DNA of 63,226 nucleotides, the filler included. It is 6 parts of 6 records of this genome, joined end to end, with 100 filler letters (N's around TTAATTAATTAA, not from the genome) between each part and the next. Parts side by side here need not be neighbours in the genome. Positions count along the whole stretch, not along the records: positions 49,406 to 57,057 come from SRR31156797_1804; 5 more parts are not named here. The stretch is one strand, 5' to 3'. A program made the position numbers and the translations under genes. Shown here piece by piece: positions 1 through 63,226 of the stretch. How positions within the stretch are numbered: position 1 is the first letter of the stretch; the number at the start of each line of letters is the position of its first letter. A model generated the notes under the pieces. It saw nothing but the letters and a program-made list of their open reading frames with translations. It was not told where the DNA came from and searched no databases.

Positions 1-67
1 CTTAAACCCTTTTTCAAAAGGGTTTAAGCCGCCGGAGGCGAAATCTTCTCATTAAAGCGCGAAGCGC
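1..67. repeat. REP-like palindromic intergenic element (probably truncated by window edge)
   Basis: CTTAAACCCTTTT-TC-AAAAGGGTTTAAG perfect 13-bp-arm hairpin (1-28), followed by CCGCCGGAGGC and a GCGC-GAA-GCGC mini-hairpin (57-67), just downstream of the ClC stop. Confidence 0.6.
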
Positions 68-78
68 ATCAAATCAAA

Positions 79-1896
79 CTACTCCGCAGCTTCCCGTAAT
101 TCCTTAACAGACTTGGCATAAGCACGGAAAACGTTCTCCCTATTCAGGATACCGATGATTGTGTTGGGATCGTCCTCACTTACAACCGGAATCTGCCCGT
201 AGTCCGTATCTACGAACTTAAGCAGTGCGGTGTAAAGGTCGTCATCCGCCTTGAGGGTTGCCGGTTTGGTGGCGAGGTCCTTGGCTAGGATGAGGTCGAA
301 TAGATCGGGGTTGAAAAGGTGGTTACGGACATTCTGAATTGTCAGGATTCCGGTAATTATCCCTTCATCGTTCTTGACCGGGAAGTATAACTCGTTGGTG
401 TTGGCGATGATGTCGGTCAACGCTTTGAGCGTGGTTCCTTCTTCGAGGGTGGTTACGCGGCCCGGTTTGTAGTGGGTATCTACGTGTAGACCCTCAAGGA
501 TGTTGATGGTCTTGTCCTCGATATGGGCCGGGGAATCGAATTTACTTTCCACCTGATGCTCATAAAGGGAGAAGCTGCGGCCCAAAACAATGCACAGCGC
601 AGAGGCGAGCATGAGCGGGGCGAGCAGACCGTAACCCTGTGTGAGTTCGCAGACCATGATCAGCGGGCCGATGGGGGCTTTTGCTACCCCGGCGAAGAAT
701 GCGGCCATGCCGACCAGTACGTATCCTCCGGGCTGGGTGACGATGTCCGGGTAATATTTCCCGGCGATCTGACCTACTATACCGCCGGACATACCGCCTA
801 CGAAAAGTGCGGGCGCAAACATACCGCCGGACATTCCTGAACCGATGGTCATGGAGGTGGCGATGGTCTTACCGATTACAATGGCGATCATCATCATGAG
901 CGGGATTTCACCCATGATGGCCATTTCCAGCCAGCCGTAGCCCCCAGTGAGTACCTGCGGGAAGAACATCCCCATGATGCCCATCATCAGACCGCCGAGA
1001 GCTGTAGCCCACATGAGGCCGACCCGGTCCCTGATCTGGTTGAACACCGAAAACTTGATGAAACGGAAAGTGCGGATGTACATCCAGCCCGCCAAGGTGC
1101 AGGCAAAGGCTAGAGCCACGTAGAAGATCAGTTCCCGCGGGTCGTGGAAGACAAAGCGCGGAATACCGAAGATCGGCTCAGTGCCGTAGAAAAGTGTGAA
1201 CAGGGAATATGATACTACTGAGGATATGACCGAAGGCAGGATTGCTTCGGATTCAAAGTCCTCGCGGTAGATAACCTCAATGGCGGTAAGTGCTCCGCCA
1301 AGCGGGGCGCGGAAAATTGCACCGAGACCGCCCGCTGCACCGGAGAGGAGCAGGATGCGGCGTTCTTTCGTAGAGAGTTTCAGTTTCTGGGCCAGCCATG
1401 AGCCGACCCCGGCTCCCATCTGGGTGATGGGTCCTTCTCGGCCAGCACTACCACCGCAGGAGATGGTGAAAACCGAGGTAATCCCCTTGATGATGGGTAC
1501 GATGGGGCGCATGAGCCCGCTACCCTGATGGAAACACTTGATGGTAGCATCGGTGCCGTCTGTTCCGCCTGAGGTAGTTTCCGGAATATACTTGTTGACC
1601 AGCCATCCGGTAATCAGGCCGACGATGGTCAGGCAGATGGGGATGGTCCAAGTACGCAGTTGTTCCCCGGCATGGCCGTGGAAAAGTTCTTCGCCTTCAG
1701 GTGCGGGCAGGGAAAGTCCGGCCAGCTGGCTCATGAAAAAGTACTTACCCAGCTCCACAGCGCCGAAGAAAAGCACGGCCACAATACCGGAAAGGATACC
1801 TACCACTATGCCGAGTACCAGCCAGCGGAAATGGCTGACATTACGGTAGGAGCGGGCGAGGTCTTTCCATGTATGCAGATTGAGAAAAGGACTCAT
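79..1896 (-). CDS. ClC family chloride channel/H+ antiporter with C-terminal CBS pair
   Basis: GREGP and GMFAP motifs, many TM helices, CBS-like C-terminus. Confidence 0.93.
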   Translation of the reverse strand: MSPFLNLHTWKDLARSYRNVSHFRWLVLGIVVGILSGIVAVLFFGAVELGKYFFMSQLAGLSLPAPEGEELFHGHAGEQLRTWTIPICLTIVGLITGWLVNKYIPETTSGGTDGTDATIKCFHQGSGLMRPIVPIIKGITSVFTISCGGSAGREGPITQMGAGVGSWLAQKLKLSTKERRILLLSGAAGGLGAIFRAPLGGALTAIEVIYREDFESEAILPSVISSVVSYSLFTLFYGTEPIFGIPRFVFHDPRELIFYVALAFACTLAGWMYIRTFRFIKFSVFNQIRDRVGLMWATALGGLMMGIMGMFFPQVLTGGYGWLEMAIMGEIPLMMMIAIVIGKTIATSMTIGSGMSGGMFAPALFVGGMSGGIVGQIAGKYYPDIVTQPGGYVLVGMAAFFAGVAKAPIGPLIMVCELTQGYGLLAPLMLASALCIVLGRSFSLYEHQVESKFDSPAHIEDKTINILEGLHVDTHYKPGRVTTLEEGTTLKALTDIIANTNELYFPVKNDEGIITGILTIQNVRNHLFNPDLFDLILAKDLATKPATLKADDDLYTALLKFVDTDYGQIPVVSEDDPNTIIGILNRENVFRAYAKSVKELREAAE

Positions 1897-2879
1897 TACT
1901 CTGCTCCTGATTCTGATTCGCTCAGATGCAGTCCGGGACGGACCTGTGATTCAGGGTATGAAAGAATTTCTCTGGCAAGGCCGATATCAATGCCGATGCG
2001 TTCTTTGAGTTCATCCAGACCGTTGAATTTCTTTTCGGAACGGATGCGCTGAATAAAGTGCACGCGGATGTCTTTGCCATAGATATCTGTAGAAAAATCA
2101 AGAATGTGTGCTTCTACGGAAAGAGCTTCATTGCCGAAGGTGGGGTTTTTGCCGATGTTTGCAACACCGGGAAGAACTTTTCCGTCAACTTCTACGCGGA
2201 TGGCGTATACCCCTTTCTTGGGGAAAAGCTCATCTTCAAGCTTGATGTTGGCGGTGGGAAAACCGAGCAGCCTGCCGCCCCTGTTCATGCCGTGTACAAC
2301 TTCGCCGCGGACTTGATAAAAACGGCCCAGAAGTGGGCGCACGTCCCAAACATTACCTTCGCTGACCAGATCACGGATACGGGAGGAGCTGACCACTGCG
2401 TCGTTAATGATTACCGGGTCTAGTCGTTCAACTCCGTACTCATATTTTTTGCCCAGTTTCACGATGGTTTCGTAGTTGCCGCTGCGTCCTTTACCTAATG
2501 CATAGTCGTAGCCTACGACCATTTCTTTCATCCCCAGCGGTTCGGTGAGGTATTGCTGTATGAAATCCTCGGGGGAAAGGGCGGCCATTTCTTTGGTGAA
2601 ATTCAGGGCCAGAATGATGTCCGGTTTATGCAGGGCGATGAGTTCCAGCTTTTGTGAGGTAAGGGTGATGAAGGGCGGGGTCTTGCTGTTGACCAGTACC
2701 CGGAGAGGATGGGGATCAAAGGTTACCACAACGCTAGCAAGGCCGTTGGCCCGTGCCTTTTTGCAGGTGCTGCTGATCAGCTTCTGGTGTCCTTTGTGGA
2801 CCCCGTCAAAGTTTCCGATTGTTACGCATGCGCCTTGTTCAGGCTTGACTATTTCATCTATTGATTTTGCGATGATCAT
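1896..2879 (-). CDS. ribF: Bifunctional riboflavin kinase/FAD synthetase
   Basis: GNFDGVHKGH, SSSRIR and LGFPTAN motifs. Confidence 0.97.
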   Translation of the reverse strand: MIIAKSIDEIVKPEQGACVTIGNFDGVHKGHQKLISSTCKKARANGLASVVVTFDPHPLRVLVNSKTPPFITLTSQKLELIALHKPDIILALNFTKEMAALSPEDFIQQYLTEPLGMKEMVVGYDYALGKGRSGNYETIVKLGKKYEYGVERLDPVIINDAVVSSSRIRDLVSEGNVWDVRPLLGRFYQVRGEVVHGMNRGGRLLGFPTANIKLEDELFPKKGVYAIRVEVDGKVLPGVANIGKNPTFGNEALSVEAHILDFSTDIYGKDIRVHFIQRIRSEKKFNGLDELKERIGIDIGLAREILSYPESQVRPGLHLSESESGAE

Positions 2880-2945
2880 ATTCGCTTCACTTTTTAATTG
2901 GAGATAGAATTTTAGAAACGAAAACCGTTACCTCAAAAGCCCGCA

Positions 2946-4409
2946 TCATTCAAGCTTTCCCTTGTCCTCTTCTTCGGGCGGTTTCGGATTAATTGTTTCC
3001 TGCAGTTTAGTCAGTTCCTCACGTTGTTTCTTGGTTTTTGCCAGACCTTCAGCCTTGCGGAGGTGGAACTGAGCCTGTTTCATATTATGCCCGTATAAAG
3101 CTGCATATGCGAGCTGGGTGTGGGCTTCAAAATAATGTCCTGATTCTCCGAGCATGCGCCCAAGGTGGTAGTGGATTTCCTGATCATGCGGAACCATTTC
3201 CGCGACCCTGCGCATGGTCAGAATAGCCTGTTTGTAATTCTTTCTTGCGCCTTCAATGCGGGCGATGAAAAACAGGGTCATGGCATCGCGCGGCTCTCGC
3301 AGGTATGCCTCGCGCAGCAGAGGGGAGGCTTTGTCCATCTTCCCGATGGTAAAGTAGAAGCGACCCTGTTCGCGCAGGATAAGGGTGTCGTTGGGACAAA
3401 GTTCGCGTGCTTGATTGAATTCCAGCTCGGCCTTCTTGTATTGCTTCATGCGCGTGTAAATAATTCCAAGCCCCAAATGGTCAAGGCAGGTTAGTTTCTC
3501 TTCAGGGATAGCCATGTAATGGGCAAGAGCAACATCAGGTGAAGTTAGTCTCGCCCTGATCAGGGTCTGAACTTTAAAAAAGGTGGCATCGTCATTTTTG
3601 CGCTTGAAGTAATCTGGAGGCATGCGCTTGAAGCGGTCTTCAAGATAGCCGATACGTGCATCAAGTCCGGGGTGGGTGGAAAGATAGGTCGGGATGTTGG
3701 TGTTGCTTATATGCCATTGGCGTTGCTTCATCACCTTGAAACCGTCAATCATGCTTTTAGGGTTGTATCCCGCGGCAATAAGATAGTTCATTCCAAGGTG
3801 ATCAGCTTCACGTTCGTTTTCCTGCGTATAGTTGAGGTATGCACTTGTCGCTCCACCCATGGAGCCCATGGCAATGGCTGAACCGAGATTGCCCATGTTG
3901 CTGCCGCCTCCGGCAATGCCGACCAGCATTCCGGCCAATGTTCCGAGCATGCTGGCAAAGTTAACCATTTTCATTTTTTCCATGCGCCGGGCTACATGGC
4001 GCAAGGAAACGTGCGCAAGCTCGTGACCGATAACTGCGGCTAGTTCTGCCTCATGCTTCATGTTCAGGATCAGGCCGGTGTAAACGTATACGTAACCGCC
4101 CGGAACCGCGAACGCGTTCATGGCATTGTTGCGGATAACAGTGGCGGTAATTGGGAAAGGCTGGGGCGGAATATGTTTAGCGACCCTGGCTACAAGGTGT
4201 TTTACGTACCCTTCAATTTGTGGATCAAGGATAATCGGAAGTCTGTTACGGACCATTTTATCAAACTCTCTGCCGAGTTTGATTTCATCTTTGACTGTAA
4301 AGTCTCCGAAAAGTGAATTTGCAGTGGCCTGCGGGGTTATCCAGAAACTGAAGAAAAATATCAGGATCAGAGCTGTGCAATTGAGGATAATTTTGTTTCT
4401 GACAGGCAT
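2946..4409 (-). CDS. M48 family metalloprotease with TPR repeats (BepA/YfgC-like)
   Basis: Signal peptide, NAFAVPGG, HELAH, EREAD, YLSTHP, TPR-like C-terminus. Confidence 0.9.
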   Translation of the reverse strand: MPVRNKIILNCTALILIFFFSFWITPQATANSLFGDFTVKDEIKLGREFDKMVRNRLPIILDPQIEGYVKHLVARVAKHIPPQPFPITATVIRNNAMNAFAVPGGYVYVYTGLILNMKHEAELAAVIGHELAHVSLRHVARRMEKMKMVNFASMLGTLAGMLVGIAGGGSNMGNLGSAIAMGSMGGATSAYLNYTQENEREADHLGMNYLIAAGYNPKSMIDGFKVMKQRQWHISNTNIPTYLSTHPGLDARIGYLEDRFKRMPPDYFKRKNDDATFFKVQTLIRARLTSPDVALAHYMAIPEEKLTCLDHLGLGIIYTRMKQYKKAELEFNQARELCPNDTLILREQGRFYFTIGKMDKASPLLREAYLREPRDAMTLFFIARIEGARKNYKQAILTMRRVAEMVPHDQEIHYHLGRMLGESGHYFEAHTQLAYAALYGHNMKQAQFHLRKAEGLAKTKKQREELTKLQETINPKPPEEEDKGKLE

Positions 4410-4499
4410 AGTGGAATCGATTTAGGAAGATTGTTTCAGGTTACTATCATTACAGGAAAGAGAGTAAGTTTAGAACTGATGCTTGTAAAGGAAGATAGT

Positions 4500-4534
4500 A
4501 AAAAGAAAACCCCGTGGAATTTATCCACGGGGTT
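4500..4534 (-). terminator. Intrinsic terminator after rho
   Basis: AACCCCGTGGA/TCCACGGGGTT stem with U-rich tail on the minus strand. Confidence 0.75.
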
Positions 4535-4559
4535 AATAATTCTTTATGGGATAGAGCTG

Positions 4560-5834
4560 TTATTTGCCCATCATATCGAAGAATTCATCGTTGTTTTTGG
4601 TTCCCTTCATCTTGTCGAGCAGGAATTCCATGGAATCGATGGAGTTCATGGGGGCAAGCAGTTTGCGCAGGATCCAGACCTTATTGAGAACGCCGTCGTC
4701 GAGAAGGAGTTCTTCCTTACGGGTACCGGAACGGTTGATGTCGATAGCCGGGAAGACTCGTTTTTCAGCGAGCTTGCGGTCAAGGTAGAGGTCCATGTTA
4801 CCGGTTCCCTTGAATTCTTCAAAGATAACTTCGTCCATGCGGGAGCCGGTATCGATGAGCGCGGTGGCGATGATGGTCAGGCTGCCGCCTTCTTCGATGT
4901 TACGGGCTGCGCCGAAGAATCTTTTGGGGCGCTGCATGGCATTAGCATCCAGGCCACCGGAAAGAACCCTGCCGGAGGAGGGAGTGACGGCGTTGTATGC
5001 GCGGCCGAGACGGGTAATGGAGTCGAGCAGGATGACTACGTCACGTTTACGCTCAACCAGACGTTTGGCCTTTTCAAGAACCATCTCGGTAACCTGTACA
5101 TGGCGCTGCGGAGGCTCGTCAAAAGTGGAGCTGACCACTTCGGCCTTAACAGTTCTGGCCATGTCGGTAACTTCTTCGGGACGTTCGTCGATGAGCAGTA
5201 CAATGAGATCAACGTCAGGATGGTTGGCGTTGATAGAGTTTGCGATGTTCTGCAGCATCATGGTCTTACCGGTACGGGGCGGTGCAACGAGCAGAGCGCG
5301 CTGTCCACGACCGATGGGGGAAAGAATATCGATTACCCGGGAACTGAAATTCTTGGGACCGTTTTCCATTTTGAAACGGTTATCCGGGTATACGGGAGTC
5401 AGGTTGTCGAAAAGAACCAGATTTCTGGAATGTTCTGGCGCTTCAAGTCCGATCTCATTAACCCTGAGCAGAGCGAAATAGCGTTCGCCTTCCTTGGGTG
5501 GGCGGATTTGACCGGAAATGATGTCACCCTTACGCAGGCCAAATCTTCTGATTTGGGAGGGGGAAACATAGATATCATCCGGTCCAGGCATGTAGCTGTA
5601 GGTGGGGGAACGCAGGAAACCGAAACCGTCGGGAAGGACTTCAAGAACACCTTCACCGTAAATCTGTCCGTTCTGCGCCGCACAACCCTGAAGCAGGGCG
5701 AAGATCAGTTCCTGCTTGCGCATGCCGCTGGGGTTTTCAACTTTGAATTTAGCTGCCAGATCCATTAGGTCTGACATCTTCTTCTGTTTTAGTTCAGTCA
5801 GGTTCAGGTTTTGTATTTTTTTGTCTTGGCCCAT
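4560..5834 (-). CDS. rho: Transcription termination factor Rho
   Basis: [41 protein letters not shown] motifs. Confidence 0.99.
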
Positions 5835-6171
5835 ACTGTATAACCGGATTTAAAAAGTTTAAAAAATATTTTTAAGTTAACGGAAAGCGGCAGCAATGCA
5901 CACATGATGTGCTCATGCATTTACCTGAATGCTTTATCCTTAACTAGATGATGGAAATTATATTGGATTTTCCTGAGTGAGGGGCTGTTTATCTGTTCGA
6001 ATACAACGACTTTGATACGGTCTTTGGTTCGTACTCCATCCTAGTTGCAGTTGTTTTTTATAGAAATGCTATGCTGACTGTTTCTAATGAAACGCGAAGC
6101 ATTCTAAAACGTGCAACTCATAGGGCATTAACTGAAAGAATCGTTTATGACAAGTCGTTTGAACAGTATTT

Positions 6172-6687
6172 TTAGGATTCCTCTTCCTGTTTTTCCAGAA
6201 CATCAATGAAAAGTGCATTGATGTTATCTTTGATTTCTTCCTGATCAAGGTCGAGAGCAAAGGAAAGCTCCATAGAAACTAAGCCCATAGCTTGTTCAAG
6301 AAGTCTACGTTCGCCAAAGGACAGTTCTTTATCTCGTCCGATCAGGAACAGCTCTTTGAGCACGTAAGCAACATCCTGAAGATCGCCGCTTTTGAGCTTT
6401 TCAGAGTATTCGCGGTAGCGTCTGTTCCAGTTCTGTCCGGTATAACCGGTGAAATCAGATCTGTCCTTGAGGCTTTCAAATATTTCCATGCCCGCGTCCT
6501 TGTCACAAACTGCGCGAAGACCCACATTATGTGCGTTCATGACCGGAACCATGAGCGTAACATTGTTACTTAAAATGCGGACAATATAAAATTCAGCGGT
6601 GGCTCCGCCGATTTCCTGGCTTTCGATACGTTCTACTTTGCCTACACCCTGCGAAGGGTAGACAACCAACTGGTCTAGCTCAAACAC
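6172..6687 (-). CDS. carD: CarD family transcriptional regulator
   Basis: VVYPSQGVG, WNRRYR and LSFGERRLL motifs. Confidence 0.93.
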   Translation of the reverse strand: MFELDQLVVYPSQGVGKVERIESQEIGGATAEFYIVRILSNNVTLMVPVMNAHNVGLRAVCDKDAGMEIFESLKDRSDFTGYTGQNWNRRYREYSEKLKSGDLQDVAYVLKELFLIGRDKELSFGERRLLEQAMGLVSMELSFALDLDQEEIKDNINALFIDVLEKQEEES

Positions 6688-6905
6688 TCATGGCTCCTTG
6701 GACTTGCTAAAGAAATGTTTTGGAAAGGTCGATGCGAATTTCGGGGATACCCCGAGATGGTGGTGGCGCGGTTACGTGGAATTCAGGATTAGCTGAAAAC
6801 GGGTTTACATGCCCTTCCCATTTCTTTTACCCTCTATATTAATATTTATTTTCTTTAGAGGGAATTGCTACGAAAAAATATTATAACTGAATTGTGAAAA
6901 ATAGT

Positions 6906-7523
6906 CTACGGTTCGGTTTCAGGAAGATCAGGCGTGAAACTATTCATGAACTGGGTTGCCGTTCCCTGACTGCGCCTGAAATGCAGGTTTAAGCCTTTTA
7001 TCGCTGCCTGTGACATCTGGGCCGCGATTTCAAGTTCCTGCGTATTGAATTCCTCAAGCACGTAATCCTTTACCTGAGAGGAAAATTCAGGACGGCCAAT
7101 ACCAACCCTAATACGGAAAAAATTTGGAGACCCCATTTTCTCCTGAATGGACTCAAGTCCCCGGTGACCATTATTGCCGCCGCCTTTCTTGAATTTCATC
7201 CTTCCGCAGGGAAGGTCCAGTTCATCATGGATGACGTAGACATCAGATACGGCAATGGAGTACTTGCCGCAGATGGCTGCAACCGCTTTTCCGCTCAGGT
7301 TCATGTAGGTGAGCGGTTTGGTTACCAGCACATTATTTCCGGCTATATTGAGGCTGAAAAGTTCGAAGTCGCCGGAAATTCCCATTTCCTTGTAGCGCAT
7401 GCTTTTACGGGACGCTGCCATTTCAGCCAAAGCATCAACAGCCATGAAACCTATATTATGTCTGGTTTTGGCGTACTGTGGTCCGGGGTTACCCAGTCCT
7501 ACGATAAGTGCTTTGTATTCCAT
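6906..7523 (-). CDS. pth: Peptidyl-tRNA hydrolase
   Basis: GLGNPG, TRHNIG, KPLTYMNLSG, HDELD; start moved to MEYKAL. Confidence 0.97.
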   Translation of the reverse strand: MEYKALIVGLGNPGPQYAKTRHNIGFMAVDALAEMAASRKSMRYKEMGISGDFELFSLNIAGNNVLVTKPLTYMNLSGKAVAAICGKYSIAVSDVYVIHDELDLPCGRMKFKKGGGNNGHRGLESIQEKMGSPNFFRIRVGIGRPEFSSQVKDYVLEEFNTQELEIAAQMSQAAIKGLNLHFRRSQGTATQFMNSFTPDLPETEP

Positions 7524-7547
7524 GATAATATCCTGCTTAACAAACGG

Positions 7548-7572
7548 CAAAGGCCCCGGATAAACCGGGGCC
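7548..7572 (-). terminator. Hairpin/terminator after rplY
   Basis: GGCCCCGG-ATAAA-CCGGGGCC with short U tail on minus strand. Confidence 0.55.
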
Positions 7573-7597
7573 CGAAAATGAGTATACTTGTAAAGAC

Positions 7598-8197
7598 CTA
7601 TTCTTCTGCTGCTTCTTCGCCTTCTTCATCATCTGTAGAAGAACCGCGGCCAGCGGCACAGCGAACGAGTGCGAAGTTGCTGTCAAACTGTACAGTTGCG
7701 CCTTCGCCAAGGTCGATTTCATTTACGAATACGGTGTCGCCAACTTCCATGCTGTCGATGTTTACAACGACTTCAGCAGGAATGGTTGCTGCGGTGCAGG
7801 CTACAGTCAGCTTTTCACGGTAGATAGCCATACGGCCACCGAGTTTAACACCGGGTGCAGTACCTTCGGTTACGACGGGAACGTCGATTTTGAGGGGACG
7901 GTTAGCGGAAACACCGAGGAGGTCGATGTGGTTGGGGCGGGGACGGACGGGGTCCATCTGCACTTTCCAGATCAGAGTATCGTAGGTCTTGCCGTCAACT
8001 TCAAGGCTGAAGACGCGGGTGGTGCCGACTTTACGGTACATTTTAACGAATTCGATTTCGTTAACGGAAAGAATGAGGTTCTCGCCTTCCTGAGAATAGA
8101 AGACAACAGGAACCATGCCCTGGTTGCGGAGCTGACGGTTTGCGGATTTACCAGTTTTGGTACGCAGTTCAGCTTTGAAGGTTACTTTTTCAGACAT
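7598..8197 (-). CDS. rplY: 50S ribosomal protein L25/CTC
   Basis: GKSANRQLR, VQMDPV, HIDL, acidic tail; prs-rplY-pth synteny. Confidence 0.95.
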   Translation of the reverse strand: MSEKVTFKAELRTKTGKSANRQLRNQGMVPVVFYSQEGENLILSVNEIEFVKMYRKVGTTRVFSLEVDGKTYDTLIWKVQMDPVRPRPNHIDLLGVSANRPLKIDVPVVTEGTAPGVKLGGRMAIYREKLTVACTAATIPAEVVVNIDSMEVGDTVFVNEIDLGEGATVQFDSNFALVRCAAGRGSSTDDEEGEEAAEE

Positions 8198-8263
8198 TAT
8201 TTTCTCCTTATGGTTAACCTGCTGTCGCTCAAAAAGACCGACAGAGGGTGGGAATAGGCAATG

Positions 8264-9208
8264 TTATACGAAGAGTACGCTTACGGAGGACTCGGAGTGC
8301 ACGTTGTGGATGCACTTAGCGAGGATTCCGGCAACGGATTTGACTTTGATCTTACCGTTACAGTTTGCAAGCTTTTCTTCAGGAACAGGCAGGGTGTCGG
8401 TTACAATCACCTCGGAAAAAGGTGCTGCAGCCAGCCTGTCGATGGCCGGTCCGGAAAGAACCGGGTGGGTTGCGCAGGCAATTACGTCTTTTGCGCCGTG
8501 GTCCATAAGAACCTTGGCTGCCTGACACATGGTGCCTGCGGTGTCGATCATGTCATCCATGACCACACAGACTTTGTCTTTAACTTCGCCGATAACGTGC
8601 ATGGCTTTAGCCTGGTTGGGAGCGTCGCGGCGTTTATCAACAATAGCAAGGCCAGCGTTTAAGCGTTTGGCGTATGCTCTTGCGCGCTCGGTTCCGCCTG
8701 CGTCAGGGGAAACCATAACCATGTCGTCGTTACGGGTGCGCAGTTCGTCCAGCAGGACGGGAGCTGCATAAATGTTATCTACCGGGAGGTCGAAGAAACC
8801 CTGAATCTGGCCTGCGTGCAGGTCGATGGTGACCAGGCGCTGCATACCTGCAACAGTCAGGCAGTCGGCACAGAGTTTAGCACTGATGGGTGCGCGGGGG
8901 GAAACCTTGCGGTCCTGTCTGGCGTATCCATAGTAAGGAACAACTGCGGTTACTCGGCGGGCACTTGCTCTTTTAAGCGCGTCCAGCATGAGGCACAGCT
9001 CCATGAAGTGAAAGTTCACCGGATCGCAGGTCGACTGGACTATGAATACATCACAGCCGCGGACGTTATCCTGAATCTCGATGCGGATTTCACCATCACT
9101 GAATTTTTCACGCAGGCAGGGAGTAAGTTTGCTGCCGAGATGGTCACAGATTGCTTCTGAAAGCGCCAGATTTGACGAGCCGCTGATAATCTTGAGTTCA
9201 CCGTTCAT
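8264..9208 (-). CDS. prs: Ribose-phosphate pyrophosphokinase
   Basis: FSDGE, YGYARQDRK, DLHAGQIQGFF, DDMIDTAGT. Confidence 0.98.
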   Translation of the reverse strand: MNGELKIISGSSNLALSEAICDHLGSKLTPCLREKFSDGEIRIEIQDNVRGCDVFIVQSTCDPVNFHFMELCLMLDALKRASARRVTAVVPYYGYARQDRKVSPRAPISAKLCADCLTVAGMQRLVTIDLHAGQIQGFFDLPVDNIYAAPVLLDELRTRNDDMVMVSPDAGGTERARAYAKRLNAGLAIVDKRRDAPNQAKAMHVIGEVKDKVCVVMDDMIDTAGTMCQAAKVLMDHGAKDVIACATHPVLSGPAIDRLAAAPFSEVIVTDTLPVPEEKLANCNGKIKVKSVAGILAKCIHNVHSESSVSVLFV

Positions 9209-9247
9209 GTCGGTCTCCAACTTGACCTCTCGGATGAGAAATGAATT

Positions 9248-9323
9248 TGGCAGGGATGGCAGGACTCGAACCCGCGAATGCGTGGACCAAAACCACGTGC
9301 CTTACCAACTTGGCGACATCCCT
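9248..9323 (-). tRNA. tRNA-Gln(TTG)
   Basis: 76-nt cloverleaf: AGGGATG/CATCCCT acceptor stem, anticodon arm CGTGG-TTTTGGT-CCACG, GGTTCGAGTCC T-arm, encoded CCA; canonical ispE-tRNA-Gln-prs position. Confidence 0.96.
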
Positions 9324-9358
9324 GCACAGATTATGTGGAAATATTTACTATATTAAAA

Positions 9359-10231
9359 TTATGAAAACGTGTGAAGAACAGAGTCGACGTTTGCCGATTT
9401 CAAACTAACCGCAGCTTTTTGTGCAGCTCCCTTGTCTTTAAAGAAAGAGATAACGCTTGCCCCGCTTCCGCTCATGACAGCTCCGCAGGCTCCGTTTTTC
9501 AACAGATATTCCTTCGTCTCCCTGATTTTGGGAAATTCAGGAAGGACAACTTCTTCAAAGTCATTGAACAAAGTCACCCTCGTTTGGGAGGCCGTTCTAT
9601 TATTACCGCTGGCTGACGTTGTCAAGTCAAAGGCACCGCTTTTTTTCAATTTAGTGGACTGGTCACGGTTGGACCATGCCTTATATGCCCATGCGGTATT
9701 CACGTGCACATCCGGGCAGGCTAATAACGCGGTCAGGCCGGAAAGGTCAACCTCTGAAGGCGATAAAATTTCACCTATTCCTTTTGCCCATGCCGGACCA
9801 TCAAGTAAAAAGAAGGGTACATCCGCGCCAAGTCCCGCAGCCAGCGAGTTTAACTTGTCGTGTTCAAGGCCCGGACTGTCGGGGTGGCTGTTCAGGAAAC
9901 GGAGCATGGATGCGGCATCGGAACTGCCGCCACCAAGACCGGCTCCCGTGGGGGTGCGCTTGGTCAGTTCAATATGCAAGCCCGGACGGAATCCGGTTGC
10001 CTCAGCGTATTTATCCCAAGCCTTGTAAATAAGATTATCTTCCGCCGGAAGGTCGAAGTCCGCGCAGTGGATGGTGCAGCCTTCGTCGGTTTCAGTAACC
10101 TCAAGGGTGTCAGCCAATGCCGGGAAGGGGTGAAAAAGGGTGTCCAGCTCATGATAGCCGTCTTCTCTTTTGCGGACGATTTTCAGGTAAAGGTTGACCT
10201 TAGCCGGGGCGGTAAGAATTGTTTTGTTCAT
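9359..10231 (-). CDS. ispE: 4-diphosphocytidyl-2C-methyl-D-erythritol kinase
   Basis: APAKVNLYL, GAGLGGGSSDAA, LGADVPFF, MSGSGAS. Confidence 0.97.
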   Translation of the reverse strand: MNKTILTAPAKVNLYLKIVRKREDGYHELDTLFHPFPALADTLEVTETDEGCTIHCADFDLPAEDNLIYKAWDKYAEATGFRPGLHIELTKRTPTGAGLGGGSSDAASMLRFLNSHPDSPGLEHDKLNSLAAGLGADVPFFLLDGPAWAKGIGEILSPSEVDLSGLTALLACPDVHVNTAWAYKAWSNRDQSTKLKKSGAFDLTTSASGNNRTASQTRVTLFNDFEEVVLPEFPKIRETKEYLLKNGACGAVMSGSGASVISFFKDKGAAQKAAVSLKSANVDSVLHTFS

Positions 10232-10267
10232 GGGCAGTCTATTAACGTAAAGAGTCTGAATTAGGAA

Positions 10268-10297
10268 GCCCCGGCCTGATGTGAATCAGGACGGGGC
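10268..10297 (-). terminator. Stem-loop after degQ
   Basis: GCCCCGGCCTGAT/ATCAGGACGGGGC imperfect inverted repeat; weak U tail. Confidence 0.45.
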
Positions 10298-10324
10298 AAT
10301 TGAGAGCTGACAACAGCTTTGAAA

Positions 10325-11767
10325 CTATTTGTCTTTCAGTTCTATGGTGCGGAATATGTTGTGTCCCTGACGTTTCAGGAGCAGCATAATCAGCCCGCGT
10401 TTTTTGCCTTCGGTGTTGATTATCTTTTGGAGATCCTTGATGGAATTCACCTTGTGCTGGTTCGCTTCCATAATTACGTCGCCAACTGCGATGGCTGCAT
10501 CTTCGGCAGGGGTGCCCTGCATAACTTCGATGACCAGCAGACCTTCGGGTCTGTCGAGTCCGAGGGATTCAGCTTCAGGCTTGCGGTTGACCCTGCGGAC
10601 TACCAGTCCAAGGTCATCAAGGTTTTCTTCCGCTGCCTTGGGGGACATCTTTTCGGCCTCGGCTACAACGTTCTTACCGTTGCGTTCGCCAAGCACGATG
10701 CGCAGGTTCTTTTCACGTCCTTTGCGCCAGACTTTTACACTTACTGCCTTGCCCGGGGGCAGGGCTGCTACTGTGCGCAGCAGATCATTGGTGTCATCTA
10801 TCTTTTCGCCATCAATTTTGAGGATGACGTCGCCAACCTTCATGCCGCCCTTATCTGCGGGGTCACCGGGATTGACGGAGTTGACCAGCGCACCTTTTTC
10901 TCCTTTGAGGCCCAGAGCCTTGGCGGTTTTTGCATCAGCGTCCTGAATGGTCACGCCGAGCCAGCCTCGACTGACCTTGTGGTCGGTCTTAAGCTGGGAA
11001 ATGACGTTCTCAGCCATGTTACTGGGGATGGCAAAGCCGATACCCTGACCGCTGGCGATGATGGCGGTGTTGATACCGATAACGCGTCCTTTCAGGTCGA
11101 TGAGCGGTCCGCCTGAGTTGCCGGGGTTGATGCTGGCGTCGGTCTGAATAAAGTTATCAAAAGGCCCAGCGCCGATAATGCGGCCCTTGGCACTGATAAT
11201 TCCCTTGGTCACGGTGTGTCCCAGACCGAAGGGGTTACCGATGGCCAGTACCCATTCGCCCACTTCGGCTTTCTCCGAGTTTGCGAACTCAAGGAAGGGC
11301 AGGTCTTTTTTTACTTCTATTTTTAAGAGGGCAAGGTCGGTTTCCTTGTCGCGGCCAATAATTTTTGCCGGGTATTCGTGCCCGTCATTCTGTAGTTTGA
11401 CCGTGATTTCATCAGCAGAAGCGACAACATGGTTGTTAGTGACCACGTATCCGTCTCTGGAAATGATGAAACCGGAACCCAGAGAACCTGTTTTGCGTTT
11501 TTGCTTGGGCTGGTTGTTGTTTCCGCGATTATTGAATTGCTTGAAGAAATCCTCGAAAGGATTGTTTCCGCCTTTGCCGTGGAATTTGAAAAAGTCTTCC
11601 ATGGGATTCCCCACTTCGACCATTTTCACAGTGTTGATGTTGACCACGGCGGGGCCGCATTTCTTAGCCAGTTCCACAAAGGAAGGCAGCCCGTCCGCTT
11701 GAGCGTATACGGGCAGGATGAGTACAGTGATGAGAGCAAGTAATCCAATATAGCGTTTTAATTTCAT
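10325..11767 (-). CDS. DegQ/HtrA periplasmic serine endoprotease with two PDZ domains
   Basis: Signal peptide, GSGFIIS, TNNHVV, TDASINPGNSGGPL, RGWLGV; GGAGG RBS before ATG at 11767. Confidence 0.95.
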   Translation of the reverse strand: MKLKRYIGLLALITVLILPVYAQADGLPSFVELAKKCGPAVVNINTVKMVEVGNPMEDFFKFHGKGGNNPFEDFFKQFNNRGNNNQPKQKRKTGSLGSGFIISRDGYVVTNNHVVASADEITVKLQNDGHEYPAKIIGRDKETDLALLKIEVKKDLPFLEFANSEKAEVGEWVLAIGNPFGLGHTVTKGIISAKGRIIGAGPFDNFIQTDASINPGNSGGPLIDLKGRVIGINTAIIASGQGIGFAIPSNMAENVISQLKTDHKVSRGWLGVTIQDADAKTAKALGLKGEKGALVNSVNPGDPADKGGMKVGDVILKIDGEKIDDTNDLLRTVAALPPGKAVSVKVWRKGREKNLRIVLGERNGKNVVAEAEKMSPKAAEENLDDLGLVVRRVNRKPEAESLGLDRPEGLLVIEVMQGTPAEDAAIAVGDVIMEANQHKVNSIKDLQKIINTEGKKRGLIMLLLKRQGHNIFRTIELKDK

Positions 11768-11906
11768 GTAACCTCCTCGTAATGCCACCCGGAAAACGGG
11801 ATAGGCGGCACTTCCTCAGTATAGTCTTGTTTTTTCAAATGTAAATAGTGTGTGGGATTTTATAAGACGCAGGTGGGGATTCTTCCTTGAAAGGGGGCAT
11901 GTTTGT

Positions 11907-12704
11907 CTATTTGGGGTCTTGCAGGTTATCTGCTTCTATTTGCTTAAAATATTTTAGTGTCTTGACTTTCAATTCCATGGTTGCGTCTTCGTCGCAGATA
12001 AGAATGCCCTTGCGATGCAGTTGAAGGGCCGAGACAGTCCAGAGGTGGTTTACCCCGTGTTCTACCGCGTATGATACGGCTAGGGCCTTGTTTAAGCCGG
12101 AAGCAAGGATGATCACTTCCTTTGAGTCCAGCAGGGTTCCCACCCCTACAGTGAGGGCGTATTTGGGTACATCTTCTATGTTGTTATTGAAAAAGCGGGA
12201 GTTGCCCATGCGGGTTTCAAGGGTCAGGGTTTTGATGCGGGTGCGGGATGAAAGGGAAGAGGCCGGTTCGTTGAAAGCTATGTGCCCGTCGGTTCCCACT
12301 CCGCCAACGAAAATGTGGATTCCGCCGTAATTAATTATATTTTGCTCGTAGGCCTCACATTCCGCTTCCGGGTCGGGGGCGTTGCCGTTTAGCAGGTTTA
12401 TATTTTCCTTCGGGATATCGATATGTTTGAAAAAGTTTTCATACATATAGTAGTGGTAGCTTTGGGGGTGGTCCTCCGGCAGGCCTACATATTCATCCAT
12501 ATTAAAAGTCACAACATGTTTAAAACTAACCTTCCCGGATTGATGTTGATTTATCAGTTCCCGGTACATACTTATGGGGGTCCCCCCGGTAGGCAGTCCC
12601 AGCACAAAAGGTTTTTCTTTGCTTGGGGAAAACATCCTGATTTTTCTTGTTATATAATGGGCGGCCCACAAGCCGGGATTATTTTTCAGTGGAATGAGTC
12701 TCAT
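11907..12704 (-). CDS. nagB: Glucosamine-6-phosphate deaminase
   Basis: [30 protein letters not shown]. Confidence 0.96.
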
Positions 12705-12841
12705 GCCTTCCTCCATGCATTAATATTCTTATTTCAGCTACAGTATATGCATTTTTTGGGCAAGATGAGGACGTATCTTGACGTTTCGAAGAACCATTAA
12801 TATTTTTAGCGTTCAAATTTTACAACAAACTTGGAGAATAT

Positions 12842-13216
12842 ATGGATCAGTCAGCAAATTTAAGGGCGGAATACGAAAACAAACTCAAGGAATACGAGAA
12901 GGATGGTGATTCCAAAGGTAAGGCTGAAACCCTTTATGAAATGGCAAAGCTCGAAATCAGTGAAGGGAATCAGGAGCAGGCTTTGCTCATGCTTATGGAA
13001 GCATATTCACGGTTTCAGAAACTGGGCGAATCTAAAGGTCACTGCTTTGCCGGGGAATTGCTCGGTCAGCTTCTTTTTGTCTCCGGCAACCGGCAGGATG
13101 GACTGGCTGTTGTGCGTGAGGCTTTCCGGGGATTCACTGAGATGGGTATGGCTGAAGAGGCTGAAAAGACTGGACAATTGCTTGCCGTTATGGAAGAGCA
13201 TGCCGCAGGGGAATAA
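12842..13216 (+). CDS. Small TPR-like helical hypothetical protein
   Basis: GGAG RBS; amphipathic helical repeats (AETLYEMAKL, FAGELLGQLL). Confidence 0.7.
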   Translation: MDQSANLRAEYENKLKEYEKDGDSKGKAETLYEMAKLEISEGNQEQALLMLMEAYSRFQKLGESKGHCFAGELLGQLLFVSGNRQDGLAVVREAFRGFTEMGMAEEAEKTGQLLAVMEEHAAGE

Positions 13217-13229
13217 ATTTTATCAAAAC

Positions 13230-13272
13230 AAAAAGGCCCGCAATTTCTCGAATGAAATTGCGGGCCTTTTTT
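13230..13272. terminator. Bidirectional intrinsic terminator
   Basis: AAAAGGCCCGCAATTTC...GAAATTGCGGGCCTTTTTT between convergent genes. Confidence 0.85.
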
Positions 13273-13285
13273 ATTGGAATGAAAA

Positions 13286-13999
13286 TTAATTTTGATCCAC
13301 ACGCAATTCAATGGCATCAAAACGCCAGTATTCGTGTTCTACTGTAAGTACGGTGTTTCTACCGTCTGTTTTGATGCGTCGTACGTAAATGCCCGGAGAG
13401 CCGTGAGTAATCCCAAGTTGAGAGGTTACATCTCTTGGCAGCAGGAGTGGTCTTATCAGTAGGTTCCTTTGCTTCAGACTCAGTCCGTAATCCTCTTCTA
13501 CCACCTGAGTCATGGCCCGTTCGGCAGTCTTTGGAACAATGCCTTCCAGTTTTTTCGCATTCAGATAGTTCAGAGTCCGGGCCACCTTCTGATCGTCGAT
13601 GAAGAAGGTGTTCTCCATGGAGTAAACTTCCGTCCCGGCAGTAAATCCATCATCTGTATATGTTTCCATGTCTTCTTTAATAGTGATGATGCCGTTGTCT
13701 TCTGTGGTCCAGTCTGCTTTTCGGCCCTGCGATGCGGCTAATTGGGCGAAGTTAACGTGATCTGCTGGGTTGTAGATCATGCGGATTGGATTTACATACC
13801 AACCTTTTCTCTCCAGCCTGAAAATCTTACCGTCACGCTGCAATTTGAGTAAGGCGTGGCGGGTGGTATTTCTATTCAGGGACAGTTCGGCACAGAGAGC
13901 GCGTTCAGAAGGTAGTTTGTCTCCCGGTTTCAACTCTCCTGAAGCGAGTCGGTTCAGGATCAGGTCCTGCACTATTTCGTAATATCTGGTTTTTTTCAT
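13286..13999 (-). CDS. GntR/HutC (UTRA) regulator, PhnR-like
   Basis: GDKLPSERALC HTH, RKGWYV, C-terminal EYWRFD; start set at MKKTRYY. Confidence 0.85.
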   Translation of the reverse strand: MKKTRYYEIVQDLILNRLASGELKPGDKLPSERALCAELSLNRNTTRHALLKLQRDGKIFRLERKGWYVNPIRMIYNPADHVNFAQLAASQGRKADWTTEDNGIITIKEDMETYTDDGFTAGTEVYSMENTFFIDDQKVARTLNYLNAKKLEGIVPKTAERAMTQVVEEDYGLSLKQRNLLIRPLLLPRDVTSQLGITHGSPGIYVRRIKTDGRNTVLTVEHEYWRFDAIELRVDQN

Positions 14000-14090
14000 G
14001 AGTAGATTATGTTTTTGAGCGTTCGAGTTTTTAACTTTGGCACATAATTTTTGCATAGTCATCACGGATTTGTAACTTTTTTTCTGAAAT

Positions 14091-14104
14091 CTGGGTTAAA
14101 CCAG
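14091..14104. promoter_or_regulatory. Candidate GntR/HutC operator
   Basis: Near-palindrome CTGGGTTAAACCAG in the divergent regulator/transporter intergenic region. Confidence 0.45.
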
Positions 14105-14299
14105 TTGAGCTGTTCTTGGCAACAGTGTATCACGGTTGCATACAGTGAGTTATCAGGATGGCTGTCTCCGGTTGTGGAAGTGATTCTGCGTCCGGGTGAA
14201 CAGCAATATCTATGCAGCGCAAATCCGTATCATGTGTTATACGGACTGGAATTCCCTCACAATGTTGCGTTGTGAAGTTTTGAGGGTGGAGGTAGTTAA

Positions 14300-15310
14300 A
14301 TGGCTCTTTTTCGTACTTCTTTTATTTGTCTGTTGATTGTGGCTATGGCATCTATTGCTCAGGCTGATACCTTGGATAACGTCAAGAAAGACGGATTCCT
14401 CAAGGCTGGTACCCATATTGAAAACCCCGGTTTTTCCGCTCTGGACAGCAATGGTAACCGTGTTGGTTTTGATGTTGACTTCATTCGCGCAGTTGCTGCT
14501 GCTGTTGATGTTCCTGAAATCAAATATACCCCGCTCACTTCCAAAGAGCGTCTGCCTGCTTTGCAGTCCGGTGAAATTGATCTTCTCTCCCGTACTACCA
14601 CCCACACCATGAGCCGTGATGTCAAGCTCGGTCTCGATTTTACCGTGACCACCCTTTATGATGGTCAGGGTATGATGGTTCGCAAGGAACTCGGTATCAC
14701 CGATGCCAAGGATCTGGACGGCGCAACTGTATGTCTGCAGACCGGTTCCACCACCGAATTGAACATTTCCGATTACTTCCGCAAGCACGGTATGAGTTTT
14801 ACTCCTGTTGTTTTCGACAAACAGCCTGATGTACGTAAAGCTTATGACACCGGACGTTGTGACGTTCATACCACCGATGTCTCCGGCCTTGCTGCACAGC
14901 GTTCTCTGATGGAGAAACCTGCAGATCACATTATCCTTTCCGAAGTTATCTCCAAGGAACCCCTCGGTCCTGTTGTGCGCCACGGCGACAACCAGTGGTC
15001 CGACATCGTTCGCTGGACTATCTGGCTGACCATGGCTGCTGAAGAAAAGGGTGTTACTCAGGCTAACGTTGAAGAAATGTACGCCAAGAGCAAGGACCCC
15101 GAAGTGCAGCGCATGCTGGGTAAAACCGGTTCCCTGTGGACCGATCTCGGCCTTGATAAAGGTGCACCCGTACGTATCATCAAGACCGTCGGTAACTACG
15201 GTGAAATTTTTGACCGTAACCTCGGCCCCAAAACTCCCCTGCGCATGGAGCGCGGACTCAATAAGCAGTGGAATGAGGGCGGACTCATCTACGCACCTCC
15301 TTTCCGCTAG
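14300..15310 (+). CDS. aapJ: Amino acid ABC transporter substrate-binding protein (AapJ/BztA-type)
   Basis: Signal peptide, ALQSGEIDLLSR, YDGQG, ISKEPLGP, VGNYGEIF, YAPPFR. Confidence 0.9.
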   Translation: MALFRTSFICLLIVAMASIAQADTLDNVKKDGFLKAGTHIENPGFSALDSNGNRVGFDVDFIRAVAAAVDVPEIKYTPLTSKERLPALQSGEIDLLSRTTTHTMSRDVKLGLDFTVTTLYDGQGMMVRKELGITDAKDLDGATVCLQTGSTTELNISDYFRKHGMSFTPVVFDKQPDVRKAYDTGRCDVHTTDVSGLAAQRSLMEKPADHIILSEVISKEPLGPVVRHGDNQWSDIVRWTIWLTMAAEEKGVTQANVEEMYAKSKDPEVQRMLGKTGSLWTDLGLDKGAPVRIIKTVGNYGEIFDRNLGPKTPLRMERGLNKQWNEGGLIYAPPFR

Positions 15311-15329
15311 GTCTCTATAGTATAGTATT

Positions 15330-15361
15330 CGCGCCGGGAGTCTTCCCGGCGCGTTTTTTTT
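15330..15361 (+). terminator. Intrinsic terminator/stabilising hairpin after SBP gene
   Basis: CGCGCCGGGA/TCCCGGCGCG followed by a T run. Confidence 0.8.
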
Positions 15362-15384
15362 ATTTTAATAAAAGGTTTTTTTAT

Positions 15385-16764
15385 ATGTCCGAACGTTTAG
15401 CACCGCAGGAAAAGGTTCCTTTCTGGCGTAGTCCGCAGGGAAGGGCCTGGATGTTCCAGCTCTGCATGGTCGGTGGTTTTCTCTGGCTGGCAGTTTCCAT
15501 GTACCGGAATACATTGGTCAACCTGAAAACCCGTGGTATCAGTTCCGGTTTCGGTTTTCTTGGTAATGAAGCCGGATTCCGCATAGGCGAGGTAACCGGG
15601 ATCCCATTGCCGCAGGGCGGATTACTCTGGTTTTTACTCAGCCTTGTGGCCGGTCTTGCTGTTTCGCAGCTTATTTCTCGCCATCTGAAGAGCAAGTCAG
15701 AGCGGCCCATGAACAGCAAATGGCTCTCGGTCTGTCTACTGTTCAGCATCGGGTTGCCCATGTTGATTTTGTATGTTTTCCGGGACAGCGTTGAAATCGC
15801 ACACTATACCGAATCTTCAAGTTATTTCATGGCTCTGCTCAACGGGCTGGGCAATACCTTGAAGGTCACGGTTATCGGTTGTGTGGCTTCGACCATTCTC
15901 GGGTTGCTGGTGGCGCTCGGACGACTTTCTCCAAACTGGCTGCTTTCCAATATCTGTCGTTGGTATGTGGAGCTTAACCGTAACCTGCCGGTCCTGCTGC
16001 AATTGTTTTTCTGGTATTTCATCGTTCTGCAGCAGCTGCCAAATGTTCGCAAGTCCATTGATCTCGGTGGCTGGCTGATTCTCAATAAGCGCGGGCTTTA
16101 TCTGCCTTCGTTGGTTCCTCAACAGGGGGCGTGGCTTTTTAGTGCTGCCGTTGTGGTCGGGCTAGCCGCTATCTGGGTCATCCGCAGGCGGGCTAAGCGC
16201 ATTCTTGATGAAACAGGGGTACCAGTAAAAATCTTATTTCCTTCCCTTGCTGTGCTGATCGGCCTACCCGCATTGGCATGGCTGGTTGGTGGACAGCCTT
16301 TTACCCTCGATTTCCCAGTACTCAAGGGTTTTAACTTCAAGGGCGGAACCGGGCTGACTCCGGAATTTACCGCGCTGGTTGTCGGGCTGACAGTATATGT
16401 TTCCGCTTTCAACGCCGAGATCATCCGTTCCGGTATTGAGGCTGTTTCCAAGGGACAGCGTGAGGCTGCCCGTGCTCTGGCAATGAATGAACGCCAAGTC
16501 ATGCGTATCGTCATCCTGCCGCAGGCCATGCGCATTATCGTTCCACCTATGACCAGTGAATATCTGGCTATCGCTAAGAACAGTTCGTTGGCTGTGGCTA
16601 TCGGTTATCCTGAATTTGTCAGTGTTGGTGGAACTATCCTGAACCAGTCCGGTCAGGCGGTGGAGATTGTGGGAATCTGGATGGGGGTTTACCTGTGCAT
16701 TTCCCTGCTGATTTCTTTTGGGATGAATATTTACAACAGCAAAGTTGCGTTGGTGGAGAGGTAG
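15385..16764 (+). CDS. aapQ: Amino acid ABC transporter permease (AapQ-type)
   Basis: AEIIRSGIEAVSKGQREAARAL (EAA loop), KNSSLAVAIGYPE. Confidence 0.88.
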   Translation: MSERLAPQEKVPFWRSPQGRAWMFQLCMVGGFLWLAVSMYRNTLVNLKTRGISSGFGFLGNEAGFRIGEVTGIPLPQGGLLWFLLSLVAGLAVSQLISRHLKSKSERPMNSKWLSVCLLFSIGLPMLILYVFRDSVEIAHYTESSSYFMALLNGLGNTLKVTVIGCVASTILGLLVALGRLSPNWLLSNICRWYVELNRNLPVLLQLFFWYFIVLQQLPNVRKSIDLGGWLILNKRGLYLPSLVPQQGAWLFSAAVVVGLAAIWVIRRRAKRILDETGVPVKILFPSLAVLIGLPALAWLVGGQPFTLDFPVLKGFNFKGGTGLTPEFTALVVGLTVYVSAFNAEIIRSGIEAVSKGQREAARALAMNERQVMRIVILPQAMRIIVPPMTSEYLAIAKNSSLAVAIGYPEFVSVGGTILNQSGQAVEIVGIWMGVYLCISLLISFGMNIYNSKVALVER

Positions 16765-16767
16765 ATT

Positions 16768-17856
16768 ATGGTTCAAGATATTCCTGACAGACAGCCCCCG
16801 GCAACTCAGGTGGGGGTAATCGGATGGGTGTGCAAGAACCTGCTCTGCCCGTGGTATAACGCCGTACTGACCATTGTTTCCTGCTGGGCCATCTGGTCGG
16901 CGGTTGCCCCCTTTTGGGAGTGGGCAGTGACTAATGCATCCATCTCCCTCGACCCGGCTGTAGCCAAAGAGCACACCGGTGCTGCGTGGGGCTTCATTCG
17001 CGATATGTGGCCCGTATTTATGACCGGGGTTTACCCGGCTGAAGAGCGCTGGCGCCCGTTAATTGCCCTGTGCATTGTGGTGTTACTGGTCAGCCTCAGC
17101 CTTGTGGCATCATTTCGTCGCAGTCGTTGGCTTAAGATTCTTTGGTTTGTATCACCCATTGTTGTTTTCGCGCTGGTCTACGGCGGCGGAATCACTGGGC
17201 TGCCCGTGGTGGGAACCCACTATTGGGGCGGCTTGATGCTGACCATTATGCTTTCCATTGTCGCCATGCTGGCTGCTTTTCCCATCAGTGTGCTGCTCGC
17301 TTTGGGCCGCACTTCGGATATGCCCATCGCTAAACCATTTTGCGTGGCCTACATTGAGCTTATCCGTGGCGTGCCGCTGATCACTCTCTTGTTCATGGCC
17401 TCGGTGGTCCTGCCTTTGTTCCTGCCTTCGGGCATGGAGCTGGATAAGGTCCTTCGTGCTTTGGTGGGTATCACAATGTTCTTCTCCGCCTATCTTGCGG
17501 AGAATATCCGTGGTGGTTTGCAGGGTATCAGCAAAGGGCAGTACGAGGCGGCAGATGCTCTGGGTATGAGCTATTGGAAAAAAACTATTGTGGTAGTTCT
17601 GCCGCAGGCTTTGCGCATTGTTATCCCGCCCATGGTCAACAACTTTATCGGGATTCTGAAAGATACTTCCCTCGTGGGCATCGTCGGTCTGGTGGATCTT
17701 TTGCAAATTGCATTTGCCACCACTTCCAATCCTAAGTGGTTCGGCAGGCTGGAAGAAGCTTATGTGTTCATTGCCTTCTGGTATTGGATTCTTTGCTACG
17801 CCCTTTCCAGCTACAGCCAATACCTTGAACGAAAGATGCCTTCCGCAAGTAAATAG
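16768..17856 (+). CDS. aapM: Amino acid ABC transporter permease (AapM-type)
   Basis: WGGLMLT, IRGVPLIT, GQYEAADALG, KDTSL. Confidence 0.88.
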   Translation: MVQDIPDRQPPATQVGVIGWVCKNLLCPWYNAVLTIVSCWAIWSAVAPFWEWAVTNASISLDPAVAKEHTGAAWGFIRDMWPVFMTGVYPAEERWRPLIALCIVVLLVSLSLVASFRRSRWLKILWFVSPIVVFALVYGGGITGLPVVGTHYWGGLMLTIMLSIVAMLAAFPISVLLALGRTSDMPIAKPFCVAYIELIRGVPLITLLFMASVVLPLFLPSGMELDKVLRALVGITMFFSAYLAENIRGGLQGISKGQYEAADALGMSYWKKTIVVVLPQALRIVIPPMVNNFIGILKDTSLVGIVGLVDLLQIAFATTSNPKWFGRLEEAYVFIAFWYWILCYALSSYSQYLERKMPSASK

Positions 17857-17870
17857 AGGAGAAATATATA

Positions 17871-18360
17871 ATGACAACCGCACATATAAATACAGCAACA
17901 CATCTCGGGGACAGCCCGGTTGTGATCGATATACAGGGCCTTAATAAATGGTACGGGCAGTTTCACGTACTTAAAGAGATCAACCTTCAGATCCGCCAGC
18001 AGGAAAAGGTAGTTATCTGTGGGCCGTCCGGGTCTGGTAAATCAACTCTTATCCGGACCATCAACAGGCTGGAAGAGCATCAGGAAGGTGCTATCGTGGT
18101 CGACGGTGCGCCGCTGACCAACGATGTGAAGCAGATTGAGCGCGTCCGCCGCGAGGTGGGCATGGTTTTTCAGCAGTTCAATCTGTTTCCGCATATGACC
18201 ATCCTCGACAACGTCATTTCCGGTCCCATTCATGTCCGTAACATGCCCCGCAAGCAGGCCATGGATCTTGCCCATTCTTATCTTGAGCGGGTTGGAATTG
18301 CTGAGCAGGCCAATAAGTTTCCGGGCCAGCTGTCCGGCGGTCAGCAGCAGCGTGTAGCAA
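17871..18360 (+). CDS. aapP: Amino acid ABC transporter ATP-binding protein, 3' truncated at contig end
   Basis: GPSGSGKS Walker A, FQQFNLFPH, LSGGQQQRVA. Confidence 0.9.
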
Positions 18361-18460
18361 NNNNNNNNNNNNNNNNNNNNNNNNNNNNNNNNNNNNNNNN
18401 NNNNTTAATTAATTAANNNNNNNNNNNNNNNNNNNNNNNNNNNNNNNNNNNNNNNNNNNN
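18361..18460. other. Artificial contig spacer
   Basis: N44-TTAATTAATTAA-N44 (stops in all six frames). Confidence 0.98.
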
Positions 18461-18867
18461 TGGCCGTCGAGGACAGCCTGATCGTCGCCCTGCCGCACCG
18501 CCATTTCCTGGACGTGATGGAAAGACACCCGCGCGTCGCCCGGCGCCTGATGCAGCGGCTGGCGCGCATGGTGCGGGCTTCGACCGAACGGATCATGGAT
18601 CTGAGCACGCTCGCCGCCAACAACCGGGTCCAGGCCGAACTTCTGCGTCAGGCCCGCGAAATTGCCGGTGACGAGAACGTCGCCGAGATCAAGCCGATAC
18701 CGGTTCACAGCGATATCGCCAGCCGGGTCAGCACCACACGCGAGACCGTTGCCCGCGTTTTGAGCGACCTGACCCGCCAGGGAATCGTCCAGCGGACCAA
18801 GGATTCTTTGGTCATTCGCGATGTCGAGAAGCTCGATGACATGGTCGAGGAAGTGCGCGGGACCTGA
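18461..18867 (+). CDS. Crp/Fnr family transcriptional regulator, 5' truncated
   Basis: Frame is open from the contig start; HTH HSDIASRVSTTRETVARVLSDL. Confidence 0.88.
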
Positions 18868-18940
18868 ATTTTTCTTTTGATTGCAATCTATTGGCTAAAA
18901 AACGACGTCCCAAACGGGGCGTTATTTTTTTTATCGGCCC

Positions 18941-18956
18941 TGTGATTTGTATCACA
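18941..18956. promoter_or_regulatory. CRP-type operator
   Basis: Perfect TGTGA-N6-TCACA (TGTGATTTGTATCACA) next to a Crp-family gene. Confidence 0.6.
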
Positions 18957-19041
18957 TGCAACTGATTTGCAACGAGGCAAACTAACCTTACTGACGGTCC
19001 AGCCACAGGGGTTGGATTTGAAGGCGAAAAGGAACGGCACA

Positions 19042-19137
19042 ATGGCAACAGCAAAGGCATTCGCAGTCGCCGCCACTGTCACCCTGATCATGATGGCCTT
19101 CTACTCGTCAACGGAATTGGCGATAGCGCCTTTCTAG
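19042..19137 (+). CDS. Unannotated 31-aa hydrophobic small protein MATAKAFAVAATVTLIMMAFYSSTELAIAPF
   Basis: AAGGA RBS, single TM/signal-like stretch, upstream CRP box, downstream terminator. Confidence 0.55.
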   Translation: MATAKAFAVAATVTLIMMAFYSSTELAIAPF

Positions 19138-19208
19138 TAAGTTTGCAGGAGCATCGTTCTCTACTACCCCTATTACCCCCCTATCCGATCTTCCCTCAAG
19201 AGCAGACT

Positions 19209-19237
19209 AGGCCACCTTCGGGTGGCCTCCTTTTTTT
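19209..19237 (+). terminator. Intrinsic terminator
   Basis: AGGCCACC-TTCG-GGTGGCCT then CC and T7. Confidence 0.85.
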
Positions 19238-19716
19238 GTGGTTCCGGCCTTTCGACCGGCCTTTGAAAATGACGATTTTCCGGTCTCGCGATTAGGGGGC
19301 AAGCCCTTGAATGAAAAGGGTAATCCGGAATTTGCACGCAGCAAAAATCGTCATCCATCGTCATTGATCGTCATTTTGGCGATTTCACCAACGATTTCAG
19401 CGCCTTGACCGGCGGCCGACCGATGCTATTGGGACGCTACGTCCGGGCATGACATGCCGCCCCTCACCGACGGGTCGCGGCAATCTGATTGACGGTCCAA
19501 AGAACAGATATAGGAATAATAGCATATAATAGCTCAAAATGTCAAGGCAAGACATTGAAGCCGATGCGCGGCTTGCCGCAAAACCGATGCGTGAACGAAA
19601 TCGGTTCAATTCGGGTGAATATGATATATAAGGTCAGCGATTATCCAGAACGTTGACATGTTATTCGGGCACCGCACGCGTTCATATCGGTCAAGCCACT
19701 TTGAGAAGAGGAAACC

Positions 19717-20562
19717 ATGCCGCATTCCAGCAAGGTCAAATCAAACGAGGCGGGCAATAACCGAATGATCTCCGCGCAGCGGTACGCGTTCATCCTCGAC
19801 ATCCTCCGGGACCGGGGAATTGCATCGGTGCAGGAATTGTCGGACCGGATGGGGGCGTCCTTTTCGACCATCCGCCGCGATCTCGATCATCTGGCCAAGG
19901 ATGGATCGGTCGTCAGGACCCGGGGCGGCGTAACGTTGCCCGGCGGTAACAGCAGCCTGCTTGCCGAGGTCGACCTCGACGACAACGGGCTCAGCGGGGC
20001 CAGTGCGGAAGCCAAGCGGGCGATGGCATTGACGGCGGCGGAGCGGATCGAGGACGGGCAAAGCGCCCTCCTGAGTTCGGGGCCGATCATCGAGGAAGTC
20101 GCCAGGGTGCTGGTTGCCGGAGGCAGACGGTTTACCGCCGTGACCAACAACCTGAAGGTCGCTTTCATTCTCGGCCGATCGCAGCATGCGCGCCTGGTCG
20201 TCCTTGGCGGGACCATGCGTCGCGGATCCTTCACCATGGTCGGAGAACCGGGGCAGACCTTCCTTGAGCGGCTCCATGTCGATATTGCGCTGATCACCGC
20301 GCAGAGTGTTTCGAGCGGGATCATCACGGCCAATTCGGTTGAGGTCGCAAGCATGAAGCAGGCGATGATCAACGCCGCCCGCAAAAAAATCATTCTCGCC
20401 GATACATGGAGTTTCGGCGGCTCCGCATTTTGCGATGTGGCCCCGGTCGAGGACATCGACGAGGTGATCGTCGCTTCGTCGCTGTCGGAGCGCGAGAGGG
20501 CGAAGCTCCTGTCCATGGACGTTGTCACGACCGTCGTGGATGTCGGACCGGAAGCCGAATAG
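19717..20562 (+). CDS. DeoR/GlpR family transcriptional regulator
   Basis: SFSTIRRDLDHL, RTRGG, VTNNL, KIILAD. Confidence 0.92.
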   Translation: MPHSSKVKSNEAGNNRMISAQRYAFILDILRDRGIASVQELSDRMGASFSTIRRDLDHLAKDGSVVRTRGGVTLPGGNSSLLAEVDLDDNGLSGASAEAKRAMALTAAERIEDGQSALLSSGPIIEEVARVLVAGGRRFTAVTNNLKVAFILGRSQHARLVVLGGTMRRGSFTMVGEPGQTFLERLHVDIALITAQSVSSGIITANSVEVASMKQAMINAARKKIILADTWSFGGSAFCDVAPVEDIDEVIVASSLSERERAKLLSMDVVTTVVDVGPEAE

Positions 20563-20768
20563 GGTTTCAATGCGTGTGTAAACGAGAAAAAACGATCTAA
20601 AAAGAACATAATCAGTCAAAAACTATCAAATTCGTTGAAAGCGGATCTGATCCCGTGTTACGAAACCCGGGCCTGCCGCCTGCCGTGGCCGTGATTCGGC
20701 CGAAATCCGAAACCGGATTTGAACGGAGGCGACAGTTTTCGGGCATTCGTTTCACCGGAGGTTCCAAA

Positions 20769-21659
20769 GTGACGAAAATCAATATCATGGTGTCCCGCCA
20801 CTCGGCGTTTTATACGCCGCTGATTGCGACGATCGCAGCGGGGTTTCTGAAAGAAGAAGGGCTGGAATCGACCTATTCGGCGCAAACCGGCAAGCGCACG
20901 GTTTTCGGCGGTTTGCGGGACGGTTCGATCGATATCGGGCAGTCGGCCATCCGAAATCACTGGATGTCGCTGAAAAAGGGTGAAACGCCCGAGGTGGTTC
21001 ATTTTGCCCAAATCAATGAACGTGACGGCTTTTTCATCGCCGGACGCGAGGAAGACGCGGCCTTTGACTGGCAAAAGATGATCGGCAAAACAGTACTGGC
21101 CGATCACGGCGACCAGCCCCTGGCCATGTTCAAGTACGCTTGCCACAAGGCGGGGGTGGACTTTTCCGCCCTTAAAATCATCGATGCCGGCGGCACCGAC
21201 GATATCGACGCGGCATTCCGCAAGGGTTTGGGGGATTACGTTCATCAGCAGGGGCCGGCCCCGCAGCAACTGGAAAAGGACGGTGTCGGTTCCGTCGTGG
21301 CCGCCGTCGGCAACGCCATCGGGCCGGTCGCCTTCAGCAGCCTTGTGGCACGCAGGGATTGGCTGGATACGGATGAATGCTCGGCTTTTTTGAGAGCCTA
21401 CCGACGGGCCCGGGCCTGGGTGCTGGAAGCCCCGGCGCAGGAAATTGCCGCGGTGGAATTGGAGTTCTTCGCCGGAACCGATGCCGATGTCTTGGCGAAA
21501 ACCATCGAATCCTATCAGAAACTGGGATGCTGGTCGGCGGATCCGCGGATATCCAGGGAGGCCTATGAAACGGCCCTCGACGTCTTTGTTCACAGCGGCG
21601 ATATCGACGTCCGGTATCCGTTTGAAGATGTCGTTCCCGACATATTCGAGGCCGTGTAG
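20769..21659 (+). CDS. NMT1/THI5/SsuA-like substrate-binding-fold protein without an evident signal peptide
   Basis: GGAGG then GTG start; FYTPL...GFLKEEGL, FAQINERDGFFI. Confidence 0.75.
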   Translation: MTKINIMVSRHSAFYTPLIATIAAGFLKEEGLESTYSAQTGKRTVFGGLRDGSIDIGQSAIRNHWMSLKKGETPEVVHFAQINERDGFFIAGREEDAAFDWQKMIGKTVLADHGDQPLAMFKYACHKAGVDFSALKIIDAGGTDDIDAAFRKGLGDYVHQQGPAPQQLEKDGVGSVVAAVGNAIGPVAFSSLVARRDWLDTDECSAFLRAYRRARAWVLEAPAQEIAAVELEFFAGTDADVLAKTIESYQKLGCWSADPRISREAYETALDVFVHSGDIDVRYPFEDVVPDIFEAV

Positions 21660-21755
21660 GTTCGGCCCGGCATTCGACGGGGCGTCCGTCGGTAAATCGA
21701 ACGGCCGGTCAGCCTGTTGGGCTGCCGGCCGTTGGTTGTTTCGGAAGGCGCGAAA

Positions 21756-22052
21756 TCAGTTCGATTCCACATTTACAAGCGTGCGGACGCGGTCCTTGAC
21801 CATCGGTTGGAAGCCCTCGACAAAACCGGGCATGTAGGGTTGCTGGGTGTGCGTCTGCAGGGCGTCGTCGTCTTTGTATACCTCATAGAGAAATACCGTG
21901 GTCGGATCGTCGGCGCTGACACTGACGTCGAAATAGGTGCATCCGGGTTCGTTGTCGCGCACGCGCTGGGCATGCCGGGTTGCGAAGGCGACGAAATCGT
22001 CGACACGATCCGGCTTGCAATGGAATTCAACGATCAGGGCTTTCCGGCTCAT
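21756..22052 (-). CDS. Antibiotic biosynthesis monooxygenase (ABM/LsrG/YgiN-like) protein
   Basis: EPGCTYFDV, FLYEVYKDDDALQTH; AAAGG RBS before MSRKAL. Confidence 0.85.
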   Translation of the reverse strand: MSRKALIVEFHCKPDRVDDFVAFATRHAQRVRDNEPGCTYFDVSVSADDPTTVFLYEVYKDDDALQTHTQQPYMPGFVEGFQPMVKDRVRTLVNVESN

Positions 22053-22290
22053 TTCAATGGTCCTTTTTATCAAATTCGAAAGCGTGGTCTCCAATCGATC
22101 GGGATTGGCGCCGCTAGAACTACTGCCGATGAACGAACCGGGTCAACAGTGATTGAAAAAGTTCTTTTTTGACCAAATCGTGGAAAGGCTCAAGAATTTA
22201 CACAAATATCTTTTTTATAACAATGTACTAGACATGAATCGTCGCGACCACCGGCGGTCTCGGCTCAAGAATCGGCATCGAAAAGGGCCA

Positions 22291-22324
22291 AAAATGATAG
22301 AAAATGAACGAATATGATTGAAAA
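22291..22324. promoter_or_regulatory. Phased 10-bp direct repeats, candidate DeoR operator
   Basis: AAAATGATAG-AAAATGAACG-AATATGATTG-AAAA upstream of the TAXI gene. Confidence 0.45.
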
Positions 22325-22562
22325 CGGTGGCCGACTTGTGCACGATGCCATTCGAAACGCGGCGGCGGGGTGATCAACGCCATCGTCGCCGCTCTCTCGG
22401 AAGATCTGGGGAAAGTGCCGCGCGGTTCCGGCCGCGGGCGATCCATGGATGCCGGGGGCAAACGGTTCGGCGGTCGGGCGGTTTTCGCCCGGGAGGCCGG
22501 CTGCGGGAGTTGAGGCGGCGACAAGCGTCGCCACGTCCAGGGAGCGGAGAAGGAGAGGCTAA

Positions 22563-23570
22563 ATGAAATCGTTCATCAGGAAGGGATTGGCACTCGGCGT
22601 GGCCCTTGTTGCATCGCAGGCCCTTGCCGTCGGTGCCGGGGCCGGTGAGGTCAGCGGCAAATACAAATGGGGAAGCGGGTCAAGCACCGGAACATTCCAG
22701 ATCATCGTCGGGGCCGTATCCGAAAAGCTGAAAGCGGCGAATCCGGATTTGGACTTCACCCTGGTTCCCGGCGGTTCCGTCGGCAATACCATGCGCATGG
22801 GCGGCAAGGGCGATTTTCCGATCGCGATGATCAGCGGACTGCCGGCGAAGCTCGGGTATCGCGGCGAATTGGTCGTGAAGGGCAAGAAGGTCGGTCCGTA
22901 CAAGGATTTGCGGGGCGTCGCGGCGATCTATTACCAGCACTTCCAGTTCGTCGTGCCGAAGGAATTTCCGGCCGAGTACATCGAAGAGGTCGTCGAAAAG
23001 AAAATGAAGATCAAGCTCGTCCCGGGCGGACCGCGCGGACATCTGGGCGTCATGGCCTTCCGCGATGTGCTGTCGACGATGGGCGTGACCTACAAAGACA
23101 TGGAAGCCTGGGGCGCCAAGGTCATCTATGCGGAGTTCAGCGAAGCCACGACCGGCATCCAGGACGGCGACATCGATATGTTCACGCCCCTAACTGCGGC
23201 GCCGAACGGATCGATCACCAGCCTGGCGACGCAACGGCCGATCAAGTTCCTGAAAATGCGTCCGGAAACCATGGATAAGATGGCCAAGCTCGGGTACTCG
23301 TCCGGCACCCTGCCAGCGGGAAGCTATCCCGGCCAGGATTACGACCTGACGGTAAGCGTCGATTCCGCCTCTTTCTTCGCGCGTTCGGATACGCCGGACG
23401 ATCTGGTCTACGCCGTTGCCAAGTTTGTCGCGTCGAACGAGGACTTCATGAAGTCCATCCATCGTCGCACCAGGGAAGACTTCACGGCCAAGGGCGCGCC
23501 GATGGGGCTTGGCATGCCGCTGCATCCGGGCGCTGAAAAGGCGTACAAGGATCTCGGTCTGATCAAGTAG
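22563..23570 (+). CDS. TAXI family TRAP transporter solute-binding protein
   Basis: Signal peptide, GSSTGTF, GGSVGN, LPAGSYPG, PLHPGAEKAYKDLG. Confidence 0.92.
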   Translation: MKSFIRKGLALGVALVASQALAVGAGAGEVSGKYKWGSGSSTGTFQIIVGAVSEKLKAANPDLDFTLVPGGSVGNTMRMGGKGDFPIAMISGLPAKLGYRGELVVKGKKVGPYKDLRGVAAIYYQHFQFVVPKEFPAEYIEEVVEKKMKIKLVPGGPRGHLGVMAFRDVLSTMGVTYKDMEAWGAKVIYAEFSEATTGIQDGDIDMFTPLTAAPNGSITSLATQRPIKFLKMRPETMDKMAKLGYSSGTLPAGSYPGQDYDLTVSVDSASFFARSDTPDDLVYAVAKFVASNEDFMKSIHRRTREDFTAKGAPMGLGMPLHPGAEKAYKDLGLIK

Positions 23571-23757
23571 GGTCGGACAAACACATCAATCGGATCAAAC
23601 ATTCCCATGTCCTGCGCGCAGCCCCGAGTTGATTTTCTGGACTGCGCGCAGCCTTTTTCGGGACACCCGCGCCCGTTGCCAAGGTTGCCGCCTGTCGCAC
23701 GATCGCGGTTCGATCGGAAACCAAGAAACATCTAATCAAATTCGGAGCAGGGACGTC

Positions 23758-25662
23758 GTGCAGAATGAAATCGCAGAGAATGCCGAAGCCGGCAACTGGA
23801 GCGCCTCCCGCGTGATCGGGATGACGATTGCGGCGGTTGCCGTCGCCATGGCGGTTTTTCATTTCTACACCGCCGGTTTCGGCATTCTTGAACCGCTCAA
23901 GCAGCGGACGGTCCATCTGACATTTGCCCTGGTCCTGGCGTTCCTCATGTTCCCGTCAAAGGACCGGAAGTCCGGTCAGGCGAATTGGCTGGACGTCGGG
24001 CTGGCGCTGCTGTCCTGCATTCCCATCGCTTATTTCTGGTTCGACTACGAACGCATTACCGAACGCATCGAATATGTCGATCCGATTACCCTGCCGGATC
24101 ATTTCGTATCGGTTCTTCTCATCGCCCTGGTATTCATCGCCACCCGACGGGTGATCGGCATGTCGATGGTCTGGGTTGTGGTTGCGGCGATCGCCTATGG
24201 CTTCCTGGGGGTCCATATCCCGGGGGCTTTCGGGCATACGGGCCTCGATTGGGTGACGTTCATCGATCAACAGGTGATGACGATGGGCGGCATTTACACG
24301 ATACCCGTCGCCGTTTCGTCGACCTATGTCGTGATCTTCGTTTTGTTCGGCGCCCTGCTCGTCAAAACCGGAATGGGCGAAGCCATGATCGACATGGCGA
24401 AGGCGATTGCCGGACATACCCGCGGCGGGCCGGCGAAGGTTGCCGTCCTGTCAAGCGGCCTGTTCGGGTCGATCAACGGAAGCTCGGTCGCCAACGTCGT
24501 CGCGACCGGATCGTTCACGATTCCATTGATGAAGGGGGTCGGATACCGGCCGTATTTTGCCGGCGCGGTGGAATCGGCGGCGTCGATCGGAGGCCAATTC
24601 ATGCCGCCGGTGATGGGAGCGGCGGCGTTTATCATGGTCGAGGTCACCGGTATCGACTACCTGTCGATCATCGTGGCGGCGGCGATTCCGGCCTGCCTCT
24701 ATTACGCGGCGTTGCTGTTCGCCGTACATTTCGAGGCCGGCCGACTGGGGCTTCCGGTGCTGGTGAGATTCAGCCGCAAGGAGGTCCTGCAGACGCTGGT
24801 GCGCCTGATCCCCTTCATGATCCCGATCGGGGCGCTTCTGTTTGCGCTGGTCCAGGGCTATTCGCCGATCCGGGCGGGGTTCTGGGCGACCTGCAGTCTG
24901 CTGGTCGTATCCTATCTGCGCAAGGAAACCCGTCTTGACGCCAAAGGGCTTTTGGAAGCCGCCGAGATGGGGGCGAAGAATGCGTCGATCATTGCCGTTA
25001 CCTGCGCGGCGGCGGGAATGGTCATCGGCATCGTCTATGTGCTCGGTCTCGGCATCAAATTCGCCAGCGCCATTCTGTCGGTCTCCGGAGGCGCTCTCTA
25101 TCTGGCGCTGCCTCTGGTTATGATTACGTCGATTCTGTTGGGAATGGGGCTTCCGACATCCGCCGCTTATGTCATCGTTGCCACGGTCGCGGCTCCTTCG
25201 CTTGTCGAGATGGGTGTGCCGCAATTGCCGACACACCTTTTCGTCCTGTTTTTCGGATGCATTTCATCGATGACCCCGCCGGTTGCCGTCGCCTCATATG
25301 CGGCGGCGGGCGTTGCCGGCGCCGATCCCATGCGCACCGGATTCACGGCCTTCCGCCTGGGCATCGCCGGGTTCATTATTCCGTACCTGTTCGTGTTCTG
25401 GCCGGCCCTGATGCTTGAGGGAAGCTGGTACGAAAGCCTGATCGCCGTCGTCCCCGCCTTCGTCGGCATCATGGCTTTGGCGGCCGCCGCGATCGGCTGG
25501 TTCTATTCGCCCCTGAACATGATGATGCGAACCGGTTATTTTGCCGCCGCATTGATGTTGATGATGCCGGGTTTGCTGACCGACGGGATCGGCGCGGCGA
25601 TCGTCATCGGCCTGTCGATCCTGGCCCGACGGCGCCGGCAACCTGAAAAGCAACCATCCTGA
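23758..25662 (+). CDS. TRAP transporter fused 4TM/12TM permease
   Basis: GGPAKVAV, GSSVANV, GGQFMPPVMGAAAF, LGMGLPT, TPPVA; GTG start inferred. Confidence 0.92.
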   Translation: MQNEIAENAEAGNWSASRVIGMTIAAVAVAMAVFHFYTAGFGILEPLKQRTVHLTFALVLAFLMFPSKDRKSGQANWLDVGLALLSCIPIAYFWFDYERITERIEYVDPITLPDHFVSVLLIALVFIATRRVIGMSMVWVVVAAIAYGFLGVHIPGAFGHTGLDWVTFIDQQVMTMGGIYTIPVAVSSTYVVIFVLFGALLVKTGMGEAMIDMAKAIAGHTRGGPAKVAVLSSGLFGSINGSSVANVVATGSFTIPLMKGVGYRPYFAGAVESAASIGGQFMPPVMGAAAFIMVEVTGIDYLSIIVAAAIPACLYYAALLFAVHFEAGRLGLPVLVRFSRKEVLQTLVRLIPFMIPIGALLFALVQGYSPIRAGFWATCSLLVVSYLRKETRLDAKGLLEAAEMGAKNASIIAVTCAAAGMVIGIVYVLGLGIKFASAILSVSGGALYLALPLVMITSILLGMGLPTSAAYVIVATVAAPSLVEMGVPQLPTHLFVLFFGCISSMTPPVAVASYAAAGVAGADPMRTGFTAFRLGIAGFIIPYLFVFWPALMLEGSWYESLIAVVPAFVGIMALAAAAIGWFYSPLNMMMRTGYFAAALMLMMPGLLTDGIGAAIVIGLSILARRRRQPEKQPS

Positions 25663-25697
25663 GGTTGCCGGGGAGGGAGAAACGGGGCCGGTTGTTT

Positions 25698-26870
25698 CTA
25701 GCGCGAAATACGGAAGGGGCCGACCTGGGCGGCGCGCACTTGCGGGCCGCCTTCGCCGTCCGTCCACCAAACCAGTTCGGCCGCATCGCCGCGTTTTGGC
25801 AACGGCGGGTCGCCGAGAAGGCGTAGCGGATGGATGCGGGCGAAATTGACCATGTCCCCGAGGCCCATGCCGAACCAGCCGACGAGGTTCCGGGCCATGC
25901 TTTCCATGGTTGCCGATGATCCGCCGAGATAGCGCACGCCGGGTTCGCGGACGACGCCGTCGGCACATTTTTCGATGGTAATATCGCCAAGCGTGTAAAG
26001 GCCGGGTTCGGCGGCGGCCCCGGCCGTGGCGTCGGTAACCAGGACCGTTCGGTCGTATTCCTTGGCCCGCAGATAGACCTTCAGGATGGTCGGCGGGATG
26101 TGAATGCCGTCGGCGATGAAACTGGCGCTCAGGCGATCTTCGGAAAGCTGCGCGATCAGCGGGTTGCCGTTTTTTTCCAGGCTGTGGGAGACCGCGTTGC
26201 CAAGGTGGGTCGACAACCGCGCCCCGGCCTTGGCCGCGGCCTCGATCCGATCGGCCGACGCGTTGGTATGGCCGAGCCCGACCGTGATGCCGCGCGCCGT
26301 GGCGGCGGCGATGAATTCGAGCACGCCATCGCGTTCGGGGGCGACGGTTACCAGGCGCACCGGTGTTTGCAGGCCGTCGACGATGCGGTCGAACACGGCC
26401 ATGTCGGCGCCGAGCATATGCTGTTTCGGATGGCATCCGGCATAGCCGTTCTCCGGCGACAGAAACGGGCCTTCGACGTGAAAACCGGCGACCATCCACG
26501 GCCCGAGACGGCTTTCGGCGACGGCCCGGTCGAGGGAGCGAAGCCGCGCCGCCATGTTTTCGACCGACGAGGTAATGACGGTCGGCAGGCAGCGCGTCGT
26601 GCCGCCGGCCAGCATGGCGGCGAGTGCACGGTCGATGTCGGCGGCGGTCAGGTCGTCGCGGTTGAAATCGACGCCGGCGAAACCGTTGACCTGGATATCG
26701 ACCAGTCCGAGGGTGACGGTGATATCGCCGGGCCGGCAGTTTCCGATTGCCTTCGAATGCGTGACTTTTCCGGCCAGGTCGACCTGCACGTGCAGGCAAT
26801 CGCCCTTGCCGCCGGCGACAACCTGTGTATCGACCTCAGTTCCGATTTCCACCCGTTCGAGGGTCATCAC
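25698..26870 (-). CDS. nagA: N-acetylglucosamine-6-phosphate deacetylase family amidohydrolase
   Basis: DIQVNG, HVEGPFL, VTVAPE, GHT, THLGN, FIADGIH, LVTDA. Confidence 0.85.
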   Translation of the reverse strand: MMTLERVEIGTEVDTQVVAGGKGDCLHVQVDLAGKVTHSKAIGNCRPGDITVTLGLVDIQVNGFAGVDFNRDDLTAADIDRALAAMLAGGTTRCLPTVITSSVENMAARLRSLDRAVAESRLGPWMVAGFHVEGPFLSPENGYAGCHPKQHMLGADMAVFDRIVDGLQTPVRLVTVAPERDGVLEFIAAATARGITVGLGHTNASADRIEAAAKAGARLSTHLGNAVSHSLEKNGNPLIAQLSEDRLSASFIADGIHIPPTILKVYLRAKEYDRTVLVTDATAGAAAEPGLYTLGDITIEKCADGVVREPGVRYLGGSSATMESMARNLVGWFGMGLGDMVNFARIHPLRLLGDPPLPKRGDAAELVWWTDGEGGPQVRAAQVGPFRISR

Positions 26871-26882
26871 CGTTTTTCCCTG

Positions 26883-27623
26883 TCAGGTGTTCAACAGCCG
26901 CGACGAATCGGTATCGAGAAACAACGTGCAGTCGCCATGGGTGCGCAGGATCGAGGCCGGAACCGCGTTGGTCAATTCGCCTTCGATCGTGTTCCTGACC
27001 GCCGTCGCCTTGATGGCGCCGGGAACCGTGACCAGCAAGGTCTTGGCGGTGAGGATGCGCCGGATGCTCATCGAGATGGCCTGCGCCGGAACGTCCTCGG
27101 GGGTGGGAAACCAGCCCTCCCGGTGCTGCTGTTTCCGGCAGGCTTCATCGAGGGTGACGATCAGGAACGGTTTTTCGGTTTCGAAGTCGGCCGGCGGATC
27201 GTTGAAGGCGAGGTGGCCGTTGTCGCCGATGCCGATGAAGGCGACATCGACGACCTTGTCCGTGATCAGCGCATCGAGGCGCGCGGCTTCGGCCTCGGCG
27301 TCGTCGGCTTCGCCATCGATGTAGTGAAAAGACTTCAGTCCGGGAACCTTGTCGACGAACCGTTCCTTCAGATAGCGGCGGAACGACGCCCGATGGGAGA
27401 TCGGCAGGCCGATATATTCGTCCAGATGGAAACACTCGACCCGGGACCAGTCGATATCAGGCACCCCGATCAAGTGGGTCAGCATTTCGATCTGGCTGGC
27501 GCCGGTGGCCAGGATGACGGTGGCGCCGCCCTTGTGTTCGATCGCGTCGCGAATTTTGTCGGCCCCGGCCGCGGCGACGGCGGCGCCCATTGCCGCCCTG
27601 TCGTCAATAACCCGAATATCCAA
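26883..27623 (-). CDS. Glucosamine/galactosamine-6-phosphate isomerase (NagB-like)
   Basis: ATGASQ, FHLDEY, GIGDNGHLAFNDPP, PASILR. Confidence 0.85.
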   Translation of the reverse strand: MDIRVIDDRAAMGAAVAAAGADKIRDAIEHKGGATVILATGASQIEMLTHLIGVPDIDWSRVECFHLDEYIGLPISHRASFRRYLKERFVDKVPGLKSFHYIDGEADDAEAEAARLDALITDKVVDVAFIGIGDNGHLAFNDPPADFETEKPFLIVTLDEACRKQQHREGWFPTPEDVPAQAISMSIRRILTAKTLLVTVPGAIKATAVRNTIEGELTNAVPASILRTHGDCTLFLDTDSSRLLNT

Positions 27624-27660
27624 TTCCGTTTCTCCCGTTTGGTGATTTGGTCGCCTGCAC

Positions 27661-28428
27661 TTACGCCAGATGCTTCACCCGTGGAATATATTTTTCCTCC
27701 AGCGCCCGGTTGGCATCGTCGCCGCCCGGCAGGTTGGCGCTGCGCCACAGGGGCGGCGTTCCGCCGCCGGCGGCAATGCGCTTGACCGTTTCCATCATCA
27801 ACAGGTTGATCGTGAAGGCATTGCAGAATGTCGATGTCGGGCCGGTTTTTTCCGGCGATCCGTCGATTTTCATGACCGCGTCGCCCAGGGGCAGCCGGCA
27901 ATCCAGGAAGTGGTCGACTTCGCGATACAGGACCTTGCCGGAAGGATGGCGGGCCGGATGATCGGCCGGCAGGCTGTCGGCAAAGGATCGGGACGTGATG
28001 CCGACCGACACCATGCCGCGCTTTTTCGCCTCAAGCGCGACGTCGATGCACATGGCGTTGACGCCGTAGGCGTTGACGATGACGATCGCCTCGCCGGGGG
28101 TGCGCCCGACCCGATAGCTGTCGAGCACCCGGGCCGCGTATCCGGGCGTGCGTTCGACGATGTTGGATCGCTTGGCGCCGTGAATCAGGTTGAACCCGGC
28201 GTCGAGACTGGCGTTGATCGGGGCCAGGCCGCCGGCCCGCCAAAGCACCTCTTCGGCGGCCATGCTGGAATGGCCGCCGGGACCGATGACATGGACCAAC
28301 TGATCGCGGAGAATCGATTGGGCGAGCGCGTCGGCGGCCTTTTCGATGGCGGGCGTCCCTTCGAGGATGTCGTCCATCAGCGACGAAATGATGTCCTTGT
28401 AACATCGGAATTCAGCGTTCTGCGGCAT
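27661..28428 (-). CDS. SIS (sugar isomerase) domain protein, UPF0309-like
   Basis: GGHS, RAGGL, ERTPG, GPTST, WRSANLPGGD. Confidence 0.85.
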   Translation of the reverse strand: MPQNAEFRCYKDIISSLMDDILEGTPAIEKAADALAQSILRDQLVHVIGPGGHSSMAAEEVLWRAGGLAPINASLDAGFNLIHGAKRSNIVERTPGYAARVLDSYRVGRTPGEAIVIVNAYGVNAMCIDVALEAKKRGMVSVGITSRSFADSLPADHPARHPSGKVLYREVDHFLDCRLPLGDAVMKIDGSPEKTGPTSTFCNAFTINLLMMETVKRIAAGGGTPPLWRSANLPGGDDANRALEEKYIPRVKHLA

Positions 28429-28769
28429 CGTTCCCGTTTCCTTTTTGATTGAGGTTCTGTATGGCCGCGGCGATGCGATCGAGCGCGAACAGAAGCATCA
28501 GCGCCCCGCACACCGGTGCCGCGGCATAGGCATAACCGGTTGGCAGATCCCAGGTATCGAAGGGAATGCGCATGCGTTTGTCGGCGATTTCCCAACCCTT
28601 GAAGATCAGCAGCCCGAAAAACGCCGTCGACACCAGGTCGATTGCGAGGTCGAGCCGCAACTTTTTTCGCGGCGCCAGGTTGCGGACGAAAAAGTCCATG
28701 GTCAGGTGGCCCTGCGCCGCATACAGCACGGTCGCCCCCAGGAAGACGCCCCAGATGAACAGGAACCGG
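28412..28769 (-). CDS. TRAP transporter small permease (DctQ-like), 5' truncated
   Basis: IWGVFLGA...GHLTMDFF and TM pattern; frame runs into the spacer. Confidence 0.8.
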
Positions 28770-28869
28770 NNNNNNNNNNNNNNNNNNNNNNNNNNNNNNN
28801 NNNNNNNNNNNNNTTAATTAATTAANNNNNNNNNNNNNNNNNNNNNNNNNNNNNNNNNNNNNNNNNNNN
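28770..28869. other. Artificial contig spacer
   Basis: N44-TTAATTAATTAA-N44. Confidence 0.98.
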
Positions 28870-29335
28870 TTTTTCTATTCCTGAACCGGAAGTATTCCTT
28901 TTTTATTCTGCCTTTGGATATATACAGGCTCAGGCCGATGCCGGTACCCCAGAAAAGGAGAATAGGGTATGGAGACACTTCATCGGCATCCGCCCGCTCC
29001 ACTACCCCTTTCCTTAATGGAGAGTACAGAATGGGGACGGATTCATCATGTCCGTATGCATCACTCCAATCGGGGTATCTGGAGCGGTATATCCCAGTCG
29101 ATCTGTTCCCGTTCCTGTCCGTATAACTCACCTTGTAATAATACATTGTCGTCTGCGGATGCGAACCTTCCAGCACATTCCACGTACCTACGACCCGACC
29201 TGTCGTCTCGATACCCGCAATGTGCCAGAAACTGACGATGGTGAGATAGATAACGCTCATCAAAATGGCAATGTATACGCCTATGAAGCAAGGCCAGAGA
29301 GGGTCTTGCCGGCTTTTCCCCTTCACTCTTTTCAT
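28870..29335 (-). CDS. DUF3592-like membrane protein, 3' truncated
   Basis: TM, then TTGRVV...YYYKVSYTD...VPILYSP, then TM. Confidence 0.55.
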
Positions 29336-29685
29336 TTGAAACCTATGCCGAGGTGACAGCCCGAAAGATGAAGGGATACGAAATCTCTGCTTTCGCCAGT
29401 GGACTCATCCTCACCCCAAGCCCTCACGCCGTATAACACGGCGGTCCGATTCCCAAAGGGGCTTTTAAACGCTCCGCACACCGTCACGCCGGTTATGGAC
29501 AGCTCATCACCGGAACGGCCCCGGGAGTAGATTCCTTCATCACTGACCGTATCGACAATTATGAATTCCACTGACGTGCGGAGTCGCCCGGCATTCCCAG
29601 CGCATCCGACTTCCGCGGGCATAATTCGGGGAACCGCAAGCAATGCGAGGAGAATGGCACAGAATAAGACAGGATGTCTGTTCAT
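29332..29685 (-). CDS. Hypothetical exported protein
   Basis: AAAGGA RBS, signal-like N-terminus, ATGA-type overlap with the next gene. Confidence 0.5.
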   Translation of the reverse strand: MNRHPVLFCAILLALLAVPRIMPAEVGCAGNAGRLRTSVEFIIVDTVSDEGIYSRGRSGDELSITGVTVCGAFKSPFGNRTAVLYGVRAWGEDESTGESRDFVSLHLSGCHLGIGFK

Positions 29686-30011
29686 GGGGAATGTCCTTTT
29701 TTACTGATGGATAAGGTATCGATTGTCCGATCCCGATTCAAGTTCGATAATGAATATACCATATGTGAGACGATCGAAGTATCGTAAGATAAGGAAACTC
29801 ATCTTAATCCCCTGTACCATCGCACAGCCGCGGGAACGGCGTTTTCTGCAGGCGCAGACCGTCTCGCCCCTTCTTCCTGCCATTGTCTCATAAATGCTTC
29901 TGTTTCATCCCTTTGCAAAACGGCCTCCATTCCACTTGAGAACTGCCTATAGGGGAATTATCATTTAAATTTGGATTCCCGTGCAAAACAATAAAGGGTG
30001 AGGAGCTATTA

Positions 30012-33000
30012 ATGGGCGATAAGATGAGATTGCTTCCCTTCGGGGAAATTCTTGAAAGGATGTTTGAAGAATACAGAACCAGAAAGAGTCTTTTCGACCT
30101 GCGTGAGGAGTCATGGTACCGAAAAGCGGACAGCAGGAGCCTGGATATTTTCGGAGACGACTGCGGAACGGTTCTCGGTCCCGCGGCGGGCCCCCAGACC
30201 CAGCTGGCCCAGAACATTATCTCATCCTATCTGACAGGCAGTCGGTTTATCGAACTGAAAACGGTCCAGGTACTCGATGCCCTGGAGATCGAGAAGCCCT
30301 GTATTGACGCTTATGATGAGGGATTCAATACGGAATGGTCTACCGAACTGAGCCTTCAGAGGGCCTGGGAGGAGTACGCCAAGAGCTGGATACTTCTCCA
30401 TTTGGTCGAAGAATTGTGGGATTTCAATAACATCGGAGGCGATCGTTCCTTCTCCTTTAATATGAGCGTCGGCTATGACCTGAAGGGAATCAAGACAGAG
30501 AAGATGCAGACCTATCTCCGGAGAATGATGGACTCAGGTGATGAGGACCAGTTTAAGAAGTGGATCGATGAGATGGCTGAGATTATCCCCCCCCTTCTGA
30601 AGGGGACCGGCCTCGAACAAAAAGCCGACAAGATCGCCGCTATCGGGGATCGCATCTCTCCTGTTATCTGCCGCAGCGTCACGCTCTCGACGATGCACGG
30701 CTGTCCTCCTGATGAAATCGAAGCGATCTGCCGCTATATGCTTGTGGAGAAGGGGCTTGATACCTTTGTAAAACTGAATCCTACCCTGCTGGGATTCGAT
30801 ACGGTGAATTCCATTCTGAAGGGCTTGGGTTACGAATATGTCTCTCTCAACAGAGGGGGATTCGAACATGACCTTCAGTACGATGACGCCCTGGCCATAC
30901 TGACCCGCCTCAGGGAATCGGCGCTGAACGAGGGGCGGCGCTTCGGCGTCAAGCTCACCAACACACTGGCGTCAGTGAACAACCGGGACGAACTGCCCGG
31001 TGACGAGATGTATATGTCCGGCAGGGCCCTCTTTCCCCTTTCCATCAACCTGGCCGCCAGGCTGTCCCGCTACTTCGAAGGCGACCTGCCCATCTCCTAT
31101 TCGGGGGGAATTTCCATCCACAATGTGAAAGAGGTTTTCGCCACGGGGATCCGGCCCATAACCATGTGCACGGCGCTGTTAAAGCCCGGAGGCTATCCCC
31201 TGCAGGCCCAGATGGCCAGGGCCATTGAAGAGATGACAAACTGGCAGGCCGATAAAATCGATGTGAAGGCGCTGGAGGAACTGGCCGCGTCATCCCTGAG
31301 CGATAAAACCCTGCGCAAGGATTTCCGGGGACTCGACGAAGTGAGCAGCGAAGGGCCCTTGCCTGTGTTCGACTGCTACGTCGCGCCCTGCGTCGGCGCC
31401 TGCGCCATCAATCAGCACATCCCCGAGTATATCAGGCTTGTGGGAGAAGAAAGATACGCCGAGGCCCTGGAGGCGATCTACGAGCGCAACGCTCTTCCCT
31501 CTATGACTGGGAATATCTGTGATAACCGCTGTCAGCACAGCTGTACGAGACTCGACTACGAGGGCTGTCTCAACATCAGGGAGATCAAAAAGATTGCAGT
31601 GGAACGGGGTATGGAAGGGTACCTCGAACGCTGGGAGAAACCGGAAATGACGAGGGAAGCGAAATGCGCCGTCGTCGGGGCGGGACCGGCGGGATTGTCC
31701 GCCGCCTACTTCCTGGCCCGCGAGGGTTTCGAGGTCACCGTATTCGAAAGAGAAGCGGATGCGGGCGGCGTCGTCCGTTACGTGGTGCCCCACTTCAGGA
31801 TCACGAGAGAAGCGATCGAGAGCGATGTGGACCATATAAAAAGACAGGGTGTGAAATTCCTCTTCGGAACGGAGGAAAAAATCGATGTGGATGACCTGAA
31901 GAGCCGGGGCTTCAGCTATGTGGTTCTCGGACTGGGGACCTACCAGACCAGAACCCTGCCGATCGAAGGCGATAACAGCAACATCATTCCCTCCCTGACA
32001 TTCCTGACCGAGTTCAACCAGGATCCCAAGGCGATGAAAATCGGAAAGAACGTCGTTGTCATCGGCGCCGGAGACACGGCCATGGACTGCGCCAGATCGG
32101 CGCTGCGCTGTGCCGGCACTGAAAAGGTCACGATAGTGTACAGAAGGGCGTTCTCCCAGATGCCCGCCAGCCAGGAGGAGTATGAAGACGCCAGAGAAGA
32201 CGGCGTGCCCTTCCGCTGGCTGCGCAGCCCCGAGGAATTTAATGCCGACGGCACGTTGACCCTCAGGGTGATGGAACTGGGCGAAAAGGATGATTCGGGA
32301 AGGAGACGGCCCGTGCCGACAGACCAGACCGAATCCATGCGGGTCGATACCCTTATCTACGCCATCGGCGACGATCCGGATGAGGAGCTGATGAAGGACA
32401 TCGGCCTGGAAGTCAACAAACGGGGCATCGTCCCCACGGGAAATAACGGCGAAACCAATATGGAGAATGTCTATCTCTGCGGGGACAGCCGGACGGGCGC
32501 TTCCACCATAGTCAAATGCATCGCCGAGGGGCGGCGGACCGCCGACGCCATAACCCGGAAAGACGAGGCGTCGTGGCATCGCACAGAGAGTCTGCCCTTT
32601 GTCGATCCCGATGAGAGGGTCGCTCAGATCCAGGCCAAAAAGGTCGATATCATCGAAAAACCCAATGCGAGGAAATACAGTGATTACAAACAGTTCGGTA
32701 AAACCGAACTGAGCCGCTGTCTTGAGTGCAATTACGTGTGCAACAAATGCGTCGACGTCTGTCCGAACAGGGCCAACATCACCGTCTCCGTCGCAGGGGA
32801 GCGGGGGTTTAAGGATCCCTTTGAAATCGTCCATATCGATTCCTACTGTAACGAGTGCGGCGACTGCGGTCATTTCTGCCCCTGGCAGGGACGGCCCTAT
32901 GTAGATAAGCCCACCGTATTCACCGAAGAAGCGGATTTCCATGACAGCGAAAACCCGGGATGGCTGATCCTGGGAGAGGAGCTGCTGATACGCTTCGATG

Positions 33001-33146
33001 GAGAGACCTCCAGGCTTCCCTTGGAAGAGGGCAGGATCGCCGCTGATCCGGGGGATGATCCGGCCAGGATCAGATTCTACAGGCTTTTCGACATCCTCAA
33101 CGAAAAGCGGCCCCATCTGTTCGGCCCCATGGACCCGATGGTGTAG
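30012..33146 (+). CDS. ygfK: YgfK-type Fe-S flavoprotein oxidoreductase ('putative selenate reductase subunit')
   Basis: GPAAGPQTQLAQN, RFIELKTVQ, STMHGCPPDEIE, KLNPTLLG, GAGPAG, C-terminal CNKCVDVCPNRAN and CNECGDC. Confidence 0.92.
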   Translation: MGDKMRLLPFGEILERMFEEYRTRKSLFDLREESWYRKADSRSLDIFGDDCGTVLGPAAGPQTQLAQNIISSYLTGSRFIELKTVQVLDALEIEKPCIDAYDEGFNTEWSTELSLQRAWEEYAKSWILLHLVEELWDFNNIGGDRSFSFNMSVGYDLKGIKTEKMQTYLRRMMDSGDEDQFKKWIDEMAEIIPPLLKGTGLEQKADKIAAIGDRISPVICRSVTLSTMHGCPPDEIEAICRYMLVEKGLDTFVKLNPTLLGFDTVNSILKGLGYEYVSLNRGGFEHDLQYDDALAILTRLRESALNEGRRFGVKLTNTLASVNNRDELPGDEMYMSGRALFPLSINLAARLSRYFEGDLPISYSGGISIHNVKEVFATGIRPITMCTALLKPGGYPLQAQMARAIEEMTNWQADKIDVKALEELAASSLSDKTLRKDFRGLDEVSSEGPLPVFDCYVAPCVGACAINQHIPEYIRLVGEERYAEALEAIYERNALPSMTGNICDNRCQHSCTRLDYEGCLNIREIKKIAVERGMEGYLERWEKPEMTREAKCAVVGAGPAGLSAAYFLAREGFEVTVFEREADAGGVVRYVVPHFRITREAIESDVDHIKRQGVKFLFGTEEKIDVDDLKSRGFSYVVLGLGTYQTRTLPIEGDNSNIIPSLTFLTEFNQDPKAMKIGKNVVVIGAGDTAMDCARSALRCAGTEKVTIVYRRAFSQMPASQEEYEDAREDGVPFRWLRSPEEFNADGTLTLRVMELGEKDDSGRRRPVPTDQTESMRVDTLIYAIGDDPDEELMKDIGLEVNKRGIVPTGNNGETNMENVYLCGDSRTGASTIVKCIAEGRRTADAITRKDEASWHRTESLPFVDPDERVAQIQAKKVDIIEKPNARKYSDYKQFGKTELSRCLECNYVCNKCVDVCPNRANITVSVAGERGFKDPFEIVHIDSYCNECGDCGHFCPWQGRPYVDKPTVFTEEADFHDSENPGWLILGEELLIRFDGETSRLPLEEGRIAADPGDDPARIRFYRLFDILNEKRPHLFGPMDPMV

Positions 33147-33157
33147 GGAGACATGCT

Positions 33158-35299
33158 ATGAGCGAGACCATATCCCGTTCCATTCCCCGTCCCGACGGCA
33201 AAGCGAAGGCTGCCGGAACGGCCCGGTATATCGGAGATCACGACTACAAAGGGGCCCTGACGGCCCGTTTCTACCGATCCGACTTTGCGAGGGGCACAAT
33301 CACCAGGGTGACGGTTCCCCCTCTGCCCGAAGGGTACTTCCATATCAACCACAAAGATGTGCCGCCCCGGGGGGAGAACCGTCTGGCCCTGATCAAAAAG
33401 GATTGGCCCGCGTTCGCCGAGGGGGAGGTCCGGTACAAGGGTCAGATCATCGGTCTGATCTGCGGACCCGATCCTGAGGAGGTGGACAGGATCATCCGCT
33501 CTGTGCAAGTGGAATACGATCCTGCGGAGCCGGCCGTCACACTGGATGACTCCCTTGCGCTCAAAGGCGGTCCCCTTGTGGGAGATGACAATACCTTCGC
33601 CCGGATCGATCTGGGACGGGGGGATGTGGAGGCGGCGTTCCAGAGGGCGTCGGAAGTCCTGGAGGCGACCTATGAGACGGGCTTTCAGGAGCAGCTCTAT
33701 ATGGAACCCCAGGGACTGGTCGCCTGGTCCGAAGGAAAAAAGGTCCATGTTCACGGTTCCATGCAATGCCCCTATTACGTGAAGCACGCGGTACAGGAGA
33801 TCCTGGGTCCCGGTCATGAGGTGCGAGCGGTCGAAGCGACAATCGGCGGGGGGTTCGGAGGCAAAGAGGACTATCCCGAAATCATGGGAGCCCCGCTGGC
33901 CGTGGCCGCTCTGAAAACCGCTAAGCCCCTGCGCATGATCTTTGACAGGACGGAAGATATGGCCTGGACGAGCAAAAGGCATCCCAGCCGCATCAAAGTC
34001 CGGACGGCCCATGACGATAAGGGCAGGATTATGGCCATGGACATCGACTGCATGATCGACGGAGGGGCCTACGAAACCTATTCCCTGATCGTTTTGATGA
34101 GGGCTGTTTTCACCAGTACGGGGGTCTATAATTTTGAAGCCTTTAGAGTGTGGGGGCGGGCTATGGCCACCTGCACCGTCCCCTCGGGAGCCTTCCGCGG
34201 GTTCGGGGCCCCTCAGGCCCTTTTCGCCCTTGAGATGCATATGGAAAAATGCGCCAGACAGTTCGGACGGGAATCGCTGGAATACAAGAAGTCCTATTTC
34301 CTGAAGAAGGGAGACCCCACCATCACAGGCGGGAAGATCCGGGATGATGTTGTACTGGACAAGATGTTAAGCCGCGCCGAAGAGATGTCTCAGTACAGCG
34401 CCAAGAGGGCCAGATACAAATCCGAACCGTGGAAGGGCATCGGCATGTCGATATTCAATCACGGCTGCGGCTTTACCGGAGACGGGGAACAGAGGATCAT
34501 CAAGGCCAGTGCGGCGCTGAGGAAAAGGGCTGACGGCACTGTGGAGATCCGTACGGCGGCCGTCGATTTCGGCCAGGGGCCCCGGACCACCTTCAGGAAG
34601 GTCGTGGGCAGGGTTCTGGGGATTGAACCGGAAAAACTCTTATTCGCTCTGCCCGATACGGATGAGGTTCCCGATTCGGGACCCACTGTAGCGAGCCGGA
34701 CCATTATGATCGTGGGGTACCTGCTCCAGGAAGCGGCGAAGGAACTGAAGGCCCGATGGAAGGACGGCGAAGAACAGGACGTTCTGAAGCGCTACGAAAT
34801 GCCCCCGGGAATGAGCTGGGACCAGGAGACGCTTCAGGGCGACGCTTACGCCACCTTCGGCTGGGGCGTCAATGTCTGCGAGGTCTCTGTTGATCCCCTG
34901 ACATGGGAGACCAGGGTGTTGGGAGCCTGGGCCGTTTACGACGTGGGCGTCGCCATTGACGAAAAGGTCGTGAACGGCCAGATCCAGGGCGGCATGAGCC
35001 AGGCCCTCGGTTACGGAGCCATGGAAAACCTCACCGTCGACGGGGAGGGGGTGTTCCGTCAGAGAAGCATGGCGGATTATATGGTCCCCACCTCGCTCGA
35101 TTTCCCCCGGACGGGAGCCGATACCATCGACAATCCCTATGCATACGGCCCCTTCGGCGCCAAGGGGATGGGAGAAATGGTTCATGACGGCGGCCATGCC
35201 GCCTTTGCCGCAGCCGTGGAACAGGCCGTAGGGAAGGACTGCCGTAAGATCCCCCTCATACCGGAAACGCTAATGGAGATCATGAAAAATGAAGATTGA
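33158..35299 (+). CDS. Xanthine dehydrogenase-family molybdopterin-binding subunit
   Basis: GGGFGGK, SKRHP, GAFRGFG, GQIQGG, GAKGMGE. Confidence 0.92.
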   Translation: MSETISRSIPRPDGKAKAAGTARYIGDHDYKGALTARFYRSDFARGTITRVTVPPLPEGYFHINHKDVPPRGENRLALIKKDWPAFAEGEVRYKGQIIGLICGPDPEEVDRIIRSVQVEYDPAEPAVTLDDSLALKGGPLVGDDNTFARIDLGRGDVEAAFQRASEVLEATYETGFQEQLYMEPQGLVAWSEGKKVHVHGSMQCPYYVKHAVQEILGPGHEVRAVEATIGGGFGGKEDYPEIMGAPLAVAALKTAKPLRMIFDRTEDMAWTSKRHPSRIKVRTAHDDKGRIMAMDIDCMIDGGAYETYSLIVLMRAVFTSTGVYNFEAFRVWGRAMATCTVPSGAFRGFGAPQALFALEMHMEKCARQFGRESLEYKKSYFLKKGDPTITGGKIRDDVVLDKMLSRAEEMSQYSAKRARYKSEPWKGIGMSIFNHGCGFTGDGEQRIIKASAALRKRADGTVEIRTAAVDFGQGPRTTFRKVVGRVLGIEPEKLLFALPDTDEVPDSGPTVASRTIMIVGYLLQEAAKELKARWKDGEEQDVLKRYEMPPGMSWDQETLQGDAYATFGWGVNVCEVSVDPLTWETRVLGAWAVYDVGVAIDEKVVNGQIQGGMSQALGYGAMENLTVDGEGVFRQRSMADYMVPTSLDFPRTGADTIDNPYAYGPFGAKGMGEMVHDGGHAAFAAAVEQAVGKDCRKIPLIPETLMEIMKNED

Positions 35300-35759
35300 A
35301 ATGACAGTGAACGGCCGGAAGAAAACGCTTCATGCCGATCCCCTCAGCCGCCTGCTCGATATCCTCAGAAACCAGCTGGCGTTGACCGGTACCAAGGAGG
35401 GTTGCGGCGAAGGGGAATGCGGAGCCTGCAGCGTTCTGATGAACGGGCGGCTTGTCAACTCCTGCCTGATACCCATCGCCCAGTGCGACGGCTCTGAGAT
35501 CACGACCATTGAAGGGATCTCCGCCACCGAGAGGGGAAAGGTCCTGACAGAAGCCTTTGCCGAGGCCCATGCGGTTCAGTGCGGGTTCTGCTCCCCCGGA
35601 ATGATTATGGCGGCGGAGTCGGTGCTCAGAAAGAATCCCAGACCCACGGAACAGGAGATCCGCGAAGGGCTGTCCGGCAATATCTGCCGCTGCACCGGAT
35701 ACGATATGATTATCGACGGCATTGAGCTGGCTGCGAAGAAGGGGGACGGCTTATGGTAG
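35289..35759 (+). CDS. Molybdenum hydroxylase [2Fe-2S] subunit
   Basis: GTKEGCGEGECGAC, QCGFCSPG, GNICRCTGY. Confidence 0.95.
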   Translation: MKIEMTVNGRKKTLHADPLSRLLDILRNQLALTGTKEGCGEGECGACSVLMNGRLVNSCLIPIAQCDGSEITTIEGISATERGKVLTEAFAEAHAVQCGFCSPGMIMAAESVLRKNPRPTEQEIREGLSGNICRCTGYDMIIDGIELAAKKGDGLW

Positions 35760-36598
35760 ATGTGCTCAGACCCCGCCGCCTCGATGAGGCCCTGAGCTGG
35801 TTAGCTGACAGGAATGCGCTGCCCATGGCTGGGGGGACGGACCTTATGGTTCACTACAGAAACTACACGGGAACGGACTCCCTCATAGACAGGCCCGTAC
35901 TGTTCACCGATGCCATAGAGGAGCTGCGGGAGATAGAAGACCTCGGCGACGCGCTGAAGATCGGAGCCGCCTGTCTGCTCTCGGAGATCGAAGAGAATCA
36001 GGATGTCCCCGCTGTTATACGCCTGGCTGTCAGCCAAATTGCCGCTCCGGCGCTGCGCAACAGGGCGACCATGGCGGGGAACATATGCAATGCCTCCCCG
36101 GCGGGAGATACCCTTCCCCCCCTTTTCGTCTATGAAGCCCGGCTGGTCCTTGCCAGCTCCCACGGGTCGAGAATTCTTGACATCGGCGACTTTATAAGCG
36201 GGCCGGGTCAGACGGCGCTTTCAGGGGACGAACTGCTGACCCATATCATTGTCCCGAAGCGGAAAGATGATTTTTCATATTACAGGAAGGTGGGAACCAG
36301 AGCGGCGAACGCCCTTTCGAAGCTCTCGGTAACGGCGTTGGCCGGAACGGAGGGCGGACGCATACGGGATTTCAGGATGGCCTTAGGGGCAGTCGCTCCC
36401 ACGGTCGTCCGCAACAGGGATCTGGAATTACTGATTGAGGGGAAAAAGATCGATCAGATTGATATCGACCAAATATGTCAATCCTATAGTCCTTCTATAC
36501 GGCCGATTGATGATCAGCGCTCGACAGCCCGCTACCGGAAAGAGGTGGCCCTGAATCTGATCGGCGATGTCTTTGAGAAATTGTGGGAGTCATTATGA
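35753..36598 (+). CDS. Molybdenum hydroxylase FAD-binding subunit
   Basis: AGGTDL, RNRATMAGNICNASPAGD, PIDDQRSTARYR. Confidence 0.92.
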   Translation: MVDVLRPRRLDEALSWLADRNALPMAGGTDLMVHYRNYTGTDSLIDRPVLFTDAIEELREIEDLGDALKIGAACLLSEIEENQDVPAVIRLAVSQIAAPALRNRATMAGNICNASPAGDTLPPLFVYEARLVLASSHGSRILDIGDFISGPGQTALSGDELLTHIIVPKRKDDFSYYRKVGTRAANALSKLSVTALAGTEGGRIRDFRMALGAVAPTVVRNRDLELLIEGKKIDQIDIDQICQSYSPSIRPIDDQRSTARYRKEVALNLIGDVFEKLWESL

Positions 36599-37395
36599 TT
36601 AAGGAATACAAGAGAGCCGCCACAATAGAGGAGGCCGTCAAGCTTTCTACTAAGGGATTCGTATTTCTGGCCGGAGGAACTCAGGTCAACAGCGCCCCCT
36701 TCAGGAAATGGGGCCGTCCTGTGGAAAAAGTGCTCTCCCTGGAATCGCTTGGACTGGATGAGCTGAAAAGAGAGGGGAAAAAACTGACCATAGGCGCTAT
36801 GGTGACGCTTCAGGATTTGTCCGACTCCCCTGCCGTTCCCGATTGGATCAGAACCGCCGCATCCTTTATTCCCACCCGAAGCGTACGGAATATGGCGACC
36901 ATCGGGGGCAATGTGGGAGCGAATCGCCCCGACTCCTATCTCATCCCCGCGCTCATCGCTTCGGGAGCTCTGGCCCTTCTGGCCGATGAGAGATCTCTTC
37001 CCGTTGAACAATACATCCGGGAGGGTCGCGAAGACCTGATCCTCCGCTTTGAGATTCCCGGTCTCCCCGGGACGGCCCTTGCGATTAAGGAATCGCGTTC
37101 CCATCTGGCCCTGCCTGTGGTTTCCGCGGCGGTCCGGATTGCCGGCGAACAGGGATCTGTCAGCGAGGCGGTCATAGCGGCAGGCTGCGTGGCTTCCCGC
37201 TGTATTCGTTTGACCGATGTGGAGAAGGGTCTGGTCCGGGGCCAACTGTCCCGGGGCGAGGCGCTGGAAGAGGCTATAGGGAAAAGCATCGACCCCGAGA
37301 CGGATATAAGGGGTTCGGCTTCGTATAAAAAATATATCAACAGCGTGGTGATTGCCGATGCGGTCCGCTCCTGTCTCAGGGAGGTTGAGCGATGA
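36595..37395 (+). CDS. YgfM-like FAD-binding subunit
   Basis: LAGGTQVN, RNMATIGGN, DIRGSASYKKY; directly upstream of xdhD. Confidence 0.85.
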   Translation: MIKEYKRAATIEEAVKLSTKGFVFLAGGTQVNSAPFRKWGRPVEKVLSLESLGLDELKREGKKLTIGAMVTLQDLSDSPAVPDWIRTAASFIPTRSVRNMATIGGNVGANRPDSYLIPALIASGALALLADERSLPVEQYIREGREDLILRFEIPGLPGTALAIKESRSHLALPVVSAAVRIAGEQGSVSEAVIAAGCVASRCIRLTDVEKGLVRGQLSRGEALEEAIGKSIDPETDIRGSASYKKYINSVVIADAVRSCLREVER

Positions 37396-40265
37396 AAATC
37401 AGTTTTGTTTTGAACGGACGGCCCGTCAGCTGCGAGGGAGCTCCCGGTGAAAGCGCACAGCGTTTTCTGCAGAGAAACGGCATCCCCTCCGTCAGAAACA
37501 GCGACGACGGATTCGGTTTTGCCGGTTCCGATACCATTCTATTGGATGGTAAGGTCGTCGGCGCCAATATCCTTCTGGCCCCCCAGCTCGAAGGGCATAA
37601 TGTGAAAACCGTTGAGTTCCTGAAAAACGGCAGAGAGTTGTCGCTCATCCAGAACGCTCTGGTAGAAGCCGGCTGCGTTCAGTCGGGCTACAACAGCCCG
37701 GCGGCGGCCCTTATGATCTACGCTCTGCTCGAACGCAGCGATGATCCGACGAGGGAAGAGATCAGGGACGCCCTATCCGGCCTCTTTAACAGGTCCACAG
37801 GTTACGAGCAGTTCTTCAAGGCCGTGGATATGGCGGCCAAAAGAAAAAAGGCTCCCTCATACGAGGCTGATGCCCTCCCCTCCTTCGGCAGGCAATACGA
37901 TATCGTCGGAAAAGCCGGGCCGAAGAAGGATTCCTATCAGATGGTCGCCGGAGAAAAGGTCTACGTGGAAGACAGACTGGAGATCCAATCCTGTTATCTT
38001 AAGGTTCTGCGCAGCCCCCATGCCCATGCCGTTGTGAAAAGGATCGACAAGTCCCGGGCCGAAGTCCTACCGGGGGTCGTGGCGGTGTTTACCCATCATG
38101 ACGTACCGGACAAGTCCTATTCCCAGGCAGGCCAGGGTTATCCCGAACCCAGCCCCTACGATAGAAAGCTTATCAGCCGTAAGCTCCGTCATGTGGGAGA
38201 CAGGGTGGCCGCCGTAGTCGCAGAGACGGAAGAGCTCGCCAGGGAAGCCCTCGGGAAAATCGATGTGGAATACGAGGTGCTCAAACCGGTCCTGACCTGG
38301 GACGAAGCGAAGGCCCCCGGCGCGCCTTTGGTTCATAACGGGAAAATCAGCTATGTCCAAGGCGCCCCCGATGATCTGGACGAACAAAACAAAAACATCG
38401 ATGAGGATGAGGAAGGGGTGGTCTATTGCTTCCCCATAGGGGGAAAACCGGGAGAGAATATCGCCGCCGCCGTTTCCGGGGGCATCGGTGATGTGGAAAA
38501 AGGGTTTGGAGAGGCCGAGGTCATTCTGGAGAGGACCTACGGAACGAGTCAGATCCAGTGCACGCCGCTGGAAAAGCATACCTGCTACGCCAAGGTGGAG
38601 GGCGACAGGCTGATCATCCACGCGAGCACCCAGGTCCCTTACCATGTCCGGAGGATCGTGGCCACCCTCCTCGACCTGCCCGAGAATAGGGTGCGGGTCA
38701 TCAAAGAGAGAGTGGGCGGCGGATACGGTTCCAAGCAGGATATACTCATCGAAGATCTGGTGGCCTTCTGCGCCTGGAAAACGGGGCGCCCCGTCTTTCA
38801 ACAATACAGCCGCGAAGAGGAATTCCTCTCTTGCAGCACGAGAAAGCCCATGAGGATCACCGTGAAGCTGGGCGCGAAAAAGGACGGAAAGCTGACGGCC
38901 ATGTATATGAACGTCGAGTCAAACCAGGGGCCTTACGGGGCCCATGCCCTGACAGTGCCCATGAACGGGGTTTCCAAAAGCCTTCCCCTGTTCCTCTGTG
39001 ACAACGCCTCTTTCGATGTAACGGCCTATTACTCCAATATACCGCCCACAGGCGCGTACCAGGGGTACGGCGCCCCGAAGGCCAACTACGCCATGCAGAT
39101 GGCTGTAAAAGAGCTGGCCGTCGAGCTGGGGATCGACCATCTCGAGCTTCTGGAGATGAACAGGGTCCATGAAGGTGACATGCTGGAGATCCTGAGATGC
39201 CTCGGGGAAGGCCGGGAAGGAAAGCCGGCTCCCGCTACAAGCTGCGGATTGGGACCGGCCCTGAAGGAGGGGGCGAAGCTGATAGGCTGGGGAGAGAAGG
39301 AGTTCTCCGACGATCCCGACGTTAAAATCGGAAAGGGCGTCGTCACGGTGCAGCAGGGCTCGGGACTGCCTGGATTGGATCAGGCCAACTGCACAGTCAA
39401 GATGCTCGGCGACGGTACCTTCGTCGTCCAATCGGGAGGCGCCGATCTGGGCACGGGACTCGATCTGGTCAGTGCCAAAATGGTCGCCGAGGCCTTGAAG
39501 ACCCCTTTGGGTCTTATAACGGTTCAATCGGGCGACACCGACGCCGCGCCCTTTGATGTGGGAGCCTACGCTTCCAGCGGCACCTATTTTTCCGGCGGAG
39601 CGGCAAGGAACGCCGCCCGGAAGATGGCCGAAAAGATCATCCGGGAAGCGGCGGTCATTATGAATGAGGAACCGGACGATCTGAGAATCGCCTACCCTTC
39701 CAAAGTCGTTGGCAAAAAGAGAGAGCTCACTTTCAGAAAGCTCGCCTGGCACACCCAGGGAGGGGAAGGGAGCGGTCAGATTGTGGCCAGCGCAAGCTTT
39801 ACGGGAGAGGATTTCAGCTTCCCCTACGGAGCCCACTTCTGCCAGGTCGCCGTCAACACGCGAACCGGATCGGTGGAGGTCCAGAAGTATTATGCCCTCC
39901 AGGATTGCGGCATACCCGTTAACCCGGAATATGCCATGGGGCAGGTATACGGCGGCGTAGTGAAATCGATGGGCCATGCCCTTTATGAACAGATGATCTT
40001 TGACGGGAAAGGGCGCTGTCTCAACCCGGACCTGCGAAGCTACGGTGTGCCCATGATCGGCGACATACCCGAGGACTTCAGGGTCATTCTCATTGAGACG
40101 GACGATCCCTACGGACCTTTCGGGGCGAAATCTATCTCGGAAATCAGTGTCAACGGCGCGGCCCCGGTCATTGCCAATGCCATTTACGACGCGGTGGGGG
40201 TGTGGATGCGCCAGTGGCCGTTCTCTCCCGAAGCTGTGTTGAAAGCCCTGGGTAAGATCGATTGA
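37392..40265 (+). CDS. xdhD: XdhD/YgfN-type fused molybdopterin oxidoreductase
   Basis: SVRNSDDGFGFAGSD, VQSGYN, QAGQGYPEPSPYD, GGGYGSKQD, GAYQGYG, GAKSISE. Confidence 0.9.
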   Translation: MKISFVLNGRPVSCEGAPGESAQRFLQRNGIPSVRNSDDGFGFAGSDTILLDGKVVGANILLAPQLEGHNVKTVEFLKNGRELSLIQNALVEAGCVQSGYNSPAAALMIYALLERSDDPTREEIRDALSGLFNRSTGYEQFFKAVDMAAKRKKAPSYEADALPSFGRQYDIVGKAGPKKDSYQMVAGEKVYVEDRLEIQSCYLKVLRSPHAHAVVKRIDKSRAEVLPGVVAVFTHHDVPDKSYSQAGQGYPEPSPYDRKLISRKLRHVGDRVAAVVAETEELAREALGKIDVEYEVLKPVLTWDEAKAPGAPLVHNGKISYVQGAPDDLDEQNKNIDEDEEGVVYCFPIGGKPGENIAAAVSGGIGDVEKGFGEAEVILERTYGTSQIQCTPLEKHTCYAKVEGDRLIIHASTQVPYHVRRIVATLLDLPENRVRVIKERVGGGYGSKQDILIEDLVAFCAWKTGRPVFQQYSREEEFLSCSTRKPMRITVKLGAKKDGKLTAMYMNVESNQGPYGAHALTVPMNGVSKSLPLFLCDNASFDVTAYYSNIPPTGAYQGYGAPKANYAMQMAVKELAVELGIDHLELLEMNRVHEGDMLEILRCLGEGREGKPAPATSCGLGPALKEGAKLIGWGEKEFSDDPDVKIGKGVVTVQQGSGLPGLDQANCTVKMLGDGTFVVQSGGADLGTGLDLVSAKMVAEALKTPLGLITVQSGDTDAAPFDVGAYASSGTYFSGGAARNAARKMAEKIIREAAVIMNEEPDDLRIAYPSKVVGKKRELTFRKLAWHTQGGEGSGQIVASASFTGEDFSFPYGAHFCQVAVNTRTGSVEVQKYYALQDCGIPVNPEYAMGQVYGGVVKSMGHALYEQMIFDGKGRCLNPDLRSYGVPMIGDIPEDFRVILIETDDPYGPFGAKSISEISVNGAAPVIANAIYDAVGVWMRQWPFSPEAVLKALGKID

Positions 40266-40349
40266 GACTCAGATCCCAGACGAATGATGGTGACGAGTCT
40301 ATCCTTAATACGAGAGATCTCTTATGATGCGTTAAGCGTAATGTACTAA

Positions 40350-42389
40350 ATGATGAGATTTTATTCAGTATTGATTATATTATTTTTGATGCAGACAATG
40401 CCTGTGTTCTCCAGAGACAGCTCAAAAAAAGTTAAGGAAATGATCCTGCGCAGTGATCTTGAAGGACTCCAGGAGATGGCCGACGAAAAAGGCGGCTGGC
40501 CCTCCCTCCTGTCCGCGCATCCGGATATGCTTTATTACGCCCTGGACAGATATGACTCCCACTATTCCTACAGCATCGATCTCGACACGATTGGGTTCCT
40601 CTTGGATCATGGAGCCGGCCGGCTGCCCTATCCCGAACCAGAGGGCAGCTACTTTCATCAGATGCTGCAGAACCCTGTCCGGAGCGACCACTGGGAAAAC
40701 CTCGCGGAACGGCTACTGGAAACGGACCTGGATCCCCGATTCATAGATGGATTCGGTTGCAGCTACCTGCATTATGTCTGCGCCAGGGAGACATCCTTTT
40801 CATACGGCCTGGCGAAAAGACTGATCGAGACGGGAGCGGATATCGAAAGGAAGGATAATCGCGGCCTGAGCCCCCTTTTTCACGCCGCTTCGTCAGGTCA
40901 GACCGACGTGGTTAAGCTGCTGCTGGATCATCGGGCGTCCCTGGAAGATCCGAAGATCCTATACGAAGCGTTGAGATATGACCGCCTGTCCACCTTTGAA
41001 GTATTGCTGGATCATAAGGATTCTCCGTATGATCCGAACCTCCCTTTCGAGGCCCTGAGAAACGGTCATGTATCCGTTCTGGAAACATTGCTGGATCGGG
41101 GAATGGATATTGATGCGACCAACTCCCGCGGGCGGACTTTGCTCATGGAGCTGTTCTACTCGATTCATCATGAAAGACCGGCCGAGGAGATACTGGAGGT
41201 CCTTCTAAAAAGAAATGCCGATTTGAGTATTCAGGACAGTGGTGGGAATACGGTTCTGCATCATGCCTTGGGAAGATCAATCGGAAAGGCGCTGATCCCC
41301 TCCCTGATGGCCCATAACCCTCCCGTTGATGTTGCGAACGAAGAAGGGATCTGCCCTCTCCATCTGGCGGATACCAAGGAAAACATAGCCCTGCTGTTGG
41401 AAGCCGGCGCCGATCCCGATAGAAGAACAAACAGGGGTGAGACGGCCCTGGAAAAAGCCCTGTATTACAGCAGAACTCCCGCGTCATTGCAAGCCCTTGT
41501 AGACGGCGGCGCCGACATCAATGCCCTGGATAGCGATGGGGAGCCTTATCTGTTCCGGACAGTTCAGAACCGGGATCAGACGGAATTTCTATTGAAAAAC
41601 GGGGCGGATCCGCGCCAAAGAAGCTCCTCCGGAAGAGCCCTGCTTTTCGCCTATGCCCGATGGGGAAATCAGAAGGTTTGGGAGCTGTTTCCCTTTGCGG
41701 AAGAGGAGGTCGAGTTGAGGGACAGGGACGGGTATACTCCTCTTCATATCGCATTGGATAACAAAGAGTATTCCTTTGCCTACGACCTGGTCCAACGGGG
41801 CGCTGATTACCTTATGGAGGCAGATAACGGGGACAGGCCGGTGGATGCTTTACTGGAGGATAAATCAGAACTGAGCAAACTCCCGTCCGACTTCCCCGAA
41901 CTTCATTCATTCTTTCTGAGCGCTTTGGATTTCGGAGCGGAATATAAGGAGAAGATCGAATATTACGCCCTGAAAGATCGGGAAATGAATAAAGCCCGGC
42001 GGTTACGAAAGATGCGCAAGGGACTTTTGATTTTCCTCCCTGCCTTGTTTTGGCTGGGGGCAACCATCCTGATCTGCCCCAGGACCCCTCACGGTTCTCT
42101 GGCTTCGCTTAATAACTTTGTATTTATGTGCTTCATTGGCGCTGCGTTATGCGGGTTGATCGGCGCCGGGATCACTCCGAGTGCACCGGACGGCGTTATG
42201 ATAGACCCAAGCAAAGGGGTCGGATTCATTCTCGGAGGGATTGCGGGGCTCATAGCCGGAATCGCCGGCAGTATTGTCTGGCATCGTCAGTTGGCTGGGA
42301 TTACCGGATTGGAATACGCAGCTCCCGGATTGGCGGCACTGGCCGGGTTCATTTATTTAACCCTTATGGGATTCCGATCCGGATCTTAG
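40350..42389 (+). CDS. Exported ankyrin-repeat protein with C-terminal TM helices
   Basis: Signal peptide; repeated GxSPLxxA/GxTxLH...LL..GAD units; about three hydrophobic C-terminal segments. Confidence 0.88.
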   Translation: MMRFYSVLIILFLMQTMPVFSRDSSKKVKEMILRSDLEGLQEMADEKGGWPSLLSAHPDMLYYALDRYDSHYSYSIDLDTIGFLLDHGAGRLPYPEPEGSYFHQMLQNPVRSDHWENLAERLLETDLDPRFIDGFGCSYLHYVCARETSFSYGLAKRLIETGADIERKDNRGLSPLFHAASSGQTDVVKLLLDHRASLEDPKILYEALRYDRLSTFEVLLDHKDSPYDPNLPFEALRNGHVSVLETLLDRGMDIDATNSRGRTLLMELFYSIHHERPAEEILEVLLKRNADLSIQDSGGNTVLHHALGRSIGKALIPSLMAHNPPVDVANEEGICPLHLADTKENIALLLEAGADPDRRTNRGETALEKALYYSRTPASLQALVDGGADINALDSDGEPYLFRTVQNRDQTEFLLKNGADPRQRSSSGRALLFAYARWGNQKVWELFPFAEEEVELRDRDGYTPLHIALDNKEYSFAYDLVQRGADYLMEADNGDRPVDALLEDKSELSKLPSDFPELHSFFLSALDFGAEYKEKIEYYALKDREMNKARRLRKMRKGLLIFLPALFWLGATILICPRTPHGSLASLNNFVFMCFIGAALCGLIGAGITPSAPDGVMIDPSKGVGFILGGIAGLIAGIAGSIVWHRQLAGITGLEYAAPGLAALAGFIYLTLMGFRSGS

Positions 42390-42444
42390 GAACCGGCAAT
42401 CCATCTCTTGAGGATCTCTGATCCAGCCCTTCAGCGTGTCATCG

Positions 42445-42544
42445 NNNNNNNNNNNNNNNNNNNNNNNNNNNNNNNNNNNNNNNNNNNNTTAATTAATTAA
42501 NNNNNNNNNNNNNNNNNNNNNNNNNNNNNNNNNNNNNNNNNNNN
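42445..42544. other. Artificial contig spacer
   Basis: N44-TTAATTAATTAA-N44. Confidence 0.98.
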
Positions 42545-43050
42545 AAATTCAAGAACTCGAAAAGCTTATCCTCGTAGACAGTTTGACAAAAATTCCAAAT
42601 AGAAAATATATGGAAAATGAGATTGAGAAAAGAATCAGGGAGTATGAGCGGCTGCAAATTCCTTTCGGAATTCTGTTCATGGATATTGATCACTTCAAAA
42701 TATTCAATGACACCCACGGACATGAGATAGGCGATGAAATCCTGAAATCAGTTGCAGCAACGATGATAGCCTCGGCCCGGCCCTTCGATACATTCGGAAG
42801 GTGGGGTGGAGAAGAATTCCTGGCAGTGATACCAAACATAAACCTCGAAGCCCTGGCCTCTGTAGCCGAAAGAGTCAGAGTTCTTATTATGCATACCTAT
42901 CTTGCCAATAACAAAGATCTCGGCGCAACCCTCTCCATTGGCGGAACCGTCTGGAGTCAAAGTGATACGATGCAGTCACTGATATTCCGGGCCGACAAAC
43001 TTATGTACGAAAGCAAGTCCGCCGGCCGGAACAGGGTAACCACGGGATAA
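42545..43050 (+). CDS. Diguanylate cyclase (GGDEF domain), 5' truncated
   Basis: DSLTKIPNR, DIDHFKIFNDTHGH, RWGGEEF, GRNRV. Confidence 0.92.
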
Positions 43051-43076
43051 CCCACCTGTTCAGAACGGCAGCAGCG

Positions 43077-44573
43077 TTATAGGTTAAACCAGCTTCTGAA
43101 ATCGTCTTCCTTCATAGCCGGAAAGCTCTTGTGGAAAAATTCATTGGAGTGGCAGTCAAACCGGTAATCCTCCACCCATGCAGTAAAATTCCGTGCCACT
43201 GCTTCAATCGCTTCCAGAATGTACTCTAGCTCTCCGTCGGTCATTGTCGGATGGAGAGACAGCCGAACCCAGCCCGGTTTCTTGCTTAAATCCCCATTAT
43301 CGATCATCTCTGTTATCTCCAGCGACTGCTCCCGGCTCACTGCCAGCAGGTAGTGACCGTAGGTCCCGGCACAGGAACAGCCCCCCCGGACCTGAATACC
43401 GTAATAGTCATTTAACAGCCTGACAAAAAGATTGTGGTGGATGGCTTCGGCATAGAACGAGATAACCCCAATCCGCGGCTCGTCTCCGTCGGCCAGAACA
43501 TGAACCCCGGGAATGGCGCGGATACCGGTCATGGCTTTCTTTAAAAGCTCCTCTTCCCGGGCGGCGATCTTCTCCGTTCCCATCTGCTCCTTCAGATTAA
43601 TCGCCAAAGCCGTTCTGAAGGACTGGAGAAAACCGGGGGTTCCGCCGTCTTCTCTGGCTTCGATATCGGTAATATAGGAACGTTTGCCCCAGCGGTTTGT
43701 CCAGGTGACCGTTCCGCCTCCGGGATGATCGGGAACGGGATTCCGGTAAAGATCCTGATTAAAAATCAGGACCCCCGAGCTCCCGGGTCCGCCCAGAAAT
43801 TTATGGGGAGAAAAGTAGATCCCGTCCAGGTATCCACAGGGGTCACCTTCGGGATGCATATCGATATCCACATAGGGGGCCGAAGCGGCGTAATCCACAA
43901 AGGCATATCCGCCGTTTTTGTGCATCAGCCGGGCCAGATCAATGTAGGGAGGAAAGATGCCGGTCACATTGGAACAGGCGGAAAAAGCCCCGATCTTGAG
44001 TTCCCGATCCTTATACTTCTCCAGAGCCTCCTCCAGAGAGGCGGGATTCACGGTCATATCAGGATTCGGTTCCAGAACAATAACATCGGCAGCCGTTTCC
44101 AGCCAGGAGGTATGATTGGAGTGATGCTCCAGATGGGTGACAAAGACGACGGGCCGGGAGACATCATCTTTCGAATCAATACGGTTGCCCGGAATTCCGC
44201 AGGAGAGATCAAGGACGGGATCATAGTTTTTCAATCCCAGCATCCGCTGGAGTTTATTGACCACTGCGGTCATCCCGAAACCGGCGGTGATGATCACATC
44301 CTTCTCCCCGGCATTCACATGCTCCTTGATAAGCCGATGGGACAGGTGGTAGGAGTTCGTCATAATCTTACCGGTCTCCGAAGACTCGGAATGGGTGTTG
44401 GCCACCATGGGGCCGAAGGTTTCGATCATCTTCTCTTCAACCGGACGGTAAAGACGGCCCGAGGCTATCCAATCGGCGTAGATCAGGGGTTTTTCGCCGT
44501 TCGGAGTCTCCACCTTTGCGTCGATACCGATGATATTATCCCGGAATGGTTTAAAATGGCTTTCAAGATTCAT
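43077..44573 (-). CDS. Class V PLP aminotransferase (cysteine desulfurase/selenocysteine lyase-like)
   Basis: YADWIASG, EHHSN, SPHKFLGGPG, GGTP, RGGCSCAG. Confidence 0.88.
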   Translation of the reverse strand: MNLESHFKPFRDNIIGIDAKVETPNGEKPLIYADWIASGRLYRPVEEKMIETFGPMVANTHSESSETGKIMTNSYHLSHRLIKEHVNAGEKDVIITAGFGMTAVVNKLQRMLGLKNYDPVLDLSCGIPGNRIDSKDDVSRPVVFVTHLEHHSNHTSWLETAADVIVLEPNPDMTVNPASLEEALEKYKDRELKIGAFSACSNVTGIFPPYIDLARLMHKNGGYAFVDYAASAPYVDIDMHPEGDPCGYLDGIYFSPHKFLGGPGSSGVLIFNQDLYRNPVPDHPGGGTVTWTNRWGKRSYITDIEAREDGGTPGFLQSFRTALAINLKEQMGTEKIAAREEELLKKAMTGIRAIPGVHVLADGDEPRIGVISFYAEAIHHNLFVRLLNDYYGIQVRGGCSCAGTYGHYLLAVSREQSLEITEMIDNGDLSKKPGWVRLSLHPTMTDGELEYILEAIEAVARNFTAWVEDYRFDCHSNEFFHKSFPAMKEDDFRSWFNL

Positions 44574-44686
44574 TGATTTTCCTCCAATATGCGGATTTTA
44601 GAATACTATGTGTTCGGGGAAAATTCAATGAAGAGTGCGTAATGACAACGATTGACAGAAGGGTATCCGCAGAGGAGAATAAGACT

Positions 44687-45610
44687 ATGAGAAGATCCGA
44701 ACTCGTTCATACCTATTCCATAATCGCTGTAGACGCCGAGGCTGGTGTGATGGGCGGTGCCGTCCAGTCTCATTACTTCTCCGTTGGAGGAACAGTCATC
44801 TGGGCCGAAGCAGGGGCCGGGGTCGTGGCCACCCAGGCAATGGTCAATCCGGAGTACGGCCCCCGGGGGGTGGCAGGGCTTCAGCAGGGCATGACGGCCC
44901 GGGCGGTTTTGGACGGGCTGACAGGAGAAGATAAAGGCTCCGCGATACGGCAGGCGGCGGTACTGGACTGCCGTGGCGGGATTGCCGCATTTACAGGAGA
45001 AAAAACAATCAGGGAAGCGGGTCATGTGACAGGAAAAAACTTCTCCTGCCAGGCCAATATGATGCTGAACGCCGGAGTCCCTGCAGCAATGGCCCGGGGC
45101 TTTGAATCGGCGGAAGGGAATCTGGCCGAAAGACTTCTGTCAGCCTTAAAGGCCGCCGAGGCGACAGGGGGTGATATCCGGGGAAGACAGTCCGCCGCCC
45201 TGACTATTGTCTCCCTCGAGAACAGAGGTTCTGTCAGAGGAAACAATCTTCTTGACCTGCGTGTGGAGGATGATCCGGAACCGCTGATAGAAATGGAGAG
45301 ACTGCTGCGGATAAACCGGGCCTACAAACATGCTGATAGGGGCGATCTGGCCCTGGAAAAAGGAGATAAGAGCGGAGCCATGGCCGAATACAGAAAGGCC
45401 GAAGAGCTTCTTCCCGAGAACCTGGAACTGAAATTCTGGAAAGGGGTGGCTCTTCTGAATCTGAAGGATTTCGAGCCTGCCGCCGCCGTCCTTGCACCGG
45501 TGTTTGAGGCCGACGAAAACTGGGGAAAACTCCTCCGGCGCCTTCCGTCGGCGGGGATTACAGGAAATGATAAGGAAACTCGAGATTTTATCGCCCGCTG
45601 GCAGGAATAG
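44687..45610 (+). CDS. DUF1028 (Ntn-hydrolase-like) protein with C-terminal TPR
   Basis: TYSIIAVD, GVVATQA, GGDIRGRQSAAL, DLRVED; GAGGAG RBS before ATG at 44687. Confidence 0.85.
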   Translation: MRRSELVHTYSIIAVDAEAGVMGGAVQSHYFSVGGTVIWAEAGAGVVATQAMVNPEYGPRGVAGLQQGMTARAVLDGLTGEDKGSAIRQAAVLDCRGGIAAFTGEKTIREAGHVTGKNFSCQANMMLNAGVPAAMARGFESAEGNLAERLLSALKAAEATGGDIRGRQSAALTIVSLENRGSVRGNNLLDLRVEDDPEPLIEMERLLRINRAYKHADRGDLALEKGDKSGAMAEYRKAEELLPENLELKFWKGVALLNLKDFEPAAAVLAPVFEADENWGKLLRRLPSAGITGNDKETRDFIARWQE

Positions 45611-46213
45611 ATGGAGATACGGGAAGTCAAACCGTCTGACGAGGCGGCAATCATGGAAATCTGTTTCCGGACCTTCGGCGACGGCTCCGATGACCGGTAC
45701 GAACATCTGGCAGGTCTCCGCTGGGCGGTTCCCTACATCCGCTGGGAAACCCCTCACTGCTTCGCCGCGGTGGATGAGACCAACAGACCGGCAGGCTACG
45801 TCCTCTCCTCTCCGGATTCACTCCCCTTTATGCGGGCCTTCCACCGCCGGATGCGCCGGGAAATCAGTGCCGAACTGAAACTCAAGCGCCCCCGGTTCGG
45901 CCGTCGTGAATTCCGGAAGGTCCGGTTTCGAAAGCTCTACTACTTCGACAGTCTCCCCCGCTGGATCGCCCGTGAATACCCGGCCCACCTCCACATAGAC
46001 ATCCTCCCGGAATACCAGGGCATGGGTCTGGGAAAAGAGCTGATGGACAGGCTTCTCAACCACCTGCGGGAGGAAGGCTGTGCGGGGATTCACCTCGGTG
46101 TCGGACCGGAAAATGATGGGGCCATCCGATTTTACAGGCGGGCGGGATTTGAAATTCTGCATGAGTCTAAAAAAAAGCCCGTCACCTTCATGGGGCTCAG
46201 GCTGAACACCTGA
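45611..46213 (+). CDS. GNAT family N-acetyltransferase
   Basis: YPAHLHIDILPEYQGMGLG, GIHLGV, N..AIRFY...GF. Confidence 0.9.
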   Translation: MEIREVKPSDEAAIMEICFRTFGDGSDDRYEHLAGLRWAVPYIRWETPHCFAAVDETNRPAGYVLSSPDSLPFMRAFHRRMRREISAELKLKRPRFGRREFRKVRFRKLYYFDSLPRWIAREYPAHLHIDILPEYQGMGLGKELMDRLLNHLREEGCAGIHLGVGPENDGAIRFYRRAGFEILHESKKKPVTFMGLRLNT

Positions 46214-46233
46214 GTTTTCACAAACAATAAAAC

Positions 46234-46263
46234 ATGACGAATACAGTAGGGTTGTGGTATAAT
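46234..46263 (+). promoter_or_regulatory. Sigma70-type promoter with extended -10 for the lipoprotein-rSAM pair
   Basis: ATGACG, 18-bp spacer, TG-G-TATAAT (46255-46263); AGGAGG RBS downstream. Confidence 0.55.
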
Positions 46264-46287
46264 CTTTATACAGGAAGGAGGAACTCC

Positions 46288-46665
46288 ATGGGAAAGCTGA
46301 AGAATATCCTGAGGGCTGCAGCGACAGGAAGTTTTACACTTCTTCTGGCCGCCTGCTACGGCGTGGCCTATGATCAGGAGACCATGAGCGGAAAGGTGAA
46401 GGTTCTCGACGGTGAAGGAAATCCCATTGAAGGTCTCTCGTTAAGTCTTGTGAAGAATGATATGGATCCCAACCAGATTCGGTTCACTGACGCCGAGGGC
46501 ATAGGGGAATGGGGAGGCATGGATCCCTACTCCGAATACAGCCTGATCATCGAAGACATCGACGGTCCCGCAAACGGCGGAGAATTCCAGAAGAAAGAAA
46601 TAACCGTAGAAAATAATACCCCCTTCGGTGATTTTGATTCCATAGCCATTTTAGACGAGGTATAG
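46288..46665 (+). CDS. Lipoprotein of the rSAM/lipoprotein system (TIGR04134-like), lipobox LAAC followed by YG
   Basis: AGGAGG RBS, signal II MGKLKNILRAAATGSFTLLLAAC, GKVKVLD.EGNPIEG, EDIDGPANGG; adjacent rSAM. Confidence 0.8.
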   Translation: MGKLKNILRAAATGSFTLLLAACYGVAYDQETMSGKVKVLDGEGNPIEGLSLSLVKNDMDPNQIRFTDAEGIGEWGGMDPYSEYSLIIEDIDGPANGGEFQKKEITVENNTPFGDFDSIAILDEV

Positions 46666-46684
46666 GGCAGGCCCCTCATCAGCC

Positions 46685-47767
46685 TTGGAAATCCTCACCG
46701 GCCTGCGACAGCGGCTTTACCACCGGTACACCGATGGTGAAATCAGGGATCACGATCTCACCTACCTCTTTCTTGAATTAACCCGCCGATGCAACCTCAG
46801 CTGTATCCACTGCGGATCCGACTGCACAAGCCATGTTTCAGGCAAAGAGCTCACCACCGACAGCTGGCTGAAAATAATTGAATACATCCGTACAACCTTC
46901 TCCCCCCTTCCCTTCATCGTCCTCACAGGCGGCGAACCCCTGGTCCACCCGGATCTTTTCAAAATTACCGGAACCCTGAAAGCCGGCGGCTTCTCCTGGG
47001 GAATGGTGACCAACGGCTACACCCTCAATCAAGGGGTGATCGACAGACTGATCGCAGACGCCATCCACGCCATAACCCTCTCCTGGGATGGAGATGAGGA
47101 GGACATCAATTACATCCGCAACCATCCTGATGCCTATGATCGAATTTCACATGCTTTAAGGGTGATCGGAAACGCCCCGATCCCGTCGCGGGACGCCGTG
47201 ACCTGCGTCTATAAGGGTAATCTCCAAAAACTGGACAGGATCTCCGACGAACTGCTGGAAGCGGGCATGAACAGCCACCGGCTCTTCCGGATCTTTCCCA
47301 AAGGAAGAGCCGCCGGGAATCCGAATCTGAACTTGAGCCGGGAGGAGAGTCTTGGACTGGTCCGGTGGATCGCCGAAAACCGGCCGGCTTACCGGAAAAA
47401 AGGACTCGATCTCTCCTTCAGCTGTGAAGGCTTCCTTCCCTTCGCCGAGGATCTACAGGTTCGTCAGGAACCCTTCTTTTGCCGTTCCGGGATCAACTTT
47501 GCCTCGGTCCTCGCCGACGGGAATATCACCGGCTGCAACAACAACGGGCCGGCCTTCTATCAGGGGAATATACTCAATGAAAACTTCGCCCGGGTCTGGG
47601 AGGAGGAGTTCAAGATTTACAGGGACAAGGAGTGGATGCACAGCGGGATTTGCACCGGCTGCACCGAATGGAAATACTGCCGGGGCGGCTCGGTCCACCT
47701 GCGGACCGAAGGTAAAGCCGGCCCCGACTTCTGCTATATTAAGGGAAGTCCGGAGAATCCGGACTAG
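46685..47767 (+). CDS. Radical SAM/SPASM enzyme (TIGR04133-like)
   Basis: CNLSCIHCGSDC, TGGEPL, WGMVTNG, FRIFPKGRA, SPASM Cys set FFCRSG/ITGC/CTGC..CRGG/FC; TTG start. Confidence 0.88.
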   Translation: MEILTGLRQRLYHRYTDGEIRDHDLTYLFLELTRRCNLSCIHCGSDCTSHVSGKELTTDSWLKIIEYIRTTFSPLPFIVLTGGEPLVHPDLFKITGTLKAGGFSWGMVTNGYTLNQGVIDRLIADAIHAITLSWDGDEEDINYIRNHPDAYDRISHALRVIGNAPIPSRDAVTCVYKGNLQKLDRISDELLEAGMNSHRLFRIFPKGRAAGNPNLNLSREESLGLVRWIAENRPAYRKKGLDLSFSCEGFLPFAEDLQVRQEPFFCRSGINFASVLADGNITGCNNNGPAFYQGNILNENFARVWEEEFKIYRDKEWMHSGICTGCTEWKYCRGGSVHLRTEGKAGPDFCYIKGSPENPD

Positions 47768-48552
47768 AGAAAAAACGCGGGCTTCCGATACTCTCTGCAG
47801 AGTTTCGCCAGACGATCTGCAGTTCCCAGAATCTTCTCATTCTCCCAAATCCGGACCCCTGCGGGACAGCTTTTGACACAGGCGGTGCAGATGATACAGA
47901 GTTCACCGTCGGTTTCCACCGATCCGTCCACCCGTACCGCTCCCACGGGACAGACCTCCGCACATTTTCCACAGAGGGTGCAGCCCGCACTCTTTGTTAC
48001 AGGAGCGGGGCCTTTCGGGGGAGTCCACTCCCGGTAGGGCCGGTTTCCCGGCATTCTAAGAGGCTCAACAGCCGAATCCGTCTTCTCCTGTTTGGCCCGG
48101 ACCTGCCGGCCGAACTCCCGGGCGGCGGCCATATCCTCCGGATCGGGGCGTCCCGCCCCCAGAGGGGTCTTCGGAGTACTGAGGGAGTGCTCCCCGATGA
48201 AAGCGCCGCCGGCAATAGGGATAAAACCGTTTTCGATCAGCATATCACTCAATTCAAGCAGGGCATCATCATAATGGCGGTTGCCGTAGACTGCCGCGAG
48301 GATCGCCGGAGTATTCCGGCCCTTCACCCCTTTCAGCCGCTCCATCGCCGTCGCCGGAACCCGGCCGCCGTAAACCGGAACACCGATAACCACCGTCTCG
48401 TCAGCGCCGCATTCAACCGGGCCGGCAAGGGGTTTTGTTAAATCCGTCGTCTCAATCTGATCGATCCCCATGGACCGGGCGATGGCTTCTACTGTTTTCT
48501 GTGTTGTCTTTGTGGGAGAGAAGTAGATCTCCCGAACTTTCTTCGTAACCAT
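47764..48552 (-). CDS. Flavodoxin-fold plus 2x[4Fe-4S] ferredoxin (EFR1-like)
   Basis: YFSPTKTT, PVYGGR, YGNRHYDDAL, CTLCGKCAEVCP, CIICTACVKSCP. Confidence 0.9.
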   Translation of the reverse strand: MVTKKVREIYFSPTKTTQKTVEAIARSMGIDQIETTDLTKPLAGPVECGADETVVIGVPVYGGRVPATAMERLKGVKGRNTPAILAAVYGNRHYDDALLELSDMLIENGFIPIAGGAFIGEHSLSTPKTPLGAGRPDPEDMAAAREFGRQVRAKQEKTDSAVEPLRMPGNRPYREWTPPKGPAPVTKSAGCTLCGKCAEVCPVGAVRVDGSVETDGELCIICTACVKSCPAGVRIWENEKILGTADRLAKLCREYRKPAFFL

Positions 48553-48674
48553 AGTTCATAATACTACAGAAAGAACTAGATTACATCCAGTAGCGCCGGG
48601 ACCAAAAAATAATCGGATTTTTCGACCCGGATGGAGTAAAATAAAAACATTCATTTCCAGATAAAGGACCTGCT

Positions 48675-49305
48675 ATGAAGAAGACCGGAAAACGCAATCC
48701 CCGAAGACGGATCGATATCTTGAGTTTCATAATCCTCTTTCTTGCTGCAATGATCTTTTTAAACCTCTGCCTCAACCCGGCGGATCCCGCAGGCGAAGGG
48801 ATAAGAGTCACAAAGATCAGCAGTTTTCGGCTGAATCATATCCTGAATATCCTCAACGCCCCTTTTAAATGGATGACAGGAGAGCTGTTCACCCTCCTCG
48901 GGACCGCCCTCTGGCCCCTGCCGATAGTCATCGCTGTTTCGGTTATCCTTTTCTGGATTCGAAATACGGTGAAAACCCGACTTGCCTTTGTCCTTCTGCT
49001 GTGGGGCTATATTGAACTCCTCCTTATATGGTCCGTCCCGGGATTTTTCGGAATCCTCAGCCCGGCCGGCCGGCTGGGGGGTCTTCTTGAGACAGGGTTC
49101 CAACCCATCGGCGGGATCTTTTCTTATCTGCCCCTTCTCATTCTCTCCCTGCTGATCTACCTCCGCATTCTGACAGGAAAAAGCCGGTGGAAAAAAATGA
49201 CCACCGCCCTCTTCCGTAAAAAAAGCGGCAGGCAGAAAAGGACGACCCGGAAGGAGCGTCGTAGCGCAGCTTCGGAAAAACCAAAAAGAAAGGCGAAAAC
49301 TACGG
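48675..49305 (+). CDS. Multi-TM membrane protein, possibly an FtsK-type N-terminus; 3' truncated
   Basis: About four TM segments, GRLGGLL, Lys/Arg-rich linker running into the spacer. Confidence 0.5.
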
Positions 49306-49405
49306 NNNNNNNNNNNNNNNNNNNNNNNNNNNNNNNNNNNNNNNNNNNNTTAATTAATTAANNNNNNNNNNNNNNNNNNNNNNNNNNNNNNNNNNNNNNN
49401 NNNNN
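49306..49405. other. Artificial contig spacer
   Basis: N44-TTAATTAATTAA-N44. Confidence 0.98.
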
Positions 49406-49434
49406 TCTACGCTTACCCGGAGTCTACGCTTACC
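49406..49434 (+). repeat. Tandem 17-mer: partial copy (49406-49417) plus full copy (49418-49434)
   Basis: TCTACGCTTACC-CGGAGTCTACGCTTACC at the contig start. Confidence 0.92.
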
Positions 49435-49474
49435 TAATCTGAGAAGAGAATCATATTATCCGACAGACTCCTGG
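49435..49474. mobile_element. Right end of a CTAGGAG-type MITE (same family as 50424-50586)
   Basis: TAATCTGAGAAGAGAATCATATTATCCGACAGACTCCTGG aligns to TGATCTGAGAAAAAATCTTACTTTCGGAGAACCTCCTAG. Confidence 0.7.
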
Positions 49475-49482
49475 ACCTGTTC

Positions 49483-50421
49483 ATGAAATTTCCTCTTTTT
49501 TTATGCGTCATCCTCGTCGGGGTGACCCCTTTTTTTTTCCTGGGCGGCCCTGTCTATCATTCACCTCAGTCGTACAAGGCTGCTTGGAATCTTGGTCATA
49601 TCTTTTTTTTCAGTGTTTTCACCATCCTCCTTTTTCCGTATGTAATACGCCAAAAACGCCAACGACACGAACTGCAGCACTTTTTGATGGTGTTTTTGGT
49701 TGTGCTCGTGCTGGGCTTTCTGGTCGAATTGCTGCAGATGTACAGCAGTCACAGATCCCCAGACATGTATGATATCCTGCGTAATCAACTTGGCTGCCTT
49801 GTCGGATATACTCTGGTCACTTTCAAACATAAGGCAGCAGGGGCGAGATGGTGGCTAATGCCATTTCGGTGTTTTGTTTGTGGCTGCCTGCTTTTCGCTC
49901 TTTGGCCTCTTACCCGCAGTCTTGTTGATGAACATATTGCGCAAAAGCAATTCCCGGTACTTGCAGATTTTGAAACACCTTTGGAGCGGTTACGCTGGAT
50001 AAATTCCAGGCAACTCGAAGTTCAAGAGAAATTTGTGCGGCACGGCAAGCGGGCGCTCCAAGTTAAGTTGACCACCGCAACCTATTCTGGCACTACCTTG
50101 TTTAATTTTCCACATAACTGGCACGGTTACAGCATATTGCATTTTAGTGTGTATAACCCCCGGGAACAATCGCTTGAGCTCCACTGCCGCATTCACGACA
50201 GAAAGCACAAGGAAAGCGGTTTCGCCTTTTCTGATCGATTCCATCGAAAATTTACTGTGCATCAGGGGTGGAATGATCTTCAGGTGCCGTTGATGGAAGT
50301 CAAGCAGGCGCCACAATCAAGAAATATGGATATGGGGAATATTGAAAATTTCGGGCTTTTTGTTGTCCGTCAGCCAGAGTCACGTCTTTTGTATTTGGAT
50401 CATATTTATCTCAGCAGGTAA
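49483..50421 (+). CDS. VanZ-like membrane protein with a soluble C-terminal (carbohydrate-binding-like) domain
   Basis: WNLGH, VELLQ...RSPD..DILRNQLG; beta-rich C-terminal domain. Confidence 0.75.
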   Translation: MKFPLFLCVILVGVTPFFFLGGPVYHSPQSYKAAWNLGHIFFFSVFTILLFPYVIRQKRQRHELQHFLMVFLVVLVLGFLVELLQMYSSHRSPDMYDILRNQLGCLVGYTLVTFKHKAAGARWWLMPFRCFVCGCLLFALWPLTRSLVDEHIAQKQFPVLADFETPLERLRWINSRQLEVQEKFVRHGKRALQVKLTTATYSGTTLFNFPHNWHGYSILHFSVYNPREQSLELHCRIHDRKHKESGFAFSDRFHRKFTVHQGWNDLQVPLMEVKQAPQSRNMDMGNIENFGLFVVRQPESRLLYLDHIYLSR

Positions 50422-50423
50422 TC

Positions 50424-50586
50424 CTAGGAGGCCGTCCGAGAATGCCCTTTTCCCCCATATCAGCGTTATTTTTTAAAAATAATGCTCACAGTATCACATA
50501 TACGGTTGCGCTTATTTTTCTCAAATGCCTCGGAGTCTACGCTTACCTGATCTGAGAAAAAATCTTACTTTCGGAGAACCTCCTAG
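50424..50586. mobile_element. MITE-like element with CTAG ends and imperfect TIRs, carrying a 17-mer insert
   Basis: CTAGGAGGCCGTCCGAGAAT vs reverse complement of the right end CTAGGAGGTTCTCCGAAAGT (15/20); internal palindrome; no ORF. Confidence 0.75.
50531..50547 (+). repeat. 17-mer CGGAGTCTACGCTTACC
   Basis: Exact consensus copy inside the MITE. Confidence 0.93.
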
Positions 50587-52037
50587 TGCGTTTTTATCGT
50601 CCCCGATCATTTCTTTCCCTTCTTTTGATGGGCTTTATTCTGGTCTCGCTGCCATTACTTATTGCCTTGTTCAGTTCGGTGCAAATTCTGGACGGTTTGG
50701 TCCAGCAGAGTGCTGTTGCAGTTTTTCGATCGGTCAGCCGGGTTGAAAAGTCGAGACAGCTGATTGATTTGCTGCACGATCAAGAACGCTCGGCACGTCT
50801 TTATAATGTGCTTGGTGAATCCGGCCACCTGCAGGATGTGAATGCGGTTGAGGCTGAGCTTGAGCAAGTCCTCCATCAGTTTTCGGTGAGTAATACGGAT
50901 GAAGAGCTGCTTTTTCTTATAGAAAGTCTACGTGCAAAGGTTCAATACCTTGTTGCTGTATTAAATTTAGCTTCAGGAGGGCCGGAGCAGCGGGAAAATT
51001 CGCAGGAGGCAGCCCTTTTGCTTTATAGCGAAGTGGTTGCTGTTGCCTGGAAGTTGGAAAGCCTCAGTAATGGTTTAATGGGTACCGAGGTGGACGAGAT
51101 TAAAAAGAATGTCCAGCGTAATAAAACTGCTTTGATCTGGCAGGTGTCTGGAATGATAGGTTTTAGTGTCTTGCTCATTGTCATTTTCATTGCCTTGATC
51201 GTTAAGCCGGTAGCCCAAATTGACAAAGGGATTGACCGTTTGGGCGAAGGTGATTTCTCAACACCGATAATAGTGTCTGGGTCTAGGGATCTGGAGGCTT
51301 TAGGTGAGAAACTGGACTGGTTGCGTAAAAGGCTGGATACGCTTGATAAAGAAAAGGTAAAAATGATAGCTCATATCTCCCATGAGCTTAAGACCCCTTT
51401 GGCATCCATTAAAGAAGGAGCCGGATTGTTGAAAGACGGACTGGTGGGGCCATTAAGCAGCTCTCAGGAAGAGGTGGTGAGTATCTTAGACAGTAACTGT
51501 CATAAGTTGCAGCGATTGATTGAAAATATCCTTGATTTTAATATGGCCGAGGCCAGGGAGGCCCCAATTGATCTTGTTGAGACCGACCTTGACAGGCTTA
51601 TAAATGAGGTGGTCGCTGACCATCACAACCCTATGCTTGCCCGCAATATTGCTCTAGACCTTGTTTTGGAACCTGTGAAGGTTGCCTGTAATCCCAAGCA
51701 GATAAAAACCGCATTTGATAACCTGGTGGCCAATGCTATTAAATTTACACCAGATAATGGGGCAATCCATGTCTATATGCGAAAAAAAACAAATACAATT
51801 AATGTGATTGTTGAGGACAGTGGCCCAGGGATAAACGAAGAGGACCGTCCCCAGATATTTCTTCCATTTTTTCAGGGAAAATCGCCACAGCAATCAACGG
51901 TTAAGGGTTCTGGCCTGGGACTTGCAATAAGTAAAGAGTATGTCCAAGGATGTGGTGGGACGCTGCGGTTGCTCCCAAGTCGTTCTGGAGCTCGTTTTTC
52001 GGTAACTTTACCCCGTGTGAAAGGTGTGGCAGTATGA
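50586..52037 (+). CDS. HAMP sensor histidine kinase, GlrK/QseE-like
   Basis: Two TMs, LDWLRKRL, HISHELKTPLASIKEG, NLVANAIKF, DSGPG, GSGLGL; GTG start. Confidence 0.9.
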   Translation: MRFYRPRSFLSLLLMGFILVSLPLLIALFSSVQILDGLVQQSAVAVFRSVSRVEKSRQLIDLLHDQERSARLYNVLGESGHLQDVNAVEAELEQVLHQFSVSNTDEELLFLIESLRAKVQYLVAVLNLASGGPEQRENSQEAALLLYSEVVAVAWKLESLSNGLMGTEVDEIKKNVQRNKTALIWQVSGMIGFSVLLIVIFIALIVKPVAQIDKGIDRLGEGDFSTPIIVSGSRDLEALGEKLDWLRKRLDTLDKEKVKMIAHISHELKTPLASIKEGAGLLKDGLVGPLSSSQEEVVSILDSNCHKLQRLIENILDFNMAEAREAPIDLVETDLDRLINEVVADHHNPMLARNIALDLVLEPVKVACNPKQIKTAFDNLVANAIKFTPDNGAIHVYMRKKTNTINVIVEDSGPGINEEDRPQIFLPFFQGKSPQQSTVKGSGLGLAISKEYVQGCGGTLRLLPSRSGARFSVTLPRVKGVAV

Positions 52038-52627
52038 AATGGTGTAATTTTTTTAGTGTTTTTATTCTTTGTTTGCTGCTGGGTGGATGCGCAGGGTTGT
52101 CCCACAATTCCTCCATATCTAAAGGGGAGCAGTCGCCAACGGTTATTTTTTCACCCACAGATTGTGACAGTCTACTTGCATGCCTTGAGGAGTCTCGTGA
52201 GCTTTCCCGCAAAGACTTTAAGGCCTACTACAAACGTGTGTCCTTGGAGGTAGAGAAAAAAGTTTCTGGCAGTACGCTTCAGCTTATATGCTTAAGTTTA
52301 CATCATTATGCGAGTTACAAGCAGTTCAAGCTCGGAATGGAAACGCTGGAGGAATATATAGAGCTGCATCCAGAGGAAAGGCAAAGTCTGCAGGGCCTGT
52401 ATCGTTTGGTAAAACGTATAAATCAAGAAAAGATTAATCGTTGGTCCCAGCGTAACCGCTTGATGGATGAAAAAGAGACCTTGGAGGAAGAAAACCGTGA
52501 ACTCTTTGACACTGCTGCCGCTCTAAAGAAACAGATCGAACAGGATGGCAAACGCATCAATGAGTTGCAGAAACAGATAGAGCAGCTTAAGAATATTGAA
52601 AATATAATCAAAAACAGAGAGTTATGA
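52034..52627 (+). CDS. Lipoprotein, QseG/YfhG-like
   Basis: Lipobox LGGC, coiled-coil C-terminus QIEQLKNIE; lies between kinase and regulator; ATGA overlap. Confidence 0.7.
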   Translation: MKWCNFFSVFILCLLLGGCAGLSHNSSISKGEQSPTVIFSPTDCDSLLACLEESRELSRKDFKAYYKRVSLEVEKKVSGSTLQLICLSLHHYASYKQFKLGMETLEEYIELHPEERQSLQGLYRLVKRINQEKINRWSQRNRLMDEKETLEEENRELFDTAAALKKQIEQDGKRINELQKQIEQLKNIENIIKNREL

Positions 52628-52656
52628 GCAGGTTCTCCTCTGTAGGGTAATTAGAA

Positions 52657-54009
52657 ATGAGTGATAAACAGTATAAGGTCCTTTTAGTTGATGATGAGCC
52701 GGATCTACTTCGTTTGTGGAAATTGCGGATTCAGTCCAGTGGGTATGATGTATCTGTAGCAGAGTGTGCTGAGGAGGCATTGGCAACATTTGCAGCGGTT
52801 AAGCCTGATGTAATTTTAACAGATTTGCGCATGCCTGGTATCGATGGCATGGCCCTTTTTGAAGCTATCCGCAAGCAAAATAAATCTATCCCTGTCATTA
52901 TTATTACTGCCCACGGTTCTATTCCTGACGCTGTAGAGGCGACCCGTCAGGGAGTCTTTTCCTTTTTGACCAAACCCATTGATGGCAATGAGCTGGTTGA
53001 AGAAATAGAAAAAGCTCTTGAAAGTACTGGGGGGCCTAGAAGTGAGGTCCAGGGAAACAGGGAGGAGTGGAGACAGGATATCGTTTCCCGGAGTGCGGCG
53101 ATGGAGGAGTTGCTGTCACGGGCAAAGCTCGTAGCAGAGACAGATTCAACCATCCTGATTCGCGGAGAAAGTGGGACTGGTAAGGAGCTGCTCGCCATCG
53201 CCTTGCACAGGGCCAGTAATTACCGTAACGGACCGTTTATCCCTGTTAATTGTACTGCCATCCCCGAAAGTTTGCTGGAGTCGGAGCTGTTTGGTCATGT
53301 CAAGGGTTCCTTTACCGGCGCATCGAAAAGTTATGCCGGTTTGTTCCAGTCAGCCCATGACGGAACTTTGTTTTTAGATGAGATTGGTGATATGCCGCTG
53401 CATATACAGGTTAAGCTGCTGCGGGTTTTGCAGGATCGGCAAATTCGACCTGTTGGGAGTGCCCAGCCGGTGCCGGTTAATGTACGCATTATTTCCGCCA
53501 CCCATAGGAACTTGGAAGAGGCTATTGAGGAAAATCAGTTTCGTGAAGATCTGTTCTACCGCTTAAATGTGGTCAGTTTAGAGCTGCCGCCCCTGCATAA
53601 GCGAAAGGAGGACATCCCGCTCCTTGCTGAGCATTTTGTCAGCATCTTAACTGCCAGGGGCGATGGGCAGAGCAAAAAAATTACTCCAGAGGCTATGCAA
53701 ACCCTGCTCGATGCCTCTTGGCCTGGTAATATCCGGCAACTGTATAATGTTGTCGAAAATGCAGTGGCTTTGGCAACTTCTTCCTTTATTACTGAAGAGT
53801 TGCTTTATGATGCTATTAAAACAAATCAGAAAAAAATTATCCCTTTAGCTGAGGCAAGGCGACAGTTTGAGCAACAGTACCTGATCCAGTTGCTGCAAAC
53901 AACGCGCGGTAATGTTTCGCAGGCTGCACGACTCGCTCATCGGAATAGAACTGATTTTTATAAACTGCTTAATAGGCATCATATAGTGCCCTCCCTTTTT
54001 AAGTCGTAA
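52657..54009 (+). CDS. Sigma54-dependent response regulator, GlrR/QseF-like
   Basis: REC, TAHGSIPDAVEAT..GVFSFLTKP, GESGTGKE, ESELFGH.KGSFTGA, RNRTDFYKLLNRH. Confidence 0.9.
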   Translation: MSDKQYKVLLVDDEPDLLRLWKLRIQSSGYDVSVAECAEEALATFAAVKPDVILTDLRMPGIDGMALFEAIRKQNKSIPVIIITAHGSIPDAVEATRQGVFSFLTKPIDGNELVEEIEKALESTGGPRSEVQGNREEWRQDIVSRSAAMEELLSRAKLVAETDSTILIRGESGTGKELLAIALHRASNYRNGPFIPVNCTAIPESLLESELFGHVKGSFTGASKSYAGLFQSAHDGTLFLDEIGDMPLHIQVKLLRVLQDRQIRPVGSAQPVPVNVRIISATHRNLEEAIEENQFREDLFYRLNVVSLELPPLHKRKEDIPLLAEHFVSILTARGDGQSKKITPEAMQTLLDASWPGNIRQLYNVVENAVALATSSFITEELLYDAIKTNQKKIIPLAEARRQFEQQYLIQLLQTTRGNVSQAARLAHRNRTDFYKLLNRHHIVPSLFKS

Positions 54010-54123
54010 AAGGCATCCACGGAGTCTGCGCTTACCTCTTCACGCGGTTACGAATAACCGCATAGAGCGGCTATAGCGGTCATTCATAACTGCGCAAATC
54101 TGGTGTACCTTTGACGACTTAAA
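53998..54123. repeat. Long imperfect palindromic (REP/MITE-like) element carrying a 17-mer insert; overlaps the glrR stop
   Basis: TTTAAGTCGTAAAAGG...CCTTTGACGACTTAAA ends; inner arms GCGGTTACGAATAACCGC / GCGGTCATTCATAACTGC. Confidence 0.78.
54020..54036 (+). repeat. 17-mer variant CGGAGTCTGCGCTTACC
   Basis: 1 mismatch to consensus; absent from the opposite arm of the host palindrome. Confidence 0.9.
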
Positions 54124-54170
54124 GCTTCAAGGCATATGGTATTGTATAGTTATAAACCCCGTGGTTGGCT

Positions 54171-54353
54171 GCAACTGTTCAGCAGTACACCACGGAGTCT
54201 GCGTTTACCTCTACGCACGATCAGGCTGGAACACATAGCTTTACTATAGTTTCCCAACCTGCTTGCACGTATCTGGCAGGAAAAGAAGCAGCGTTACTAT
54301 GGTTTAGTTTTCCAGCCTGCTTACACGAATCTGGAGCAATGATGAACTGTTAC
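54171..54353. repeat. Second palindromic element (GYAACTGTTCA...TGAACTGTTAC) with an internal duplication and a 17-mer insert
   Basis: Terminal inverted repeats; CAGGCTGGAA/TTCCAGCCTG arms; duplicated right-arm segment at 54241-54279 and 54294-54336. Confidence 0.7.
54193..54209 (+). repeat. 17-mer variant CGGAGTCTGCGTTTACC
   Basis: 2 mismatches to consensus; same CCA^TCT context as the 54020 copy. Confidence 0.88.
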
Positions 54354-54376
54354 TGGTCGAGGCTTTGGCGAGTTGT

Positions 54377-54459
54377 TGTTTCTTTTTTGCGACAAAATGG
54401 TGCTGTAATGTAAAAAACATTGCAATATCATTCGGTTGCTATGTTTCTTTTTTGCGACA
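54377..54459. promoter_or_regulatory. Two identical 18-bp GlrR-type enhancer-like sites (54377-54394, 54442-54459)
   Basis: TGTTTCTTTTTTGCGACA twice, matching TGTC-N10-GACA with one mismatch, 65 bp apart. Confidence 0.55.
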
Positions 54460-55311
54460 TGTGTTTGTGGACGGCTGGTGCATAGGCTGGCAGTGGGGGC
54501 AGCAGAATGTCGCTCTTCCTGCCAGTTCGGTTTTTATGAGTGGGGTTTGGCATTGAGGGCAGGGAGCATCTTTTTTCCCGTATACATTGAGCTGGAGTTG
54601 AAAGTAGCCGGGTTGCCCGCTTGACCCGAGGAAATCTGAAATGGTGGTGCCGCCAGCTGCAATCGCTCTTTTAAGGGTAGACTTTGCTGCTTCAATAATT
54701 TTACCCCATTGCTGCTTGGTGATGTGCTGTGCTGGTGTAGTAGGGTGGATGCCAGCCTCAAAAAGCGTTTCATTGGCGTAGATGTTGCCTATCCCGGCAA
54801 CATATTTACTGTTCATCAGGAAAGGTTTTATCGCTAAATTTTTATTGCTCGCCAATTTTAACAGGGATTGGGGAGTGAATTGGTTCCCAAGTGGTTCTAT
54901 CCCTTCCTTTGCAGAAAAAAATCGTTCCATCTCTTTCGCCTTGTCTGGCGGCCAGACCGTCACACTGCCAAACCTTCTGCTGTCGTTCAATCGTATTTCT
55001 TTGCCATTGCTAAGCAGTAATGCCAGGTGGTCATGCTTTGCTTTTGGGGTCTCTTTTTCCAGTAGACTGATCTTGCCGGTCATTCCGAGGTGGATGACCA
55101 GCACAGCTCTGTTTGTCATCCTGAAAAGAAGGTATTTCGCCCGGCGGTCGATGGTGGTTATTACCTGTTGCGTAATAGCCTTTTGAAGTAGCTGAACAGG
55201 CATGGCTGTGCGTAATTTTTTTCCACTCCACCACACATTGACGATTTTTTGGGTAGGGAGATGAGGCAGCAGGCCGAGCCTGGTAACTTCTACTTCCGGC
55301 AGTTCAGGCAT
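54439..55311 (-). CDS. mutM: Formamidopyrimidine-DNA glycosylase
   Basis: MPELPEVE, RRAKYL, HLGMTG, GIGNIYANE, CPQC...CPHCQ zinc finger. Confidence 0.97.
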   Translation of the reverse strand: MPELPEVEVTRLGLLPHLPTQKIVNVWWSGKKLRTAMPVQLLQKAITQQVITTIDRRAKYLLFRMTNRAVLVIHLGMTGKISLLEKETPKAKHDHLALLLSNGKEIRLNDSRRFGSVTVWPPDKAKEMERFFSAKEGIEPLGNQFTPQSLLKLASNKNLAIKPFLMNSKYVAGIGNIYANETLFEAGIHPTTPAQHITKQQWGKIIEAAKSTLKRAIAAGGTTISDFLGSSGQPGYFQLQLNVYGKKDAPCPQCQTPLIKTELAGRATFCCPHCQPMHQPSTNTCRKKET

Positions 55312-56068
55312 GGGGCTCTCCTTCTGTGCATCCAATAATATAATCTTTAAAGGCTGTGATCCTTACCGTGGTCGACTGGGCAAAATGGCCAGCGACGTCA
55401 CATTTCAGTTTCCACGTGTTAGCGCCTTTTTGCTCAACCAGGGTAACTTTTGTGCGGCTAAAGGTTACCGGTTGGTCGTGGAGCAGGCTTTTTTTCACAG
55501 CCTCTTTTGCAACCCAGATGAGAGTGAGGTTGAGTGGCCGGGTGTGTTCGTCTCGGAAAAGCGACTTTTCACTTTGGGCGGTAAATTTTTCAGCAACTGT
55601 CAGCATTTTTGAGGAGATTTGTTGAATATCGATGCCACAGGATTGGCTGTGTGAAACATATGCCGCTGCGTAATCTTTGCTGTGGCTGATGGAAATCGAG
55701 GGAGGGCGATGACTTGCAGCCTCCAGGTGTGGTCTGCCATGTTCGTCTGTTCCTATTGAGAAGGTGTCCGGCGTAAGAGGCGGCCTGCCATTTTTTTTCT
55801 GGAAGAGCTTAAAACAGTATTTCGCTGCCAGTCTGCCACCAAGCCATTCCGTATAGCGTTTTTTATAGCTAAATGTTGCAAGTTTCTGTGTCTCAGCCGG
55901 AGAGAGGTTTTCTGCAAGCAAGGTAGGCAGTTTGTTCTTGGGGTGGAGGTCATTGAGTAGAGAAAGATCTGCTAGGGCAATGGTTGCACTGTCTGCTGCA
56001 AGGAATTGGTATTGGTTGCTCAGTTCTTTCATTTTATGAAAAAACTGCCAGTGGCGATTGGCTGACAT
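55304..56068 (-). CDS. 4'-phosphopantetheinyl transferase superfamily protein
   Basis: GRLAAK, GRP, SISHS, GIDIQ, WVAKEAVKK. Confidence 0.88.
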   Translation of the reverse strand: MSANRHWQFFHKMKELSNQYQFLAADSATIALADLSLLNDLHPKNKLPTLLAENLSPAETQKLATFSYKKRYTEWLGGRLAAKYCFKLFQKKNGRPPLTPDTFSIGTDEHGRPHLEAASHRPPSISISHSKDYAAAYVSHSQSCGIDIQQISSKMLTVAEKFTAQSEKSLFRDEHTRPLNLTLIWVAKEAVKKSLLHDQPVTFSRTKVTLVEQKGANTWKLKCDVAGHFAQSTTVRITAFKDYIIGCTEGEPHA

Positions 56069-56199
56069 TTTTTTAAGCCTGTGGTTATAGATTGCAAATT
56101 ATAATCTGATTACGTAAAGTACCAGCCGGTTATCTATCTGTGTAGGCAGAGGTGGTTGATTTTATTTCTCTTTTAAACCCGGAAAAACCAAGAAGTTCC

Positions 56200-56216
56200 G
56201 GTAAACGAAGACTCCG
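56200..56216 (-). repeat. 17-mer variant CGGAGTCTTCGTTTACC
   Basis: GGTAAACGAAGACTCCG on the plus strand; 2 mismatches; intergenic. Confidence 0.8.
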
Positions 56217-56344
56217 ATCTGTCTCCCGATGCCCCCCAAAAAACTGATTTTCATGGGTAGGTAGAAATTATGACGTATTTTTATTATCGCACGCTCTCGT
56301 GTGTTAGACGCCTATTTTTTTAAATATAATCAATCCCATTTACT

Positions 56345-56899
56345 ATGCCTGTTTTTGCCGATTTTTCTTTGTTTGATATTATTGTTGGTTTGATTCTGCT
56401 GTTTTTTTTGGTGAGGGGGCTTTGGATAGGTTTTGTTCATCAACTGGCGGCGTTTTGCGCCCTGGTCGGCGGGTACTGGCTGGCAGCTCATTATCACGGG
56501 GAGATAGCACCTTTTGCGGCGCGTTTTCTGGAAAATCCCAAATTAATTTTTATTGTCAGCTTTGTCTGTATTTTTCTTGTTGCGGCAATGGCCTTTGGCC
56601 TGTTGGGTAAATTGCTTCGCCGGGTAATGGAGATTACGCTGATGGGGTGGTTTGACCGCCTGCTTGGGGGTGGGCTTGGGTTGGTCAAAGGGGCAGTTGT
56701 TACCTCGCTTCTTTATATGTTTCTTGCCTCGAGCCTTTCTGGTTCCAATGATGTGTTGAGAAAGTCAATGAGTGCGCCGTACCTGGAGTTGGGTGCTGCT
56801 CAGCTGCAGACACTTATTAATGATCCAAGGCTGCGTGACTATTTTAAACCGAAAAAGCCTGCCATAGAGGAACCCAGTTCCACCTTGGATTCCTCATGA
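56345..56899 (+). CDS. CvpA (colicin V production) family membrane protein
   Basis: RGLWIGFV, DRLLGGGLGLVKG, SAPYL. Confidence 0.9.
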   Translation: MPVFADFSLFDIIVGLILLFFLVRGLWIGFVHQLAAFCALVGGYWLAAHYHGEIAPFAARFLENPKLIFIVSFVCIFLVAAMAFGLLGKLLRRVMEITLMGWFDRLLGGGLGLVKGAVVTSLLYMFLASSLSGSNDVLRKSMSAPYLELGAAQLQTLINDPRLRDYFKPKKPAIEEPSSTLDSS

Positions 56900-57034
56900 G
56901 CATTTTGTTATTTTTGGAAAAGAGTAGTAGCTTCAATTTCATACTATTAAAACCAATCAGATGTAAAATTAACAAAATGTTCACCGAAGGTCAGTCCATG
57001 CGGTACCATCTTCTTCAGTATTTTTGTAGTAAAA

Positions 57035-57051
57035 GGTAAGCGTAGACTCCG
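57035..57051 (-). repeat. 17-mer consensus copy, 6 bp from the contig end
   Basis: GGTAAGCGTAGACTCCG on the plus strand. Confidence 0.92.
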
Positions 57052-57057
57052 ATAGTC

Positions 57058-57157
57058 NNNNNNNNNNNNNNNNNNNNNNNNNNNNNNNNNNNNNNNNNNN
57101 NTTAATTAATTAANNNNNNNNNNNNNNNNNNNNNNNNNNNNNNNNNNNNNNNNNNNN
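57058..57157. other. Artificial contig spacer
   Basis: N44-TTAATTAATTAA-N44. Confidence 0.98.
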
Positions 57158-58443
57158 ATCCGCGCTCCCGTTACATCGGCATAGACCTGGCACCAGACAG
57201 GATCGTTACTCCCTCCGCCGGTAACGACGATCTCATCGATCTTCTTTCCGATGGAAACAAGATTGTGTTTGGTGGCCAGTGCGACGCCTTCATAGAGGGC
57301 GCGGGCCAGAACGGCCCTATTCGTGTTTTCCCGGATTCCCAGGAAACCGGCGGTGGCGTGGGGGTTTACAAAGGGGGAACGTTCCCCGTGGATAAAGGGA
57401 AGGTAGAGAACCTTCTCCGCACCGGGAGCAACCTCCTTCACCTCGACGCTGACTCTGTCGTAGAGCTCCTTCATATCCTCCGCCTCAACGCTGTTGTAGA
57501 ACTCACGCAAGAACCAGTCCAGATTAGGGGTTCCGCTCAGGGATCCCAAAACCCTGGTCCACTGACCGGGAAGGGGGCTGGTCACCATGAAGCCGATATT
57601 CTTGGGCTCGACAACAGGATTATCCAGAAGCACTGCATTGAGCAGGGTCGTTCCGATAATGGTGAAGGTCTGGCCGCTGTGAACCGCTCCTGCGGCGATG
57701 GCATTGGCCGATACATCGATCATTCCCGTGATCACGGGCAGCCCCTCGGGGAGGCCGGTTCGTTCCGCCGCTTCGCGGCTGACAGTTCCGATTCGATCGA
57801 AGGACTGAAGGATTTCTGGGGCCTTCTCATAGATCCAGCCGTCCAGGCCGAGCATCTCTATCTGAGACCGGGAGATGGCGCTGCTATGGACGTCCATAAA
57901 AGGGATGGTCCCATCCGAGAGGTCCGTAGCCCTGCGGCCCGTCAGTTTCAGATTGACCCAATCCTTACAGCAGAACCAAGCATCAATCGCTCCATAGTGC
58001 TTCGGATCGTTTTCCTTCAACCAGGCGAGGATCGCGGCGGCGCATCCGGGCCAGAGAGTGATACCGCTGTTCTCGAAAAAGGGTTCGTCCAGTCCCCGGT
58101 CCATCCAACTCTGAACCTGGGCGGCCGCCCTGTTGTCGCACCAGAGGATGGCATGTCCGGCGGGACGGTTTTCCGCATCCACGGTCCAGAGGCCGTCACC
58201 CTGCCCTGCGCAAGAGAGAGCCGCTAGGGACTCCCGCTCCACACCGGGCTCTTTCATCAGCTCCGAGAGGCAATCGGCAACCCCTTCCCAAACCGCAGCC
58301 ATATCCTGTTCGGCATAGCCCTCATGGGGATAGAGTACGGGAACCTTGGCCGAAGCCATGGCGATGCTCCGTCCCTCCAGATCATAGACCGCCGCCTTAA
58401 TCAGAGAGGTTCCCACATCCACGCCGATAAACTGCTGACTCAT
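57158..58443 (-). CDS. FGGY family carbohydrate kinase, 3' truncated
   Basis: GVDVGTS, AILWCDNR, KDWV, GERSP, EGVA, TGGGS. Confidence 0.92.
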
Positions 58444-59426
58444 TTCGAACTCCTCAAAGCGTCGGCCGTCATCTTTTCCATGCCCATACCGCTGCCTTTC
58501 GACTCGAAAACGGAAGACATAAGGATGAACAGGATCAAGACGCCCCGGAAGAAGGTTTTCCAGTAGAAAGGCAGTCCCAACATGGTCAGTCCGTTGGTCA
58601 GGATGGCCAGAAATACGACACCCACAATGGTGCCTCCCACATTAGGCCGTTTCGAATCGGAGAGGATGGTACTCAGATAGGCCGCGCCGATGGCGTCCCA
58701 GAGATAGGACTGGCCCACAAGAGGCTGACCCGAGCGAACCTTGGACGCCACGAAGAGGGCGGCGAAAAAGACCAGAACGGAGGAGATGACATAGGCCGAT
58801 GCGAAATACTTCCTTACAGGAATACCGGCATTTACAGCCCCCTTTATACTCAGCCCCGCCGCATATAGTCTCCGGCCGTAGTTGGTTCTGTTCAGCAGAA
58901 CATACAGAAGGATCGTCATCACGCAGAAGATGAGAATCGGCAGGGGAAGCCCCAGCGCATGGGCCCTGTAGATCCTGTCGAATCCGCTGGTATCACCATA
59001 GAGATAGATGGGCAATCCGCCCTTTGTGAGAACCTTTTCCACACTCATTCCGATGAACATCACAGCCAAAGTGGTAATGAAGGGATTCATATTGAAACGG
59101 GCCACAAGCACTCCGTTCAGAGCCCCGATAACAAAAGCTATAAGAAGAGCGAACAACAGGCCGAATGCAAGGGGCATTCCTCTTTCTATCCAGTATGCCG
59201 CCAGGATTCCGAGAAGCCCGATGCTCGTTCCCGGACTCAGGTCGATACCTCTAACAATAAGGACGACCATGATACCCAGGGCGATGGGAGCCAGAACCGA
59301 TACGCGCATCACGATCTCAGCGATATTCTCAGAGGAGATAAAGTTCCTGTTGATTACAGTAAACAGGATGATCACGCAAACGATAGCTCCCAGTATAATT
59401 CCTAATTTTTTATTCATTCCTTTCAT
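58440..59426 (-). CDS. Sugar ABC transporter permease (RbsC-like)
   Basis: GIDLS, NGVLV...FITTL, YGRRLYAAG. Confidence 0.9.
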   Translation of the reverse strand: MKGMNKKLGIILGAIVCVIILFTVINRNFISSENIAEIVMRVSVLAPIALGIMVVLIVRGIDLSPGTSIGLLGILAAYWIERGMPLAFGLLFALLIAFVIGALNGVLVARFNMNPFITTLAVMFIGMSVEKVLTKGGLPIYLYGDTSGFDRIYRAHALGLPLPILIFCVMTILLYVLLNRTNYGRRLYAAGLSIKGAVNAGIPVRKYFASAYVISSVLVFFAALFVASKVRSGQPLVGQSYLWDAIGAAYLSTILSDSKRPNVGGTIVGVVFLAILTNGLTMLGLPFYWKTFFRGVLILFILMSSVFESKGSGMGMEKMTADALRSSK

Positions 59427-59436
59427 TACATTCCCC

Positions 59437-60396
59437 TTAATCCAGCTGTACCAGAGAACCGTTCTTCATGGAGGTTCCGAGGATAACGAAGACCACCAGC
59501 AATCCTTCGACCAGCTTGATCCAGTAGGAAGACACACCCATCAGACCAAGGCCGTTGGCCAGGAATCCCACATAGGCCGCCCCCAGGAAGGCTCCGAAAA
59601 CATTGATCACGCCCTTTCGAGAAAGAGCCATACCGAAGAAGACAGCCAGGATAACCTCAAGCTGGTTGATATAGGCAGCCTCCGGGGGATAGCCCGACAG
59701 CTGAGACACATAAGTAAAGGAGCTGATCCAGCACAGAACGCCGGCCATGGCATAGGCGACGATGCTGTAGAACTCCACATTGATCCCCACCTTTTTAGCG
59801 GCCTGCTTGTTACCGCCAGTAGCATAGAGATAGGTTCCCAGTGTCGTCTGGGACATTATCAGTGTCATGACTACACAGGTCAGAATCGTTATCCAGACAA
59901 TGATGGGAAATCCCAGCATGCTGCTGAATCTTACATAGTTAAAGAACTCGATCTTCGGGGAGATGTAGTCTCCCTTGCTGACAGCCTTTTCCAGTCCCAG
60001 GTAGATCAGCATGGTGGCGATGGTACAGAGCCAGGGATGGATCTTGAAACGGACGATAAGAAAGCCGTTCACCGCCTCCATAAGAATAGCCAGTATCAGG
60101 GTCAGAAAGAGAACCAGCAGGGGATTGAGCCCCCTGTTTACAAGATCGATGTTCAGAGCGCTGACCACGCCAATGACTCCGACGAAGGAGAGGTCGAAAT
60201 ACCCGGCCAACATCACGGTGGCCAGCGCCAGAGCGGGGATAGCCACAAAGGTCACCAGTTCCAGAATGTTCTTCATATTGTAGAAACTCAGGAAAGACAT
60301 CCCGAATATGCTGAAGACAACAAAACAGATCAGGAATAATCCCAGGGGAAGGATCTGATTCATCCCCAGAGATATTCTACGGTTTATCTTAATCAT
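59437..60396 (-). CDS. Sugar ABC transporter permease (RbsC-like)
   Basis: YFDLS, LGTYLYATGGNKQAAKKVGI, NGLGLMGV. Confidence 0.9.
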   Translation of the reverse strand: MIKINRRISLGMNQILPLGLFLICFVVFSIFGMSFLSFYNMKNILELVTFVAIPALALATVMLAGYFDLSFVGVIGVVSALNIDLVNRGLNPLLVLFLTLILAILMEAVNGFLIVRFKIHPWLCTIATMLIYLGLEKAVSKGDYISPKIEFFNYVRFSSMLGFPIIVWITILTCVVMTLIMSQTTLGTYLYATGGNKQAAKKVGINVEFYSIVAYAMAGVLCWISSFTYVSQLSGYPPEAAYINQLEVILAVFFGMALSRKGVINVFGAFLGAAYVGFLANGLGLMGVSSYWIKLVEGLLVVFVILGTSMKNGSLVQLD

Positions 60397-61897
60397 CGCT
60401 TACTCCAATCGCATGGCTTAATAGCTCTTTCTCATCAAACTCATGGGAGTGGAATTCTTTTACGATCTCACCTTCTCTCATGACCAGAACGCGATCGCAG
60501 AGGACCTCGATCTCCTCGAATTCAGGAGTGATCAGAATAATGGAAACTCCTTTCCCGGTTAGTTTATCCAGAATCCTGTACACCTCACTCTTGGCCTTGA
60601 TGTCTATACCGATAGTGGGATAGTCGAGGATAAGGATACGGGGGGATGTGGCGATCCAACGTCCCAGTACGACCTTCTGCTGGTTTCCACCGCTCAAAGT
60701 GCTGACCCGCGTAAAAATACCGGGAGCCTTGATGGAAAGATCCTTAAGCTGCTTTAACGCTATGGCTTCTTCCTCTCCATTGTTGATAAAGCCCCGTCGG
60801 GAGACCTTGCTCAATATGGGCAGGGAGGTATTCTCTTTAATATCGAAATCGATAACGACGCCTTCCTCTTTCCTGTTACGGGGGATATAGCCGACGCCGG
60901 CGTTGATGGCGGCCCTGGGATCAGCCGGTACGCAGGGAGTCCCGAGGATCTCCATAGTTCCTCTGTCCAGCGTATGCATTCCGTAGATAGTCTGCGCCAG
61001 CTTCTGCTGTCCCGCTCCTTCACCACCGAAGATGCCCAGGATTTCACCCCTTTTCAGTTCAAAACTGACATCCTTGATATAACTGTTACTGCATCCTGAA
61101 ACCTGCAGAGCAGTCTCAGTGAATTGTCCTTTTTTATGTTCTCTGTCACGGCTTATCTCAACGCCGTCTTCACCGGCCATGATGCCGATTATCTCGCTCT
61201 GAGTCGTTTCACTGATGTTCTTGTCTGTAATCTTGCGGCCGTCCCTGAAAACGGTGATAGAATCAGCCAGTTCGAAAATCTCATCAAATCGATGACTTAT
61301 ATAAACTATGGAAACTCCTTTTGATTTCAGGTCTCTGATGATGGAGAAAAGATTGTCAATTTCTTTAGCCGAAAGGGCCGCGGTAGGTTCATCAAAAATC
61401 AGGACCTTTGGCCGTTTAACCAGATTCTTGGCGATCTGCACGATCTGCCGCTGTGATACGTTTAAATCCCTGACAAGGGCCTTCGGATTGATGTCGGACC
61501 GAAGCTCCTCTCTCAGAATGGACTCCGCTTTTTTATTAAGAGCCTTTTTATCGATGACGAGACCGCTGAGTTTCCGGGGCTCGTTATTCAGCATGATGGA
61601 TTCTCCGACCGTGAAATAGGGGATCAGATCATTTTCCTGATAGATCGCTTCCACACCGGCGTGACTCATCTTCTCGGGGGAATGGTGAGAGACATCCCTG
61701 CCCTCCAGTAAGACCTGCCCCTCTTCCTGTTGGTAAATACCGGTGATGGATTTGATAAGGGTGGATTTACCAGCGCCGTTTTTTCCGACAAGGGTTCGAA
61801 TTTCTCCCTTGTTCAGATGAAAGTGCACCCCGTCCAGTGCCAGTACGCCTGGAAATCGTTTGGTTAATGCTTTTACTTCGAGTACTGTTTCAGCCAT
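60389..61897 (-). CDS. Sugar ABC transporter ATP-binding protein (RbsA-like, two NBDs)
   Basis: FPGVLAL, GKNGAGKST, DEPTAAL, YISH, LSGGNQQKV. Confidence 0.95.
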   Translation of the reverse strand: MAETVLEVKALTKRFPGVLALDGVHFHLNKGEIRTLVGKNGAGKSTLIKSITGIYQQEEGQVLLEGRDVSHHSPEKMSHAGVEAIYQENDLIPYFTVGESIMLNNEPRKLSGLVIDKKALNKKAESILREELRSDINPKALVRDLNVSQRQIVQIAKNLVKRPKVLIFDEPTAALSAKEIDNLFSIIRDLKSKGVSIVYISHRFDEIFELADSITVFRDGRKITDKNISETTQSEIIGIMAGEDGVEISRDREHKKGQFTETALQVSGCSNSYIKDVSFELKRGEILGIFGGEGAGQQKLAQTIYGMHTLDRGTMEILGTPCVPADPRAAINAGVGYIPRNRKEEGVVIDFDIKENTSLPILSKVSRRGFINNGEEEAIALKQLKDLSIKAPGIFTRVSTLSGGNQQKVVLGRWIATSPRILILDYPTIGIDIKAKSEVYRILDKLTGKGVSIILITPEFEEIEVLCDRVLVMREGEIVKEFHSHEFDEKELLSHAIGVSDD

Positions 61898-61961
61898 TTT
61901 TTTTCCTATGAACTTTTAGTCGAGAGAAGAAGTGGCGACGCATCCGCCGCCTCTCAAAGAC

Positions 61962-62963
61962 TTATTGATACTGGGGAAGTGTATTGAGTACGTCTTTGAC
62001 GTTATCTCTGGTTACGAGAACATGATCCACAAAAACTTCACGATCTACGCTCTCACCCTTGGCAACCTTCCAAGCGACCTCGGCCAGGCGCTCACCGATC
62101 ATATAGGGCTGCTGGGCGACTGTAGCTCCGTAAGCGGAACCGTCATCGCTGAGCATCTTCATGGCAGTGGGATCTCCGTCGAAACCATAGGTTTTGATAT
62201 TGTCCTGCATGCCCTTGTCCGCGATAGCCTGAGCGGCACCGATCATGGGCATATCGAAAACAGTCCAGAAGGCGTCGATATCGGGATTGGCTGTAAGCAT
62301 ATCCTTGGTTTTTTCATAGGCATCGGGTGTTACATTGGGGAATTTCCATGCTTCCTGCGCCACTACATTGACATCGGGATACTTGCTGAGAACATCGGTG
62401 AACACCTCATAGCGCAGTTCGGCGACGGGAATACCGGGGGTATAGAAGATCCCTACGTCTCCATTCTGATCAAGGTCGGCAACCATCTGCTCGACAAGCT
62501 CGGCCATGGCGGTTCTGTTATTGGTAGAGACGTTACACATGGTATAGGGATTGTCAAAGTCCGCAGAGACAACGGGAATACCTGCGTCCCTCGCTTCCTT
62601 CAGTACAGGACTGAGGCTCTCGACATCACCCAGAATTACGGCGATAACATCAACCTTGCTGGCGATAAGGCTTTTTAGATCGGCTATCTGTTTTTCAGGC
62701 CTTCTTTCTCCGTCAAAGGCCAGAACCTTCATACCCAGAGTCTTCGCCATTTCCTGTGAGCCGTTATAAGCGTTGATATCCCAGTTGTGCTCCGCTCCGA
62801 TAACGGAAATACCGATTACGAGCTCTTCCGTCGCAGTCTTTTTCTCAGGTGCGGCAGCCTTTGGGGCTCCGCCTGCCTCTTTTTTTACTGAACAGCTGAA
62901 TGCGAGAAACACAATCCCGATCATGGCGATCAGCCTGATTCCACTTTTAACTTTATGACTCAT
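61962..62963 (-). CDS. Sugar ABC transporter substrate-binding lipoprotein
   Basis: Lipobox-like AFSC, AGIPVVSAD, YGFDG, TVAQQPYMIG; GAGGAGG RBS. Confidence 0.92.
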   Translation of the reverse strand: MSHKVKSGIRLIAMIGIVFLAFSCSVKKEAGGAPKAAAPEKKTATEELVIGISVIGAEHNWDINAYNGSQEMAKTLGMKVLAFDGERRPEKQIADLKSLIASKVDVIAVILGDVESLSPVLKEARDAGIPVVSADFDNPYTMCNVSTNNRTAMAELVEQMVADLDQNGDVGIFYTPGIPVAELRYEVFTDVLSKYPDVNVVAQEAWKFPNVTPDAYEKTKDMLTANPDIDAFWTVFDMPMIGAAQAIADKGMQDNIKTYGFDGDPTAMKMLSDDGSAYGATVAQQPYMIGERLAEVAWKVAKGESVDREVFVDHVLVTRDNVKDVLNTLPQYQ

Positions 62964-63226
62964 AAAGTCCTCCTCAATGATTTATTACATTTTTTCACAC
63001 CTATGCACATATGTCAACTTTTATTTATATTATTTCGCATTGCCGCACATTTGTTCGCATAAAATCAAGAGTATCTCCCCTCCATAAAAAAAAGATCAAG
63101 AACCATAAGGAAGTCGTTTAATTATAAGGTGACAGCCGGAAATTCACCGGCTCCAATCCGATTTATTAAATTTCACATTATTAATATTGACAAAATAAAT
63201 CATTTATATAATCATACGTCACGTTC

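Follow-up and report, generated by a model that had tools for sequence, protein, structure and literature searches.

The window analysed here is a stretch of 63,226 nucleotides in which six contigs are joined end to end, and one of these, the 7.65-kb contig at positions 49406-57057, carries six copies and one partial tandem copy of a 17-nt sequence, CGGAGTCTNCGCTTACC (Table 1). All six copies lie between open reading frames, whose products are VanZ-like, histidine kinase, sigma-54 activator, Fpg, PPTase and CvpA proteins. The start of the contig falls inside the tandem pair, and its end lies 6 nt past the last copy (57035-). A sequence-only reading had reported these seven occurrences, with 0-2 mismatches, on both strands and always intergenic, and all of this was borne out; shuffles give a chance expectation of 0.03 matches in the contig at three or fewer mismatches. 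That reading rightly placed the copies within several unrelated repeat families and counted three of these, where four can be distinguished: MITE2 (hosting 49418 and 50531), a palindromic superfamily (54020 and 54193), MITE3 (56200) and MITE1 (57035), the last a family of about 235 bp with ends CTAGCCCGAATTTCTCATGA, represented by 20 or more copies fetched from G003. It had also seen no copy in the other five contigs. One match with two mismatches does exist there (23351-), but it lies within a 335-aa NMT1-like coding frame and is treated as unrelated.

Table 1. Copies of the 17-mer and their host repeats in the contig at 49406-57057
Positions	Strand	Feature	Remarks
49406..49417	+	Partial 17-mer, 3' 12 nt TCTACGCTTACC, at contig start	Sequence; tandem with next copy
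49418..49434	+	17-mer, exact (0 mismatches), centre base A	Motif match
49406..49474	+	MITE2 right-hand part (...TRATCTGAGAA...CTCCTRG), truncated by contig start	Downstream sequence as at 50531; sequence unrelated at this position in the D. marinum ortholog
50424..50586	+	Full MITE2 copy, ends CTAGGAGG...CCTCCTAG	Hosts copy 50531; family multicopy in G002-G005
50450..50451	+	MITE2 empty insertion site GAATGCCCTTT^T...	Filled in relatives L010, L033, L067
50490..50491	-	MITE2 empty insertion site GTGATAC^TGTGAGC (minus strand)	Filled in L053, L067, L072, L085
50531..50547	+	17-mer, exact (0 mismatches)	In 23-nt loop of 12-bp hairpin (arms 50515-50526, 50550-50561)
53998..54123	.	Palindromic element P1	Outer arms 53998-54013 and 54108-54123
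54020..54036	+	17-mer, centre G (1 mismatch), only in P1 left arm	Clean 17-bp insertion relative to orthologous D. marinum element
54173..54276	+	Element P2, superfamily GTAAC..TTCAGCAGCAC..CCA[17]TCT.CGCACGATCAGG	Multicopy in G003
54193..54209	+	17-mer, 2 mismatches to A form (centre G and C12T)	Orthologous to D. marinum L168:5079
56091..56267	.	MITE3 copy	Hosts copy 56200; family multicopy in G003
56200..56216	-	17-mer, centre T and one further mismatch (2 mismatches)	
56889..57057	+	MITE1 left two-thirds, truncated by contig end	
57035..57051	-	17-mer, exact (0 mismatches)	At left edge of MITE1 central loop

The 17-mer is present or absent as a discrete block. Among 253 distinct non-tandem copies (most copies being inherited with their host repeat, so that truly independent insertions are far fewer than the copy number), 116 have a homologous empty site that lacks exactly the 17 bases, where an empty site is an ungapped match, at 75% identity or more, to the copy's own flanks with the 17-mer removed. 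Control removals of 17 nt at positions 25 nt upstream and downstream gave matches for 9 and 6 of the 253, respectively. Eleven of the best empty sites reach 90% identity or more over 70 nt or longer, and the top one 95.6% over 90 nt. The proposal that the 17-mer is a self-contained unit inserted into unrelated elements is supported, and empty host elements are numerous.

Individual loci illustrate the same behavior. An orthologous pair is provided by copy 54020 and the corresponding element of Desulfogranum marinum. The 17-mer had been described as occupying one arm only of both palindromic elements, with symmetry restored by its removal, and this stands for 54020, since the D. marinum element is without those 17 bp; the copy at 54193 is common to the window and its D. 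marinum ortholog. The MITE1 loop has two symmetric insertion sites, of which the left alone is filled in most copies, the right alone in L181 and L193, both in L186, L191 and L194, and neither in L179. MITE2 shows filled and empty states at three sites, and a site in domain I of a group II intron is filled in L045 and empty in L202 and L204. Clean, scar-free insertion in so many unrelated repeats suggests that the 17-mer ranks among the smallest known units of mobile DNA. No polymorphic filled and empty alleles were seen in the one sequencing run that was examined, as contigs. In some cases the empty match is the palindrome's own second arm or belongs to a related family, places to which gene conversion could also move the unit.

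The flanks of the 17-mer are diverse: grouping the flanks of 145 copies gave 77 upstream and 72 downstream clusters, in 96 combinations. The top upstream cluster (24 of the 145 copies) is joined through the 17-mer to 11 downstream clusters, a reassortment-like pattern that would suit a fixed module of mosaic intergenic repeats, similar to a BIME linker or to dRS3 in NIMEs, which is not itself mobile and needs no dedicated enzyme, being carried along in MITEs and passed among related repeats through gene conversion, template switching or recombination. Many copies do belong to a small number of large superfamilies. The newly acquired copy at 54020 has, 173 bp away, a related element with the same G-centred unit and similar flanks (CCA[17]TCT), and a composite of about 210 bp in G001 has three copies built into a nested palindrome. 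We nevertheless consider this explanation unlikely. The piece that moved has constant boundaries and flank is never transferred with it, its contexts are mutually dissimilar (the MITE1 loop, MITE2, a group II intron, phage intergenic hairpins), and the control deletions tie the indel specifically to the 17-mer. Furthermore, recombination alone leaves unexplained both the T^TG logo at unrelated sites, described below, and a consensus that stays constant across the class despite decaying copies. Such decay was apparent in diverged members of MITE1, in which the 17-mers have diverged roughly as far as the MITE core beside them (alignment, judged by eye).

The insertion sites share a loose target. 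Among filled sites, 65% carry T at -1 (and 2% carry G), 92% carry T at +1 and 85% carry G or C at +2. The logo of 183 empty sites is the same (T 56%, T 72%, G 43%), so that the T and the TG are part of the target. The orientation of the 17-mer is fixed relative to this T^TG target and the target is not duplicated; neither a target-site duplication nor terminal inverted repeats nor an internal hairpin was seen at any copy, the earlier reading having likewise noted the lack of inverted repeats, of a hairpin and of a consistent duplication. The idea that hairpins are the target fared less well. Predicted structure at the junction is close to background (the '..' state in 43.5% versus 37.8%), and enclosure by at least 10 predicted flank-to-flank pairs occurs in 31% versus 18%, so that structure modeling does not support preferential targeting of hairpins, and the recurring feature is the T^TG sequence preference.

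The unit itself has a bipartite architecture, described here, in which two conserved 8-nt ends, CGGAGTCT and CGCTTACC, surround a free centre. Any single nucleotide can serve as the centre of the common form, and that of the rarer 23-27-nt forms is 7-11 nt long; the spacings between the two 8-mers were 1 nt (n=244), 2 nt (n=6), 7 nt (n=8), 8 nt (n=8), 9 nt (n=19) and 11 nt (n=4). At distances of 12-300 nt there were only three isolated pairs, and none with reversed control halves. The centre of the long forms tends to start with C and finish with T, and the long forms also contain extra partial 3' halves and CGCTY stutters. Two conserved halves around a variable centre, with the terminal C and T as if more of each end had been kept, might be read as the excision footprint of a larger transposon with ends CGGAGTCT... 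and ...CGCTTACC, the centre being repair filler, and an excision scar was among the earlier suggestions. We judge this to be very improbable. No solo half pairs 60-4000 nt apart were found in about 1.1 Mb of copy-enriched fetched loci, so that no larger element with both halves at its ends came to light there, and the genes between G001 copies 1.3-2.6 kb apart are housekeeping genes. Identical 23-mer and 25-mer variants recur across several contexts and genomes, unlike repair filler, and bacterial transposons are not known to leave excision footprints of this sort.

Tandem arrays of 2-4 units occur at L029, L074, L096, L099, L105 and G302, with an exact period of 17 in L074 (four units) and G302 (three). 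The centre bases within an array can differ (T then A in L099; A, A, G, G in L096), which favors repeated insertion over slippage alone. One way to generate such arrays would be reiterative synthesis by a reverse transcriptase that writes copies from a short RNA template at a nicked T^TG, in the manner of telomerase or of target-primed synthesis. This model would accommodate the exact-period arrays, the partial 3' halves and stutters of the long forms, strand-specific insertion with no duplication, and a constant consensus maintained while copies decay. A single template, however, would not yield the A, T and G centres that are found together in one genome and even at one site, and low-copy genomes have no conserved master locus. 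RVT_1 genes were detected in 16 of the 25 genomes with many copies and in 15 of the 25 with none, and nine fetched RT loci contained no copy, though three of the nine resemble elements that host a 17-mer in other genomes. A reverse transcriptase, also among the movers first proposed, is thus an improbable source of the copies.

The 17-mer is widespread within one bacterial class. In Desulfobulbia, 219 of 401 sampled species genomes carry it, at 1-236 copies each and 5,224 matches in total, and 182 have no copy; the reversed sequence gave near zero matches in these genomes, and none of the 199 other genomes in a phylum-wide sample contained the 17-mer. The highest load is 236 copies in 2.8 Mb, a density of at most about 1 per 12 kb. 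The carriers include the isolates D. marinum DSM 2058, Desulforhopalus IMCC35007 and strain B35. Four copies are present in a 49-kb tailed-phage contig, the hosts of phage copies include intergenic hairpins, and related phage contigs keep the 17-mer at one locus, between terminase and portal-region genes. Long open frames hold 24 of 160 copies, compared with 78% of random positions. Copies are equally frequent on both strands and show no orientation bias relative to neighboring genes (59 vs 51; 56 vs 49). No replication-strand bias is visible in G001, where hitch-hiking in MITEs would scramble one. A full-text literature search for the 17-mer sequence gave no match.

An identical sequence throughout the class and absent outside it in the samples, equal on both strands and held at a conserved phage locus, could also reflect selection for a functional signal (a protein-binding, DNA-uptake or packaging site), the insertions being incidental. 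The low density and the many class members with no copy speak against such a signal, as do the decay of copies at the rate of their flanks (by eye, in the alignment) and their appearance as clean 17-bp indels rather than by point mutation, and we regard it as quite improbable, slightly more so than the RNA-templated scheme. DNA uptake sequences in particular, which occur at about 1 copy per kb in all members of a clade and usually arise by point substitution, are a poor match to a 17-mer that arises by indel, is missing from 182 of 401 genomes and never exceeds 236 copies in 2.8 Mb. An assembly, adapter or primer artefact is ruled out. Both contig ends do lie in or beside a copy, but assemblies ordinarily break at multicopy repeats, and depth goes up over those seen here. 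More than 200 independent assemblies carry the 17-mer, which cannot be an adapter given its presence in at least 219 species genomes including isolates; there are also diverged copies, orthologous conservation and internal positions in long contigs.

On balance, the 17-mer is probably a very small non-autonomous mobile unit, the Desulfobulbia analogue of the small dispersed repeats (SDRs) of cyanobacteria. The two 8-nt ends would define the unit and leave the centre free. It would be written in precisely and in a single orientation between the T and the TG of a loose target, whose bases would be neither duplicated nor lost, and would land mostly in intergenic repeats, where it is tolerated, to be carried along whenever the host MITEs proliferate. 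Tandem arrays would result when a further unit entered the ACC^TG junction of a first copy, and individual copies would then decay neutrally. The constant consensus across a bacterial class suggests that a trans-acting, sequence-specific machine keeps making new copies. The involvement of an enzyme, its kind, a single-stranded intermediate and copying as opposed to cutting are all matters that we infer; a strand-specific nuclease-ligase acting on single-stranded DNA, broadly of the HUH type, which would recognize both ends and copy from DNA copies, is a doubtful though specific candidate.

The genes near the copies did not reveal such an enzyme. The neighboring ORFs were two-component, ABC and housekeeping genes only, with no transposase among them, and no insertion sequence bordered by the 17-mer or its halves was found among the loci scanned. 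The earlier proposal of a RAYT or Y1 nuclease found no support. None of 12 fetched Y1 loci has a 17-mer within 1.5 kb, Y1/HUH transposase genes are as common in genomes without copies (22 of 25) as in high-copy ones (24 of 25), and there are no inverted-repeat arrays around two RAYT-like genes of G001. A unit of 17 nt also lacks the hairpin by which a classical IS200/IS605-type enzyme would grip it. The sequence-only interpretation as a whole is partly supported. In its strongest form, which we advance tentatively, the 17-mer may be the smallest transposable unit yet seen in bacteria, two 8-nt ends plus 1-11 nt inserted strand-specifically and without a scar at T^TG by a trans-acting, undescribed machine. 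This machine, neither a Y1/RAYT enzyme of the classical kind nor a recognizable reverse transcriptase, would be conserved in Desulfobulbia and their phages or repeatedly passed among them. If this is true, thousands of copies in more than 200 species would make the movement of small dispersed repeats tractable by comparative genomics and a simple insertion trap.

The SDRs are the closest precedent. SDR4, SDR5 and SDR6 were reportedly described in heterocystous cyanobacteria by Elhai et al. in 2008 (Genome Res 18:1484), and SDRs are found nested in other repeats. According to excerpts of the published accounts, they are dispersed units of about 20 nt, tandem in varying copy number and suspected to be mobile (PMC2884548), SDR5 inserts precisely between the third and fourth bases of HIP1 (PMC4390886), SDRs are confined to one clade (PMC5861425), and their function and mechanism were still unknown in 2026 (PMC13756078). 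The 17-mer similarly lacks coding capacity, is far below MITE size, is dispersed, forms short tandem arrays of varying number and is inserted precisely at a defined target, as judged from filled and empty sites. It differs in its phylum and its presumably unrelated sequence, in its target (T^TG rather than HIP1) and in a consensus shared by an entire class and by phage contigs. Its size of 17 nt in the common form is slightly below the published SDR range of 21-27 nt, and its long variants measure 23-27 nt. Since the 17-mer was found only in Desulfobulbia among the samples searched, any membership in the SDRs would be by behavior and not by descent.

Other short repeats share some of these properties. 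The neisserial dRS3 sequences in NIMEs are fixed repeats of about 20 bp that lie, in hundreds of copies and both orientations, between intergenic mosaic modules; each is a palindromic pair of ends and an integration site for phage and IS110-type elements. Both dRS3 and the 17-mer are short fixed repeats that separate diverse intergenic modules, but the 17-mer is asymmetric, and no element integrated into it was found. The extra-PU linker motifs of E. coli BIMEs (S, L, l, r, s, A and B) are likewise short and fixed, lie between inverted palindromic units and go with a single REP family and with REPs linked to RAYTs. BIMEs are outlined in PMC2817692. Unlike these linkers, the 17-mer has dozens of unrelated hosts, clean presence or absence and no link to a RAYT.

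The remaining comparisons are with hairpin-bearing elements. IS200/IS605 elements and their PATE derivatives resemble the 17-mer in strand-specific insertion by a short target, fixed orientation and absence of duplication, but they require subterminal hairpins and a target of 4-5 nt on the 5' side; the 17-mer is hairpin-free, so it was rejected as a PATE, and its upstream signal is weak (T 65% at -1), with the main signal downstream (T 92%, G/C 85%). REPINs are also short, non-autonomous intergenic repeats and, like the 17-mer, would be mobilized in trans by a single-copy gene. REPs, however, are hairpins with a GTAG or CGTC tag that flank a RAYT gene, none of which applies to the 17-mer; a REP/REPIN assignment was rejected given its lack of self-complementarity, the 12 Y1 loci with no copy and the absence of arrays at the G001 RAYT-like genes. 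An assignment to the MITEs was rejected as well, with no terminal inverted repeats, no duplication and a length of 17 nt against about 50-500 bp for MITEs. The host repeats MITE1 and MITE2 do have terminal inverted repeats.

Copies of the 17-mer CGGAGTCTACGCTTACC are confined to the contig at 49406-57057, which has the lowest GC content of the window's six contigs (0.458 to 0.599, joined by N/TTAATTAATTAA linkers). Six matches were found there (see table), where shuffles predict 0.03 at up to 3 mismatches, confirming the sequence-only reading in its description of a repeated, intergenic sequence within one contig. Every copy in the contig lies between ORFs and none within one, the ORFs being those for a VanZ-like protein, a histidine kinase, a hypothetical protein, a sigma-54 activator, Fpg, a phosphopantetheinyl transferase and CvpA. 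A 12-nt partial 17-mer at the contig start directly abuts the first full copy, and the last copy is 6 nt from the contig end. A match with 2 mismatches in another contig (23351, minus strand) falls within an NMT1-like coding frame and was excluded from the phenomenon.

Copies of the 17-mer and the repeats that host them in the contig at 49406-57057
Feature	Position	Strand	Basis or role
CGGAGTCTACGCTTACC, exact	49418, 50531	+	pattern scan of window
CGGAGTCTACGCTTACC, exact	57035	-	pattern scan of window
CGGAGTCTACGCTTACC, 1 mismatch	54020	+	pattern scan of window
CGGAGTCTACGCTTACC, 2 mismatches	54193	+	pattern scan of window
CGGAGTCTACGCTTACC, 2 mismatches	56200	-	pattern scan of window
MITE2	50424-50586		17-mer host
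MITE2, second, partial copy	49406-49474		17-mer host
P1, palindromic superfamily	53998-54123		17-mer host
P2, palindromic superfamily	about 54173-54276		17-mer host
MITE3	56091-56267		17-mer host
MITE1	56889 to contig end (57057)		17-mer host

The whole contig is syntenic with contig C147 of Desulfogranum marinum at 80-88% identity, and the intergenic stretches bearing the 17-mer are members of families that are multicopy in the D. marinum genome. Given the spread in GC content and the D. marinum-like character of this one contig, the bin may combine more than one organism. Sequencing depth in the probable source run is elevated over exactly these host-repeat stretches, so that the assembly simply broke at repeats at both contig ends, as is ordinary; the 17-mers and their host MITEs break short-read Desulfobulbia assemblies, as at both ends here, and could double as lineage markers. 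No indels at 17-mer copies were seen in that run, a DNA run in the form of contigs, which hide rare alleles; no RNA run was listed beside it, and an Rfam search of the contig matched no family at E up to 1. A separate motif, TTTCTTTTTTGCGACA, occurs twice at 54380-54460, upstream of the fpg end of the intergenic region, and is matched in the ortholog from genome G002 as well.

A scan of one genome per species for the exact 17-mer gave at least 120 matching stretches. Among the 80 matches listed by title, all but two were Desulfobulbales or were labelled only Thermodesulfobacteriota, 'Deltaproteobacteria' or Proteobacteria, the exceptions being a Vicinamibacterales MAG and a Phycisphaerae MAG with one copy apiece; isolates among the listed matches included D. 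marinum DSM 2058, Desulforhopalus IMCC35007 and strain B35. With up to 2 mismatches allowed, the copy numbers in five genomes were 227, 89, 177, 13 and 66, against 0-2 for the reversed control. In an even sample of Desulfobulbia, the class of D. marinum, 219 of 401 genomes had at least one CGGAGTCTNCGCTTACC match (up to 1 mismatch), with 1 to 236 matches per carrier genome and 5,224 in total, and reversed controls were near zero. An even sample of the phylum gave the exact 17-mer in 2 of 201 genomes, both Desulfobulbia. That the repeat is an artefact is scarcely credible. A full-text literature search for the 17-mer sequence found no paper, and among the 15 papers listed by one pairing Desulfobulb* with repeat terms, none mentioned Desulfobulb*.

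The 17-mer is a discrete insertion unit. The sequence-only reading would have fallen had there been no empty host elements, but such elements exist. The fetched loci, about 1.1 Mb, yielded 253 distinct copies outside tandem arrays (up to 2 mismatches). The unit was removed from each, and a site counted as empty if it matched without gaps at 75% identity or more and the match reached at least 18 nt past the junction in both directions. An empty homologous site was found for 116 of the 253 copies, compared to 9 and 6 when control 17-nt deletions were placed 25 nt upstream or downstream, and eleven of the best empty sites reached at least 90% identity over at least 70 nt. The locus at 54020 provides an example: the window reads GGCATCCA, then the 17-mer, then TCTTCACG, and in D. 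marinum GGCACCCA is joined directly to TCTTCACG, with the rest of the element about 90% identical. The 54193 copy is common to both. Neither P1 nor P2 is present in the ortholog from G002, which therefore provides no polarity for the 54020 difference.

Two of the host families, MITE1 and MITE2, have more than one insertion site. Twenty D. marinum copies of MITE1 were fetched and 17 aligned, with L177, L187 and L190 dropped as truncated or deleted variants. When in minus sense, the 17-mer borders the central loop on its left, and when in plus sense on its right; as the element is a dyad, the two arrangements are equivalent, one on each strand. Most copies have only the left site filled, L181 and L193 only the right, L186, L191 and L194 both, and L179 neither. 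MITE2 has three insertion sites, one of them filled in the window copy and two empty there but filled in other genomes. The 17-mer also lies in domain I of a group II intron (L045), where it may disable the intron, and two D. marinum introns of the same family (74% identical) read CCCT^TGC at the corresponding point, the caret marking the insertion point. As to the hosts themselves, MITE1 (window 56889-57057; L176-L195) is about 235 bp long; its ends are CTAGCCCGAATTTCTCATGA, its left half is AT-rich and varies between copies, and no transposase for it was identified; the group II introns (L045:3977-4850 on the minus strand, L202, L204 and L199, all in Desulfobulbaceae genomes) were assigned with Rfam models for D1-D4 and domains V/VI.

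The surroundings of the unit are diverse, with 145 copies falling into 77 upstream and 72 downstream flank clusters in 96 combinations. Mosaic-module recombination, as opposed to movement of the unit itself, is an unlikely alternative, though one to be taken seriously. At filled junctions the unit is preceded by T in 65% of cases (G in 2%) and followed by T in 92%, and then by G (58%) or C (27%); 183 empty sites have the same T^T-G/C logo. Since the two logos agree, the T and the T-G/C belong to the target, there is no duplication, and the unit always faces the same way with respect to this asymmetric target. Hairpin targeting, also proposed from the sequence alone, fared poorly: predicted structure at the emptied junction is about at background, and enclosure by pairing between the two flanks is only modestly enriched (31% versus 18%). 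That copies are found in palindromic repeats may be due to no more than tolerance of insertion there, plus the T^TG preference.

The unit consists of two conserved 8-nt ends, CGGAGTCT and CGCTTACC, around a free centre. Position 9 is commonly A, T or G, even inside one genome, and the spacing between the 8-mers is 1 nt in 244 cases, 2 in 6, 7 in 8, 8 in 8, 9 in 19 and 11 in 4; three isolated cases had the 8-mers 12-300 nt apart, and the reversed control had none. The 23-27-nt forms often resemble CGCTY stutters, and identical long-form variants (e.g. with spacer CGTTCCT) recur across different contexts and genomes. Tandem arrays have a period of exactly 17 nt, some with mixed centre bases, and fit the ACC^TG junction serving again as target; that CTG ranks second among empty-site triplets fits this re-use. 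The coexisting centre variants make existing DNA copies a likelier source than one RNA template, and addition of the unit from RNA is improbable.

By eye, the 17-mers of diverged members in the MITE1 alignment have changed roughly as much as the MITE core beside them, so single copies are under no special constraint. Long open frames hold 24 of 160 copies versus 78% of random positions, and orientation relative to adjacent genes is unbiased (59 versus 51 and 56 versus 49), which together favour a DNA-level element over a sense-specific RNA signal. A selected signal seems very improbable. An apparent polarity with respect to replication strand proved an artefact: in genome G001, 55 forward and 62 reverse copies are interleaved.

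The search for an enzyme gave no support to those named in the sequence-only reading. The RAYT/Y1 link was rejected: copies adjoin none of 12 Y1 loci, and Y1 genes are nearly as frequent in zero-copy genomes (22 of 25) as in high-copy ones (24 of 25). Reverse transcriptase (RVT_1) genes were likewise detected in similar shares of the two groups, 16 of 25 high-copy versus 15 of 25 zero-copy genomes. Neighbour genes included no candidate, only two-component, ABC and housekeeping genes, with enrichment limited to the two-component and ABC families. No IS bounded by 17-mers was found among pairs separated by 1.3-2.6 kb, which enclose genes for an MFS transporter, CCG/Fer4 protein, GGDEF, acyltransferase, M20 peptidase, IspDF and release factor. 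No mid-size or long cargo lies between 8-mer halves in the fetched loci, and no element there is bounded by them, arguing against the 17-mer as an excision footprint, a most improbable origin. No master locus was found among 15 loci from low-copy genomes, and the G001 rrn operon has no match of 9 nt or more to the 17-mer by rRNA complementarity.

Some of the genes surveyed have features of their own. The Y1 gene of G001 lies in its own 737-bp element with ends unrelated to the 17-mer; this repeated unit (L147:1409-2145 and L150, two copies 99% identical, ends CGGGGACA...TGTCCCCG) encodes a Y1-transposase-like protein of 219-224 aa. G002 has 22 RVT_1 matches, fourteen of them on one strand within about 150 kb (G002:C1:65207-211387) with identical or nearly identical scores; thirteen of these are 476 aa long and the other 463 aa. 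G046 has 16 RVT_1 and 11 Y1 transposase matches, yet lacks the 17-mer.

Of the 'minimal mobile unit' first proposed, the core is supported, namely a clean 17-bp insertion with empty sites, and the proposed enzymes and the hairpin targeting are not. We lean slightly towards a unit that is truly mobile through a dedicated activity. It would be a non-autonomous transposon moved by a machine acting in trans, and only the parts which that machine has to recognise would be under selection. This model is suggested by precise, scar-free and orientation-specific insertion at a short asymmetric target, by conserved ends around a free centre with variant sublineages that each disperse, and by neutral decay alongside a consensus that is stable across the class. 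The leading candidate for the machine, put forward tentatively, would be a strand-specific nuclease-ligase that acts on single-stranded DNA.

Phage sequences also contain the unit. The N-centred 17-mer pattern matched 18 stretches in IMG/VR, which is near chance level by our own rough estimate of the collection size. A 49-kb tailed-phage contig (IMGVR_UViG_3300033153_011881; L219, L223, L225) has four copies in similar intergenic hairpin elements, co-oriented with terminase, major head and tail genes, and each precedes an AT-rich hairpin of TTCGNTT-type short repeats. Related phage contigs (L222, L224, L227, L228, L230, L233; L217/L229; L220/L231) retain one T-centred copy, flanked by runs of heptamer-like CTCTGYG and TTCGTTA repeats. 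In L228, the single annotated contig, this copy lies between the large terminase gene and a head-tail adaptor or portal-region gene, a position that, speculatively, is typical of packaging-site regions. Phages could ferry the unit between lineages.

Tests of membership placed the 17-mer outside MITEs, REP/REPIN-RAYT sequences, PATEs and DNA uptake signals, and its insertion resembles that of IS200/IS605 only in strand-specificity and absence of duplication. We know of no accepted mechanism for moving a 17-27-nt sequence without hairpin, inverted repeats or duplication, and of no comparable case apart from the small dispersed repeats (SDRs) of cyanobacteria. The SDRs of heterocystous cyanobacteria, reportedly described in 2008 by Elhai et al., are the closest precedent. 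According to later papers, SDRs measure about 20 nt, form tandem repeats whose copy number varies and may be mobile (PMC2884548), SDR5 inserts precisely inside HIP1 (PMC4390886), no SDR-like repeat was found outside Nostocaceae among the HIP1-rich cyanobacteria examined (PMC5861425), and SDR function was still unknown in 2026 (PMC13756078). As far as the citing papers through which SDRs were compared describe them, the 17-mer behaves alike, but is shorter, lies in another phylum, has a different target, is conserved class-wide and is present in phage contigs.

The 17-mer provides a second, independent and far better sampled system for the long-open question of how SDR-like repeats move. Material for finding the enzyme and its rules includes the many carrier species genomes, culture-collection isolates, copies in phages, pairs of sites clearly filled or empty, the target logo and the architecture of fixed ends plus free centre. 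A machine that proved to be sequence-programmable, or to act on single strands, would also be attractive as a tool for making short insertions without a scar.

The unit also occurs within larger composites. A nested palindromic composite of about 210 bp in G001 (L121-L135) starts CCCTCACGGGATGG and contains a plus 17-mer, a 25-nt long form in the apical loop and a minus 17-mer, and this composite is multicopy in strain B35.
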